NCBI GenBank assembly: GCA_048013815.1
Contig: CM106586.1
Location: 18,476,001 to 18,540,000, forward strand
Source of the DNA: Setoptus koraiensis
Lineage: Eukaryota; Animalia; Arthropoda
Reading direction: 5' to 3'
Length of the DNA: 64,000 nt
The translations under genes and the position numbers were made by a program. The number at the start of each line of letters is the position of its first letter. Within the stretch, counting starts at the first letter, position 1. The notes beneath the pieces are model-generated. The model worked only from the letters and a program-made list of their open reading frames with translations, was not told the origin of the DNA and searched no databases. Of this stretch, positions 1-64,000 are shown one piece after another.

Positions 1-1239
1 GCGAGCAGAAGCCGGCGGGCGCGAGAGAGCGGAAAGCGAAGAAGCTTCCTCGTCGCGGCGACGCTCGCCGCATCGATACTCGTTGCGTCAGCGCCATTGT
101 GGCCGGCTGCTCGTCCCGTCAGCCGCACCGTCATGGCCGTCACACAAGCGGCCATAAGTCACCGGCCGGCCGGCCGGCCACTTGTTATGAGCCATACACA
201 CAGTTTACAGTTACACAGGTAGCTCAGGTAACGGTGATCAGCGATCGCCGGTGAGTGATCGATGCGACCACATTATTATTGGAACACACACTTATTATAA
301 CAGTGTGTCAGAAGTGCACAATCGAAAGCGCCGCCGCTAAGTAGCGCTAAGCCAAAGCTGGCCAGCCAATAAATCACCTGTTGCTACCTGCGAGTGGCAG
401 TCGGTAGGTCGCTATTTGCAACTACCTGTGAGCCCGGCAACGGGCAACGGTTTGTGTGCTAACGCTTGTGTGTTTATCCGTTTATCCGTCCGCTCATTCC
501 GTTTACTTTTACCTACGCTTTTACCTGTGCGACTGTGTCGTCGTTGTTGTTGGCAAGGCGTCAAAAATATTCATCATTGGCATCGTTCGTTGATCCCATC
601 GCATCGCATCCCATTTCGACCGTCCCTTCGAACGAGACAAATGTGAATGGATTCCGTTCACTTGCACCTTCCACTGGCAGCTCGCTACTTCCACTTGCAC
701 CTTCCACTTGCAGCTCGCAGCTCGCACCTTGCACCTTGCAGCATGCACCAAGTCGGCGAGGGCAATAACGGCGGTTGCAGTTGTAGTCACAGCTACGTCC
801 AGTTGCTCTCATCAGACAGTCCCTCTCAAACAGACCGGTCAACACAATCAGCTGGCCGACCACCCTGCCAGCCGGCAATTGAGCGACAGTTGCTCTTACG
901 TAACGCTGTGTGTGTGTGTGTGCTCTTACGCAACTCGGTGTGGTCAAGCGGCCCATTGACACGTCTCAATGGCGGCCAGTGCATGTGCGATATGCGATGT
1001 GTGGCGTGTGCGATATGCGCCGCACGGCACGGCTCGGCGGCTGGCTGCCGGCCAACTATTACATAATATATATTTTATTGTTGTTGCTGCATGTTGCTGC
1101 ATGTTGCTGCATGCTGCTGCATGTTGGGCCGGCCGGCCAGTGGCCGGCACCACTGTTGCGGCGCAATGTTGCTGTTAGGCAATAACGGTGCCATTACGCA
1201 ACAACGGTGCATGTGCAGCCTATGTGTGCAGTGTGTGTG

Positions 1240-1372
1240 GTTGTTGTTGTTGGCGTCGTTGCCGCTGTTGTTGTTGTTGTTGGCGCTGTTGTTGCGGTTG
1301 TTGTTGTTGCTGTTGTTGTTGTTGCTGTTGTTGCGGTTGTTGTTGTTGCTGTTGTTGTTGTTGCTGTTGTTG
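1240..1372. repeat. Imperfect (GTT/GCT)n trinucleotide microsatellite, one of many CAA/GTT tracts in the window
   Basis: Direct reading; gives poly-V/L/C/Q/T/N ORFs in all six frames. Confidence 0.95.
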
Positions 1373-1990
1373 GCGTCGAGTTGGCGTGCATTTGCGGCGT
1401 GATTTGCATGCCATTGCGGCCCAATCGCAGCCAGTGACAGTCGCCTGACAGTGGCCACATCACGCCACTGATGGCAGCCGTGATTTGGGTTGCTGACGCA
1501 CAGTTGCGCAACTGTGTGATGAGTTGTGTGAAAGCGACCGGCCGGCCGGCCACAGACCGAGCCGGCGAGCACGAATCGGCCAGCAAGTCACACAATTGAA
1601 AGCGCTCACCTGTTCAATCACCTGGCCAGCGCCGTTCAACAAGCAACAGGTACGGTCACCTGTTGTTGTGTCACTGTTGACTCAACAGTCTAACGGTTGC
1701 TCGTTTCTCGTCGTTAACTGTGCCACTTTGGCTCGCCTGTCGACACTGTCTAATAATAGCTCTGTCTTGCATCTTGCATCGTGTGTCCTCTGTCTCTGTT
1801 CGCCAGTCTCTGTTCGCAAGTGTCGTCCGAGCGCCTGTGAGAGCTCAATCAACTGTCACTCACCTCGCCCGCCGCCGGCCGAATCAATGAACTGGCGCGA
1901 TATATGCCCATTCACAGGTTGTTGTCTCCTGTTTTGCGGCTGTCGTCTCATCCCGACCAACGGCACATGCACTGTCGCCGCTCGCCTCGC

Positions 1991-2030
1991 CTCGGCGACT
2001 CTCGGCGACTCTCGGCGACTCTCGGCGACT
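1991..2030. repeat. Tandem repeat (CTCGGCGACT)x4
   Basis: Four exact adjacent 10-mers. Confidence 0.95.
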
Positions 2031-4314
2031 CTCGAATGCGCTCTCGGGCGCACTCTGTCGGCCGGTGTCTCACGATGACAGTCGCATCCACACTCGGCCG
2101 GTCTCCGCGACCGGCGACGGTCCATGTGCCGTTGTGCTGGCCGCAGTGCCGCGCCGCCCGGCCAGAGGGCCAAAAAACAAACGTAACTCGATTTGAATCT
2201 CGCTCATTCATTATGGTCGCATTGTGCACAATGCGGCTCACCTGTTGACGATCCGTTGACAAGGCGAGCGAAAGTGCCCGCCGATGTCAACAGTGTCGCA
2301 ACTGTCGCTCTGTTTGCGGTGCATCGGCCGGCGCTGCGATCGCGCCCCATTTAGAATTGTGACCAAATCACAATAGCTCACCGCAAACTGTCTGCCACAC
2401 TGCCACTGTCAGACGCTGCAAACGAATTGCACTATCAACTGGCACACACTTAGACAGACAGCGCGCCACAATGAGCTAATCGAATGATGCAAACAATTCG
2501 AAAAGAATCGCTCCGTCTCGCCGGCGCAAGGGACACGAACGCCGACACAAGTCGCTTGTGTCATGATGCTGTCATGACGCTGTCATGACGCTGTCATGAT
2601 GCGCCGGCGCCGCTGCCAGCGCCGCAAAGTCGCCCGCTCGCCCGCTCGGCCGGTCATGCGGAGTTGCGGAGTTGCGGTCGCCAACAAAGTTGCGCAATGC
2701 ACACACGAATCATGTGACATGATAATAAAATAAACGCTTTCAGACGGCTTTTTGTTGTCGCTCGTCTGCTCGCTGTCGGCCGTGGTCGCTTGTGCGCCCT
2801 CGCGACCCGCCACTCACGACCCGCCACTTACGACCCGCGACCCGCCACTTACGACCCGCGACCCGCCACTGACGACCCGCAAGTTACGAGGGCGCCGCTC
2901 GCAATTGCGACTCGCACCCGCCCGCCGCTCGCATTGCAATTGGCGCATTGTGACCCGCGAGCATGTCAGATGCGCCCAAATCGCACACCGACGCTGTCGC
3001 GGCCATTAGCGTCCAATTTTATCGGGCTCCGGCTCGACGTTGGCCGGTCTCACATCATTACCCGTGTACATGTAATGTACCCGTGCAACCGCGCGCTATT
3101 ACCCGGCAGAATCGCGTACCGTTGGCCGCCAGAGTGCCGCCACCAGAGTGACGCGACACAAGAGTCCCGTGCTGTTGGCGTGCATGCGGCGGGCCGTTAT
3201 CTCGCCAGTCAATGGCGGCCATTGGTTATCTCGCCACTGGCGCCACCACGCCATCGGCCGCGCAGCCAATTAAGTCGGCAATTAATTGCGACCGCGCGTA
3301 GCCAGCCTGCGAATGCTCCGGCGATTCGCAGCGATCCGTCCATTTATCTGCCATCATCAGCTGACCGGCCATTCAATGTGCGTCACAGATACATGCGGAG
3401 ATAACTGGCAGCCTGTGGGTACGACAAGTGCGCCCACACAATGAACGCCAATTCTCTGTTCGATGCGCGTTCGATGCGCGTTCGATTCGCGTTCGATGCG
3501 CGTTCGATTCGCGCTCGAATGGCTCGTGTGCACGTTCGAACGGCACGAGGGCCGATTATCGAGCGCGGCCCACGGACGAGTCGTGAGTGGCAGTTTCGTT
3601 GGCAAGTGGGCCCATTAGGCCGGCTCTCAAATCTCGTCGTTTCAGGCGAAACTCGTCGTTTTGGGCGAAATTTGTGCACGCAAGTCGCGCACATGGACGC
3701 GCAGCGAACGACGCATATTTGCAAACGAACGTGCTCTTTTTTCCAAAGTTTTTCGCTGCTCGCTCGGTCTCTCTTCGCGTCCATTAAATATATCAAATTA
3801 AATATATCAAATTAAATATATCAAATACATTGCGAGAATAGAGAGACAAGCAATAATAAGCTGGCTTGTTCGCATGGCAAAGTGGACAGTTCCCACGCAA
3901 CCAGTTTGCACAATTTAGAGCGTGACCAGCGCGCTCATTAGGCGGCCAGTACGCGCACAATGATGGCGCGCATGGTAGCCAATAAATAAACTAAATAAAT
4001 TGTTAGCTTAAATGGTTAGTGGTGACGTCCAGCTGACAGTGCATTGATTTATGCTGTTTGGTCATCATTAAAACCGTTGCTCGTTTCTCTTTAATTTATA
4101 GTTTAATTTATTTATAGTGTGCGAATTTCGCTCCGAAATTCGCCGTGCCATACCCATCATTGGCCCTGGGCCACAGACAGGCAAAGCCCCAAAACGCAAG
4201 CACCACCTTTCGAGAGAAAACTCTAAAATTAAAACCCCACAATACCCCAAACTAACCACTTATATCTGTTATTTTTGTATCTGTTATTTTTGAATCATAT
4301 CTCGCAACAAACAG

Positions 4315-7300
4315 GAGCTGTTGCGCTCAATGCCCGACTGTCTGCTCATGGGACGCCACTATCACGACTGGATCGAGGCCATCAAACAAGTGGAATCGTG
4401 CAATTCGAGCGAGCGCCAACAGGGCGCCAATCAATTCAAGAAATTACTGGACAGTCTGAATGAGGCCAACTCAAACCTGCTGAGGCACTGCATGTGCATT
4501 TTGTGGCACATTGCGCACAATGCCCACTACAACAAGATGTCGTCCACCAATTTGGGTGTGTGCATCGGACAGAGTTTGTTGTTTGACGGCCGGAAGTCGC
4601 TCACGAACCACTCGATAAAGGCGCAAACGGTAAGTTTTGGCTTCTCATTTCGCTTCTCATTTCGCTTATTGTTCGCCTCTTAGTTCGTGTGTCGCCTCGC
4701 CTCTCCCCTCGCCGGCCCTTGCACATTGTCCGCTGAGCACGTTATTTGGCACGAGATTTGTTTTGTTTCGCATTAGCGGCGCGCCGGCCAGCGCTAATCC
4801 GCGATCCAACGCACACTTGTTCGTCACTCGTTCGTCCAAGGCTCTCCGTTCGTTTCGAGCCACATTGTCCGGCTTCTGGCTCGACAATCTGCCTTGTCCA
4901 TTATCCCTCGTCGTGCCCGATTATCGTGCCTATCACACGGGCATCACTATCGCATCTATTATCACTATTCTCACAATGCCCGTTCCACGCACGAGATGCT
5001 ATTATCGGATATCCAAATATCATCGGATATTTGATAAGCCGGCGACAGCGGGCTCGTGGCGCGCACCGCAAACAATTGCCGCTTGTCTCGGCCACCACGA
5101 ACGGCGCAAACGGCTCGAATGGCTCGAATGACATGGATGCAATTTCCCAGCAATTTCCGCGCATTTCCACCCTCGCAACTGCGTCAGCTCAGGTGAGTCG
5201 CCTGGCCGCAACAACGGCAACTGTCGCCCGCTGCCGGAATCGCTCGCTGTCCGCGCTCATTGTTCGCGTCGGGCACTCTGTCCCGTCGGCGCGGATCGGC
5301 TCCGCGGCCACCCGCTCGCTGACAACAGCGACGCATATCCGCGCATGTGGCAGCCATGTGGTCGCATACCTTTGGGCCATAAATACAAGCCAGCAACATG
5401 TTTTATATTTGTGCCCTGCGCCGGTCGCCGCTGGCCTAGGGAGCGCGGGCGGCCGCACCGGCTCGAGCGGTCGCCGCAGCGAGCCGGCCGGACGAAGCGT
5501 CGATTTGATTCCAGTGCTCTAATTTGATTTATCATCGGCCGGCAGCGAGAGTCGGCCAGCGCTCGACCAATTTCGCCGATTTGATTTGACAGGGGCGAGC
5601 CCGAGGCGCTGGCCGGACGCGTACTCTGGTGCCCGACGCTGCAAACAACATATCGCCGACACAATATCGGACACAAATAGCAACGGCACACAATCGCCCT
5701 GTCCACTTGTTTGATCCAATCAAACAAAGCCAATTTGTCTTGTTGGTTCACGCGTGGCCGTCGCTGTCGACGGTCCGCTCGGCCGGCGGCACCGACCAAC
5801 AACCGCACCGGCCAGCGACGGCCACGAACGGGCAAACAAGTCGGCCAAATAATGGGTTTCGTCCTCGGGCTTCGGGGCGCCATCTAGCATGACGGTGGGC
5901 GATAATAAATGAGGCAAAGCACAAAGCAAACAGTGCCCGATTTCGTGTCGTGCCGTGTCTCGCTGCGGCCGCATCCCGTCGCGGCTCGTCCCGTCCGATC
6001 TTATCGGATCAGATCGGCCGACGGGCTCTACATTATTTGCTCGTATCGGGCGCTGTTGTTTTTATCGCTGGCTTCCATCTTGCTGCTGCCGATACCCGGC
6101 CAATGCTCGGTCGCAGCTCGGCCGATACACGATCGGGCCGAATCGATGGCATTCCGCGACCATCGCGGAATCATTAATCAACTTTTCGTTGCCATATGCG
6201 ATAAATCCCGTGCGATGCAGATTTAGATGTTTGGCACTTTAACAAGCCCATCGGCCGTTTGTGTGCGTTGATGCAACCGATGGCATCATTGATCAAACAA
6301 AATAACAAATATCCAGCCAGCGGTCAGCTCGTCAGCGGCGCACTCTCGATTTTGGGCCGAATTTGGCCAAATTTGGCCAAAAAATCCAGTGCCGAACGCT
6401 GCCCAAATACCGGCCACATGATGCGAAATATAACAAAATAAATAATCCGATAAATGATGAGTTTGTTTGCTGGCGGGCGAAAGTTTTGCTCGGGTCGCCG
6501 CGCCGACAATTGTCAGCCTGTTTGCAGTTTCGCATTGTCTGTTCACCTGTCTCATTTTGGCCCCTCCTGTCGTGTTAACTTAATTAACCGTGTATGCAAC
6601 TATCGCCATTAACTGTAACAGGAAATGTCGGAATACGTGCCCAAGGTGATCAGTTATCTCATCGACAATTGTCTCGATTTGTTCGGACAGGATGTGGTGC
6701 ATGTGTTCGGAGACAGGCCAACGGAGTACCAGCAGCACCTACTGCCCACCGGCGCCACGCCAACCACCACCGCCACCACAACGCCAATAACAACAACAGT
6801 CACACCACCGGCGACGCCGTTATCGGCGCCGGACCCGCAACAACCCTACAACAACCTATTGCGGCCCATGGATCATGCGGACGCGACACCCCTGCGAGCT
6901 CTCTCCTCAAATTCGGGCTCGTCGACCTACGGCTACATGTCGACCAGCTCGACATCGTCCACTTCCTCCGCCCTGTCTGGCGGCTCGTCCGCTTGCTCGG
7001 GCCGGTCGCCGACGCCGCCCCACCACCAATATCGGCAGCCATCTAGTCAAACAAACTGCGCTGCAAGCGACCCGGCCGCCGCACAAGCGGCGCCCCCAGC
7101 GGCGGACTCGCTGGCTCAGCAAGCCGCCAGGGTCGCCGGCAACGAAGAACACAAACGCGAAAGAATATTCCTATCCAACAAAGACCAACAACAGCAGCAA
7201 CAGCAGCAACAACAGCAACAACAACAACAACAACAACAACAGCAACAACAACAGCAACAACAGCAGCAGCAGCAGCAGCTAGTCACGGCCAACGGTCAGC

Positions 7301-10206
7301 CTGCGCACAACGGCGATTTGCACAACAACAACAGGTTGTCGCAGAACACAACCAACAAACCCGTGCCCGCCAAAAGAGCCATCAACCTCGTGCCGGCGGA
7401 CACGCCCCGGGACCCGGCGAGGGATGCGCCCCACCAGATTCATCACATTGATTGCGGGGCCAAATCGTCGGTGCCCATTTCAAGCCATCGTCATCCTCAT
7501 CATTTGGACCGCGCGCTGCAGTCGCTGGGCGCCGGGCCCGATGCCGGTCAATTGTCGCCCGTTTGCCCGTCACTGTTGTCGTTGCACAGCGTTGGCGCAC
7601 AATCAGCCCGTCTGTCTAGATCGTCGCGCTGCTCTCACGCCCTATTGGCCAGAGTGCGACGAGCCCGAAGTCACAGCGGGGGCGGCCTCAAGAGGCTCCA
7701 GTCGGAGCCCGACGTGTCACAGCACAGCGCAACACGAAAGCATGATTACATGATGGATTTGAACTCTTGCTCGTCCATCGACATGACAGTTGACAGTGAG
7801 CACGTGGCAGCAAGCCAACAAGCTAGCGGACGCTATTGGACAAGTGGCGCGGGTAGCCAAAATGAGCCGGTCAGCGGAACGAGGCAATCGGCCCAGGTAG
7901 AGGATGAGACGACGACGCACAACGTCACAGGTACAAATTGTATGAGAGAGGCCATCAGTTTGGAGCCTAGCGGTAGATTGTGCGCCCAAATAACGGAGAG
8001 GATACGCGACGACACCGTTTATTATTTGTCGTTGCCCTCAATTCATCGACACCTACACAACAGCGACGATGACAGTTCCGATGACGATTCCGACCCGCAC
8101 CACAATGGCATAATGAGTGATAGTGGCGCTGCCAACAAGCTGACCAACAGCAGCAACAACAGCGACAGCAACAACAATGCCAGCACTAGAACGGTGTCCG
8201 AATCGTCGTCTCATAATCAGTTGCATCATTTGATGGATGGCGCCGGCTCGTCGTCGTTGTCGGCCGGCTCGTCGTCGTCGTCGCCCTCGTCGCCCTCAAT
8301 GATGCCCATAATCACTGGCTACCAGAGTCGCAGCAACGCCGATCGTCAGTTGGACAAATTGATGGTGTCGCGAGCATCGTCAACTGCCACCACAACAACC
8401 GACAGTGGCCAAATATCGGCCCAACTAACATCGTCGTCATCATCCTCGTCGTCGTCGTCGGCAGCGTCAACATCGTCGTCAACCAGCGAAAGTAGATCAA
8501 GTCCGTCCTCTAGCGGCGCCTCAAGTCACAGTAGTTGCAGCAACAACGACGACGATGACGACGACAATCTCAGCGAATGCCAAATGGTTATTACGTCATG
8601 TTCGCCTTCGTCGGGCTCGTCAGCGTCGGATCACGAGACCACCAGGCTAGCCAAGGCACAGACAAAACATACAGCTTGTGACAAACAAAAGCGACAAATC
8701 GACGACTTGTCCAAAGCGACCGTAATTAGTGTTCAGCAGCAACATACAACGGAGCCCCACAATGGCACAAAACCGCGCATTGGTCTGGCCCGTATCATGG
8801 GCATCTCAATGTCGTCGTTGGGTCAAATCAACAGAAGTGTCCATCACAGCAGTCATCCCGCTCTGGCTAGCGATTCGTCTAGCGGCGATGACGACGACGA
8901 CGACGACGATATGTCGATTGGCTCGCCGGAGTCAACCGTTGCCAGCACGGTCACTTCGAGCTTCGACATGGCCGACGAGGTGGACTCAATTGGGACATCA
9001 GGTACAACGTTAACTCATGCCGGCCTCGATACAGTGGCAGTGAAAATAAATGAACAAGTCAAAAGCAATGCAGACGCCACCATCAATGCCGATGCGAAAC
9101 AACAAACAAATCAAGTCAATGCTAGGCTAGCCCAAAGAGTGCGACCATTCTCCATGATACACATCGGATCTACATCGCCATCAATTAATCATTCAACAGG
9201 CGAAGTGGTGGTCGGCCAATATTGCAACAATCACAATGGTTTAACAAACAACAACAGCTTCTCTCAGCCACCAAAGATACCCGTCCAGTATACAACCTCA
9301 TGCTATGGTGGTCAAGCAATCATTTACAATCCTAGATCCAATAGTGACCCAAACAATCAAATTGACAAGTCAGCTTCGTTGATGGTGCAAGGTGCTAATA
9401 ATAACAGCATTCACTACAATCAACAACAACACCAGCACAAGCTCCACCATCAGTCCACCAATTCGTTGTCTAGAGGTCAGTCTATGGTCAATCTCGTTGA
9501 ATCCTATACAAATCTAATTAACAACCACAACAACAATGGTTACATGACGGTGCGACACCAACAACAACAATACCTTCAGCAGCCCACATCGTTGCTTCAT
9601 CATCAGCAACAACAACAACAACAACACCAGTATCATAATCACAACCACCAACAACTACACCAACTACACGGCTACCCCCGGCTGGCCCAATCTCGTTCTC
9701 AGGTGCAGTTACTTAGGGATCATTATTTATCATTGCATCATCAACAACAACAACAGCAACATCAGCAACAACATCAACAACATCGGCATATCAATCAATT
9801 GAGGGCTCATCATTTTCAACAGATGCGCCAACAACAATCGATAGAGCAACATACTCAGCAACCACAACAGCAGCAACAGAATGTAATTCCTAGTCGCTCA
9901 ACAACAACCTCTATCCGGGTGATAAAACAACAACCAACAGGCAATAATCAGCAAATTCAGCCGGCCAGAATCATTGTGGGCCCTCCGGCCAGTCATTACA
10001 TTCAGTACAACTCTTTACAATATCACCATCAACAACAGCAGCAACAACAGAGATCACAACAAATACAGAAACAACAGCAACAATTATTCAACCAGCAGCG
10101 ACAAAATCACTATCCGCACCAACAACAACCAAAACACTATCATCAAATGCATCATGATCTTCCAGTGGACCTATTGAATCAATGGACCGAGAGCACCATG
10201 GTCTAG
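4315..10206 (+). CDS. Rho GTPase-activating protein, ARHGAP20-like, 5'-incomplete. Exons 4315-4629 and 6622-10206; earlier exons probably lie upstream of the window
   Basis: Exon 4315-4629 encodes ELLRSMPDCLL...HYNKMSSTNLGVCIGQSLLF (RhoGAP C-terminal half with the N-x-M-x-x-x-N-L motif). Phase-0 GT-AG splice (ACG|GTAAGT ... TAACAG|GAA) joins it to EMSEYVPKVISYLIDNCLDLFG, which completes the domain, followed by a ~1,170-aa low-complexity S/Q/N/H tail. Subfamily call is from remembered similarity. Confidence 0.85.
7186..7278 (+). repeat. Coding CAA/CAG tract, 31 Gln, in the RhoGAP tail
   Basis: 93 nt of CAA/CAG in frame. Confidence 0.95.
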
Positions 10207-10298
10207 TTTTTAGTCATATTATATGTGTTTATGTAAATATAGAAAATATTATACATTAAAATAGAGGGTGTGTAAATTCTTTAAATAAAATGAAATGA

Positions 10299-11492
10299 TC
10301 AAAAATTGATTGTAAAAGCCTGTGGTTTTGGTGCGAGTTTTCTGTGATTACTATGGTCGGCTAGTGCTGAACGTTGTCTCAAGTTACCACGCTTAATTTC
10401 GTCATCTGATATGTCCATTTTATTGAATGTTTCCAACTCCAGAGCGTATGAGGATTGATGGAGAGGCTTTTGTAGTTTGTTTCTCCGGGCCAACTCGTTA
10501 ACTCTATCCAATGGGTCATGCATAGGACGTTTCTTCTGCATAGGCAGTGTACTTGCGTCCATTATTTCGCCCACTTCATCCGCAATGGGCAAATTCGATA
10601 CAGGCAAGCGTTTTACAGATAGTTTATCTTTCAGTTCAAGGTTCTCCTCTTCGATCTTGCTGAGTCTCTTGTTTAAATCTGCCAATTTGCGCTCGAGTTG
10701 GGCATTTTCTCTGGCATAACGTTCTTTGTGAGCCCTCTCCATATTCCAGGATGTTTCTGTGATATGCAGCTCGCCCTTGAGTTTCTCAATGTCTTCATTG
10801 ACAGATCTTTCAGACAATTGATGACGGAGAGCTTTGTTTTGTGCTCTTAAATTGTATAATTCCTCTATGGGCTCTTCTCTCTCCTCTTGATGATTCATTG
10901 GTTCCTTGGGGCTGGATCGTTTGCGCTCTTGTATCATCTGCTTCATTTGATTAGTCAATGCTCTGTTTTTGGTGCGCAAATTGTGCAATTCCTCTGACAG
11001 ATCCTCTTGTTCGGCTGGTTTATTTTTTTGATTTTCTGCTACAACTTCCCTCAACTTCTCTATCTCTTTAATGCTAAGTGATAATTCATTTGTTTTCTCT
11101 TCAAGTTCTACCTTGGCCGCCATGAGTTTCATTGCGAGATCCGATGTCTGTTCCGTGCGGGATTCGTACCTTTGATTGAGATTCTCATTTTCGTTTCTGA
11201 GCGTAGTAACAAGTTCGGAGAGGCTCTTGTTTTCCTCTTCTAGTGTATCGTTTCTCATTTTGAGTTTGTCGTTTTGAGCCTTCAATGTTTCATGGCTGGT
11301 CTCTATATCGTCAAGGCCGGATGTGAATTCGGCAATCTGTTGCCGTAATATCGACACTATTTCACATTTTTCTTCATAGTTTTTTGTCATTTCATTCAGG
11401 TCAGCTTGAAGTTTATCATTTTTCAGCTGTTCGTCGATGAATTTATCAGACAGCTCCTGTATCTCGCGTAGCCTCTTGTACTCGTTGTCCAT
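10299..11492 (-). CDS. Single-exon 397-aa coiled-coil protein with a C-terminal NuMA/Mud/LIN-5-like motif
   Basis: Long ORF with good start context (CACCATGG) and E/K/L heptad composition. RVNELARRNKLQKPLHQSSYALE resembles the NuMA tail motif RIAELQQRNRVCPPHLKTCYPLE (recalled from memory). CDS is secure, family call moderate. Confidence 0.7.
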   Translation of the reverse strand: MDNEYKRLREIQELSDKFIDEQLKNDKLQADLNEMTKNYEEKCEIVSILRQQIAEFTSGLDDIETSHETLKAQNDKLKMRNDTLEEENKSLSELVTTLRNENENLNQRYESRTEQTSDLAMKLMAAKVELEEKTNELSLSIKEIEKLREVVAENQKNKPAEQEDLSEELHNLRTKNRALTNQMKQMIQERKRSSPKEPMNHQEEREEPIEELYNLRAQNKALRHQLSERSVNEDIEKLKGELHITETSWNMERAHKERYARENAQLERKLADLNKRLSKIEEENLELKDKLSVKRLPVSNLPIADEVGEIMDASTLPMQKKRPMHDPLDRVNELARRNKLQKPLHQSSYALELETFNKMDISDDEIKRGNLRQRSALADHSNHRKLAPKPQAFTINF

Positions 11493-11715
11493 GGTGCTTG
11501 TTAAAATAGATGCTGCTCACGACGCCAAGAATAAAAGCCAATGTTGAAATGAATGTATATGTAAATGATTAAATAAATGGTCGACTAGTTATTATGATGC
11601 AAATTGATGTGATGTAATAAATAAAAACTACAGGTATTGTATTTAGTGCAGTGATCAACAATTTGTCCAATGTGACCTGCTAGTCGGACACGACTCGCGA
11701 ACAACTCTCACTATA

Positions 11716-11933
11716 TATAGGGTGTCCCAGTCAAATGTGCACGATGCGAGAGGCACTGTGCTGCACGAGTGCACAGAACGTACAACTGTACCGATTTTGT
11801 ATTCATACGGACGCTAATTTGACTAGAAATAAATATACGATCTGCAACCGAGCGCCGAACATCCTGTGCTGAATGGGCCTGAACTCGTGGCCTGCAAAGA
11901 GCGCGAATCACACTTTGCTTAGAGCACCCTGTA
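11716..11933. mobile_element. Degenerate Tc1/mariner-type MITE (~214 bp between TA dinucleotides)
   Basis: Left end TA|TAGGGTGTCCCAGTCAAATGTG; right end reverse-complemented TA|CAGGGTGCTCTAAGCAAAGTGTG. Imperfect terminal inverted repeats starting (C/T)AGGGTG, TA on both sides, no transposase. Confidence 0.5.
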
Positions 11934-12492
11934 CGCGCACACAACGACAAAAGAAAAACTCAAAACCGTTAGAGGTGTGATTAATGCGCATGCGCGTGTT
12001 TAACTCGTGTTGAGCGCGTACCCTCGCTTACCCCATGCACAGAAGCCAGGTATTGGGGCAACGTAACGAGTTGCGTCTGACGGGGTGCAATCGGGGTATT
12101 TCTCATATGTTTGCTAGTAAACGACAAATAAAATAAAATAATGACGAGAAAATAAAGCCGCTGACATAATCATTTGTAAATATTTTCTCATCAGAGAAAA
12201 CGTTGTTTCCGTTGGATTATCAACATTTATTATTATTGATGTAACTTCTTTTTTGTTATTATTGTTATTGTTACCTTTGTTACCATGACTACCATCCATG
12301 ACCATATCCAGGGGTCATAGATAGCGCTATTGCGACCATGTTACGGCCATCTTTTTATTGTCGTTCAATAGGATCCATTTTTAGACAATAATTTACTATT
12401 GCATGAATACAAAACCCTCATTCGGACGCCACATCAATTTATCAATTAATTAGAAACAATACAAAAACATCTGAATTTTGTGCAAACAGTTT

Positions 12493-13416
12493 ATGCCGCA
12501 ATCAATGGCAGAGGGTGCAGCAGTGGTGGTTGACGACCGCCTTAGAGCCGCCAAACGTAAAAGAGCCCAAGAGAAAGCCTACGCCGAATATAAATTACTA
12601 AATCAAGAGATTGATTCTTTTGACCGAGTTGGTCGCACAGAGGAGGCAAATGAATTCATCAGCAAACATCTAGCCAAAACAGCCAAACTGTACCCCAAGA
12701 TACACAAGAGATACGATTTGGCTCCTATAGACGCGGAACATTTTAAGAGATTGGCTGCATTGGGAGAAGAGGCCACCAAAAAGTTTAAAATTGGCTCGGC
12801 ACTGTTTGACCTAATAGTATTTGGTAAAAAACTCAAACGAGCCATCTCAAGTGTGGAGGCTACAGATAATGGTTTCTATGCCAGATGTGTCTTAGCTAAA
12901 GGCATTAATGATTGTATACCCAGTGCGCCCGCCTTTGAATTCGCCTACGGTGCCATCAATCCCGAAGGCATTGAACCTAGAGCAAGAATTGTGAGAAGGA
13001 TAGATAGGAAGCTTAAAACCGAACCTAAGGTCTTCGTTAAAGCAACAGAGAAAGACACCGCAGCAGAGACCAACCAAGATGCCACTCCAAAAGAGGTAGA
13101 CCACATTTACAAACGTTTAAGAGTCAAGGCTAAACGAAATAATGTAGAACAAATAGCCATTCTAGACAATGTTCTCGATCCACAATCATTCGGTCAGTCA
13201 GTGGAAAATCTATTTCATTTTTCATTCCTAGTTAAAGATGGTAAAGTGGCCATCCAAGAATCGAATGACGGAAAGCCAATGTGTAGATTCATCAAACCGA
13301 CTTCTTCACAAAACGACACGAAAGACAAAAATCAATCTATTTTGTCTTTCAGTATGGCAGACTACAGGAGATGGATCCACGAATCGAGTGGCAGCGAAAA
13401 TAACGAAAATAGTTGA
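12493..13416 (+). CDS. NSE4: Non-structural maintenance of chromosomes element 4 (SMC5/6 kleisin), intronless; start at ATG 12493 or 12505
   Basis: C-terminal Nse4_C signature DPQSFGQSVENLFHFSFLVKDGKV...NQSILSFSMADYRRW; ~305-aa length typical of the family. Confidence 0.9.
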   Translation: MPQSMAEGAAVVVDDRLRAAKRKRAQEKAYAEYKLLNQEIDSFDRVGRTEEANEFISKHLAKTAKLYPKIHKRYDLAPIDAEHFKRLAALGEEATKKFKIGSALFDLIVFGKKLKRAISSVEATDNGFYARCVLAKGINDCIPSAPAFEFAYGAINPEGIEPRARIVRRIDRKLKTEPKVFVKATEKDTAAETNQDATPKEVDHIYKRLRVKAKRNNVEQIAILDNVLDPQSFGQSVENLFHFSFLVKDGKVAIQESNDGKPMCRFIKPTSSQNDTKDKNQSILSFSMADYRRWIHESSGSENNENS

Positions 13417-16076
13417 CTTATTTTCATATCTTCCAGCCCCTATCTGAATATACGATCTGGTGAAAATCTCACCGATAACAGATTACTCGTGAGCATAGAA
13501 ATATAAGTATTGCTTTATCGATATGTTCACACGACTTCTTCCCCCCGGACGTAAGATTAACCAAAATAAACACCCATATGTGATGTCAATTCCAAAAATT
13601 TGAAAAGTTGATAGCAAATCGACTTATAAAGTACAATAAAGTAATTAATCAATTAATCAATCAAGATCATCTATTGCCCAGCATCAAGAATAAGATTGCA
13701 GAGAGCGGATTTGCATCTTATATTGTATCCATCATCATAGTTTATCGCGTTACTTTTACCACTGTTTGTTTAAGTTTTTGTTGGAGACTCGTCGAATGGC
13801 AAGAAAAAATGGATGTTTGTGATTTGAGAATTGGGCTATATAGCCATATTTATATGTAGTCTGTTATGGTGAGTCGGACTGACACTGTCAGTAGTGGTCA
13901 GTGGGCCTCACCTTATTGACAAGTCTGACTACGAGTGAACTTCTCAACGGACTGTTCTGTTTAGATTGGGTGGATCAGCAGCCAATTGTTACGGTTCAGA
14001 TCCAATGACAATTGTGCTCCCGAGATAACAAACGCCAACGAACGAATGGGTCAATATTAATTGGCGGCCATCATCGTGTGAAATGGGGCTTTGTATGGAG
14101 CGTAGCGAAGAATTTTCGCAGTGGTATGTTCTAGAATGTGCTTTGAACCACAGACAAGGGTGAGAATTATCTCAAAGTTCAGCGTGGGTCGGATAGGATT
14201 AGACGAGGAATCATGTGAGCTGTTCGTTAAATGTCGTTACAAGCGAATATGGAACAAATGAGAATGCCACGATTCACCAAAATAGAAGGTAGATAGCACT
14301 TAAAAAGCTTCGCGCTTCGATTTAAAGGTTTTGTTGTACTCAAGTTTGCGAAGCCTCACAGGAAAGAAGCAGCGTTCGGGTGGTCGGTGTGCTTAATTTA
14401 GAAGACGATATCAAGTTTCTATATTGGCCTGGCGCATGTGGTTGTGGCGTTAGGCGCGATTTAGGGGCGATTTAGAGGTTTTGGGTGCCGCTGGGTCGGA
14501 GGGGGGGTTTGGGGGCCAATATGCACGCTTAGTGTGCGTCAAACTAATTGTAATGCGTGTGAACGATTGATTATAAACGCGTTCAAGTCAATGAAGTTAA
14601 TATAATGTATCGTGGTGGCGGTGGGGGACCTTTCACAAATCGCGATCGAGCGCGTCGATAAATCAGTGGGGCGCCCAGCAGTCATCGGAGCAGCATCATT
14701 CACCGGAGATTGATGCCAATTACAGTTGACAGTTACACACACACTAAGCATGCATATTGGCAGGTATGCACGGGCCGGGTGCCTGGGCACCTGATGTAGC
14801 AAGTGTAAGTCAACTTAAATGTCAGCGTGTGTCCGATTGTTTGTCGTCACACGGGGGCCATTTGTGTGGCACGCGCTTGATTGGGGCGCTGGGGCGCGCT
14901 GGGCCCAGTCGGGGCCCCAGCCAACAGCCAGCCAACAGCCAGCCAATAGTTGGCGGTGGCCAGGGGCAAAAAATAAATAATGTGCCTGTGAGTAGCGCAA
15001 GCTCCGGGAGGGCCCCAAATTGCATGTTTTATTGGTTGCTTTTATGGTTGATTTGCGAGCAATTGGACAGACATTCGAAGATACAAAGTGTTGGTATTCC
15101 GACAGTGTCATTGCAACGACGAGCGGCATATAAATAAATAAATAATATGGCACCGACAGGTCGGTGTGCAACGCACAGTAGTTAGTGGAGCAGTTATAAC
15201 GGGATAAACTGACAGATGTCAATTTAGTGTTGAATTGCGTGTGTCAGCGACTAGCTTGTAAAACGCGTGGGATCGCGTTAAATTGCATTGGATCGCATTG
15301 GCATGGCTGAGATTGAAAATTTGCGCGCGCGCGCGCTCGCGCGTTTGCTCGTATGCTTACGTAATGCCATAATGTCGGCTGTTTGTTTGTTTGTCTGCTG
15401 CTGTTGCTGTTGTTACATAAGAGAGGGACACTTTTTTAATAATAGACAGTCTGTAACAGTCTGTTACGTTGGCAGTCAGTCAGGCCAACAGCCAGCCAAA
15501 ACGGCGGCCAGTCAGACGGAGGGCGAGTGGTGAAACGAGCGCGATTGTTCTAGCAATAAGTCAATTCTTCCCTTTTGTCTTGCACAATCTTTTTGGCCTG
15601 CTGCCTGGGATGAGTAAAGGGCATGATAGTGGCCTAATGTTGCCCCCTGCCCATATCGACTGTTTGTTTGTGCGTTGTACACGGCAACCTATTCACCGCC
15701 AACAACAACAGCAACGACAGCAACAACAGCAACGACGACGACAACAATAACAACAACCCACAAACAGCAAATAAAACGAGCAAACACGATACAAATAAAC
15801 ACAACGCACGGCCGAGCGTGTGAGCAAACAGTGCATCCGATCGGAGCCGATTGGATCCAATTGGATCCAATTGGATCTGGATCGGTGCCGGGCCGGCAGC
15901 AACGGCGTGCAGCGGTCGCGTTTGTGGAGCATGAATAGTTGAATAACAATCACAGCGCCCTGATCACGCAAACCAGATCTTTGTCGCCGGCTGTCATTAT
16001 TGGCGTCTTGCCATTATTGGCCAGCGGCTAACAGTAAAGTTGAACACGTAATGTCACACCAACGGTGCACCAACAG

Positions 16077-16154
16077 GGCGCTGCATGGCGCTGCACGGTG
16101 CTATATGGCGCTGTATGGTGCTATATGGCGCTATATGGCGCTATATGGCGCTGT
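16077..16154. repeat. Tandem 10-mer array (GGCGCTATAT-like), ~7.5 drifting copies
   Basis: Direct reading: ggcgctgcat, ggcgctgcac, ggtgctatat, ggcgctgtat, ggtgctatat, ggcgctatat... Confidence 0.9.
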
Positions 16155-17176
16155 GAGCTGTGGCGATATAATTAATTGAGCGCCGGCTGGATAGTTGCGG
16201 CCAAGTTGCGCGATGCCAGGGCAGATAAAATAATGGTGGCAAAGAATTCGCGCAACGACGCTCGCTCACTTGTTACTAGCAAGTTGTTAGCGCCGAACCG
16301 TCGTCTCGTCGTGATTTGTCGCGATTGTTGTGGCAAGTTGTTGTGGCAAGTTGTTGTGGCAAGTTGTTGTGTGTTGTTGCATGTTGTTTTATGTTGTTGT
16401 TGTTGTTGTTGTTGTCGTTGTTGGTGTTGTTGGTGTTGTTGCATGTTGTTGTCGTTGTTGTTGTTGCATGTTGTTGTCGTTGTTGTTGTTGCATGTTGTC
16501 ATGTGTGGTGTGTGAGCAGCATGTTGGCGTATGAGCAGTGGAGCAGTGGAGAATAAACTGGAAAGTCGATGATATTATCACTTGTTATACACTTGTTCAT
16601 ACTATGTTTGTTTGCAGCTAGTGGCTGGAGTGTGCGCACGCATTCAAATCAGCATCGTCGCTGGCGACTGGATCGTCGCTGCTAGCGCCGACTCGCCGAC
16701 AACAAATCTCGGCGCTCATTCAAACTATCGCCGTCGACAGCTCCATTGGTTTGCCATCAACAACAACAACCAAGACAAAACACAACACAACAACAATTTG
16801 TCAAATCACTGCTCGTTATCCTGGCATAATCAGCATCAGTTAACACACAATTGGTCGCGAACATCAACACGACACCCAATTAATCAGTCAGTGCGTATCA
16901 ATCGATCGATCTGGCTGCCAGCTCGTTTGCCACTCGTCTGTCACTCACAATCAAGCGATCAGCACAACAACATAACACAACAGCAGTCAGCAATTAGAGC
17001 TACTAATTAGTATTTTTCACAACACGACACACTCATTCGCGGATTCATTGTCACGCAAGTCCGACGCACGACACTGTTAGTAGACACAAGTAGACTACAA
17101 CTGGCGCTGATAATAACAATAATTCATTTATATAGCGCTTCATTTGTACGTCGCCCACGCACTCGCGCCGCACGGT

Positions 17177-17256
17177 CGCATACATCACACACCGCATACA
17201 TCACACACCGCATACATCACACACCACATACATCACACACCACATACATCACACAA
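17177..17256. repeat. Tandem 16-mer array (CGCATACATCACACAC)x5, upstream of the ITP start codon
   Basis: Three exact copies followed by two variant copies. Confidence 0.9.
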
Positions 17257-17410
17257 TCACATACGTCGTACCACACAACCAAAGTCACACGAGTCAAACA
17301 AGCGGAATCGCCAGAAACCGGAAGCACGCAGTAGCACGTAATAAGGCAGTAACAAGTAATATAATTACGACAATAATAAGTATATTATATTATAGATATA
17401 TAGTTATATA

Positions 17411-18165
17411 ATGGACACCAACAGAATGATCCGGTCGCTTTCGGTGGCGCTCGCGCTGGCACTTGTGGCGCTGCTGTTCGCGGCCAGCACCAATTATCAG
17501 GTTGAGGCCAAGGGCATATTCAAGCGCAGCTTTGCCGGCCTGGGCTGTCTGGGCGTTTACGACAAGGCCAAGTTTGCCCGGCTAGACAGAGTGTGCGAGG
17601 AGTGCTACCAATTGTACCGAGAGCCAGACATTCATTCAGCCTGCAGGTAAGTTTATGGGAAATCTCATCAATTATTGATGACTTTACAGCGACTCTAAAT
17701 CACTTTTCAGTGCGCAGCCATATCTCATCGCGCCGTCTCGCCATATCTCATCGCGCCGTCTCGCCATATTGCACGTGCCGCCGTGTGAGAGCCCGTATGA
17801 GAGCCCGTGTGAGAGCCCGTGTGAGAGCCCGTGTGAGAGCCCGTGTGAGAGCATCCAGTAACTAATAATCCAGTAACAGAGAATGTGCGTTATGTAATTT
17901 GGTGGCGAAACAACGAGAGTAGGTGCACCCAAATGCGGGTGCAGCTCCACTTGATGTAATAGTTGTGTTGATAGCATCTATCCAATCGCGACTCATATCA
18001 ATCTATGTCTCTCTAAAGTAGGTTCAAGTTGTTGTTTGCGAAGGCACAACAACCATTGACAAGGCGCCGACCATTGCGAGCCAAGCGAGAGCAATCGAGA
18101 GCCAAGAGCGAAATGAAAACAACAACAGTCGGCTGTTTGTTGTTGTTTGCCCTCGTCGTCAACAG

Positions 18166-18200
<35 letters not shown>

Positions 18201-19886
18201 GCAACGACAACAACGACTCATCACAACACCGTCCGTGTTTGCCGATCGCACAGCGCAAACCAGGCTGGCACTGCAAATGATGATAGCAATCAGTATAATT
18301 AGAATCGCCAAATCTGGATCAAATTGGAAAATATCTGTTTTGTTTGCTTCTTCGTTACCATTACTATTATTATCATTATCGTTGTTATTATCCGCGTTGC
18401 TTGTTATTACCATACGTTGGCTTGTGCGGCGACGGTCGGTTTGACGCGCTCGGTATCATTGCCGTACCATCGCTATACCATTGCCGTATTATTGCCGTAT
18501 TATTGCCGCTTGCACCAATGTTGTAGTAATGGCACAGTAATGGAGGCGACACAATAACGTCAACGACAATCTTGTCAGCTAACTCGCTCCATTTAGTTAA
18601 TGGCCAATATCAATCATCGCGATCAGCCCATAATGATGATTGATCTTGATAAAAACTTTCAATTCACTCACGAGTAGCTATATTCCAATAATAGAGCTGC
18701 GACTTGTGATTATGGCAGCGACGAGCAATAAATAAATTGCTCTACAATATTGATTGCACTGATGCACTTGCCTTTATTGTCATTATCGGCGCTTGGCATT
18801 GTTGCCATCGTTGCTGCTGCCTATTACAGCCGCGATAGTACTATTAATATACTATTAATATCTGGTGCTGGCGGTGATATTATTAAACAGCCACATCTCG
18901 CGCGATGATCGTTACGATTATTATTAATCACAATGGTTATTAATATCATTATTATGTAGTCATCGTAATGACTCTGGATCCTCGCAGATGATTGCGCCAC
19001 CAATCGGTTGTGTTGTTGTCGTCGTTGTTGTTGTTGTTGTCGTACTGTGACTGCTAACTGTCACTCTTGTGTCTAGCTTGCCAACCACCACGACAAGTGT
19101 TTGCTTGATACAACGACGACGACGACGACGACGACGACGACAACAAGTGTAGCCATTGACACTGGTTGTAGTGTCAATGGCTACACTCGATGGCTCTCAA
19201 ATAATCGCTATTTAATGAAATTAGCGAAAGTTTATCGGCTACGGCGACAGTCAGTGCGAGTCTTGTGATCTGATCACATCCTCATCATCATTGTCACACT
19301 TGGCGCTCATTAGTCACACTGTGTGTAGTCACTGCCGAATCACAATATATCGCTGTATATCGCTGTATATCGAGCATATCATATCGAGTATATCACTGCT
19401 TGGGATACACTACTTCATGTTAATTAATTATTGTCTCTCGCCAGACAGATTAACTATCTACACTATCGATTATGACCTATAACCGCTGAACATGCTATTA
19501 TTAATAGCAGTGTATTGGCGCGGCACTCGAGCAAGGCCAATACACATTATTAATAATAGACGCGCCACTTGATTGATATTAGCTTATTAACGCGACACAC
19601 ACACACACTGTCGCTCATCACTGTTGTAATGTCATCAGTTTACACTTTCTTTTACAACAATTTACACTGTCACTCCCACGCACACTTAATTAATTACTTA
19701 TCTAATCCGCCGCATCTATATCGTTATATTTATTTGATTATCTACTCACAATCATGCATCATATGTTTGCATTATAGGCAAGACTGTTTTAGGAATACGG
19801 TGTTCTCGCGTTGCGTTGACGCCCTTCTCCTCACTCACGAACAAAAGAAATTCGAAGACATGGTCGAGGAACTATACGGCAAATAA
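17411..19886 (+). CDS. ITP: Ion transport peptide / CHH-superfamily neuropeptide precursor. Exons 17411-17646 and 19778-19886
   Basis: Signal peptide, short KGIF spacer and KR site, then mature SFAGLGCLGVYDKAKFARLDRVCEECYQLYREPDIHSACR|QDCFRNTVFSRCVDALLLTHEQKKFEDMVEELY-GK. Six Cys at positions 7, 23, 26, 39, 43, 52; phase-2 intron in the Arg40 codon; GK amidation signal. Confidence 0.95.
17781..17852. repeat. Tandem 12-mer array (CCGTGTGAGAGC)x6 in the ITP intron
   Basis: Five exact copies and one single-substitution copy. Confidence 0.95.
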
Positions 19887-21118
19887 TCGGCTTAGTGAGA
19901 GAGACACCGAGAGAGAGAGATACCACATATATCACACATCACCACCACACACAACCTCACAGGCCTCACGCCACACCCCGCCCCCGCAACCCAACTAACC
20001 AGGCTGGTTCAAACGTGAATGAAAATTTAGGAGTCTCAAAATAATAACAATTACATCATTATCACCATCATTATCACCGTCATAATCATCATAATCATCG
20101 TCACATCATCACCATAATTATTATTATTATTATTATTACATCATCATCATCATCATCATCTTCATCATCATCATCATCACAATTATTGTTTGTAGACAAA
20201 CAAACACACACACACAGTTGGTGCTTTTCAAGTGTCAGTCGGCTAATTAATAATAATAACAACAGCAGCAGTGCTGTAGATAGACTCTGCCGCAAGCAGC
20301 AAGAGTTTGTCGTTGTTGCTTATTTTAACAACTCACAATAACTCACAACACAACAACCACAATAAACTCATCAGCAAAACACTATCACACTATGATAATC
20401 ATAGACAGTAAATCTACATACACACACTTAGTAGGATCGTGATGACAGGAATCATCTAGAATTACCATCGGAGAGCGGTGGTGACATAGCGGTGATGATG
20501 GCGATATTGTTTCGTTGTCGTCGTCGTGCTCAGATTATCTATTATTAGTGTACCATAAATGATACATATTGTTGTTACAAGAGATGGGAAAAATACCTCT
20601 CGCTCTCTCAGTTTCGTCTTGGTATTTCAATTAGTACCATTGATCATTACTATTATTACTATTATTAATATTATATTGTATTACTAAATGGATGCATGCA
20701 TGGATACACAAATAAATGGATACGCGCACTGTCACGCCAACGACGGCAAAGTGCCGCAAACAGATCGTCTCTGTTGCAGCTTTGACAACAATTTGCTTAT
20801 CTATTACTAAACAGATACCCATCTCCACCAATATCATCATTGTGTTGGTAATTATCAACTTGTGCTGATGATAGATCAGATCAGAGTTATCAGACATGTC
20901 GTTGTCTATATGTCTGTATGTACAGTATATGTTGTAGCGACAATCGCAAATCGTCAAATCAGTCACTTTATCGCTCTGTTCAGAGTATAAATAATCTACT
21001 TTATTCACCTATAACAAGTTGCGAATAAAAGAAAAGAAAAAAACCATCATTGCAAATTAATTACATTATGGCACTCATAAATGTTTTATTGATGCGTCCA
21101 ATCAATTATTTATCAATT

Positions 21119-21120
<2 letters not shown>

Positions 21121-21152
<32 letters not shown>
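21121..21152. repeat. (AC)16 microsatellite
   Basis: Direct reading. Confidence 0.95.
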
Positions 21153-21156
<4 letters not shown>

Positions 21157-23715
21157 GTGAAACAAATCACATCAATTAAGTTCAATGGCTCGCCAACTGT
21201 CGCTCGACTGTCTTGCTTCCGACAACAGGTAGCGATTAAATTTGATAAAAAATTTGCATACGCGCCTCCTTATCGCGATCGGTATCTTTTCTTTTTTAGT
21301 GTTTCGCCAGACAAACAAGATAGGCCCAGCTGATGATAGGCTCCCGTGCGTTGCGAAATAATAACTAATAAAATACCAATCGATTACAGCTAATCAAGTA
21401 GTGGAATAAACCTAGTTGCTCGAGCGATTGTCATCGCTGCACAATCACTACCAAGTGTATGCGATCTGCATCTCGTCTGGTGGTATATTCTTGATGATTA
21501 TATTGGCGTTGTTACATTGTATCAGACAGCGAGGAGACACACAGCCCGAACAGAGAGAGAGAGAGAGAGAGCGGAAATTCTCGCAAAAGAAGAGAAAAAC
21601 CTCCGCTTGGCGAGACTCGCCTGGAGCGCAAAACTTACAGCAAAACTTATAGCAAAACTTATAACAAAACTTACGCCCGGCTTGTCGCTGTTTGACTTGC
21701 CAGTTAGTTGTGTTTGCGAAACAAATCTCCATGTCAAGCCAAAAATAATGTTGCTCGAGATGATTACATGATGATGATGATGATGACTAATCATCTGCAT
21801 GTTAGATAAACAGCTAAAGTTATCAGCGGCGTGAAGCAAAACAGAGAGAAGAAAAAACCACCGATTAAATCCGATGAATGAAACTTGAACTATGAGAATG
21901 AAACAGGTCTACGACAGGCCAATCACCATTAATGTGTGGCGATCGACACATCAATGGACCAGAGACTAGAGACTATTCATGGTTACATGATCATTATTAT
22001 TACTTTTGTGTTGCCTTTCAGTACACCAACAATGACGATCAACCGATAACTTATTTATTTTATTATCATATGCTCATAATGAGTATACTTATGAAAGCGA
22101 CAGAGAAGCCGCCGATAACTCCAAGTCGTCGAGTTCACATATAGCCTCGGGCTCGGGAATAACCTCTTTGGAGTTTGTTTGTTTGCCATGGCGTCTTGTT
22201 TAATTAAACCATGTTCATTACCTTGTTTTGTTGGCCTGACCACGTTGTTGACAGTGTAAAATGTGGCCAGCGAACATAAAGCCACATAGTTACAGTTGTG
22301 CCCTATTGGTGTCAGTCTGTTGACAGATAGACCAGATACACAATAACAGATATGTAACAACAATCAATTAATATTGACACGTTCATCTGTCAATTGTTCT
22401 AGAACTATTGTGACGCTCACAATTGACCCATCTACTGTCATTGAAACTCACGTTCTAGGCCTTTCCTCGACGCGTTCAACACCTGAACTGTCTCTGTTGA
22501 CGATAAGGCTGACTTTTTTTGCCAACAATTGTAAGATTTACCATCATCAGATAAATTATAGTGGTGATTGTTTGCGAGCCAGAGAGGAAATTTTGCCTCG
22601 TGCTCGTCATTGAAAATATACCAGCTGAATGCAGTGTATATCACGATCATCGATTGTCTTGTCAAGTTCAGTAAATGTACCACAGAAACTTGAGCTAGCT
22701 ACAACAAGAAATAATAGACGGATGAGGTAGCCTGAGACGAGCAGCTAACAGCATCCTAATAGCCTGACGGTAATATCTTGATTGTGTTTCCATAAAATCA
22801 CGAGTATTGCACTAGTTTGGTGCGATTATGCAATCGTGATTGCCGGATGGCACAACAGTCGGCGATCCGCTGTATCCTTCGAACACACAAGCTAGCGAGT
22901 GTTAATAGGTGCTGATAAGGGAATGAATGCTCATGCTGAATCATATTATAATCAGATCATTAACTGCGAACGACTAATAAATTTAATGAAAAGAAGTGGT
23001 AGTTTGGTTTATCAGCATGACTCACTCTAGCTCGCCTTCTGAACGACTCATGAGCGACTCACGAGATCGCAATAGATACACTAGTATGCCAGTTCAGCCA
23101 TTATGATCGCCTTATTCTCCACAAAGATACACATAAGGGATACAGAAGATGTTGTTGGGTTTTATCGCAAGAATCTCATTGATTCAAGAGGAAATTACCC
23201 TTTCATCGCACAGGAGCGCTGGAAAATTTAGGGCCTTGAACGCTTAGGCAACAGACTTGACACCACCGAAGATAACGCTGGCTGAAACTGAACTCTGTGT
23301 TGGTGAGATAAAGTTGCAAATAAGAATACCAATAATCAATGGATTCGGCTGAGATCTTGTTGCGAAAAGTAGTAGTCATCACATACGACAACTCATCTGA
23401 CAATCTTGACACTTTGTTGCAGACAATTCAGTAATTCAATTCTGGCGCCAAGAAGAACAGCACCAGAGACACCTATCGAGGAACTGCGGAATATTTTCGC
23501 TCAAAGCGGAAAGAAACAACATGCGTGCTAGCTCTGATCATATCCAATGGAGCTGTGTGGATCTCGTTGATTTTGGCATGAATGTTCTGAACCAGACCAG
23601 TCATATCAGACTAGATTACTCAATTATTACTACGAACATTGTTCATCAGACCGGGTACTGGCTATCTCTCATCAGACTATTATATTTATAATAAAGGAAT
23701 ACAACTATCATCAAA

Positions 23716-24517
23716 ATGGGAAGAAGACCGGCCCGCTGTTACAGATACTGCAAGAACAAGCCGTATCCGAAATCGAGATTTTGCCGTGGTGTGCCAGACC
23801 CCAAAATTAGGATCTATGATCTGGGACGTAAGAAGGCCAAGGTGGACGAATTTCCCACTTGCGTTCATTTGATTTCAAAGGAATGGGAACAAATATCGTC
23901 AGAGGCACTCGAGGCGGCTAGAATTTGCGCCAACAAGTACCTGGTCAAGACATGCGGTAAAGACGCCTTCCATTTAAGAGTTCGAGTGCATCCATTTCAT
24001 GTTACCCGTATCAACAAAATGTTAAGTTGTGCCGGAGCGGATAGGCTGCAGACAGGAATGAGAGGAGCCTTTGGTAAGCCCCAAGGAACTGTTGCTCGTG
24101 TCAACATTGACCAACAGATACTTTCAGTTCGTGTCAAAGAGAATCACAAGGAGAATGTGATAGAGGCCCTGCGTCGTGCCAAGTTCAAGTTCCCAGGACG
24201 TCAAAAGGTAAGTGCTGACATTCAAGACTACTGTTATTGCAACGTAATAACTGAGATGACAACTTTTAACAACGGCGCAACATTTATCTTCGAACTAACC
24301 TTATACTAACCACTCGTGTTTACTTCTTTTTCCTATGCCTCAACAGATTGTTGTATCCCGCAAATGGGGTTTCACCAAATGGGACTTGGATGAGTACCAG
24401 AAGTTGAGATCGGTTGGTAGATTGCAACCAGATGGTGTGTATTGCCATTACTACGGCAATCATGGTCCATTTAGCCAATGGGTAATGATTCAGAGAAAGA
24501 ACAGAGGTCTCGCGTGA
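23716..24517 (+). CDS. RPL10: 60S ribosomal protein L10 (uL16), copy 1. Exons 23716-24207 and 24347-24517, 220 aa
   Basis: [37 protein letters not shown]...[25 protein letters not shown]; 139-nt GT-AG intron with TACTAAC branch point restores GRQK|[11 protein letters not shown]. Confidence 0.98.
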
Positions 24518-24909
24518 AGAAATGAAATTAATTGTAATCATTTGCGTGGGTGCAAAAGTAAAAATAAAATTCAATAAATGATTAACGAATTTAATTCAAA
24601 AATTTGAACGTTTTGTTATTGGAATCGTGTTCTTGACACGCTAGTTTATTTATTAATTGGCTGATTGATTAAAGTATAGTAATAAATGATCAGTGAATGT
24701 CTATGTAAGTATATATGCATGTTTGTTTGTATGTATGTATGTATGTATGTATGTCTATGTATATATATATAGTTAGATAGGTAGATAATTAAATGTGCTT
24801 TATATGCATCTTGCTTAGAGATGTATGGTGGTTGTTGATATATATATATATAGTGTGAGTGTTGGTTCGAGATAATAAGACTAATAATAATAATGATAGA
24901 TTCTGCCGC

Positions 24910-26605
<1,696 letters not shown>

Positions 26606-27032
26606 GCGGCAGAATCTATCATTATTATTATTAGTCTTATTATCTCGAACCAACACTCACACTATATATATATATATCAACAACCACCATACATCTCTAA
26701 GCAAGATGCATATAAAGCACATTTAATTATCTACCTATCTAACTATATATATATATATATATATATACATATACATACACATACATACATATATACATAC
26801 GTACATACATGCATACATACATACGAACATGCAAATATACTTACATATACATTCACTGATCATTTACTACAATACTTTAATCAATACGCCTATTAATAAA
26901 TAAACTAGCGTGTCAAGAACACGATTCCAATAACAGAACGTTCAAATTTTTGAATTAAATTCGTTAATCATTCATTTAATTTTATTTTTACTTTTGCACC
27001 CTATGCAAACGATTACAATTAATTTTATCTCT

Positions 27033-27834
27033 TCACGCGAGACCTCTGTTCTTTCTCTGAATCATTACCCATTGGCTAAATGGACCATGATTGCCGTAGT
27101 AATGGCAATACACACCATCTGGTTGCAATCTACCAACCGATCTCAACTTCTGGTACTCATCCAAGTCCCATTTGGTGAAACCCCATTTGCGGGATACAAC
27201 AATCTGTTGAGGCATAGGAAAAAGAAGTAAACACGAGTGGTTAGTATAAGGTTAGTTCGAAGATAAATGTTGCGCCGTTGTTAAAAGTTGTCATCTCAGT
27301 TATTACGTTGCAATAACAGTAGTCTTGAATGTCAGCACTTACCTTTTGACGTCCTGGGAACTTGAACTTGGCACGACGCAGGGCCTCTATCACATTCTCC
27401 TTGTGATTCTCTTTGACACGAACTGAAAGTATCTGTTGGTCAATGTTGACACGAGCAACAGTTCCTTGGGGCTTACCAAAGGCTCCTCTCATTCCTGTCT
27501 GCAGCCTATCCGCTCCGGCACAACTTAACATTTTGTTGATACGGGTAACATGAAATGGATGCACTCGAACTCTTAAATGGAAGGCGTCTTTACCGCATGT
27601 CTTGACCAGGTACTTGTTGGCGCAAATTCTAGCCGCCTCGAGTGCCTCTGACGATATTTGTTCCCATTCCTTTGAAATCAAATGAACGCAAGTGGGAAAT
27701 TCGTCCACCTTGGCCTTCTTACGTCCCAGATCATAGATCCTAATTTTGGGGTCTGGCACACCACGGCAAAATCTCGATTTCGGATACGGCTTGTTCTTGC
27801 AGTATCTGTAACAGCGGGCCGGTCTTCTTCCCAT
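27033..27834 (-). CDS. RPL10: 60S ribosomal protein L10 (uL16), copy 2. Exons 27834-27343 and 27203-27033
   Basis: Mirror image of copy 1 with identical protein and identical 139-nt intron. Confidence 0.98.
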
Positions 27835-30800
27835 TTTGATGATAGTTGTATTCCTTTATTATAAATATAATAGTCTGATGAGAGATAGCCAGTACCTGGT
27901 CGATTCTTCTATCCAAATATGTAAATAATGTATGACTAATGTATCGGCGTTTCTATGTAAATATAGCACAGGTCGGCAAGCAGCATCACCGATTGATGCC
28001 AGCACTCACGCTGTTTCTTTCCGCTTTGACTGAAAACGTTTTTCCCGCCTCCGGCAGATGTCACTGATGTAGTTTTTTCTTTTCGATCAAGGTTCGATGT
28101 TCGATAGGCGACATTCGAATACATTTGCTCCGACGGGAGGATGAGCAGACGGCGCCTCGACCCAAACTTCGTTTTGGCGTCTGTACCTGACCGGCGCCTG
28201 GTCGGATTTGGCCATCCGAAATGGAGTAAATAGTCTGAAGTATCTAAGACAGAAGAGAATGATGAGAATGATGGTAGCATGCTTTTTTAGCCTTGATTCT
28301 TGTCGATTAATATTCAGTGGCAAATATGAACAGATATGAATTTAATTGAATTTATCTATGAAAATCGATCGGGCATCAATCCAATTGATGTCTCAGGCAT
28401 AGCGCTCCTCTTAGCAATGGTCATACCCGGCTTGACGACCCTACTGGCCCGCAACACTAACTGTGACGCTGTCATAGAGTCTTCGTTAGACCTGCGATAA
28501 ACAGTGAGATGGCCCCAAATGTCATCGATCGGCACTAAATCCCTTGGCAAACTCCAAGAAGCGCCACCACTATTTCTAGAATTTATCATGGCGATCTGTG
28601 ACGACCATTCACTTGAATCTCATGAAATTTCAGTCCACCGGTCATAAAATGAACAATCTAGCCCATAGAATACACCAAAAACCGTACAGAGGCGACATTC
28701 CGAGACCGGCAACGCTAAACGGGCTTCAACACAACGAATCTTGCCTCTCTTACATCTTGTTAGGTCTGAAATGTGGCGCTCATCTCGTGATCCTCCTTCG
28801 TGAGGAGCCGATCGGCTGCAGCTAACCTAAATCTACCCGTTCGTATCTTGTCCTCTCAAAGGGACTTGTTCACTTTACTTTCCCATAGTCTATTTTCAGC
28901 TCTTCAGATATTTCACTCAGATTTCTAGCTCAATAGTCATTGAGATAAGCCTGTACTGGCGAAGTTAATCATTGCTGGGGCAATTTGTCGTGCATCGCCT
29001 CGCTGAAGATTATTCTCTCTTCACATAGCAGAATTGGCCTTGAGATTTAGTCCGTAGATGTTTTTGCAACTCTAGCTCATTGTTGCCAGCTTGACTTGTA
29101 TAATTGTCTAGTTGGACAACAACCCAGTCAGTGTTGCCGCCATTTAGACAGACACATTCCATTTAATGGATGTGTACACTGCCATCCAAGATTATCAAAC
29201 CGCTTTTCGAGTTTGAGGCTTCAGATGCTTTTGTTTAGTGTTGAGTCACAAAACTTGAGACTTGTTGCTTTAAATTCATCTGCAAATCACATGGGGGTGA
29301 GCTGCGTAGCATTCTTTGTCGAATCGTTCGCAACAATACCATGCCGATGTGACCCGATGGAGCCTAGATAAGCCTTCAGTGTAGATAAGCTCTCAGTATA
29401 CTCACATATGTAACGCCAGCAATGGAGAACATTCACATCTATGGCATACAGGCTATAGTCGATACAACATTTGAAACACAAATCAATCGAATTGCATTGG
29501 CAAGTTGGGCCAAAGGAAAGTCATCAATGGCAGGAGGGTGGTGTATGCTGTTAAACAGAAACAATACTTTTACTAAAATTGCTAACTAAAACCGAGCTGA
29601 ATGTAATGTAAACTTAAAAGCTTCCATGTTCGAAAATTCGTCGTGAGCATTTTCACTATGTAGAGACTCAACTTTCTGACACAAAGTCAGCGGGCTCAAA
29701 ACAGTTCAATGCGAGGCTATCAAACTCTTTGTTCTACATCTAAATATTCTAAATTCATTTCCTTTGATTTCATAGCTATCATTAGCGAGATTCCGTCGGA
29801 ACAATCGAGCTGTTACTGACTGACTGACTGGCTCTACTATTACTATTGCTATCAACGAATGGCGAGATAAGGCTAATTGAGTTGTGAGCAATTTCCATTT
29901 GAGACACTCGTCAAATTAGTGAGCTATTTCTCTCTACCATACTGGCAACTTGCAAATGGAACATACATATGATGTAATGCTGCAATTTGGACAACATTAT
30001 GCGGCTTTTTGCAAATATATACATATAAATACTGCACTACATTGCATAGTATAGATATGTTGAGATAGAGGAGTAGATATATAAATATATATCAATTACA
30101 TTTGTGTTTCAGTTAGACGGCTCGGCAAGCTATGTTGCGTGTGTGTGTGGGGGGGGAGGGGGGGGGTGTAACAATCAAACCACCAAGGACGCTCACTGTG
30201 CTGGGCACGATGTGCTGTTTGCGTGTTGCCGTACCCCGGCGCCCCTCGATCTCCACACCCAGGCGGGTCCCGTTCGTTGGGGCTTTATCGGATATTTGGT
30301 AGACAAACACAATTGCAACACCGAGCGCCCAGTGACGGCATTCGTGAATCATGTGCATCGATAGTCATTTGGTTGTACCCAAAGGGTCTTGTCACTTGTA
30401 GCCACCAAATGGCATCAATGTGCCCGAAAAAATCACTTCCAATCGTCCGATGCCCAACCTGGATCGCCAGACTACCCGATGGCGTCTTGCTCACCTGTAT
30501 AACAGAATATACTGTACAACCAGTATACATGCGAAATCTACTATTCGCATGCGAGAATAGCCGATGAAAACCGATGAATCTCACACCTAATCGCAGATAT
30601 ATCACGCGGACATGAAGCGACCCACGCCTACTCGCCATGCCGGACCGCGACTAGCCCGACACACAGTGGTGTTCGTGCTCGCTGTGCGCTAGATCGTTTG
30701 TGTGTGCTTACGTAAATCTGAGTATGCGCAGTAAAGGGCATCCATGGCATGACCTGTAACATTTGACAGCTTGATGGAAACACCCTGCACAGAGCCTGTG

Positions 30801-32332
30801 TAAAGCGTATGAGTTTGTTCGGCGATATATCGTTTAGTTTAGGCGCACCTAAAGTGACGCACACACAAGCTATTTCTTATGGTGTTGGTGACGGACGAAC
30901 AAGGCGGCTGCTGCTGCTTCAGAGAAACCAGCAAAGGCAACGCACAAAAGCGCCTTTTATACACAACCACACAAACATATAAATTTTGTACACACGAACA
31001 TGTAGGCATTGGAACGTCGCAGACGGGCAATCTCTGTCAGAGGGCCACTCTGACAAGGGCTATATTCGAAAACAACAACAACAACAACAACAACAGCCAT
31101 TACTGCATGGCTGGAATAAAGTCACATCAGCTACATATGAGCGGCGGTTAGAAAAACTAAGCAGCCAGCCAAGTTTGTTGTTTCCAGATTTGTGAGGCTC
31201 AAGTGGAAATTCAACAGACGCAGATAGGAAACAAGTCGCAATAAGTCAGAGAGTAGGTTGCTGGTTTACTGTGTTGTGTATGTGTACACGACCCTGTATT
31301 CCATCAGCGGCAGACATTACATAAATATATACTATGGTATAGGGCTACAGTATATGGCTAGACTTTCGAGCTGGCTGCTCGCCTTTCACAGTCTGTTGGC
31401 GAAGTGTGTGTAGTATTTGCCTTCCTCTCTCCCTTTATCTCCTGTGTTTCTTTGCTATTTAAATGGCGAGCTCTCTGGCCCTGCTCTGGCTGTTGCCACT
31501 GCCATAGCGCAGTAGAGAGCGAGAGAGAGAGAGAGCGAGCGCTGGCTAGACAGAGGGACAAACGACCAATGTTCGTCGGGTAGAAGGCCTTAACTTTATT
31601 TTAGCATTGGCCTGGCAGTAATAATATCATTATCGGGCTACAACAATAAGTGAGCCCACATTATTATTGTAATCGTGGTAGTAGTGGTAGTGGTGGCAGT
31701 GGTGGCAGTGGTGGTAGTGGTGGGGCTTTGATGGTAAACAAGTCAAGGCTCAACAACGGCAACCACCATCTGCAAGTGAAGTTTAGTCAGTCGCAGTAGT
31801 AGTGGCAGAGGCTATGCCACCACCAACAGCACAGAACAAAACACAACTCTGAGTCGCATGTACACAAGCACACTACCATACTTTGGTCACACACACACAC
31901 ACACACTCGCACAGAGCGTCGTCGATTTGGCACAGAAACAGCACTCGCTGGTGGCAGCGAACAACTGAAAACAACATTTCGATTCGAGAACGCCAAGTGT
32001 AAGATGTATGCCAACTAAATTTACTCATATCTTCTGTATCGCGCAATACAAACCAGCGAAATCGCCATTATTGCTATACTCGAATCATATCTTACACACA
32101 GCCAAACAACCACTCGCTGTATTGTGTCGAATTAATTGTATTTTGGGGCTCCGACGAGACGAATTACCAGATTTTAGAGTAAAAATCGTTGCGCCAGTCG
32201 CCCGTAACACACACACACACACAAACGCACACACACACACTCATACACAAAAATATAAACACACACACAAAGAGAGAGAAAGAGAGATAACAAACAAAAG
32301 AGGAGCACAACACACACACACACACACGATCG

Positions 32333-32600
32333 CAAGCAGCACAGTAATAATCGCACGCACTAACACACAGCAGCAACATCGGCAGCAGAAGTTTCCTCGG
32401 ATCGCACACATATAACATAAACAACAACAAGAAAAAAAGATTATATATAAATATCATCATCTAGTATTATATTCTGATACGTTTATAGGTAATAATAATA
32501 CTTGATATATCACTCACTTGTATTCATTAATTGAGCTTGAAAACGAGATCTAACACACAGATTGAGCAGTCATTGGCGAGAGTTTATAGCAGCAGCAACA
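32333..32600 (+). promoter_or_regulatory. Non-coding element upstream of HEXIM, homologous to the H3.3 upstream region (25927-26175)
   Basis: Colinear shared blocks: CAAGCAG..., ACGCACTAACAYACAGCAGC, GGCAGCAGAAG, ATATAAATATCATCA, TGATACRTTTA, ATTGAGCTYGAAAA, ACACACWGATT, GGCGARAG. Homology is seen directly; regulatory role inferred. Confidence 0.7.
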
Positions 32601-32924
32601 AGCGAACACGCACACAGTCGGAGCTTAAGCTAGAGATATTAGAGAGCTTATCTGAGTGAGAGTGATGCAGATTCTCAGCAACATCGCACCAGACAGCAGA
32701 ACTAACAACAACAACACAAACAACAACAGTGCACAACTGTATCAAATGAATCGATTAGAATTATTACAAAATAATCATTATCACCATTATTATCAGCCAC
32801 ACTTACTTTTCATTAAACACAGACGATACGTCGTGGATCGTCAATTGCATCAATGCTCTATAACTACTAATGCAGCAACTAATCAAGCAACAAAGCAATC
32901 AGTAATTTTCCAATAAAAAATAGA

Positions 32925-33065
32925 ATGAACAATAATAATCAACAATATTGCGTTGCCACTTTGAGCGTCTCTGACGCTGATCAACATTTTGAAATGATGA
33001 CACAGCAACAACAGCAACAGCAACAACAGCAGCAGCAACAACAACAACAACAACAACAACAGCAA

Positions 33066-33118
<53 letters not shown>

Positions 33119-34544
33119 GCAGCAGCAGTATAATGCAGCTATGGCCCCACATCCTCAGGCAGCACATCATTTTCTAGCTCCCTATGGTCCTGCTGCTAGT
33201 TATCATTATCCGCAACAAACCGCAGCGGCCATTTATCACCAAAATCAAAACATACAGCTTGCCTTGCAACAACAACAAGCCCCACCGCCACCACCTCAAC
33301 CTACTACACAAATGCCATCGCCAGCGATGGCCTGCGTTCCTTTAGGTCCACCGCAGCCTATGCAACAGCAACAGCCAGCTCAGGTGATACAATTGCAACA
33401 AAGGTATGGTTTATCTAATTGCAATGCCACCAATAATATGATTGCTAATAAGGCCCATCAACATTATTGTTTGTCACAGCTGATGCATCCTATTATGCGT
33501 CAGCGTCTTAATCGTCGCCATTCTAAGTTTCGTGGACGTCATGGTGGTAACAGCGGCGGCGGGGGCCAGTTTCATGGTGGTGGAGGAGACAACGCGAGAC
33601 GTTTGAACAACAACAATGGACCAAGACAGCGGTCTAACAGCAGTGGGGCATCCGGTGGTCAAGCCATATCTCTATCTTCGTCAGGAGCTAGCAATCATCA
33701 GCAATCCAACAATAATAACAAACAAGATTCAACCAACAACAATAATAATATTAGTGGTAATAAATTGTTAAAGTCTCGTAGATTATCTAACAATACACTC
33801 AGTAATAATAATTTCCAAAAACAAAATAATAATCTACGAATCCAGGGACGTAAGGCACCATCTAACACAACACAATTTATCATGGACGACCATTGTTTGA
33901 TTGAGCCAGATTTTGACTCTATGCGTCAAAATATAATGGCACATATCGAAAGAGGTAGAAAGCGCAAAATTCTTGAGCAACAGCAATCGATATTGCGAAA
34001 AAAAACTCGCGACGACATTATTAGAGCGTCGCAACAAGCATCTTCCGCCAATAATTCTGATAACAGTAGTAGTAATAATAAAAGTGATAGTGTAGCAACT
34101 ACATCTCAGTCAAATATCAGTAACCCTAAAGACCAGCAACAGAAACAATTGGATCTTCAAGCAAGAGAAAATCTTGAGAATCTTGGTGAAAGAGGCACAC
34201 TCTCAGTGTCTAATAGTAATCGAGGTAGTACGAGAAGTCTTAATGATGATGATCATTCATCAGTAGTGTCAGCAATGTATCAATCGCCCCAATTAGAGCA
34301 TGATTATTTGCAAGAAGAGTTTCAGGAGGTTTATTCTAATATACACACTGAGAGATTGAGCTCAATGAGCAAAAATGAACTTATCAACGAGTATCTCCTC
34401 TTAGAGGAACGAGTTGAAGAGCTTGAAAATCAATTGCGTGAAGCACAAAGGATCAATTTATTGGAAGATATAGATGAGGAAACTAATGAGGATTTGTCTA
34501 CTAACGAAGTCGAGGAGTTCTGTGAGAAAATAAAATGTGAATAA
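32925..34544 (+). CDS. HEXIM: HEXIM (7SK snRNP / P-TEFb inhibitor), intronless, 539 aa
   Basis: KAPSNTTQFIMDDH corresponds to the PYNTTQFLM motif; YLQEEFQEVYSNIHTERLSSMSKNELINEYLLLEERV matches the HEXIM coiled coil (FSETYERYHTESLQNMSKQELIKEYLELE in human, recalled). Confidence 0.92.
33003..33128 (+). repeat. Coding CAA/CAG tract, 42 Gln, in the HEXIM N-terminus
   Basis: 126 nt of CAA/CAG in frame. Confidence 0.95.
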
Positions 34545-35259
34545 AAAAATTTTCAGGCAGTTTTCGCCAAATAATATGATTGCATATACATAAATATATT
34601 GCATATTGTATATTAAGAAGCATCAAAGAAAAAAGACACACAATCAAAGCAAACTATAACATGTTCTGCGTTGATAAATGAAGATGATAAGTTTACATCT
34701 AGTAATTGGTGTTTACAAAACTGAAAAAAAAACACAAAAATGCCTCACTTTTGACCTCTATCACTAATTTAAATTGTGTTACGCTGCCAAAGTTACTCTT
34801 CACATACCAGTGTAAACAATATGAATCTCCTAACCTTTAGAAAGTATGCATATTCTCTCTAATGATAAGAGAAGTATAAAAAGTATTTTTTTTTTCTTGA
34901 TAAAAACCAATAAATGAGACTGATACAAGTATTCACATCTGAGCCGGGATGTAATGCCGCTTCGAAAGGTAAGTAGCACAGTTATCGCCATCAGACAAAG
35001 CTGATATGAAGCTCTTTATCTACTCATAGTGAACTAGTAAGGTTGTGATGAGCTATATAACACAAAGGTAACAAAACTGTGTGTGCGATACCCGTCTTAA
35101 TTGGTTTGACTATTGCGTAATACTTGCTATGGTTATGGTGAAAGACACTATTATGTCGCTAGATTTTTATTCTCATATTCGAATCCCTGTATATATGTGA
35201 TTGAGCATTATCATCACTATTATCTTATAAACCTTTGTGTGTGTTAGTAGCTTGTCAAT

Positions 35260-36918
35260 TCAATTGACTTTTTTAGAATGTTTCTTGGTGTCAGGTTGCC
35301 AGACCTTGTAACTGACACGGCAAGTCATCAACATAAACACAACACTTGCAATGGCCATGGCCTCAAGTAGAAAGAATATCGCAGACCATGAGTAGTACTT
35401 GGCCACGGTGGCAAATGGCAAGCCAGCCGCTATGGAACCGACATTGGCTGCCAAGGCCGCTATGGCATGGGCCGTACCGCTCATATCACTAATTACTGAT
35501 TGGGTTGCTACCACACCAAATATTGCTATCTGTCCATAAATTGCAAATCCTACAAAGGCTCCTATGATGTTGACAAATACCGAAGATGTGCCCTCGCTGA
35601 CATTGAAATACATCAAATGGAGAAAGGCTGCGGTGACTATGGCGAACAGTATTGCCACTGTCATTCTGGGATTTCCTCTAGTGGACATTTGATTGTTTTT
35701 CATTAATTTCTTCATGTAGAGATCAGATATAAATCCGGCTGCAATACCACCGAAAAATCCGCCCAGTTCTACGCTGCTAACGAAACCGCTGGCTGAGGCA
35801 TTCAAAGGTATACAAAGGTAAGTGCAATGGGATAAATTAGTGGAAGTTTAGATTAGAAGCATACTCAGTTCATTAGTGGGACAGAAAGTGTGATTCTAAT
35901 GTCCTCATGTGAAAAATTAAAATTAAAATAAAAATAAAGATTACTATTAAAAAACAAAACAAACTGGTTCATATTGTCATTACTTACCAACTAGACTGGA
36001 TTGTTTGCAATCATTCATCAAGTATAACTGGCCCCAATCTGTCACGCTCGTCTTGAGACAAGACACCACTAGGTAACAAATAGAGATGACCCATATGAAG
36101 GGTGATTTGAGCAGCATCACCATTGGACTGGTAGTGTCTTTTGTTACTTTCGGTGTTTTGTTACCCTTTGAGGCATCAGGTGATTTGTTTTCTTTTGTTT
36201 TAGCATTGTTTGCTGTGGGACGGTCAAAACTCTTCAGTCCTAACTCGGTTGGCGAGTTTACAAGTATTGCGTAGGCCAGGAGAGCCACGAGTGCCGACAA
36301 CATTCCGGCGAAATTCAAACTAAATCTCCAGTCATAGAGCGACACAAGGGTGGCAGCTAAAAATGGAGCTAAACAACCGGAAAGATTGGCACTGGCACTT
36401 GCCATACTGGTGGAAATCGCGAAAATTGATAATGGTGTTGTTTGTTAATATAAATATTCAGATCATATTACACATAGCTACAGGTAGCAGCGGGTTCTTA
36501 TCTCATCTTACCTCCACCAAGTGCCGAGTTCGGATGGACTGAACCAATTTTTGAGAAGTTTCGCTATCGACGGCCAGCCAGCACCTTGGGCCAATCCATT
36601 CATGAACCAACATGCTGTGAATACTGCTACTGAGCTTGAGTAAGAAAATAATATTGTGGCCAGACCACTAACCAAGAGGCCTGAGCTAAACAAGAGTTTA
36701 CTGCTTAATTTATCCGAGGCAATACCACCAAGAAATTTACTTATGGCATAGGCTAGATTTTGGCTGCTGGCTATGAGTCCAACTTGATCGGCTTGTAATC
36801 CATGCTCGAGCAGTTTGGGTATAACAAAAGAGACACTTTTTCTATTGTAGCTATAAGTGGCATATCCGATGAAGATGATAATAAATGTTAACAATTGATT
36901 TCGTTTGAGACGCTCCAT
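35260..36918 (-). CDS. SLC37A4: Glucose-6-phosphate exchanger (MFS, OPA family). Exons 36918-36512, 36406-35988, 35792-35260; ~452 aa
   Basis: YATYSYNRKSVSFVIP, FMNGLAQGAGWPSIAKLLKNWFSPSELGTWW|SMASASANLSG, TDWGQLYLM, QSSLV|ASGFVSSVELGG, GQIAIFGVVA. Both GT-AG junctions restore the alignment to G6PT. Confidence 0.93.
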
Positions 36919-39900
36919 AATGGTCCGCTGGTTATGTATTGGTTAGATCGTTTTGTTTGATTATGGTAAACTGAGTATTGTGATTTTAGGTTCACGTCTC
37001 ATGGCGTTTCAGTGTAATATGATATTGGTTGGCAAACAAATAAATGGTATTTATAAATCATGTCAGTCTCATTGTATCTAAAGTACATGAGTGTATTGAT
37101 CGATCATGGACGGTGTTTACGTCAAGTCAGTCTGTTGATGACAATCTTGGCCGATCTTTCTATTTTAATTAAATATATTGTTGTCAGAGTTACAAAGACG
37201 ACATTGGGAAGGCGTGCACCAACAACAACAACATCAGTCGTGCTGGCGCCAACTTTGAATTTACCAAGCCGCTACGGGATAGATGACTGCGAGCGATTGT
37301 GGAATAGAAAACTGGCACCGATTGGGGGTTGAGTTTTGATTGGGAGTTGTATCTCTAAAATAATTACAAAAGTATATTGATATGAAGTGAGTGCATTTAT
37401 GAATGAGTGTGCAATGTCGTAAGTGTCAAAACAGAGTAATATCTTACCGGCACAAAATTGAGATGTGTGGTTACGTAATCAACGTCGTCTTGCGTAACCA
37501 ACATGTATTCAATGAACGAAATGCTGCAGCTCGGCATGGCCGAACTGCAAGATAACCGTTATCTGATGATCCGTATATGTTGTAAATGTTGGAAAGGCGT
37601 TAGTTATCGCTACAGGTCTATTGGTTGACTAGAGTGAGAATGCGATTCGTATTTCTGGTGCCTTTATATTGTATTGTGCCACGATTATGTGTAGTTATGC
37701 AATAATGACTGATGAAAGTGTCAACAATGATGTAATCAAGATACAGTACAATACTGGCTGGTATGTGAATGAACAACGACAACAATCAATCGCCCACGAT
37801 CTCACAGTGAAATTGTGAGTAGCACTAGTACAGTTGTGATGTGATGAAAATCATACCACCTAGTTGAGTTAATAATTGACTGGCAGTGCAAAAAGAGTAA
37901 GCATTGTTGTCTGATTGTTGTCGGCCTGTTGGCAAGAGCAAGCGGTCAAGCAAGAGTTAACCTACTTAATAAAATCATACAGTCAGCGGTACTCATTGCC
38001 TAGCTAGAGAGAGAGAGAGAGAGAGATGTCATTCGCGGTAATGATGTCGACGGTGATGCAAGCTTTTTGCCCCAACTCTCCTTCTTCTGTTAACTTGAAA
38101 GGGACTCGATGTTTATAAATATAACTTTCTTTGCCACATATATCATCACACACACATACAATCATGATAATGATAATGATAAAATAAAATAAATAAATAA
38201 GCCAGAGACACCATTAATGAAACTGTGTATGTAAATTTGCTATTCGGTGGCTAACCTCGGATTTGCATCTCGGTCTGTTTGCCGGCTCAGAAATTAGCTT
38301 ATGTGGCGAGGCTTGTCGCTACTCACAAAGCTCATTATACACATATAGCACATATATCACTTAAATGGCACATGGACACAACACTAAAAATAACTACCGT
38401 TGATTAATTGACCATCTTCCTCTTGGTTGGCCGGCGCTGCCAGGACAATGACTCTCTCTCTCTCTCTCCCTCCCTCCAGAGCTAGCCCAAGCTCTCGATG
38501 GAATGCTTGGGCTCCGGTTGCCATCATGTAACATTATTCAAACAACTAACACAAGAGATGACCAGGTACAAACAAACCATGTAAGCGGGCAATATAAGCT
38601 GTCATCATTAATGTTGCCGTTGTCTCGGATAAGAGTAGCTTGCGTATTACATTGAGATGAAATAACTCAAATTGAAACTATTGCAACTCTCTCGGAGCGC
38701 TAATCAGCCAGTGTGAGTGGTAGTAACAAGGCCACTAAAGTGATAAGTAGCAGTGTCGGTTTGTTCGTGTGTTTATATCAAGCGAGCCTTGTACAATCTT
38801 GGCAATCTCAGATAGTGGTGGTGGTGTCGTCCGTCAATGTGGGCATACATGGGCAAACGGCAATCAATTGCCAGACTACACAATAATAATAATAATAATC
38901 ATTTCTGTCATGCAAACAAAATCGCCAAGACACTCAAAAAAGAGCGACCGAGAGATATCGAGTTTTGTCGAAGCTCAACTTATAGCCACTGCCAACGAGC
39001 TTGCAAATCATTAGTTAGCCGACGAGCATTCAATCGGACGATGGCAACTTAAAGCACCACAATTACATGAATATTGATATACATGTGATAGTATTAATAT
39101 TACGATACAGGCGCATTCTCAGTCTGGGGAGAACTTGTTGCTGCTGTTGTTGTTGTTGTTGTTGCTGTTGTTGCTGTTGTTGCTGTTGTTGATGTTGTTA
39201 GTGTTGAACGATTTGCAACTGATGACTTTAATGAGAGTTTTGCGCAATGTTGTGAGTGACAAATGTCAAGATAATTCATTCACATGTCAGTAGTATTGAA
39301 TGCGTATGTAAATGGTTCTATTATTGTCATAGATGGCTCACGTAGGGTTGCCCTTATATATACAGTACATATGTAGTCACCCTAGACTATATATATATAT
39401 AAATAAAGTTATATAAATTAATTGCTTTGCCGCTCATTAAATCGCGTGTAATTGTGCAATCTGACAAAAGTAGCAAGTTGTTGCTGGTATTAGCATCTCG
39501 CCAGCCATTGAAACGCTATGATAGAATGGAATAGTCCCACGCTAATGCGAAACAACTCGCTTGCTGTTGTTACGTACTTTTCTACTTTTTATTGAAGATT
39601 ATAAGATGTTCTTGGTGATTCTTTGGCGCTTTGTCACGACTGACCACTCTGAGCCTTTGAGTGTATTCCTCTATGTATTGCCCATTACATCATGTTAGTG
39701 GCGTGGTCTTAATAAGAAGCGAGAACCAGATCGCTCCATCTCTCAAAGAGAGAGAGAAATCTTGATTGCGTGATGAGTTCTCGTCTCCATCATGAGCTTG
39801 CGGACGGCATCATCAGAATGATGATTTAACAAGTCTGTCCAGTGAGAGGATGCCAGAAACTGACCGCCGGATAATGCTATGGGAATAACTGGCCAGTTGT

Positions 39901-41473
39901 GGTTGCTGTTTTGGGCCTATTCGCAATAAAAGAGCCGAGAAATCTCTCTAAATCCATCCGTCGAGTCCCGCCAGTCGGATGTAGGTATGTATATGTGTCT
40001 GTTCACATATTCATACATGAAACTACATCCACTATATACACCTGCCCATGTTACGTTGCGCCTATTGGTCGGATTGTCGGATTGCTATTGTGTTCGTGTT
40101 GTGAGTGCCCAGTTTCAGTGAAAGAGCGAGCGAGAGAGGCGCGAAATTGACTGGATCGATCATCCATCTTAATCATGGCAACCACCGGCAACGACAACAG
40201 CACCAACAACTGCAACAACGACAACAACAACGGCAACAACGGCAACAACAGCAACAACAATAACAACAACGACAGCCAATGACGACTGTCCTTTTTGGAG
40301 CACTCTCACTGGATAATGTGATCTATCACACACAGTCGTCTCACCGTATACAGGCTTGTACGCAGATGAGGCTTTGGAGCGAGAGCAAATCGATGTATCA
40401 ATCTAATCCGTTTGTTGTTGTTGTTGTTGTTGTGTGTTTGTAGCATGATGTAAGGGAGCGGATAACGAGTTAATTATCAACGTGATTACGCTTGTTACTT
40501 TTCATTATCTGGCCCTCTCAGTCTGCGCCCCATAGATGGCGCAACTAGAGCGACGCAACTCTCCAACAGTGCATCCCAAATGCGAAATGCAACTCTGTGG
40601 GCCAAGCTCGTTGTTTGCCCCTCTGTTTATATGGCGCTGGCTAGACTGTGGTTGCAACAGCAGCAGCAACAACAGCAACAACAACAACAACAGCGACAGT
40701 AACAACAGCAACAACAACAACGGCAACAACAGCAACAACAACAACGGCAACAAGTGAGTGTGTGAATTGTTCCGCCCATTGGTCAAGCTAGCAGCCGTTG
40801 TCGCTGTTGCCGTTTTTCGATCCAGGTGAGGGGGTGAGACAACAGCGACGGCAGCAATTCACTTGAATTCACTTCACTCGGTTGCTTCTCTCGCCTTCGC
40901 TCGTCGACGCCAACGTGAATTCTTTGCCTTGCTCGATGTGTTTTTTTTTTCGCTGTCTTTCTGTCCATCGGCCTCATGAGTTGCTCAGTTCTTGTTCGGT
41001 CGCCGCCAACGTAGCAAGCAAACATCGCCGTGGTTGCATAACTAGACCAATTGTGTGTGTGTGTGTGTGTGTGACTATACCAACGAAACCAGCGAAGAAT
41101 CAAGTGACCGTCGGCTCGTCGTGCCAAGCAATTATGTGTCAGTCTAAGTAGTTACGTAAGAGATGTCCGCAGCCGCCATCCGCAGCAATAGCATCACCAG
41201 TGGCAGTTGCACACCAAACAGCAATTTCATCGCAGCCCATTTTATCGGCGCCACTTGTCAGCAAAATTGATCAACAATCGACCGGCAACAACAGCGACAA
41301 CAACAGCGACAACAACAGCGACAACAACAACTCGCGAGCTGACCTGTTGTATAGGTGCCCGAGCATCGAGACACTCGTGTGACGCTGGCGAGTTTGTGGC
41401 ACAATTAGACGACAGTTATCATTTGAATCACAAGTGCTTAAGTCACCACTCAAAGGCGAGACCGGACGCACAG

Positions 41474-41523
41474 GTGAAGCTCAGGTGAAGCTCAGGTGAA
41501 GCTCAGGTGAGGCTCAGGTAAGG
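41474..41523 (+). repeat. Tandem 11-mer (GGTGAAGCTCA-like) array forming five CAG|GT donor-like sites
   Basis: CAG|GT at 41474, 41485, 41496, 41507 and 41518. Confidence 0.9.
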
Positions 41524-41818
41524 CGGCCTTAGGCATGCAAATCTTTGGCGCCGTGAGCATGGGTGCGTGGCTGAAAAACAATCGCCCCACAACACAATCA
41601 GCATAACAAACACATCACATCACGTGCAGCATCATTTAAACATGTTGCTCTATTACGCCATCTACACCATTTATACAAAATATTTATATATAGCAAACCG
41701 TTATAAATAGAATAACAACTGACTGAGTGAAATAGTCAAATATCAAGTTATCAATTGTCAAATTGTATAAATATTGCCAAGTTGTGGCGCGTGACAGCAA
41801 CAGCAACAGCAAGCAACA

Positions 41819-43652
41819 ATGTCAACAATGTCCAATTACGCAACTAGCGATGCAACCGCCAATCAAATTGATACAAATCAAGTTGAACAAATGATATCCA
41901 GCATCAAAGACAAATTGCGTCATGTAAGATTGCGCCAGCAAACTAACAAGAAACTGGGCTTCTCATTGCGAGGCGGTAAGTTGATCAAAAAATTCATTCA
42001 TTCATTCGTTGATTTATTCATTCTGCACGCCCGCAACTTGTTCAACTATGTGTCACCTGTCCACTAATTATAAATAGACGCATATATTATTATATAATTA
42101 TGCGCAATGCGTATGAACGTGTGATTACATAATGTAATGCAGCAACAATGTTTGCGTGTCAAGTCGACCGCTAGCGACTAGACCCATGAAAAGATGCAAA
42201 TCTCATCGGCTGCGATTAGTTGACCATGGCAGCTCATCAGTGTTATGATGCGCCAGTGGCCGGCACCGGAGCAAACTGAAAATGGCCATTGAGTGCATTA
42301 ATAGCATTTATAGTATGAAGCAAACTAAAAATAATATTATGTAACGTATAATGATGGTCGTTTGGCCATCAACGCAAGACGACTCGTCGTGCGTTGATGG
42401 CCGTAATTGGCATAATTTGCAAGCAAATTTGCTCTTGCTGTGTTTTGTGAGGCCGGCAGCTCGCTAAATCGACTCATGACGACAGTGGGCCGTTGCGCCC
42501 AGCTCTCGACTGGTCAGTTTGTTTGAATCACAACACATTGGACAGAGAAACATTAAAATAATCATGCATAATCGACCCATCGGTATGCTGTGTGAGCACG
42601 CTCGAATACCTTGATACACCAAGCTGAACCAAGGTATATCAAGGTATATATCAAGTATATACTAAACATACTTGGTATATATAGCCGGAGATGGCGGCAA
42701 CGTGTGCGAGTATCGTGTAATTAAAAAATTACACGATGCCCTTGTTGTTGTTGCTGTTGTTGTTGTTGATGATGATGATGCAGTGACCAATGCAACTCAA
42801 ATGACGTAACAACTCTTCAGGCTGTCGGGTCATTCAATTTGCTCATGGCGCAATGCCGATTGAGACGACTAAATGAGTGAGGTGGCCAGAATGTTGGCTG
42901 ACTTGTGGGCACCATTCAATAGCTTCAGTTGGGCCCAACGAGTTGCTGATGGTCGCTCCCAGTTGAGGGCTCGCGAGGTCGCCAATTGAGAGTGTCCAGC
43001 AAACGACAACAACAACGACGACAACAGCAACAACAGGCTAATGTGACGCAATAACAGCAGATATTGTTGTAACAAGCAAACAATCGCGGCCTAATAGGTC
43101 ACTGTGATGGCGAGTTGCAATAAATCGTGTGCCGTTTGGTGTGGTCAGGCCAGATTAGTGGCGATAATGTGCAGTTGGCAGTAGGGACAAACAATCTATC
43201 ATTTGTTACATTTGTTGTGCGCTTGCTGTTGCTGTCTGAACTTGACTACAAGCAAACGTTTGTCTAATAGGCGAGAGCAACATTTATGGACATAATGCGA
43301 TACAAATATGCATAAATTCATTCATTTATCCCTCTCTGGCTGTGTAGTGTTGTGAGCGTTCGCTAACAACGGTACAGTTGCGACGAAACATTGTATTGCA
43401 CAATTGAATCCTTGGGCGTATATCCGTCCTATCGCATACTCGTCTCCCTGGGCCTGACGTACGGCACTCAGGCACGCTCGTCTGCCCGTCATACGCTTGG
43501 CATGGTCGTATCAATGGTATCCATGGCAGCATTATCCGTTGTCAAATGGTCAGTCGGACACTGTTGTTGTTGCAGTTGCGCTGTTGTGCCAGCGACAGCC
43601 AGCTAACAGCCGAACAGTAGTTGCCCATTTGTTGCCCAAATCACCTTATCTT

Positions 43653-43694
<42 letters not shown>

Positions 43695-46600
43695 TATGCG
43701 ATGCGGTGATGACTCTCGAGCTGGTGCCACCATTACGCAATAAGCGCTCATTACAATAAGGATTAGCCGTTGACCGTAAACGACCAGCCCATGGCGTTGT
43801 TTTGCCATCTGTCTGGCCATCGCTGGGCCACTTGGCCGCTTGGCGGCCACCATCGGCACTTTGTGGCCAAGTGGCCGAGCGATGGCCAGACAGATCGGAT
43901 AAGTGTGAGATATCCGATTGGCCGATTGGATGCGCGCATTTGCAAGGGCCGCCGCACTCACTTGCGCTGGCCAGTTTGGCACTCGCCACGCTCACAATGC
44001 TGTTAGCCAGATTACGCAACGATGCACAAATGTTGGCTCGCCAACTGACACTGGATATGCAAATCAGATGCCGGCCGAGAAACACGGCGCGCCTCTGGCG
44101 GCAAAAGTTGGCCGCATCGGCCGCATTGATCGCATCGGCCGCATTGATCACATTGGTCACATTTATCCGTCTGGCCACTTTGCGCCCGACATTCCGACGC
44201 AGTTTCGCGATTCCGACGCATTTTTGCAAATCCGACGCGTTTTTGCAACTCCGGCGCGTTTTCGCGCGTTGTGGCAAAGCGAACAGTGTTCGAGCGAAAC
44301 AATGGCAGACACAATGGCGATACTAGAGAGTGACACTTGCGAGTTCTCGGCCGAGGCCAGCTGACCGTAGGCCGTGCTCTCGTGAATTTGCATGCGACCG
44401 GCCGGAAATAGTGTAGCAATCAGCTGAACACATATACACACTATACATACTGTATGTATATGTGTGTTATAAGTGTGGGTGCGATACTGTTAATCTGCGG
44501 CTGCATATTCACGCATGAATACATTGGCTGACAATTGTGAATACACTGGACCAGTGCTGACTGTTTGGGATGTGGGCAAAACAAATTTGCAACAATGACA
44601 ACAACAACAAAGCGATTTGTGGCTCGCTTTTTGTCTCTTCGGCCTGGCTGCCGTTTATCGTCGGTCGCAATGATTGTTGTGGTTGTCGGATTATCCGACG
44701 GACAACAATCGTTCATTGAATTGGCCGTCATTGGCTGGCGCATAGTGTCACGGAGTTGTTGGTATTGCGCAACGGTGCTATATGGTAACTTAACTATATT
44801 GCAACTTGTTGCAATTTGCTGCAAGGTTGCTGCCCATGCCAGCGACACAATGTTAAAACACACACACACACACAACACCCACCGATACCGGCAATACCGA
44901 CGATACAGCGAGCAACAGGTGAGAGTGACAATGGACTGAAACAATGACGACAACACGACGGCAACAATGCGATGGGCCCGACGAGCGCCGCCGAATGCAT
45001 GTTTGCTCAATATTATCGGCTCGTCGCTTGCTGATTGTCAGTTTGCCGGTTGCATTACGTAATGCGTATATTACGTATGTTACCCATGTTGCGTATATTG
45101 CGTAATGTTGCGTATGTTACGTAATGTTGCGTATGTTGCGTATGCGAGGATAGGAAGCGAGATGCGACGACGGCGAGCCAGTCGGCAGCGAGGTTTTTGA
45201 CCTTTGTATTGGCAGCGCAGTGAGTGAGTAATGATGATCATAAATAATAACGACGACGACGACGACGACGATCGGTTTCGCTTTTATTTTTAGCCACTTT
45301 GCCTGTGCCACCGTCAGCAGCGGCAGCCACAACATCAATAACGACAACAACAACAGCAACAACAACAACGACAGCAGCAACAACAGCGACGCCAACAAAT
45401 TATATCCGCATCAATTAGAGTGTGCATGCCGATTGCGCAAGCACCGCCATGAATAACTTTTACCTGTCGCCGGCGAGCAACGGGCCGCTAGTTGCGCATG
45501 GGGCAAGTGTTGCGCAACTAGCGGCCCTGTTGTGTCATGGCGAGCCAATAATAATCGATAGATGTCATTCATGTGAAGCCTCATCGATTATGAATGCTAA
45601 TGTTGCCGTTGCGACCGTCTGACAGAGCGACCGTCGGGCAGAGCGACCGTCTGGCAGAGCGACCGTCGGAGCGTCCGCCGGCGCGTCTAACAGAGCCTCC
45701 AACGGAGCGTCTGTGGGAGCATCCAGCGGAGACTAGCGCAGATTAGGCACTTGTTGCTGATGGCGAGCCAGTTGATCACACAACTGCCGCTTAGTGCCGG
45801 CTTCGGTGTTGCGTTTGGACGAGCATCGCCGGTCGGATCGGATTGGATCGGATTGGATCCGTTTCGATCCGGCTAAACAGATCCGTTCGTCATGTTCGTA
45901 TTTGTTGTTTGAGTTGTTCGAGCTGTCCGAGCTGTTCGAGCTGTTCGAGCTGTTCGAGCTGTTCGAGCGTTTGAGCTGTTTGAGTTATGCGAGTTATGCA
46001 GATTTGTTCGCGTTCGTTGGCATGATGATGCGCTCACAGGTTGAGCTGGCCAGCTCAATGACTTGCCAATGCATTATGCATAATAATTCATTCATCTATG
46101 CAGAAAAAGAATTCTCGCTGTCGCTTGCTCGCCCGCCCGCTCGCTCGCCGCTTCGGGTCAATCAGCATCAATAATCAACTATTGCCCAACTATAACGCTA
46201 TATAAAGCATACGCATGTCATTAGGCATCCACACTGAGCGGCTCAACGCAACACGATAATGATTACATAACAACTGCACAGGTAAATACGGGATAATTAC
46301 AACGGGCAACGGCGCCACTCGGGTGTGTGGTCCCGACGATAGCCGCCGTCTTGCCAGCACCGTTATTTGTGGCGCCATTCACAGCCGTATATGCGTTTAC
46401 ATGCCTCCATGTGTTCGTATTCATTTGCCTTCATTCAAAGAGGCCATTTCATACTTTTCCTTGCCACTGCCAACAACACCGTCACGATAGAAGCGAATTC
46501 CGATGAATTGTTGCATTGGCACACTCGCACAATCATCGACGATATCCGCGCAATTATCCGCGATACATTCGCTCAATGTGGCGTGCGAAAATTATCAGCA

Positions 46601-48660
46601 AATATCGCCGCAACCGATAAGCGACCAATCACTATCCGCTTATTGATCCCGTTCAATTGACGCGAAACGCGCCACCAAATCCCCATCTTGGTGTCGGCAC
46701 ACTGTGGTCCCCAACTTGTCGCATATTGTCTCTGTCGATCGCGACTGCCGGTCGTAATTTGCGACTCGTAATGCAGCCACCGGATGTGCACCAATTGCAC
46801 GTGCACCTCTCACTGCCGCAAAACTCTCGGGAAAACTCTCGCCGCGGGCTATTACACCGGCATTCTCTCGGTATTCTCAGATTGTTCCCTGGCTATTCCC
46901 TGACCGAGCAATGCCGGCTCAGCATGCTCGGTAAACCGACGCTGGGCGCCGCGTCGAAGCTGCGCGCCACGAAAATCGTATTAGCCAGCATAGATTGAAA
47001 TGAATTAATAATCGCATTGGGCAACAATCAGAGCAAATTATGCAAATGCAATCACTGTGTATCATTGTATTCTCACATGCTCTCTATTTTCGCCCTGCCA
47101 CCCATATCTGTTCTGTCCATTATTGCCGGCCGTTGTCGCTGGCGCAACAACGACAACAACAACGACAACAACAACAACGACAACAACACCGACGACGACG
47201 ACGACGGCGGCGACAACTGCGCTCATGCCGGCGAGCAGGTCGCGATTATGGAACCTCGGTCGGCGTTTACGTTTCCGACGTCGAGCCCAACTCCGAGGCG
47301 GACAAAAAAGGCCTAAAGGTAAGGCAAACAAACAAACAAACGATGCATGAATGAATAGACACATTTGCGCCCCTCTGGCAATCTCGCCAAATTGCCAAAA
47401 CATCGTTATAGCTACAACTACAAACGTTATTCGTGCCTCTGAACGAGAAATCGCCATTATCGTTGGTGGCGCCAATGAGTGCCGGCCGGAGTTTCTCACA
47501 ATGAATTATCAGCATTAATTAGCTGGCTGAAGCAATTTAATTTGGAGTGGGTATGCTGATGGTTGCGTCATCAGTGTGTCTAGCTATTGGCCGGCTCTGC
47601 TCATTTATTTCTTTGCTTTTATTCTCAAGCCTCTCATAATGACCTGACTCTCATAACGGCTCAACTCTCATAATGGCTCGACTCATAACGGCTCGACTCT
47701 CATAATGGCTCAGCTCTCATGATGAGAGTCTCACTTGTCTCTGGCTCACCTGTCGCTAAGTGGCAAATTGTTAATTGTTGCTGGCCGGCAAACGGTCGCT
47801 TCTTCTTCTAATTGGCGGCATTGCTCGCCAGTGGCTACCGGCGATTGTTGCAACTAACTCACTGACTTGTCCAACTAACCCGTTCGCTGATATCCGACCA
47901 ATGATATCCCGCTAACCGATACCATGCTAACTAATGCCGATATCATTGCATACGCTACTATATTTACTAATATGTTCACTTACTCATATATTTACATGTC
48001 CCGCGATAACAGATTGGTGATCAGATACTACAGGTGAACGGCTACAATGTTGCGCAGGCAATTCACGACGAGGTGATCAAATTGATCAGAAGCTCGCCAG
48101 TGGTGATAGAGTTAAAAGTGAGAAACAACGCACTGTTGCCCGTCCAAGACGGCCTAGGCGCCCCCGTGAAATGGTGCTCTGTGATACAATTGATCAGCCA
48201 GCAGCAGCAGCAGTTGCCCGGCGATTGGGGCGCCGCCGAGTCGTGCCAAAACGGTGCCCCAATGACGGGCAAGTCGAGCCTGGCAAGCGAGCAACAGGTA
48301 GCGGCAGGCAAGCCGGCGCCAGCGAGGCTGAGTCGTGCCGCTAACGGGCAGCTCAAATCGGCCAACAACGAAAACTCAACTGCAAACAACGCAACAAACC
48401 CAAATACAAACAGCACACAGGGGGACACAAATAAAGAGACAAACACAAATGCGGCAACAAGTGCAAATATAGACAATGACAACAACAATGGCGCCGCACC
48501 ATCTGCCGCCAGTCCTAATTGCGACAGCAACAATCGCCGTCCACCACCTATCGTCCAGCAAACAAAACAGCAGACGGCAACTAATTACGGCATCGGCCGT
48601 ATCGGTCGCCAGGGCAATCGCAACAGCGGCAGCGGCATCAGCAACAACAGCAGCAGCAGC

Positions 48661-48697
<37 letters not shown>

Positions 48698-51207
48698 ACG
48701 CAACTGGCTCCAGTGGCTATCATGCTGGTCTCATCGGCAGGAAAAAGTCACGCGCGCCAGAGCCGCCAATTAACATTGGCAGTGCCACCGTTGTCAGAAT
48801 GGCGCATCACCAAGCCGCTGCAGAGACAACAACAACAACCGTAACAACTGCAGCATCGTCGCACAACGGCAGCGTTGTGGTCGTTGGCTCGGCCGGCAGC
48901 AGCAGCAACAACAACAACGACAACAACAACTGCGGCAACAACTGCGGCAACAACGACAACAGCAACAACTGCGCCGACGGTAACGGTGCCACGGCAATCA
49001 AGAGAAACCAATCCGACAGTGACGCAAGCAATTACAATATTGCAACAACAGAGACACCGGCAACAAATACAAATATAGCCGATGCACACCTGAATCAGCT
49101 GAGTAGCGGTCAGTTCAGTGACCCTAATCGCAGGCGCAACGCCAACCCAATCAACAGCAACAGCAACAACAACAGCAACAAACACAAATTGTCGTATTGC
49201 AGCAGTAGCAAAGACGAGTTTTTCAGCGACGACCACCACCAGCACCATTACTATCGACTGGCCGACAAACATGATGCAAATGAGCGGCACGATGCGGCTC
49301 ATATCGCCAACAATCGACAACAACAACAGCAGCAGCAGCGCCAACAACTGACAGCCAGCACTGCCGACTACGATTACCAAGACGAACAAAGACAAAAAGA
49401 CGATCTCGAAATGATAATAAACAACGACTATTTAATTCAAACTACGCGCCAAAATGGGGCCCCATACAGCAGCACGGTCAATATTGTTGCCGCAATGCAG
49501 TGTGCAGCCCCACTGTCCGCCGCAACAATATGTGCCGGCAGCAACAATAGCTCAGATTGTGATATTACGATTGCTGCCAATTGTGGCAAGCAGCATCAGC
49601 AGCAGCCGCAAGATATTCTGCTGACCGGAAACGGAAATGAAACCGGAAGGTCAGTTGAAAGCACCGCTAATGAGTGCTTCGAATATAACGGTGCTCAGCT
49701 TTTCGTCTGAGCACCGTTGTTTGTGATCGTTCACCGGATAATGTGACAACCCCGACAACACCGACACTCACTGACGCCAATCTTTTCTCCCCACTTTGCC
49801 CGCTTCTCGCACTTTGCCCGATTTTTCCACTTTTCCCCATTTTCCCACTTTTCCCCATTTTTCCACTTCGCCACTTGGGGCGCCCGCCTCGTTTATCGGT
49901 TTTGTTTTTTATAACCGACGACAACAGTGTCGTGTCGAGCTGTCGCCCGAACGAGGCGCCCAGCCAACAGGCCAACAGTGTGGACGGAAACAGTGTCGAT
50001 GACGGCATTGTGTGCCAGATTTCGTCGTCGGCCTCGTCGGCCTCATCGACCGTCTCGTCGTCGTTGGTCATCACAAGCAAGAAGTTGAAGCACCAAAAGA
50101 CAAAGAGCGGCGACTCGAATCTGTCGGCCAAATTCGACCCGACGAATCGCATCTCGTCCACTGCCAACATCAACGATCTTATTATCAACGATTATTGTGA
50201 TGAGGTTAGGAAAAGTGGCGGAAGTGGTCGGCGCGATGCGAAGCGCTCCGCCGACGCGGCGGCCTCAAACAACGACAACGGCGTGCATGATGACGATACG
50301 CTCACGATGGATCAAGAGGCCGCCGCCAGAAAGCGACACAACAAGCAGACGGCGCACAAAAACAACAGCAACAAGTGCATCGCCAGCGAGACTATATCGA
50401 ACACGTCGTCGTCGTCGTCGTCGTCGTATTCGTTGCGTTCGCTCATGTCGTCAATGTCGGACGAGGCCGAATCAATGGAATCGTCGTCGCCGGCGTCGTC
50501 GTTGAACGCGAGCGAGCTGATTCAGCAGCACAACAACAACAACAACAACCACCGTTACCTGTCCGATCACGCACAGCAGCAGCAGCAACAACAACAGCGG
50601 CGGCACAACAGCGACACCACAGTGAGTGGCAACGACGACCGGAAGTTGTTCGGGTCTCACGAGGGCGCCTGTCAGATGCTTGAGCGGCGACACACAGCCG
50701 ATGGAGAGGACGACAGCGAAGAAGAGCTGCTCATCGAGCTCAACAATCAGCCGTTCGGGTGCGGCGTTGTGAAGGGACCGGCGGACTTTCCGGGCATATT
50801 TGTGCAGTCCATCAGGCCGGGCTCCATTGCGGAGCGGTCCGGTCTGGAGATCGGCGATCAGATAGTGAAAATGAATCACAACTCGCTGCTAGATTGCACC
50901 TTCGACGAGGCCATCAAGCTGATAAAGTCGCACCAGACGCTGCTGTTGTCGATACGGAAGGGCGCCGCGTTGGAGCTGTTCCACAGGCACAATCTGCTGC
51001 AATGTGGGGCGCCCGGCAATGCCGGCAGCAACGGAATTAGATCGCTGAAAGCGATTATAGACGTGAAAGTGGGCGACTTTAGCCCGAGTGATAACGACCA
51101 AACTACTGGCGACATCAAGCGACCAAACAACCATTATGAGTGCGCGAAAGTGTCGCTTGGCCAGCGACAATCTGTCGCGGGCCAATCCGCGAACAATTAC
51201 GAAGAAT

Positions 51208-51242
<35 letters not shown>

Positions 51243-53140
51243 AGTGAGAAACAAACAGCCAGCGAAGAAAGCGAAAGCGAACTGACCACCGCCACTCATC
51301 AGCCACTCGTTAAGTGCCTCGCTAATGAATGGTCATCTGCCGAGATCAATCATGAGCAGCAAGTGGCCCAAACAACAACGACAGCAGCGCCGACAACAGG
51401 TGATTCGTTCATGATTGATGCGGCCGGTGATATGACAATTAAGCAGCAAGAGCTGGACATTTGCGACGAGGACGACCTGCAAATTAACGATCAGCACCAC
51501 TACCTGTCGCCCATTCCCGACTACAGGCATCAGCTGATGGTCGGCAACAACACCAGCAACAACAACAACAGCAGCAACGGCGGCGCAACAGCGATATCAA
51601 TTAATCAGTGCGCTCGTCATGGCAACAACAAGAGCGGTCATAAACTGGCCAATGCCGTCAGCTCAGTCAATTCAAATTTGCAGCGAGCTGGCGCAAGCGC
51701 AAAGTCAAGCTTCGCAGCAATTGAAAACAACTGTCCGCTAATTAATGTTAACAACACCAACAATAAAATTAATTTAATTAAGCGGGGGAGGTCGCAGCAG
51801 CAACAGCAGCAGCCCATCAGGCCCGTGTCTGTGGCCGCGCAAACGGCAAACTTTGTTGGCGCCGATTGGCAGTTTGCGGGCGCTTGCAGCGACCAATCAA
51901 ATTTAATTAGCGCACCATCGGTGAACAAACTCAGTCACAGTCACAGTCCCAAAACAGCAACAGCAACAACGACCACAACAACAACAATTGTGCAACAACG
52001 ACACACCAAATGTAAATATCCCATAAACAGATTGATTGCAACTGGAACATTAACACCTACGCCCACGATAGCAACATCGACAGCAACGGCCACAGTCGAC
52101 AACTCAATTGGCTGCAACAGATTGAAATTGTCGCGCATGCTGTCAGCCTCCACCTCGTCGCTGTTGTGCACTTCCGGTGCGTCATCTAATCTCGTTTCCG
52201 GTGGCTGTGGGCCCATGTCAGCAACGGCGTCAAACAACAAGAGTCAACAGCATTTGTACAAGGGCAAGCACCGAATGCAGCAGCAGCAGCACAAATTGTT
52301 CAGTCATCATCAGAGTGCGGCCTATTTGCATCAGCAGCATCAGCAGCAGCACATGAAGCCCGCGGACAAATATTTAATTAGCCATAGATCACACGAGGAG
52401 CACTGCGCCTTGCACACACTGTGCAACAGCGACAAACAGCAACGCTCTTCCGGTCAACAGCAACAACAACAACCACAACAACCACAGCAACCACAGCAAC
52501 AACAGAGGTGCAAGGTGCATTATTCGGACGGAGCGAGAGTATCGCACCATCATCGGCAGCAGCAGCAGCAAGCGATCAGTCAGCACGACCTGTCCTCGTT
52601 GGCCGTGAACAAGATGCGATACCTGAACAAGAGCTGCTCCAATTTGTCTAATCCAAGCCAGCCAATTGCGGCCCGTCCGACGGCCCCATGCACCAATTAC
52701 TACGACCAGCACATGGCCGCGAAATGGTCGCCGCGTCAGCAGCCGACCGGCCCGCTGATCAATCAACTGAAGCCATCCTGTCAGCATCACCATCACCAGC
52801 AGCAGCAGCAATCACAGCATCATTACGCAACGGCAGCCGTCAGTCGACAGTCGTCCAATTACCATCACCACAGTCAGCTGTTCCTCCACAACGGCAGCAG
52901 CAACAACAACAACAACATCAACAACAACAGCAACAACAACAGCAACAACAACAGCGGGCCTGGGTCGCCGACGCTGTCGTCGGCGTCGTCTGGGCACCGC
53001 CAGCCGATAGCGGACAGCCAGACGAGCTGCTGTTGGACGAGCAACACTAGTCATAGCGGCCAGCACCGTTATCATGCGACACACACCGGCAACAACAATT
53101 ACCATAATGTCGCCTGTCACGATCACCACATGCACAACAA

Positions 53141-53171
<31 letters not shown>

Positions 53172-56100
53172 AACAACAGCAACTACAATGGTTACAACAA
53201 GAAGGCATCAAGGTGCTCATTATCGCCCTCGTCTTCGCTGTCTTCCGCCTCTAGCGACACCCAACTGCATCACAGGCAGCAGCCGGCCAATCATATGCAA
53301 ATGCAGATGCACCACTCGCAACAGCTGACACTGACAGCGGCAAGTGACACTAATCAGCTGATGGGCTGCAATGCGCAAGCGCCATCACAAAAGCTGCATT
53401 GCAAGTTGCACAACAGCAACAGCAACAACAACAACACCAACAACAACAGCAGCAACAACGGCAAGTGTCAAATGTCGCCCAATGACAACATCAAGTTTAT
53501 AGCCAATCAGAGAGTCTCAAAAGTATTAAAAGTGGCAAGCGGTGGTTGCAGTCAGCAGCAGCAGCATCAGTTGTTGCGCAACAGCAACAGTTCGGATGGC
53601 AAGTGTTGCAACATGCATGTGATGCCGCAGCCGCAGCAGCAGCAGCGCCATCATGCAAAAGTGAGCCAACTCAATCAGAGTCAGCCGGCGTCACACAGCC
53701 AATTACAGTACCAGAAATGCAGTTACGCAACAGGCAACGGAGTTGCGAAACTGTCGCAACTGGAACAACAACAGCAGCAACAGCAACAACAACAACAACA
53801 ACAACAACAGCGACAAGCGCAGCCGAAGCAGTTGGCGCCCTCACCGCTGGCCACAACAACGTTTTGCGCAAACGCGAATGCGGGGGCGAAACAGGGCGCA
53901 ACAAGGCAAGTATTACTCATTGTGTTGTCGTCTGGTCGTCGTTTTATTTTCATTTTATATTTTATCCATTGTGGCAATCGATTTGTGTTTTGAATCAAGC
54001 GGCCGCCTGATCAAACCAGCAAACGGGCGCCAGTTTGATGGTGCGATCATCTGATCGTCTGATGGTCTGATCATTCAATCACTCGATCATTTGATTATTG
54101 GCATGCACATTAGGAACTAGACACCACGAATTGCGCAACAACGAAACAAGTGTCCGTTGTTTTTGGCAATTGCCCATCATTGCGGCCGTCGCTCATTGTG
54201 AGCTTATGCGCATGTAATTGTTTGCTAAATCGCTGGCTAAATCTCCATTCAGTGCTATCCGACGCCGTCCAGCGCCATTCCGTGCTATTTAATGCTATTG
54301 TTGTCAATATAAACGGTTATCCGCAATTTGTGAATCGCAAGCCAGCGAGAGTCAGCCAGCGAGAGTCGGCCAGCGATAGGCAGCCAAAGAGAGAGAGATT
54401 TGTCTTTCGCTTGTTGTTGTTACGTGATTGGCGCCAAATTGTTGCCAACTGCCGCCGACTGTTGCCGTTGTGTCAATGTTTGATCAATCGATGTTGCGCA
54501 ATCTCACATTGTCAGTGGCACTGGCAGCGCTCGGCTCTCGGGCCGCCAGTCTCGGGCCGCCAGTCTCGGGCCGCCAGTCTCGGGCCGCCAGTCTCGGGCC
54601 GGGGGCTTGATTGATTGGACGGGCCGCAAGCGAGCCGCCGACGCTCGGACACTTGGCTCGCCGATGCTTGCCCGTTGGCTCGTTCAGCCGGGCCGAACAT
54701 CGGCGAGCCGTGCCGAGATTGAGCGGCCGAGGGATGAGCCAGCAACGGCAACAGTTGCTGGCCAGAGCGAGTTTGCGTTTCGCAGCGCTTATCGCTTGTC
54801 GCACATTCATATATATTTTTAACTGGCCGGCCGCCAGGTGAGCCGGCATCGGGCGAGCCGAGTGCCAGAGTGAGCCGAGCGAGCCGAGTGAGCCAGTTAA
54901 GCGAGTTACTTAGAGCCACTACGGCCAGCCAAGCCAACAGCCAGATAAAGTGAGCGCTGCCGGACAACAAACCTTTCGACAACAATCAGCCCAGTGCCAA
55001 GATCAGGCACACAGATTAGCCAGTCACAGAGATGCTATCTAGCCGGCTAGGGCTGTTATTGCGTAATGCCTGTTACGCAAACACAAGGCTCACCCGAGGC
55101 TGGCTCACCTGAAGCTGGCTCGCTCGACGGCCGAAGCTGGCCGAACGGCGCAACCAAGTGGCCAGCGACGGGGCGAAAGTAAAGGAAGCGAGTAGGCAGC
55201 ACTGAATGGATAGGATAATTAGCGTCCAATTGGCGCTGTGTGGCTCAACCGTCGAGATTCACGTCAGTTTGCGATCATCAGCAAGCGACTGTTGATCGAG
55301 CGATGCCCAACATGCCTCGTCGTAATGAGATTTTGTCCAGCGCACACACACACACACACACACGCCGTTACCTGTGCCGTTTGCTGTCGATTGGTGGCTC
55401 CGCGGCGGCTCCACTGCAGCCAGCTTGATTGGAGGCTTGATTGGAGGCCGAACGGCCGGACAGTGGGATTGCGCGCCGAGCGAGAGTTTATCGCAAGTTT
55501 ATCACGCCAATAACGGCAACAAGCGCATTAATGGCGAGCGCAACAACAAACAGCGACACGCCAGAATCTCCCAATTCGGCCATTGCACACCGGCAATCGC
55601 ACACTCGAATTGCACACCGGCAATCGCACATTGGCGATTGGCCGCTCGCAATTGCACAGTCCGAAATGGCCATTCGCAACGGAAAGCAATGATACAGTCG
55701 GCTGCCGACGGTGTATATTGCGCTGACCAGCGGGCCAGTCGGCATCGCACGGCCGAGCGGCCGTTTCGCAAATCGACTGCGAGAAGCGGGCGCAGAGATC
55801 ATGCTCGCGAAAGGGGGCGCCTCAATCAAATCAAATCGGCCCGACTGTTTTCATTTGATAGTGCGCACATTTTCATAGCAGTTGGCTCTGGCTGCGTGTG
55901 CAAACATCGGCCGATAATCGCTGACCAGTGATGATCGCTGACGGATCGCGATTGCCGCTCGCCGGCCAGCGATAAATCATCGCAAGCCGAGCGATCGCAA
56001 GCCGATCGGCGACCCGACTCGGCGCTTCGGCCACTCGGCGGCTCGGCCACTCGGCGGCTCGGCCACTCGGCGAGCGACTGAAATTGCGCCGGGCCATGCC

Positions 56101-58438
56101 GACAGAGTCTGTCGGGCAGAGTCTGTCGGCCGGACTGTGCCGGACGGTGCCGCATATTCGGCAGTGTGGCGAGACGGGCTAAATTTAGTCGATTTGCATG
56201 ATTGATGAACAGCGCGCCCGGCGAGCCGCAACTCGTGATCGGCTGGCCGCCAGCGCCAGTGACACCGGCTCACGAGGCCCGCCGCCCGCCGCCCGCCGCC
56301 TGTGCCCATTCCCAGCGCCGTGATGGATCCCTCGGCCGGTCACGACCGCGCCGTCGCAGCCCGAGCCGCCGGCAAGGCCCAAATGCCCATGGCGAGCGAC
56401 GCCACAAATGCTAAACGCCACAAATCGAGAAACGCCGAACATGCCGCAAATGGCAGAAATGGCAGAAATGCCGCAAATGGCAGAAATGGCAGAAATGGCA
56501 GAAATTTCTCTCGGCCGGCCACCCCGGACAGCCTGAGAAACGGGCGGCCGCTTGTCAGGTTTATCGGTTTATCAATTATCGTCTATTTGTTGTGAGTCGC
56601 GCTCGTTGCAAAGGGCGCCCTTTCGTGCGATCCCTCAGCGGTGCCCATTGTGACTGGCAATTTGTGAGCGGTCGTATCGCTTGTGAGCGGTCGTATCGCG
56701 CTCGCCGGCGATCGATCAATCAATCCGAGCGATTGTGCGATCTCTCACATTGATCTCTCACAGCTCAATGTCGGCTTGAAACAGTCGCCCGTCATCTGGC
56801 TGGCACGCCAGCGATCCCTTTCACGGGCTGCCAATTGGAAACGGCTTCCAATTGGCGGCCGACAGTTATTCAATAACACTTGTTTGCGCTCAATCGAATT
56901 AATTATCTCGCCGTCGCTCTCTCAAGTCGAGACGCTCAACTCGCGAGCCGCTGTGATTGGCCGGCCGGCTGGCCAGATATGATAGCCAGATATTGTGTCT
57001 ATTATCTCCTTGACCTGCATCACTTTCGCTCGCTCTGGCATGATCGCGCTGAAGGCCCCTCTTCGTTGGCCGGCCCGATCCATTGTGACTGCTCGTTGGC
57101 GAGCGCAAGTCATGAGTCGCCTTTCGGACGCACTGTTTTTCAACAATCTGTCTGAAACCATTCACACTCCGAATTGTGTTGAATCGTTGAATTGTGTTGA
57201 ATTGTTGAATCGCGTTGAATCGCGTTGAATCGCGCTGTTTTGACGAATGCACAAGTGCAACAACAAAGCGCCCAACTCGCATTAGATTGAACGTGCCTCG
57301 CAAATAATTGAAGGGCTCTCGCCAAATCAAATTAGGTCAAGCTCAACAAACTGCAGCAAAAGTGCCGCCGTAATTTCTTTTAAAATCTCTCTCAATCTTT
57401 TAGAATTGTTGCGAAAATAAAGCAGCTTTTGCTGGCAACCAACAACAACAACAGCGCGATAATGATCGCACTATCGGCAACAATGCCACCGACTCCCAAT
57501 GCTGATAATGACTCACTAATGGACCCATTAGCGTCCATTGGCCGCTATTATCGGCTCGCACAGTGTGGCATTATTATTTAATATTATTTGTTAGCTTGAA
57601 TTTGTTAGTTTGAATTTGTTAGTTTGAATTTGTTAGTGTGATTTGGCGAGCCGAATTGCGCCGGCCCAAATATAATGTTAACTAATTGCTCGATCAATTA
57701 CAAATGCCCTTTGTTCGTCGCTCACCTGTATTTGCGAGTGCGTGTGTTTGCTTTTCATTAATAACTTACCTGTGGCTCTGCTCTCCCTATGCCCCAATCG
57801 ACACCAACAACCGCAACGACAACAACAACGACGACGACAACAACGGCAACGACGCCAACCGCAACAACGACAACAGGTACGGACGCCTTAATAAATGCAA
57901 AACGGCTGCTAATTGTTGTCAGGCGTCCATGGTTGTGAGCTCGTCAACGACAACAACGACAACAACGGCACCACCAATGCTCGCTAACAACTGCAATGAC
58001 CCCATGACGCAACAGCAGCATGAGCAGCAGCAGCAGCCGCCGGCGCCGCTCGGGACAGTGCAACCGTTTGAGATTGCGACCATTAGTCATCAGGCGCAAA
58101 CGCACGATCACCACCTGTCGGGCAAGTGCGTCGGGCCGGCGGGATTGTGCGCTGTACCGGCGCCCTTGAACAGTCGGCAGTCGTCACTGACGCTGTCCAC
58201 CTTCTCGCCAAACACCACCTCTAAACAACAACAGCAGCAGCAGCCGGGTCCGAAGGGCGGACTTCCGGTGGCGGTGGGCACGGTGCAGCCGGCGCAAGTT
58301 CAGGCCAAGGTTCCCAAGCCGCCGCCCCTACTCGCCGCCGCCTTAATTAGCGAGATCAGCATGAATGGCGCCGCGGCGCCGCTCGACAATGGACATGCCG
58401 GTCACCATCATAATCACCATCTTGGTTGCCAGCAACAA

Positions 58439-58470
<32 letters not shown>

Positions 58471-59093
58471 ACAACAGAGGATTACGCAACAGCCGGCGCA
58501 ATCAGCGAGATTGCGCGCAATGACAAAGGTCAATAACGGACCAGCCACTTCCGGCGGCCTGCTGACGCAAGCGGCTCCGCTGGGCTTTGTCGACGAGCTT
58601 AAATTGCTGGCACAACGATGCAAACAGCAGCAATCATCGTCGAAGCATCACGACGGCGGCGGCGGCGCCGCCGCCAGTTGCAATAATGGCGCTGCCATCG
58701 GGGCCAGTGTCGACCAGCAGCAGCAGCAAAGCAAACATAATCAGCTGCAAAATGGGTGGCAGCAACAACAACAGCAACAACAGCAACAACAGCAGCAACA
58801 ACAGCAGCAACAACAACAGCAACAACAACAGCAACAACAACAGCAACAACGACACAACAATCGGCCGTTATTAAGCGAGCAAGCGGCTAATGACGACGAC
58901 TACGATGATTGCGTTCTCTTGTTGCCGTCCAAAATAAAGCGCACGGCGGCCGAACAAGCGGCACAACAACAACAACAGCAACAACAACAGTCGCTGTTGT
59001 GCGCAGGTCATCACATGACGCAATCAAGAGCCCCCATGAGCGACAAGGAACAGTCACAATTGGAGGCGGCCAACGTAAAGCGACGCCAACACG
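41819..59093 (+). CDS. USH1C: Harmonin/USH1C-like PDZ scaffold, 3'-incomplete. Exons 41819-41975, 47239-47318, 48013-49649, 49928-53905, 57877-59093 (>2,350 codons)
   Basis: Spliced PDZ1: KLRHVRLRQQTNKKLGFSLRG|GRDYGTSVGVYVSDVEPNSEADKKGLK|IGDQILQVNGYNVAQAIHDEVIKLIR...LLPVQDGLGAPVKW (harmonin-type post-PDZ1 LIPV...PLTW extension). PDZ2 at ~50718-50985: FGCGVVKGPADFPGIFVQSIRPGSIAERSGLEIGDQI...GAALELF. All junction phases match. The last two junctions are less certain. Confidence 0.82.
54536..54600. repeat. Tandem 14-mer array (TCTCGGGCCGCCAG)x4.6
   Basis: Four exact copies plus a partial copy. Confidence 0.95.
58760..58849 (+). repeat. Coding CAA/CAG tract, 30 Gln, in the harmonin-like exon
   Basis: 90 nt of CAA/CAG in frame. 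Confidence 0.9.
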
Positions 59094-62000
59094 GTAAGCG
59101 ATCCACATCCACATCATAATCCATATCTCACCTTCGCTCACTCACCTGTTGCCCTCTTTGCGCGTTTGTGCGTTTGTGTCACTCGACCAGTTTGCGCGAC
59201 TGTCTTGCGCGACTGTCCGCTTGCCAGACCGTCTGTCACTTTTCGGGACCGTCCGTCTGTTTTCGAGACCATCCGTCTGATTGCGACCGGCCGGCTGGCC
59301 GCTGGCGGCCCGGCAGCGACAAGCGCCGGCCACGATTTCATGCAATGTTTGCGCTCATGACTCATTGTTGACCGGCGTCGTGAAACTCTCTCTCTCTCTC
59401 ACTACCGTGCGCGCTGCCACTTTTCTCGCTACCCGGCCACCCGCTCGCAAGGGTCGCCCGGTGTCCGCTCGCAAGGGTCGCCCGGGTGTCCGCTAACAAA
59501 TGCGACCGCCCCGCCTCGCTCGGGAAAATGCGGCTCGGCCGGGCGCGCCGGCGGCCCGAGCGAGTCGCGACTGAACAGCTGAGCAACTGGGCAACCGAAG
59601 GCGCCGCTCGGTCTCGCTCGGTCGGTGTCGTGGGAGAAATAGGCCATGCATGGCAAATTGGATTTAGCGTCGTTGGTGGAAATTCAATTCGTGAGTCATT
59701 AGTGCGCCATCAGTATTGCGCCTCCACTGCGCCGACCGGGCCGACTGTGGCGGCGGCGGCGGCCACGGTCAGTACGGTCAGCGCGGCCGGTGCGGCCGGC
59801 GCAGCATCCACGGCGAGCGTAGTAACCGTGGCCGGCGTAGTAACCATGGCAACGGTGGCCAGCATCGCAGCATCGCCGCATCGCGGCACCGCGGCATCGC
59901 AAGCTTGCCAACTGTTGCGCAATGCACCGAGTGGCCGCCATTGTTGACGGCCACTCGTTGGATTTGGATCGGATATTTGTGTTTGTGTGTGTTTAAAGGA
60001 GCGCATAGTGTGCTTAAGCGCACCATGAGTCACACATTACGCAAGTCGTTGCGCAACTGACAGCCGCACTGATTGCAGTGCGCCGGCGATGAGGCCGACG
60101 GCGACAGGCGATGCCGTCGCCGTAATGGCAGCGGCCACGCCAACTACCGCGGCAACAGCGACTGCAGCAGCAACAACCGACGCAACAGCAACAACCAGAG
60201 CAACTGCAACAACCGGCGAGCACGACGGCGACGCTAGCGACGCCGGAGTGCAGCGGCTCGAATCGAGTCCACGGCTGTCCGGCGCGGATCGGACGGCTCG
60301 CCGGCCCGCTAATGAGCTCGCCGGCGAGCGGCTCTAACGAGGTTGTTTGTTCATTGTCGTCGGAAAGAGACATTAGCCGCGCATTGGCTATTATCGTTGG
60401 CAAAGTGGAGCACACCGTTTCACTTGCGCCGTTGTCGTTGCTTCTGTTGTCGTTTGCGTTGTCGTTTGCGTTGTCGTTGTTTGTGTTGTTGTTGTCGCTG
60501 TTTGTGTTGTCGCTGTTTGTGTTGTTGTTGCTTGTGTTGTTGCTTGTGTTGTTGTTTGTGTTGTTGCTTGTGTTGTTGCTTGTGTTGTTGCACTGCAGCG
60601 ACGAGCCGGCCCAAGCATGGCAATGATTTCGGCCAGACACAAACAAACGCGACAGGTAAACACGGCCGAGCGTTTTTTGCTGGCTTCACTTTTTCAGCTG
60701 AGCGTGGCCGATGATGGATTGATCTGACTTGTGATCCATCCATTCAATGTTGCACTACAATGCCGCTCACAATGCCGGCCCCGTTGTGCCAAATGAGCTT
60801 GTTAGTGGCAAGTTAGCAAGGCCAATTCAATTGCCAACAACGACTGGCTGCCAACTTTTGATATATTTATTTTATCTGTGCGCTCTCTTTTTTATTATCA
60901 TCATCTTAGCGTTTATTTGATGGCGCACTGCAAAACTGCCCCCCGTTTAGCCGCTGCGAGCGCCGCTTATCCACCGTCATCCACGGTCGATCTCCGCGGC
61001 TCGCCCGGTGCGAGCGGTCCGACCAAGCGGCTCGCCCGGTGCGAGCGGGGTCGCTTCCACTGGCAGCACAGACAGAGAGAGAGAGAGAGAGAGACGGCTA
61101 AAAATAGCCGCCCCATTGAAGCGTGCCCGCGCTGGTCAGCGGAGATAATATTATCGTTATTAGGACGCTAATAACGGCACACGAAACTCGCTTGGCTCGG
61201 CCACATTTGATTCGTGTAAATTTCAAATTAAATCGCATCGCTGTCCACTGACGCCAGCTTGAGCGGCTCACTCAATCTGACATAATGGCTAAATGGCCAT
61301 TATGCTGCCACACTGACAATTGTGAATTGTGAATTGTGAATTGAGAATTGTGAATTGTATGCCAATGGCTTGTGTGAATCATGACAATTATTTCAATCCG
61401 TTTGATGGGTCGCTCTTGCGCCACTCGCTCGCATAAACAAGCCGCCGCCGCAACTCGCTTGTTACAGCTGATTAGTCACTGGCCAAAACTGTTGTTGCGT
61501 AACTGTCTTGCCGGGCACGTTGTTGTGTTGTGGCGCCGTTGTGTGACGTTATGTAATGGCCATAAACTGACGGTGGCCTGTCGCACTGGCCGCCGGTCGC
61601 AATAGATGCGGCCGGCGCGACCCCTGTCGGCCAATCTCGCTCGTTTGGAGTGTCCAAATTGGAGAGCAGTGAGTGAACACACATGAGATTGTCAGAAACA
61701 AGCGACAAGAAATAAAAATAGATATGCAAACGATGTGCTGCATGCGTGTGAGAGAATGCTTGCCGGCGCTTGAGAACGCCGCCCGCGAACGCCGGCACAG
61801 GACGATGCCCGAGCCAGAGATTTTAGAGATTTATCACGGTTTACAGTTATGGTTTTGGTCACATGAAGCGTGCGATTTAACCAATTCAAAACAAACCACT
61901 GGCGTGAGAGAGTGTGAAAAGGGCCCAAGCAAACGCAACGGCGCACTCGCCGAACCGCTTCGCCAAAACGCATTTGCATATCAGCTGTTGATGTTGTTTG

Positions 62001-62190
62001 TGCTCACCTGTCGATGTTGTTTGTGCTCACCTGTCGACGTTGTTTGTGTTCGCCTGTCGCTGTTTGTGCTCGCCTGTGTCGGTCACTGGCTCGCCCGGCC
62101 GGCCGGCGACAAGTGCAATGCGCATGCGATGACACACAATGTCATCAAGCGCATGTGTCATGCAATTAAATGTGTCAACTGGCTGTTGTG

Positions 62191-62252
62191 TGACGCAACA
62201 ACCAGCTTGACAGCAATCAGCTGACGCAACAACCAGCTTGACAGCAATCAGC
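62191..62252. repeat. Exact 31-bp tandem duplication
   Basis: TGACGCAACAACCAGCTTGACAGCAATCAGC twice. Confidence 0.95.
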
Positions 62253-62640
62253 TGGCGAGAGCGTCTCGAGAATGTCGACTCGAGATGGAGACACAACGGC
62301 CAGTGTGTTATGTCATCATAATGTGAGTTGTATGTAGATGAGTGAGGCAACTAATGCGACTCGCAACACGACCAATCAAACGCGGCCAACATCAGCATAA
62401 AAACACAACAGCAACAACAACAGCGACTGTAATAACAACAACGACAGCACAACAGCGCCGAGGTGCGACGGTGACGTAATAGTAACGTAACAGGTGAGTT
62501 GTCGGCTGTTGCAGTGCGCCGATGCGGAAGTGGCGACAACGCTAATGAATAAAGAGAGCGAGCGAAGAAGCGCCGCCGAGTAGTCAGGCGACTAATCACA
62601 TTTGCTCGCATCAGTGGCGACATTGAACCGGCCGAGGGTT

Positions 62641-62736
62641 GTCGATGGTTGCCGATGGTTGCCAATGGTTGCCGATGGTTGCCGATTGTTGCCGATTGTT
62701 GGCGATTGTTGGCGATTGTTGGCGATTGTTGGCGAT
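62641..62736. repeat. Tandem 10-mer array with graded drift, ~10 copies
   Basis: gtcgatggtt > gccgatggtt > gccgattgtt > ggcgattgtt along the array. Confidence 0.93.
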
Positions 62737-64000
62737 CAGTGGTTGTCGATGGCCGACAATGGCGCCGCATCGGCTGACAGCCGGCGACACGGCGACAAAA
62801 CGCCAGCGTCTGGCCGCCGACTCCAGCCTGGCCAGTCGGCGCTGGCCAGTCGGCGATGGCGAGACTCGGGCCAATGGCGACACTCGAGATAATAACCAGC
62901 GAGAGAGATGTCAACAAATGTGGCGGGCGTAAACGGCGATTGTTGGCCGCCACCGATCGAGCCGCTGTCCGGTTTGTCCCTGTCTGTAAGTGTGTGAATT
63001 AATTCCAGCCGACCGTCTGTAATCGCCGGCCAGTGTGGTCAATGGTCAATGGTCAGCAGTCGATCGAGCGAGCGCCGTCCATCGATCGGGCATCGCGGCC
63101 GTGCCTCGATCTAGGCCGGCCGAGAAACTGGAGCGGCTGCTCCGGTCTCGTTGCTGCACTCGAGCGCCGTCCGCACTCGGTCCGCACAAACGGACGCCGG
63201 AACACAATGGAGCGGCGCGGCAATTTCGAGCAGGTAGAGTTCACTTTTAAATTAGTGTCACAAATTTAAAGTGGCACCGGCCGAGAGCGCGCTTGCCGCG
63301 ATGCCCGCTCGGCCGTTCCCGAGCGCCTCCACTTCGCTCCAATGTCGGCTCGAATTCGCTCCAATCTTGCCGCGATCTCGCCCGATCGCGCCTCGAAGCC
63401 GCTCCAATCTCGCTTCGGTCTCGGGTCGAGCCTGCCCCGAGCGCAAGCCAGAGCCCCAGCGCGCCACGCCAGGCCTGCAGCCAGCAAAACGGTATAAATA
63501 AATATATAATGTATAACACGCCGGCGACATATCGACGATTTGCACAAGCTGTGATTGAATCGCCAAGCGCCACCGTCATGCGAACACAATTGTTTCTCGA
63601 GTGGCCACCGTCCGGCCGACCCGAATTGTCTCGCCGGCTCACCGGCCGGCGGACGGTCTCGGCGGCCGGCGGACGGTCTCGGCGGCTCACTGGCTCGGCG
63701 GCCAACCGTGCCCTGTCGTGACGCCACGCAAACGCAAATGAGACGACAATCAGCGACAGCCAATCGGGTCCGGCCGGCAACCTGTCGCCGGCCAACTGTG
63801 TGAGCGGGCCGTCGCCGAGCCGACCGCATCGGCCTAATTAGTACTTGTGCGCGCCACACACCATTCCCAGCGGTCGAGACCACTCTGGCAAGGCGCAAAG
63901 CCGCTCGTCTCGAGTGCTCGAACCGTCTCACAATCGCGGAGCGTCGCGCATTTGAATGAAATTCAAAATTAAATGCCCGCTCGGCTTGGCTTGACATTGC

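Follow-up and report, generated by a model that had tools for sequence, protein, structure and literature searches.

A non-coding segment shared by the upstream regions of HEXIM and one H3.3 gene in a mite probably arose by local rearrangement of neighbouring genes

The upstream regions of HEXIM (a P-TEFb inhibitor) and of one of the two H3.3 genes in this mite genome contain paralogous copies of one non-coding segment. On balance we attribute the two copies to a local rearrangement of the gene order RPL10> <H3.3 HEXIM>, after which each copy would have come to form part of the untranslated leader of the gene behind it and might also supply its core promoter. In the window (the whole 64-kb stretch of DNA that was analysed), the first copy, element E, lies upstream of HEXIM at 32333-32601 (+ strand) and ends 323 nt before the ATG of the open reading frame (ORF). 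The second, element E', lies directly upstream of H3.3b at 25927-26173 (+ strand) and ends about 20 nt before the ATG at 26195, as the initial annotation of this DNA had it. That annotation had also aligned 32333-32600 by eye with the H3.3 upstream region and proposed a pairwise alignment with shuffle statistics, which confirms the colinear similarity as real. The local alignment (25900-26194 against 32300-32660) has 272 columns with 202 identities (74%), and its score of 171 compares with a mean of 22.3 for 300 dinucleotide shuffles (sd 2.85, maximum 33; z=52). Using blastn within the window, we recovered the E/E' match at E=2.5e-31 and found no additional copies in the 64 kb beyond the three at this locus (the third, partial copy is described below). 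An ungapped core of 86 nt is 80% identical. Both elements lie on the + strand, as do the genes downstream of them, i.e. in sense orientation, so that E and E' have the significant colinear similarity, the orientation and the position upstream of an ORF expected of paralogous duplicate upstream regions.

E and E' both contain the four shared blocks quoted in the initial annotation, the exact 15-mer among them, but these do not stand as conserved motifs. An exact run of 15 nt, the longest between E and E', arises by chance with P=0.56 at 74% identity, and the clustering of identities is what chance expects at this level (P=0.65), so the blocks provide no evidence of motif conservation. Mismatches and indels between the two copies are scattered randomly; the mismatches look like neutral decay, and shared regulation of H3.3b and HEXIM is possible, not indicated. 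A TATAAATA box is identical in the two elements (at 32446 in E and at 26037 in E'), and the duplicated segment likely consists of a promoter-proximal part (blocks 1 and 2, then the TATAAATA-type box) followed by an untranslated leader.

The partial copy, which contains blocks 1 and 2 only, is found upstream of H3.3a at 25512-25595 (- strand), in agreement with the earlier remark that the first block also occurs, inverted, before the other H3.3 gene. Positions 25542-25595 match 25918-25969 on the E' side in inverted orientation (83% over 54 nt, z~13), and 25512-25587 match the HEXIM copy E (74% over 76 nt). The H3.3a block is mirror-symmetric to the start of E' about a palindrome centre near 25757: the block-to-ATG distances are 222 and 226 nt, and the block midpoint is 25756.5 as compared to an arm midpoint of 25757.5. 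Past block 2, as far as the TATA-like box, this copy has no significant homology (P=0.08-0.12). What remains of the H3.3a leader (25321-25495) is unlike E' and E (z=0.0 and -0.9), and the H3.3b leader and E are still strongly alike in the corresponding stretch (z=16.5). Among the 106 ungapped columns present in the copies of H3.3a (a), H3.3b (b) and HEXIM (H), 10 informative sites group a with b, 14 group a with H and 16 group b with H, and the b-H identity is 72% in the three-way shared part versus 74% in the rest of E/E'. Given this near-equal split and these identities, the three copies seem to be of similar age; the difference between the H3.3a and H3.3b leaders would then reflect a breakpoint rather than old divergence.

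The two H3.3 genes belong to a palindrome with RPL10 at its outer ends. The left arm (about 23649-25330) contains RPL10a (+ strand; ATG 23716, intron 24208-24346) and H3.3a (- strand; 24910-25320), and the right arm (about 26185-27901) contains H3.3b (+ strand; 26195-26605) and RPL10b (- strand; ATG 27834). Both H3 genes encode the H3 domain (PF00125) and are marked as H3.3 by S31 and AAIG residues, and the RPL10 intron uses canonical GT-AG signals. According to the arm alignment, the arms are 96.7% identical over 1717 nt (98% in gapless pieces) and their boundaries are sharp, the outer one at -67 of the RPL10 ATG and the inner one essentially at the H3.3 ATG. The centre of the spacer (25596-25917) retains weak residual mirror symmetry; its left half, reverse-complemented, matches its right half with z=4.0, a score that 0 of 500 shuffles reach. 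Mirror blocks of 83-85% are located 100-220 nt past both arm ends, including a diverged 39-nt pair outside the arms (23494-23532 and 27998-28036, 85%). The locus thus combines near-identical inverted arms with older, diverged homology outside the arm ends, as gene-conversion palindromes do, and this outer homology suggests an old inverted duplication whose genic core has been kept homogeneous. The 39-nt pair, which lies upstream of both RPL10 copies, carries a polypyrimidine TTTCTTTCC motif pointing away from RPL10; the motif may be a promoter element or the sign of a divergent transcript.

About 4.4 kb of DNA (27902-32332, containing the mirror block 27998-28036) separate RPL10b from E. This stretch has no counterpart in the relatives described below and no repeat copy elsewhere in the window. 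Within it, 30100-30700 is GC-richer and open in several frames on both strands, and has no Rfam match at E<=1. The E<=1 Rfam and tblastn searches covered this DNA on either side of positions 31683-31724. The initial annotation had seen no H3 coding remnant behind the element at HEXIM, and this holds: tblastn (E<=10) detects no H3 or RPL10 coding remnant after E or anywhere in 27902-32924, and a search with H3.3 returns the two intact genes only. As no coding remnant is contiguous with the upstream homology, the identification of E as an H3.3 pseudogene or partial gene copy was rejected.

With a set of 16 HEXIM relatives, all about equally distant from the protein in the window, we were able to compare the neighbourhood of the gene. 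The order RPL10> <H3.3 HEXIM> is kept wherever the flank is long enough (at least six related mite contigs): RPL10 (+), H3.3 (-) and HEXIM (+) occur in this order, one copy each, in L002, L005, L006, L007, L008 and the P0004 contig, and L009 has H3.3 (-) before HEXIM (+) at the contig end. The ATG-to-ATG distance between H3.3 and HEXIM in the relatives is 1128-2117 nt, and a CHH-like neuropeptide gene is found to the left of RPL10 in relatives and window alike. The window differs in that an inverted H3.3b-RPL10b copy and the ~4.4 kb sit between H3.3a and HEXIM. Judging from gene order, H3.3 and HEXIM are ancestral head-to-head neighbours, which makes the shared element readable as the product of a local rearrangement. 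The recruitment proposed in the initial annotation is not borne out as one between unrelated loci, since the two genes are head-to-head neighbours in at least six relatives. A literature search found no paper on a genomic link between H3.3 and HEXIM.

The H3.3 coding sequences of the relatives are 80% identical at the DNA level to those of the window. E, E' and the H3.3a upstream region have no reliable similarity to the relatives' intergenic regions (only AT-rich matches of z~4, on both strands), and the relatives are therefore too diverged to polarise the event. A comparison of lengths (853+323 nt in the window versus 1128 nt in L002) was dropped, as the start codons of HEXIM cannot be compared across species. 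In the relatives, a strongly conserved H3.3-proximal block, read in L002 (1057-1132), L005, L006, L007 and L008, lies some 95-230 nt upstream of the ATG and carries two CCAAT-type (ATTGG) motifs as well as GACGTC. Pattern scans show that this block is absent from the whole window, which indicates that the H3.3 upstream region was remodelled or replaced in this lineage. Two otherwise unalignable relatives share a 31-nt element with 97% identity (L006:2883-2913 and L007:5607-5637); its place is between H3.3 and HEXIM, 390-610 nt ahead of the latter, and it is absent from the window.

The course of events that we favour would be as follows. A local, probably complex, rearrangement of RPL10> <H3.3 HEXIM> in this mite lineage would have made E and E' and placed the inverted RPL10-H3.3 copy, together with ~4.4 kb, between H3.3 and HEXIM. 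The genic arms would then have stayed 97-100% identical, probably via arm-to-arm gene conversion, and the non-genic parts would have drifted. Each full copy, in sense orientation, would now be part of the 5' leader, and perhaps of the core promoter, of H3.3b or HEXIM, and both full copies would have stayed free of upstream AUGs.

Either side of the locus may have supplied the segment. If H3.3 was the donor, the promoter and leader of H3.3b were copied to a position before HEXIM, where they would now drive or co-regulate that gene. This direction, which we hold only tentatively, would account for the first block standing in exact mirror position before H3.3a and H3.3b, for the mirror similarity running through the spacer centre (E' looks embedded in the H3.3 palindrome), and for the homology of E starting only at block 1 (upstream of E, z=1.0); it is also consistent with the relatives, in which no inverted repeat is found between the two sides of the H3.3|HEXIM intergenic region. 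However, this direction implies that the H3.3a leader, being unrelated to E', was replaced at a later time, and it gives no reason for the copy to stop within 10-20 nt of the arm boundary and the H3.3 ATG. Moreover, the a, b and H copies are equidistant, and the G-poor composition of the relatives' H3.3 leaders is seen in the H3.3a leader, not in E'.

Because the three copies are about equidistant and the H3.3a leader is unrelated to the others and G-poor like those of the relatives, the reverse direction is about as likely, and we regard it as possible with the same reserve. E would then be native to the HEXIM side, the inverted H3.3-RPL10 would have been inserted behind a duplicate of it, and H3.3b would have borrowed a HEXIM-type promoter and leader. 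The E/E' homology stops at the arm start (26173-26185), as it would at a rearrangement junction. H3.3a, which sits in the ancestral position and orientation, is preceded by another leader whose G content of 7% resembles that of the relatives' H3.3 leaders (2-11%), and E' (13%) and E (16%) are nearer to the relatives' HEXIM leaders (17-27%). The missing CRE/CCAAT-type H3.3 promoter block also agrees with HEXIM as donor. The composition argument is weak, however, no relative's HEXIM upstream region resembles E, and blocks 1 and 2 must have pre-existed as an inverted pair, or else extra template switches are needed.

Upstream AUG depletion is a signature of 5' leaders, and both full copies are depleted. 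E contains 0 ATG versus 3.5-4.2 expected (P=0.004-0.012), and E' contains 0 versus 3.1-4.0 expected (P=0.007-0.013). E is enclosed in a 656-nt ATG-free zone on the + strand (32009-32664), the putative HEXIM 5' leader, in which 7.7-9 ATGs are expected (P<0.0005); each of the five remaining orders of A, T and G is found 6-10 times in this zone, and 11 ATGs are present on the opposite strand. Among the 2265 ATG-free gaps in the window, the zone ranks second in length. The 322 nt that flank E on its left, which do not share the ancestry of E, also have 0 ATG (3.1-3.5 expected, P=0.014-0.025). This sense-strand depletion points to transcribed leaders with promoter-proximal sequence ahead of them, and a promoter-proximal/5'-leader role of E and E' is likely. 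The promoter/leader part of the initial annotation is thus retained, as the homology most likely covers the promoter-proximal part plus the 5' leader; its choice of HEXIM as the recipient is one of two about equally likely directions, given three copies that are about equidistant. Another long leader is possible just upstream of a CHH/ITP-like neuropeptide exon (17498-17647, 96% identical to relatives), where the window has its longest ATG-free gap (806 nt, 16605-17410, + strand).

Four upstream ATGs occur in the interval from the end of the leader zone to the HEXIM ATG (32665-32924, + strand). They may be removed by an intron, or act in upstream-ORF control of HEXIM, or else lie ahead of a start site downstream of E. 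The first ATG after the 656-nt desert opens an 84-codon ORF (32665-32916), which stops 8 nt before the HEXIM ATG and may represent a small gene, an upstream ORF or intronic sequence. Speculatively, a putative 269-nt 5'UTR intron would run from the GT at 32654 to the AG at 32921-32922, and its excision would remove all four ATGs. HEXIM had been called intronless, which is correct for the ORF and leaves room for such an intron in the 5'UTR. In an extended version, HEXIM would start from a captured H3.3-type promoter and leader, and a newborn 5'UTR intron (~32654-32922) would remove the old, AUG-laden sequence, coupling HEXIM transcriptionally to one H3.3 gene in a mite genome that is otherwise poor in introns; we consider this combination quite improbable.

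The same four ATGs, lying between E and the HEXIM ATG, would also suit an inert E, a rearrangement leftover that decays neutrally and has no role in HEXIM expression, with the HEXIM promoter located further downstream. A short leader could lie in the 54 nt directly ahead of the HEXIM ATG, which contain no ATG, and the random spread of mismatches and indels fits such decay. We nevertheless judge an inert E unlikely. The 656-nt ATG desert is specific to the sense strand and covers E and both its flanks, and if an ATG-free ancestor decayed neutrally, each copy would stay ATG-free with P~0.15-0.20, giving a joint chance of ~0.03 for both.

The HEXIM ORF itself (32925-34544, + strand) encodes 539 aa with a match to PF15313 (E=5e-17), and its similarity to relatives starts near residue 190. 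Residues 1-190 (32925-33494) are polyQ/N-rich and without counterpart in the 16 relatives, many of which have a HEXIM that begins ~30 residues before an invariant APSNTTQFIM motif. This N-terminal extension may have grown out of CAG/CAA repeats as coding sequence specific to the lineage. Exact-protein look-ups of the HEXIM and RPL10 ORFs, in a collection without this species, gave no match.

E could also be a piece of a transposon or some other dispersed repeat, located ahead of three genes by coincidence. A burst would fit the star-like way in which the three copies are related, but the 64-kb window contains no other copy, each of the three is oriented towards the ORF next to it, and two of them occupy mirror positions in the palindrome. 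We found no terminal inverted repeats on the element, and the identification of E as a terminal-repeat transposon was rejected; no tail or pol III boxes were seen by eye. A search of JGI metagenomes with the 27-nt block 1 pattern gave 0 matches, a blank that carries little weight. A sequenced eriophyoid genome contains 1.54% transposable elements, 84% intronless genes and a median intergenic distance of 538 bp (PMC7738191), and a transposable-element content of ~1.5% also argues against a repeat, which we hold to be very improbable here.

An even smaller chance, close to nil in our estimate, is given to a small structured non-coding RNA gene (e.g. 7SK-like) in two copies, the conserved-ncRNA alternative of the initial annotation. 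The element adjoins HEXIM, which is a 7SK partner, and double changes are seen in 2 of 33 predicted pairs. Yet Rfam gives no match at the gathering score in the window nor at E<=1 on or near the elements, and the fold energies are no better than those of shuffles (z +1.04 for E and -0.50 for E'). The consensus fold reaches -15 kcal/mol for 272 columns, and there are many indels.

The new facts are small: a conserved RPL10-H3.3-HEXIM microsynteny, and this lineage's loss of an H3.3 promoter block common to the relatives. The main value of the result is a corrected picture of the H3.3-HEXIM link, for which conserved adjacency together with a local inverted duplication would account, and not special functional recruitment. 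If E and E' truly work as leader and promoter of both genes, they would provide a clean natural example of regulatory DNA copied between neighbours, and the copying would have occurred in a small complex rearrangement within one of the most compact animal genomes.

Several known systems resemble parts of this locus. In promoter/5'UTR capture, known from the evolution of new and chimeric genes, a neighbouring gene recruits a new first exon or leader. When capture proceeds by segmental duplication, a few hundred bases of upstream non-coding DNA are, as here, duplicated without the coding region and placed in sense before another ORF. Here, in contrast, donor and recipient were already adjacent divergent neighbours, and use as promoter or leader is read from ATG depletion alone. 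The ampliconic palindromes of sex chromosomes have arms kept identical by arm-to-arm gene conversion, and the RPL10-H3.3 palindrome is like them in its arms (97-100% identical) beside a diverged spacer and in its sharp boundaries; it differs in its tiny 1.7-kb arms of housekeeping genes and in a spacer that keeps mirror-image remnants, and conversion here is a probable rather than an observed process. Template-switch duplications (DUP-TRP/INV-DUP, MMBIR type) likewise leave an inverted duplicate beside the original plus an extra direct copy of a short flank. The junctions at our locus are too old to read microhomology, and a single-event origin is only suggested because the three copies are similarly diverged. 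Finally, as in bidirectional head-to-head pairs, H3.3 and HEXIM are divergent and 1.1-2.1 kb apart in all relatives with enough flank, whereas in the window the pair has been split by the insertion and H3.3a now faces H3.3b. The locus is best understood as an ordinary kind of promoter/leader duplication, with E as a leftover of the local reshuffling of head-to-head neighbours.
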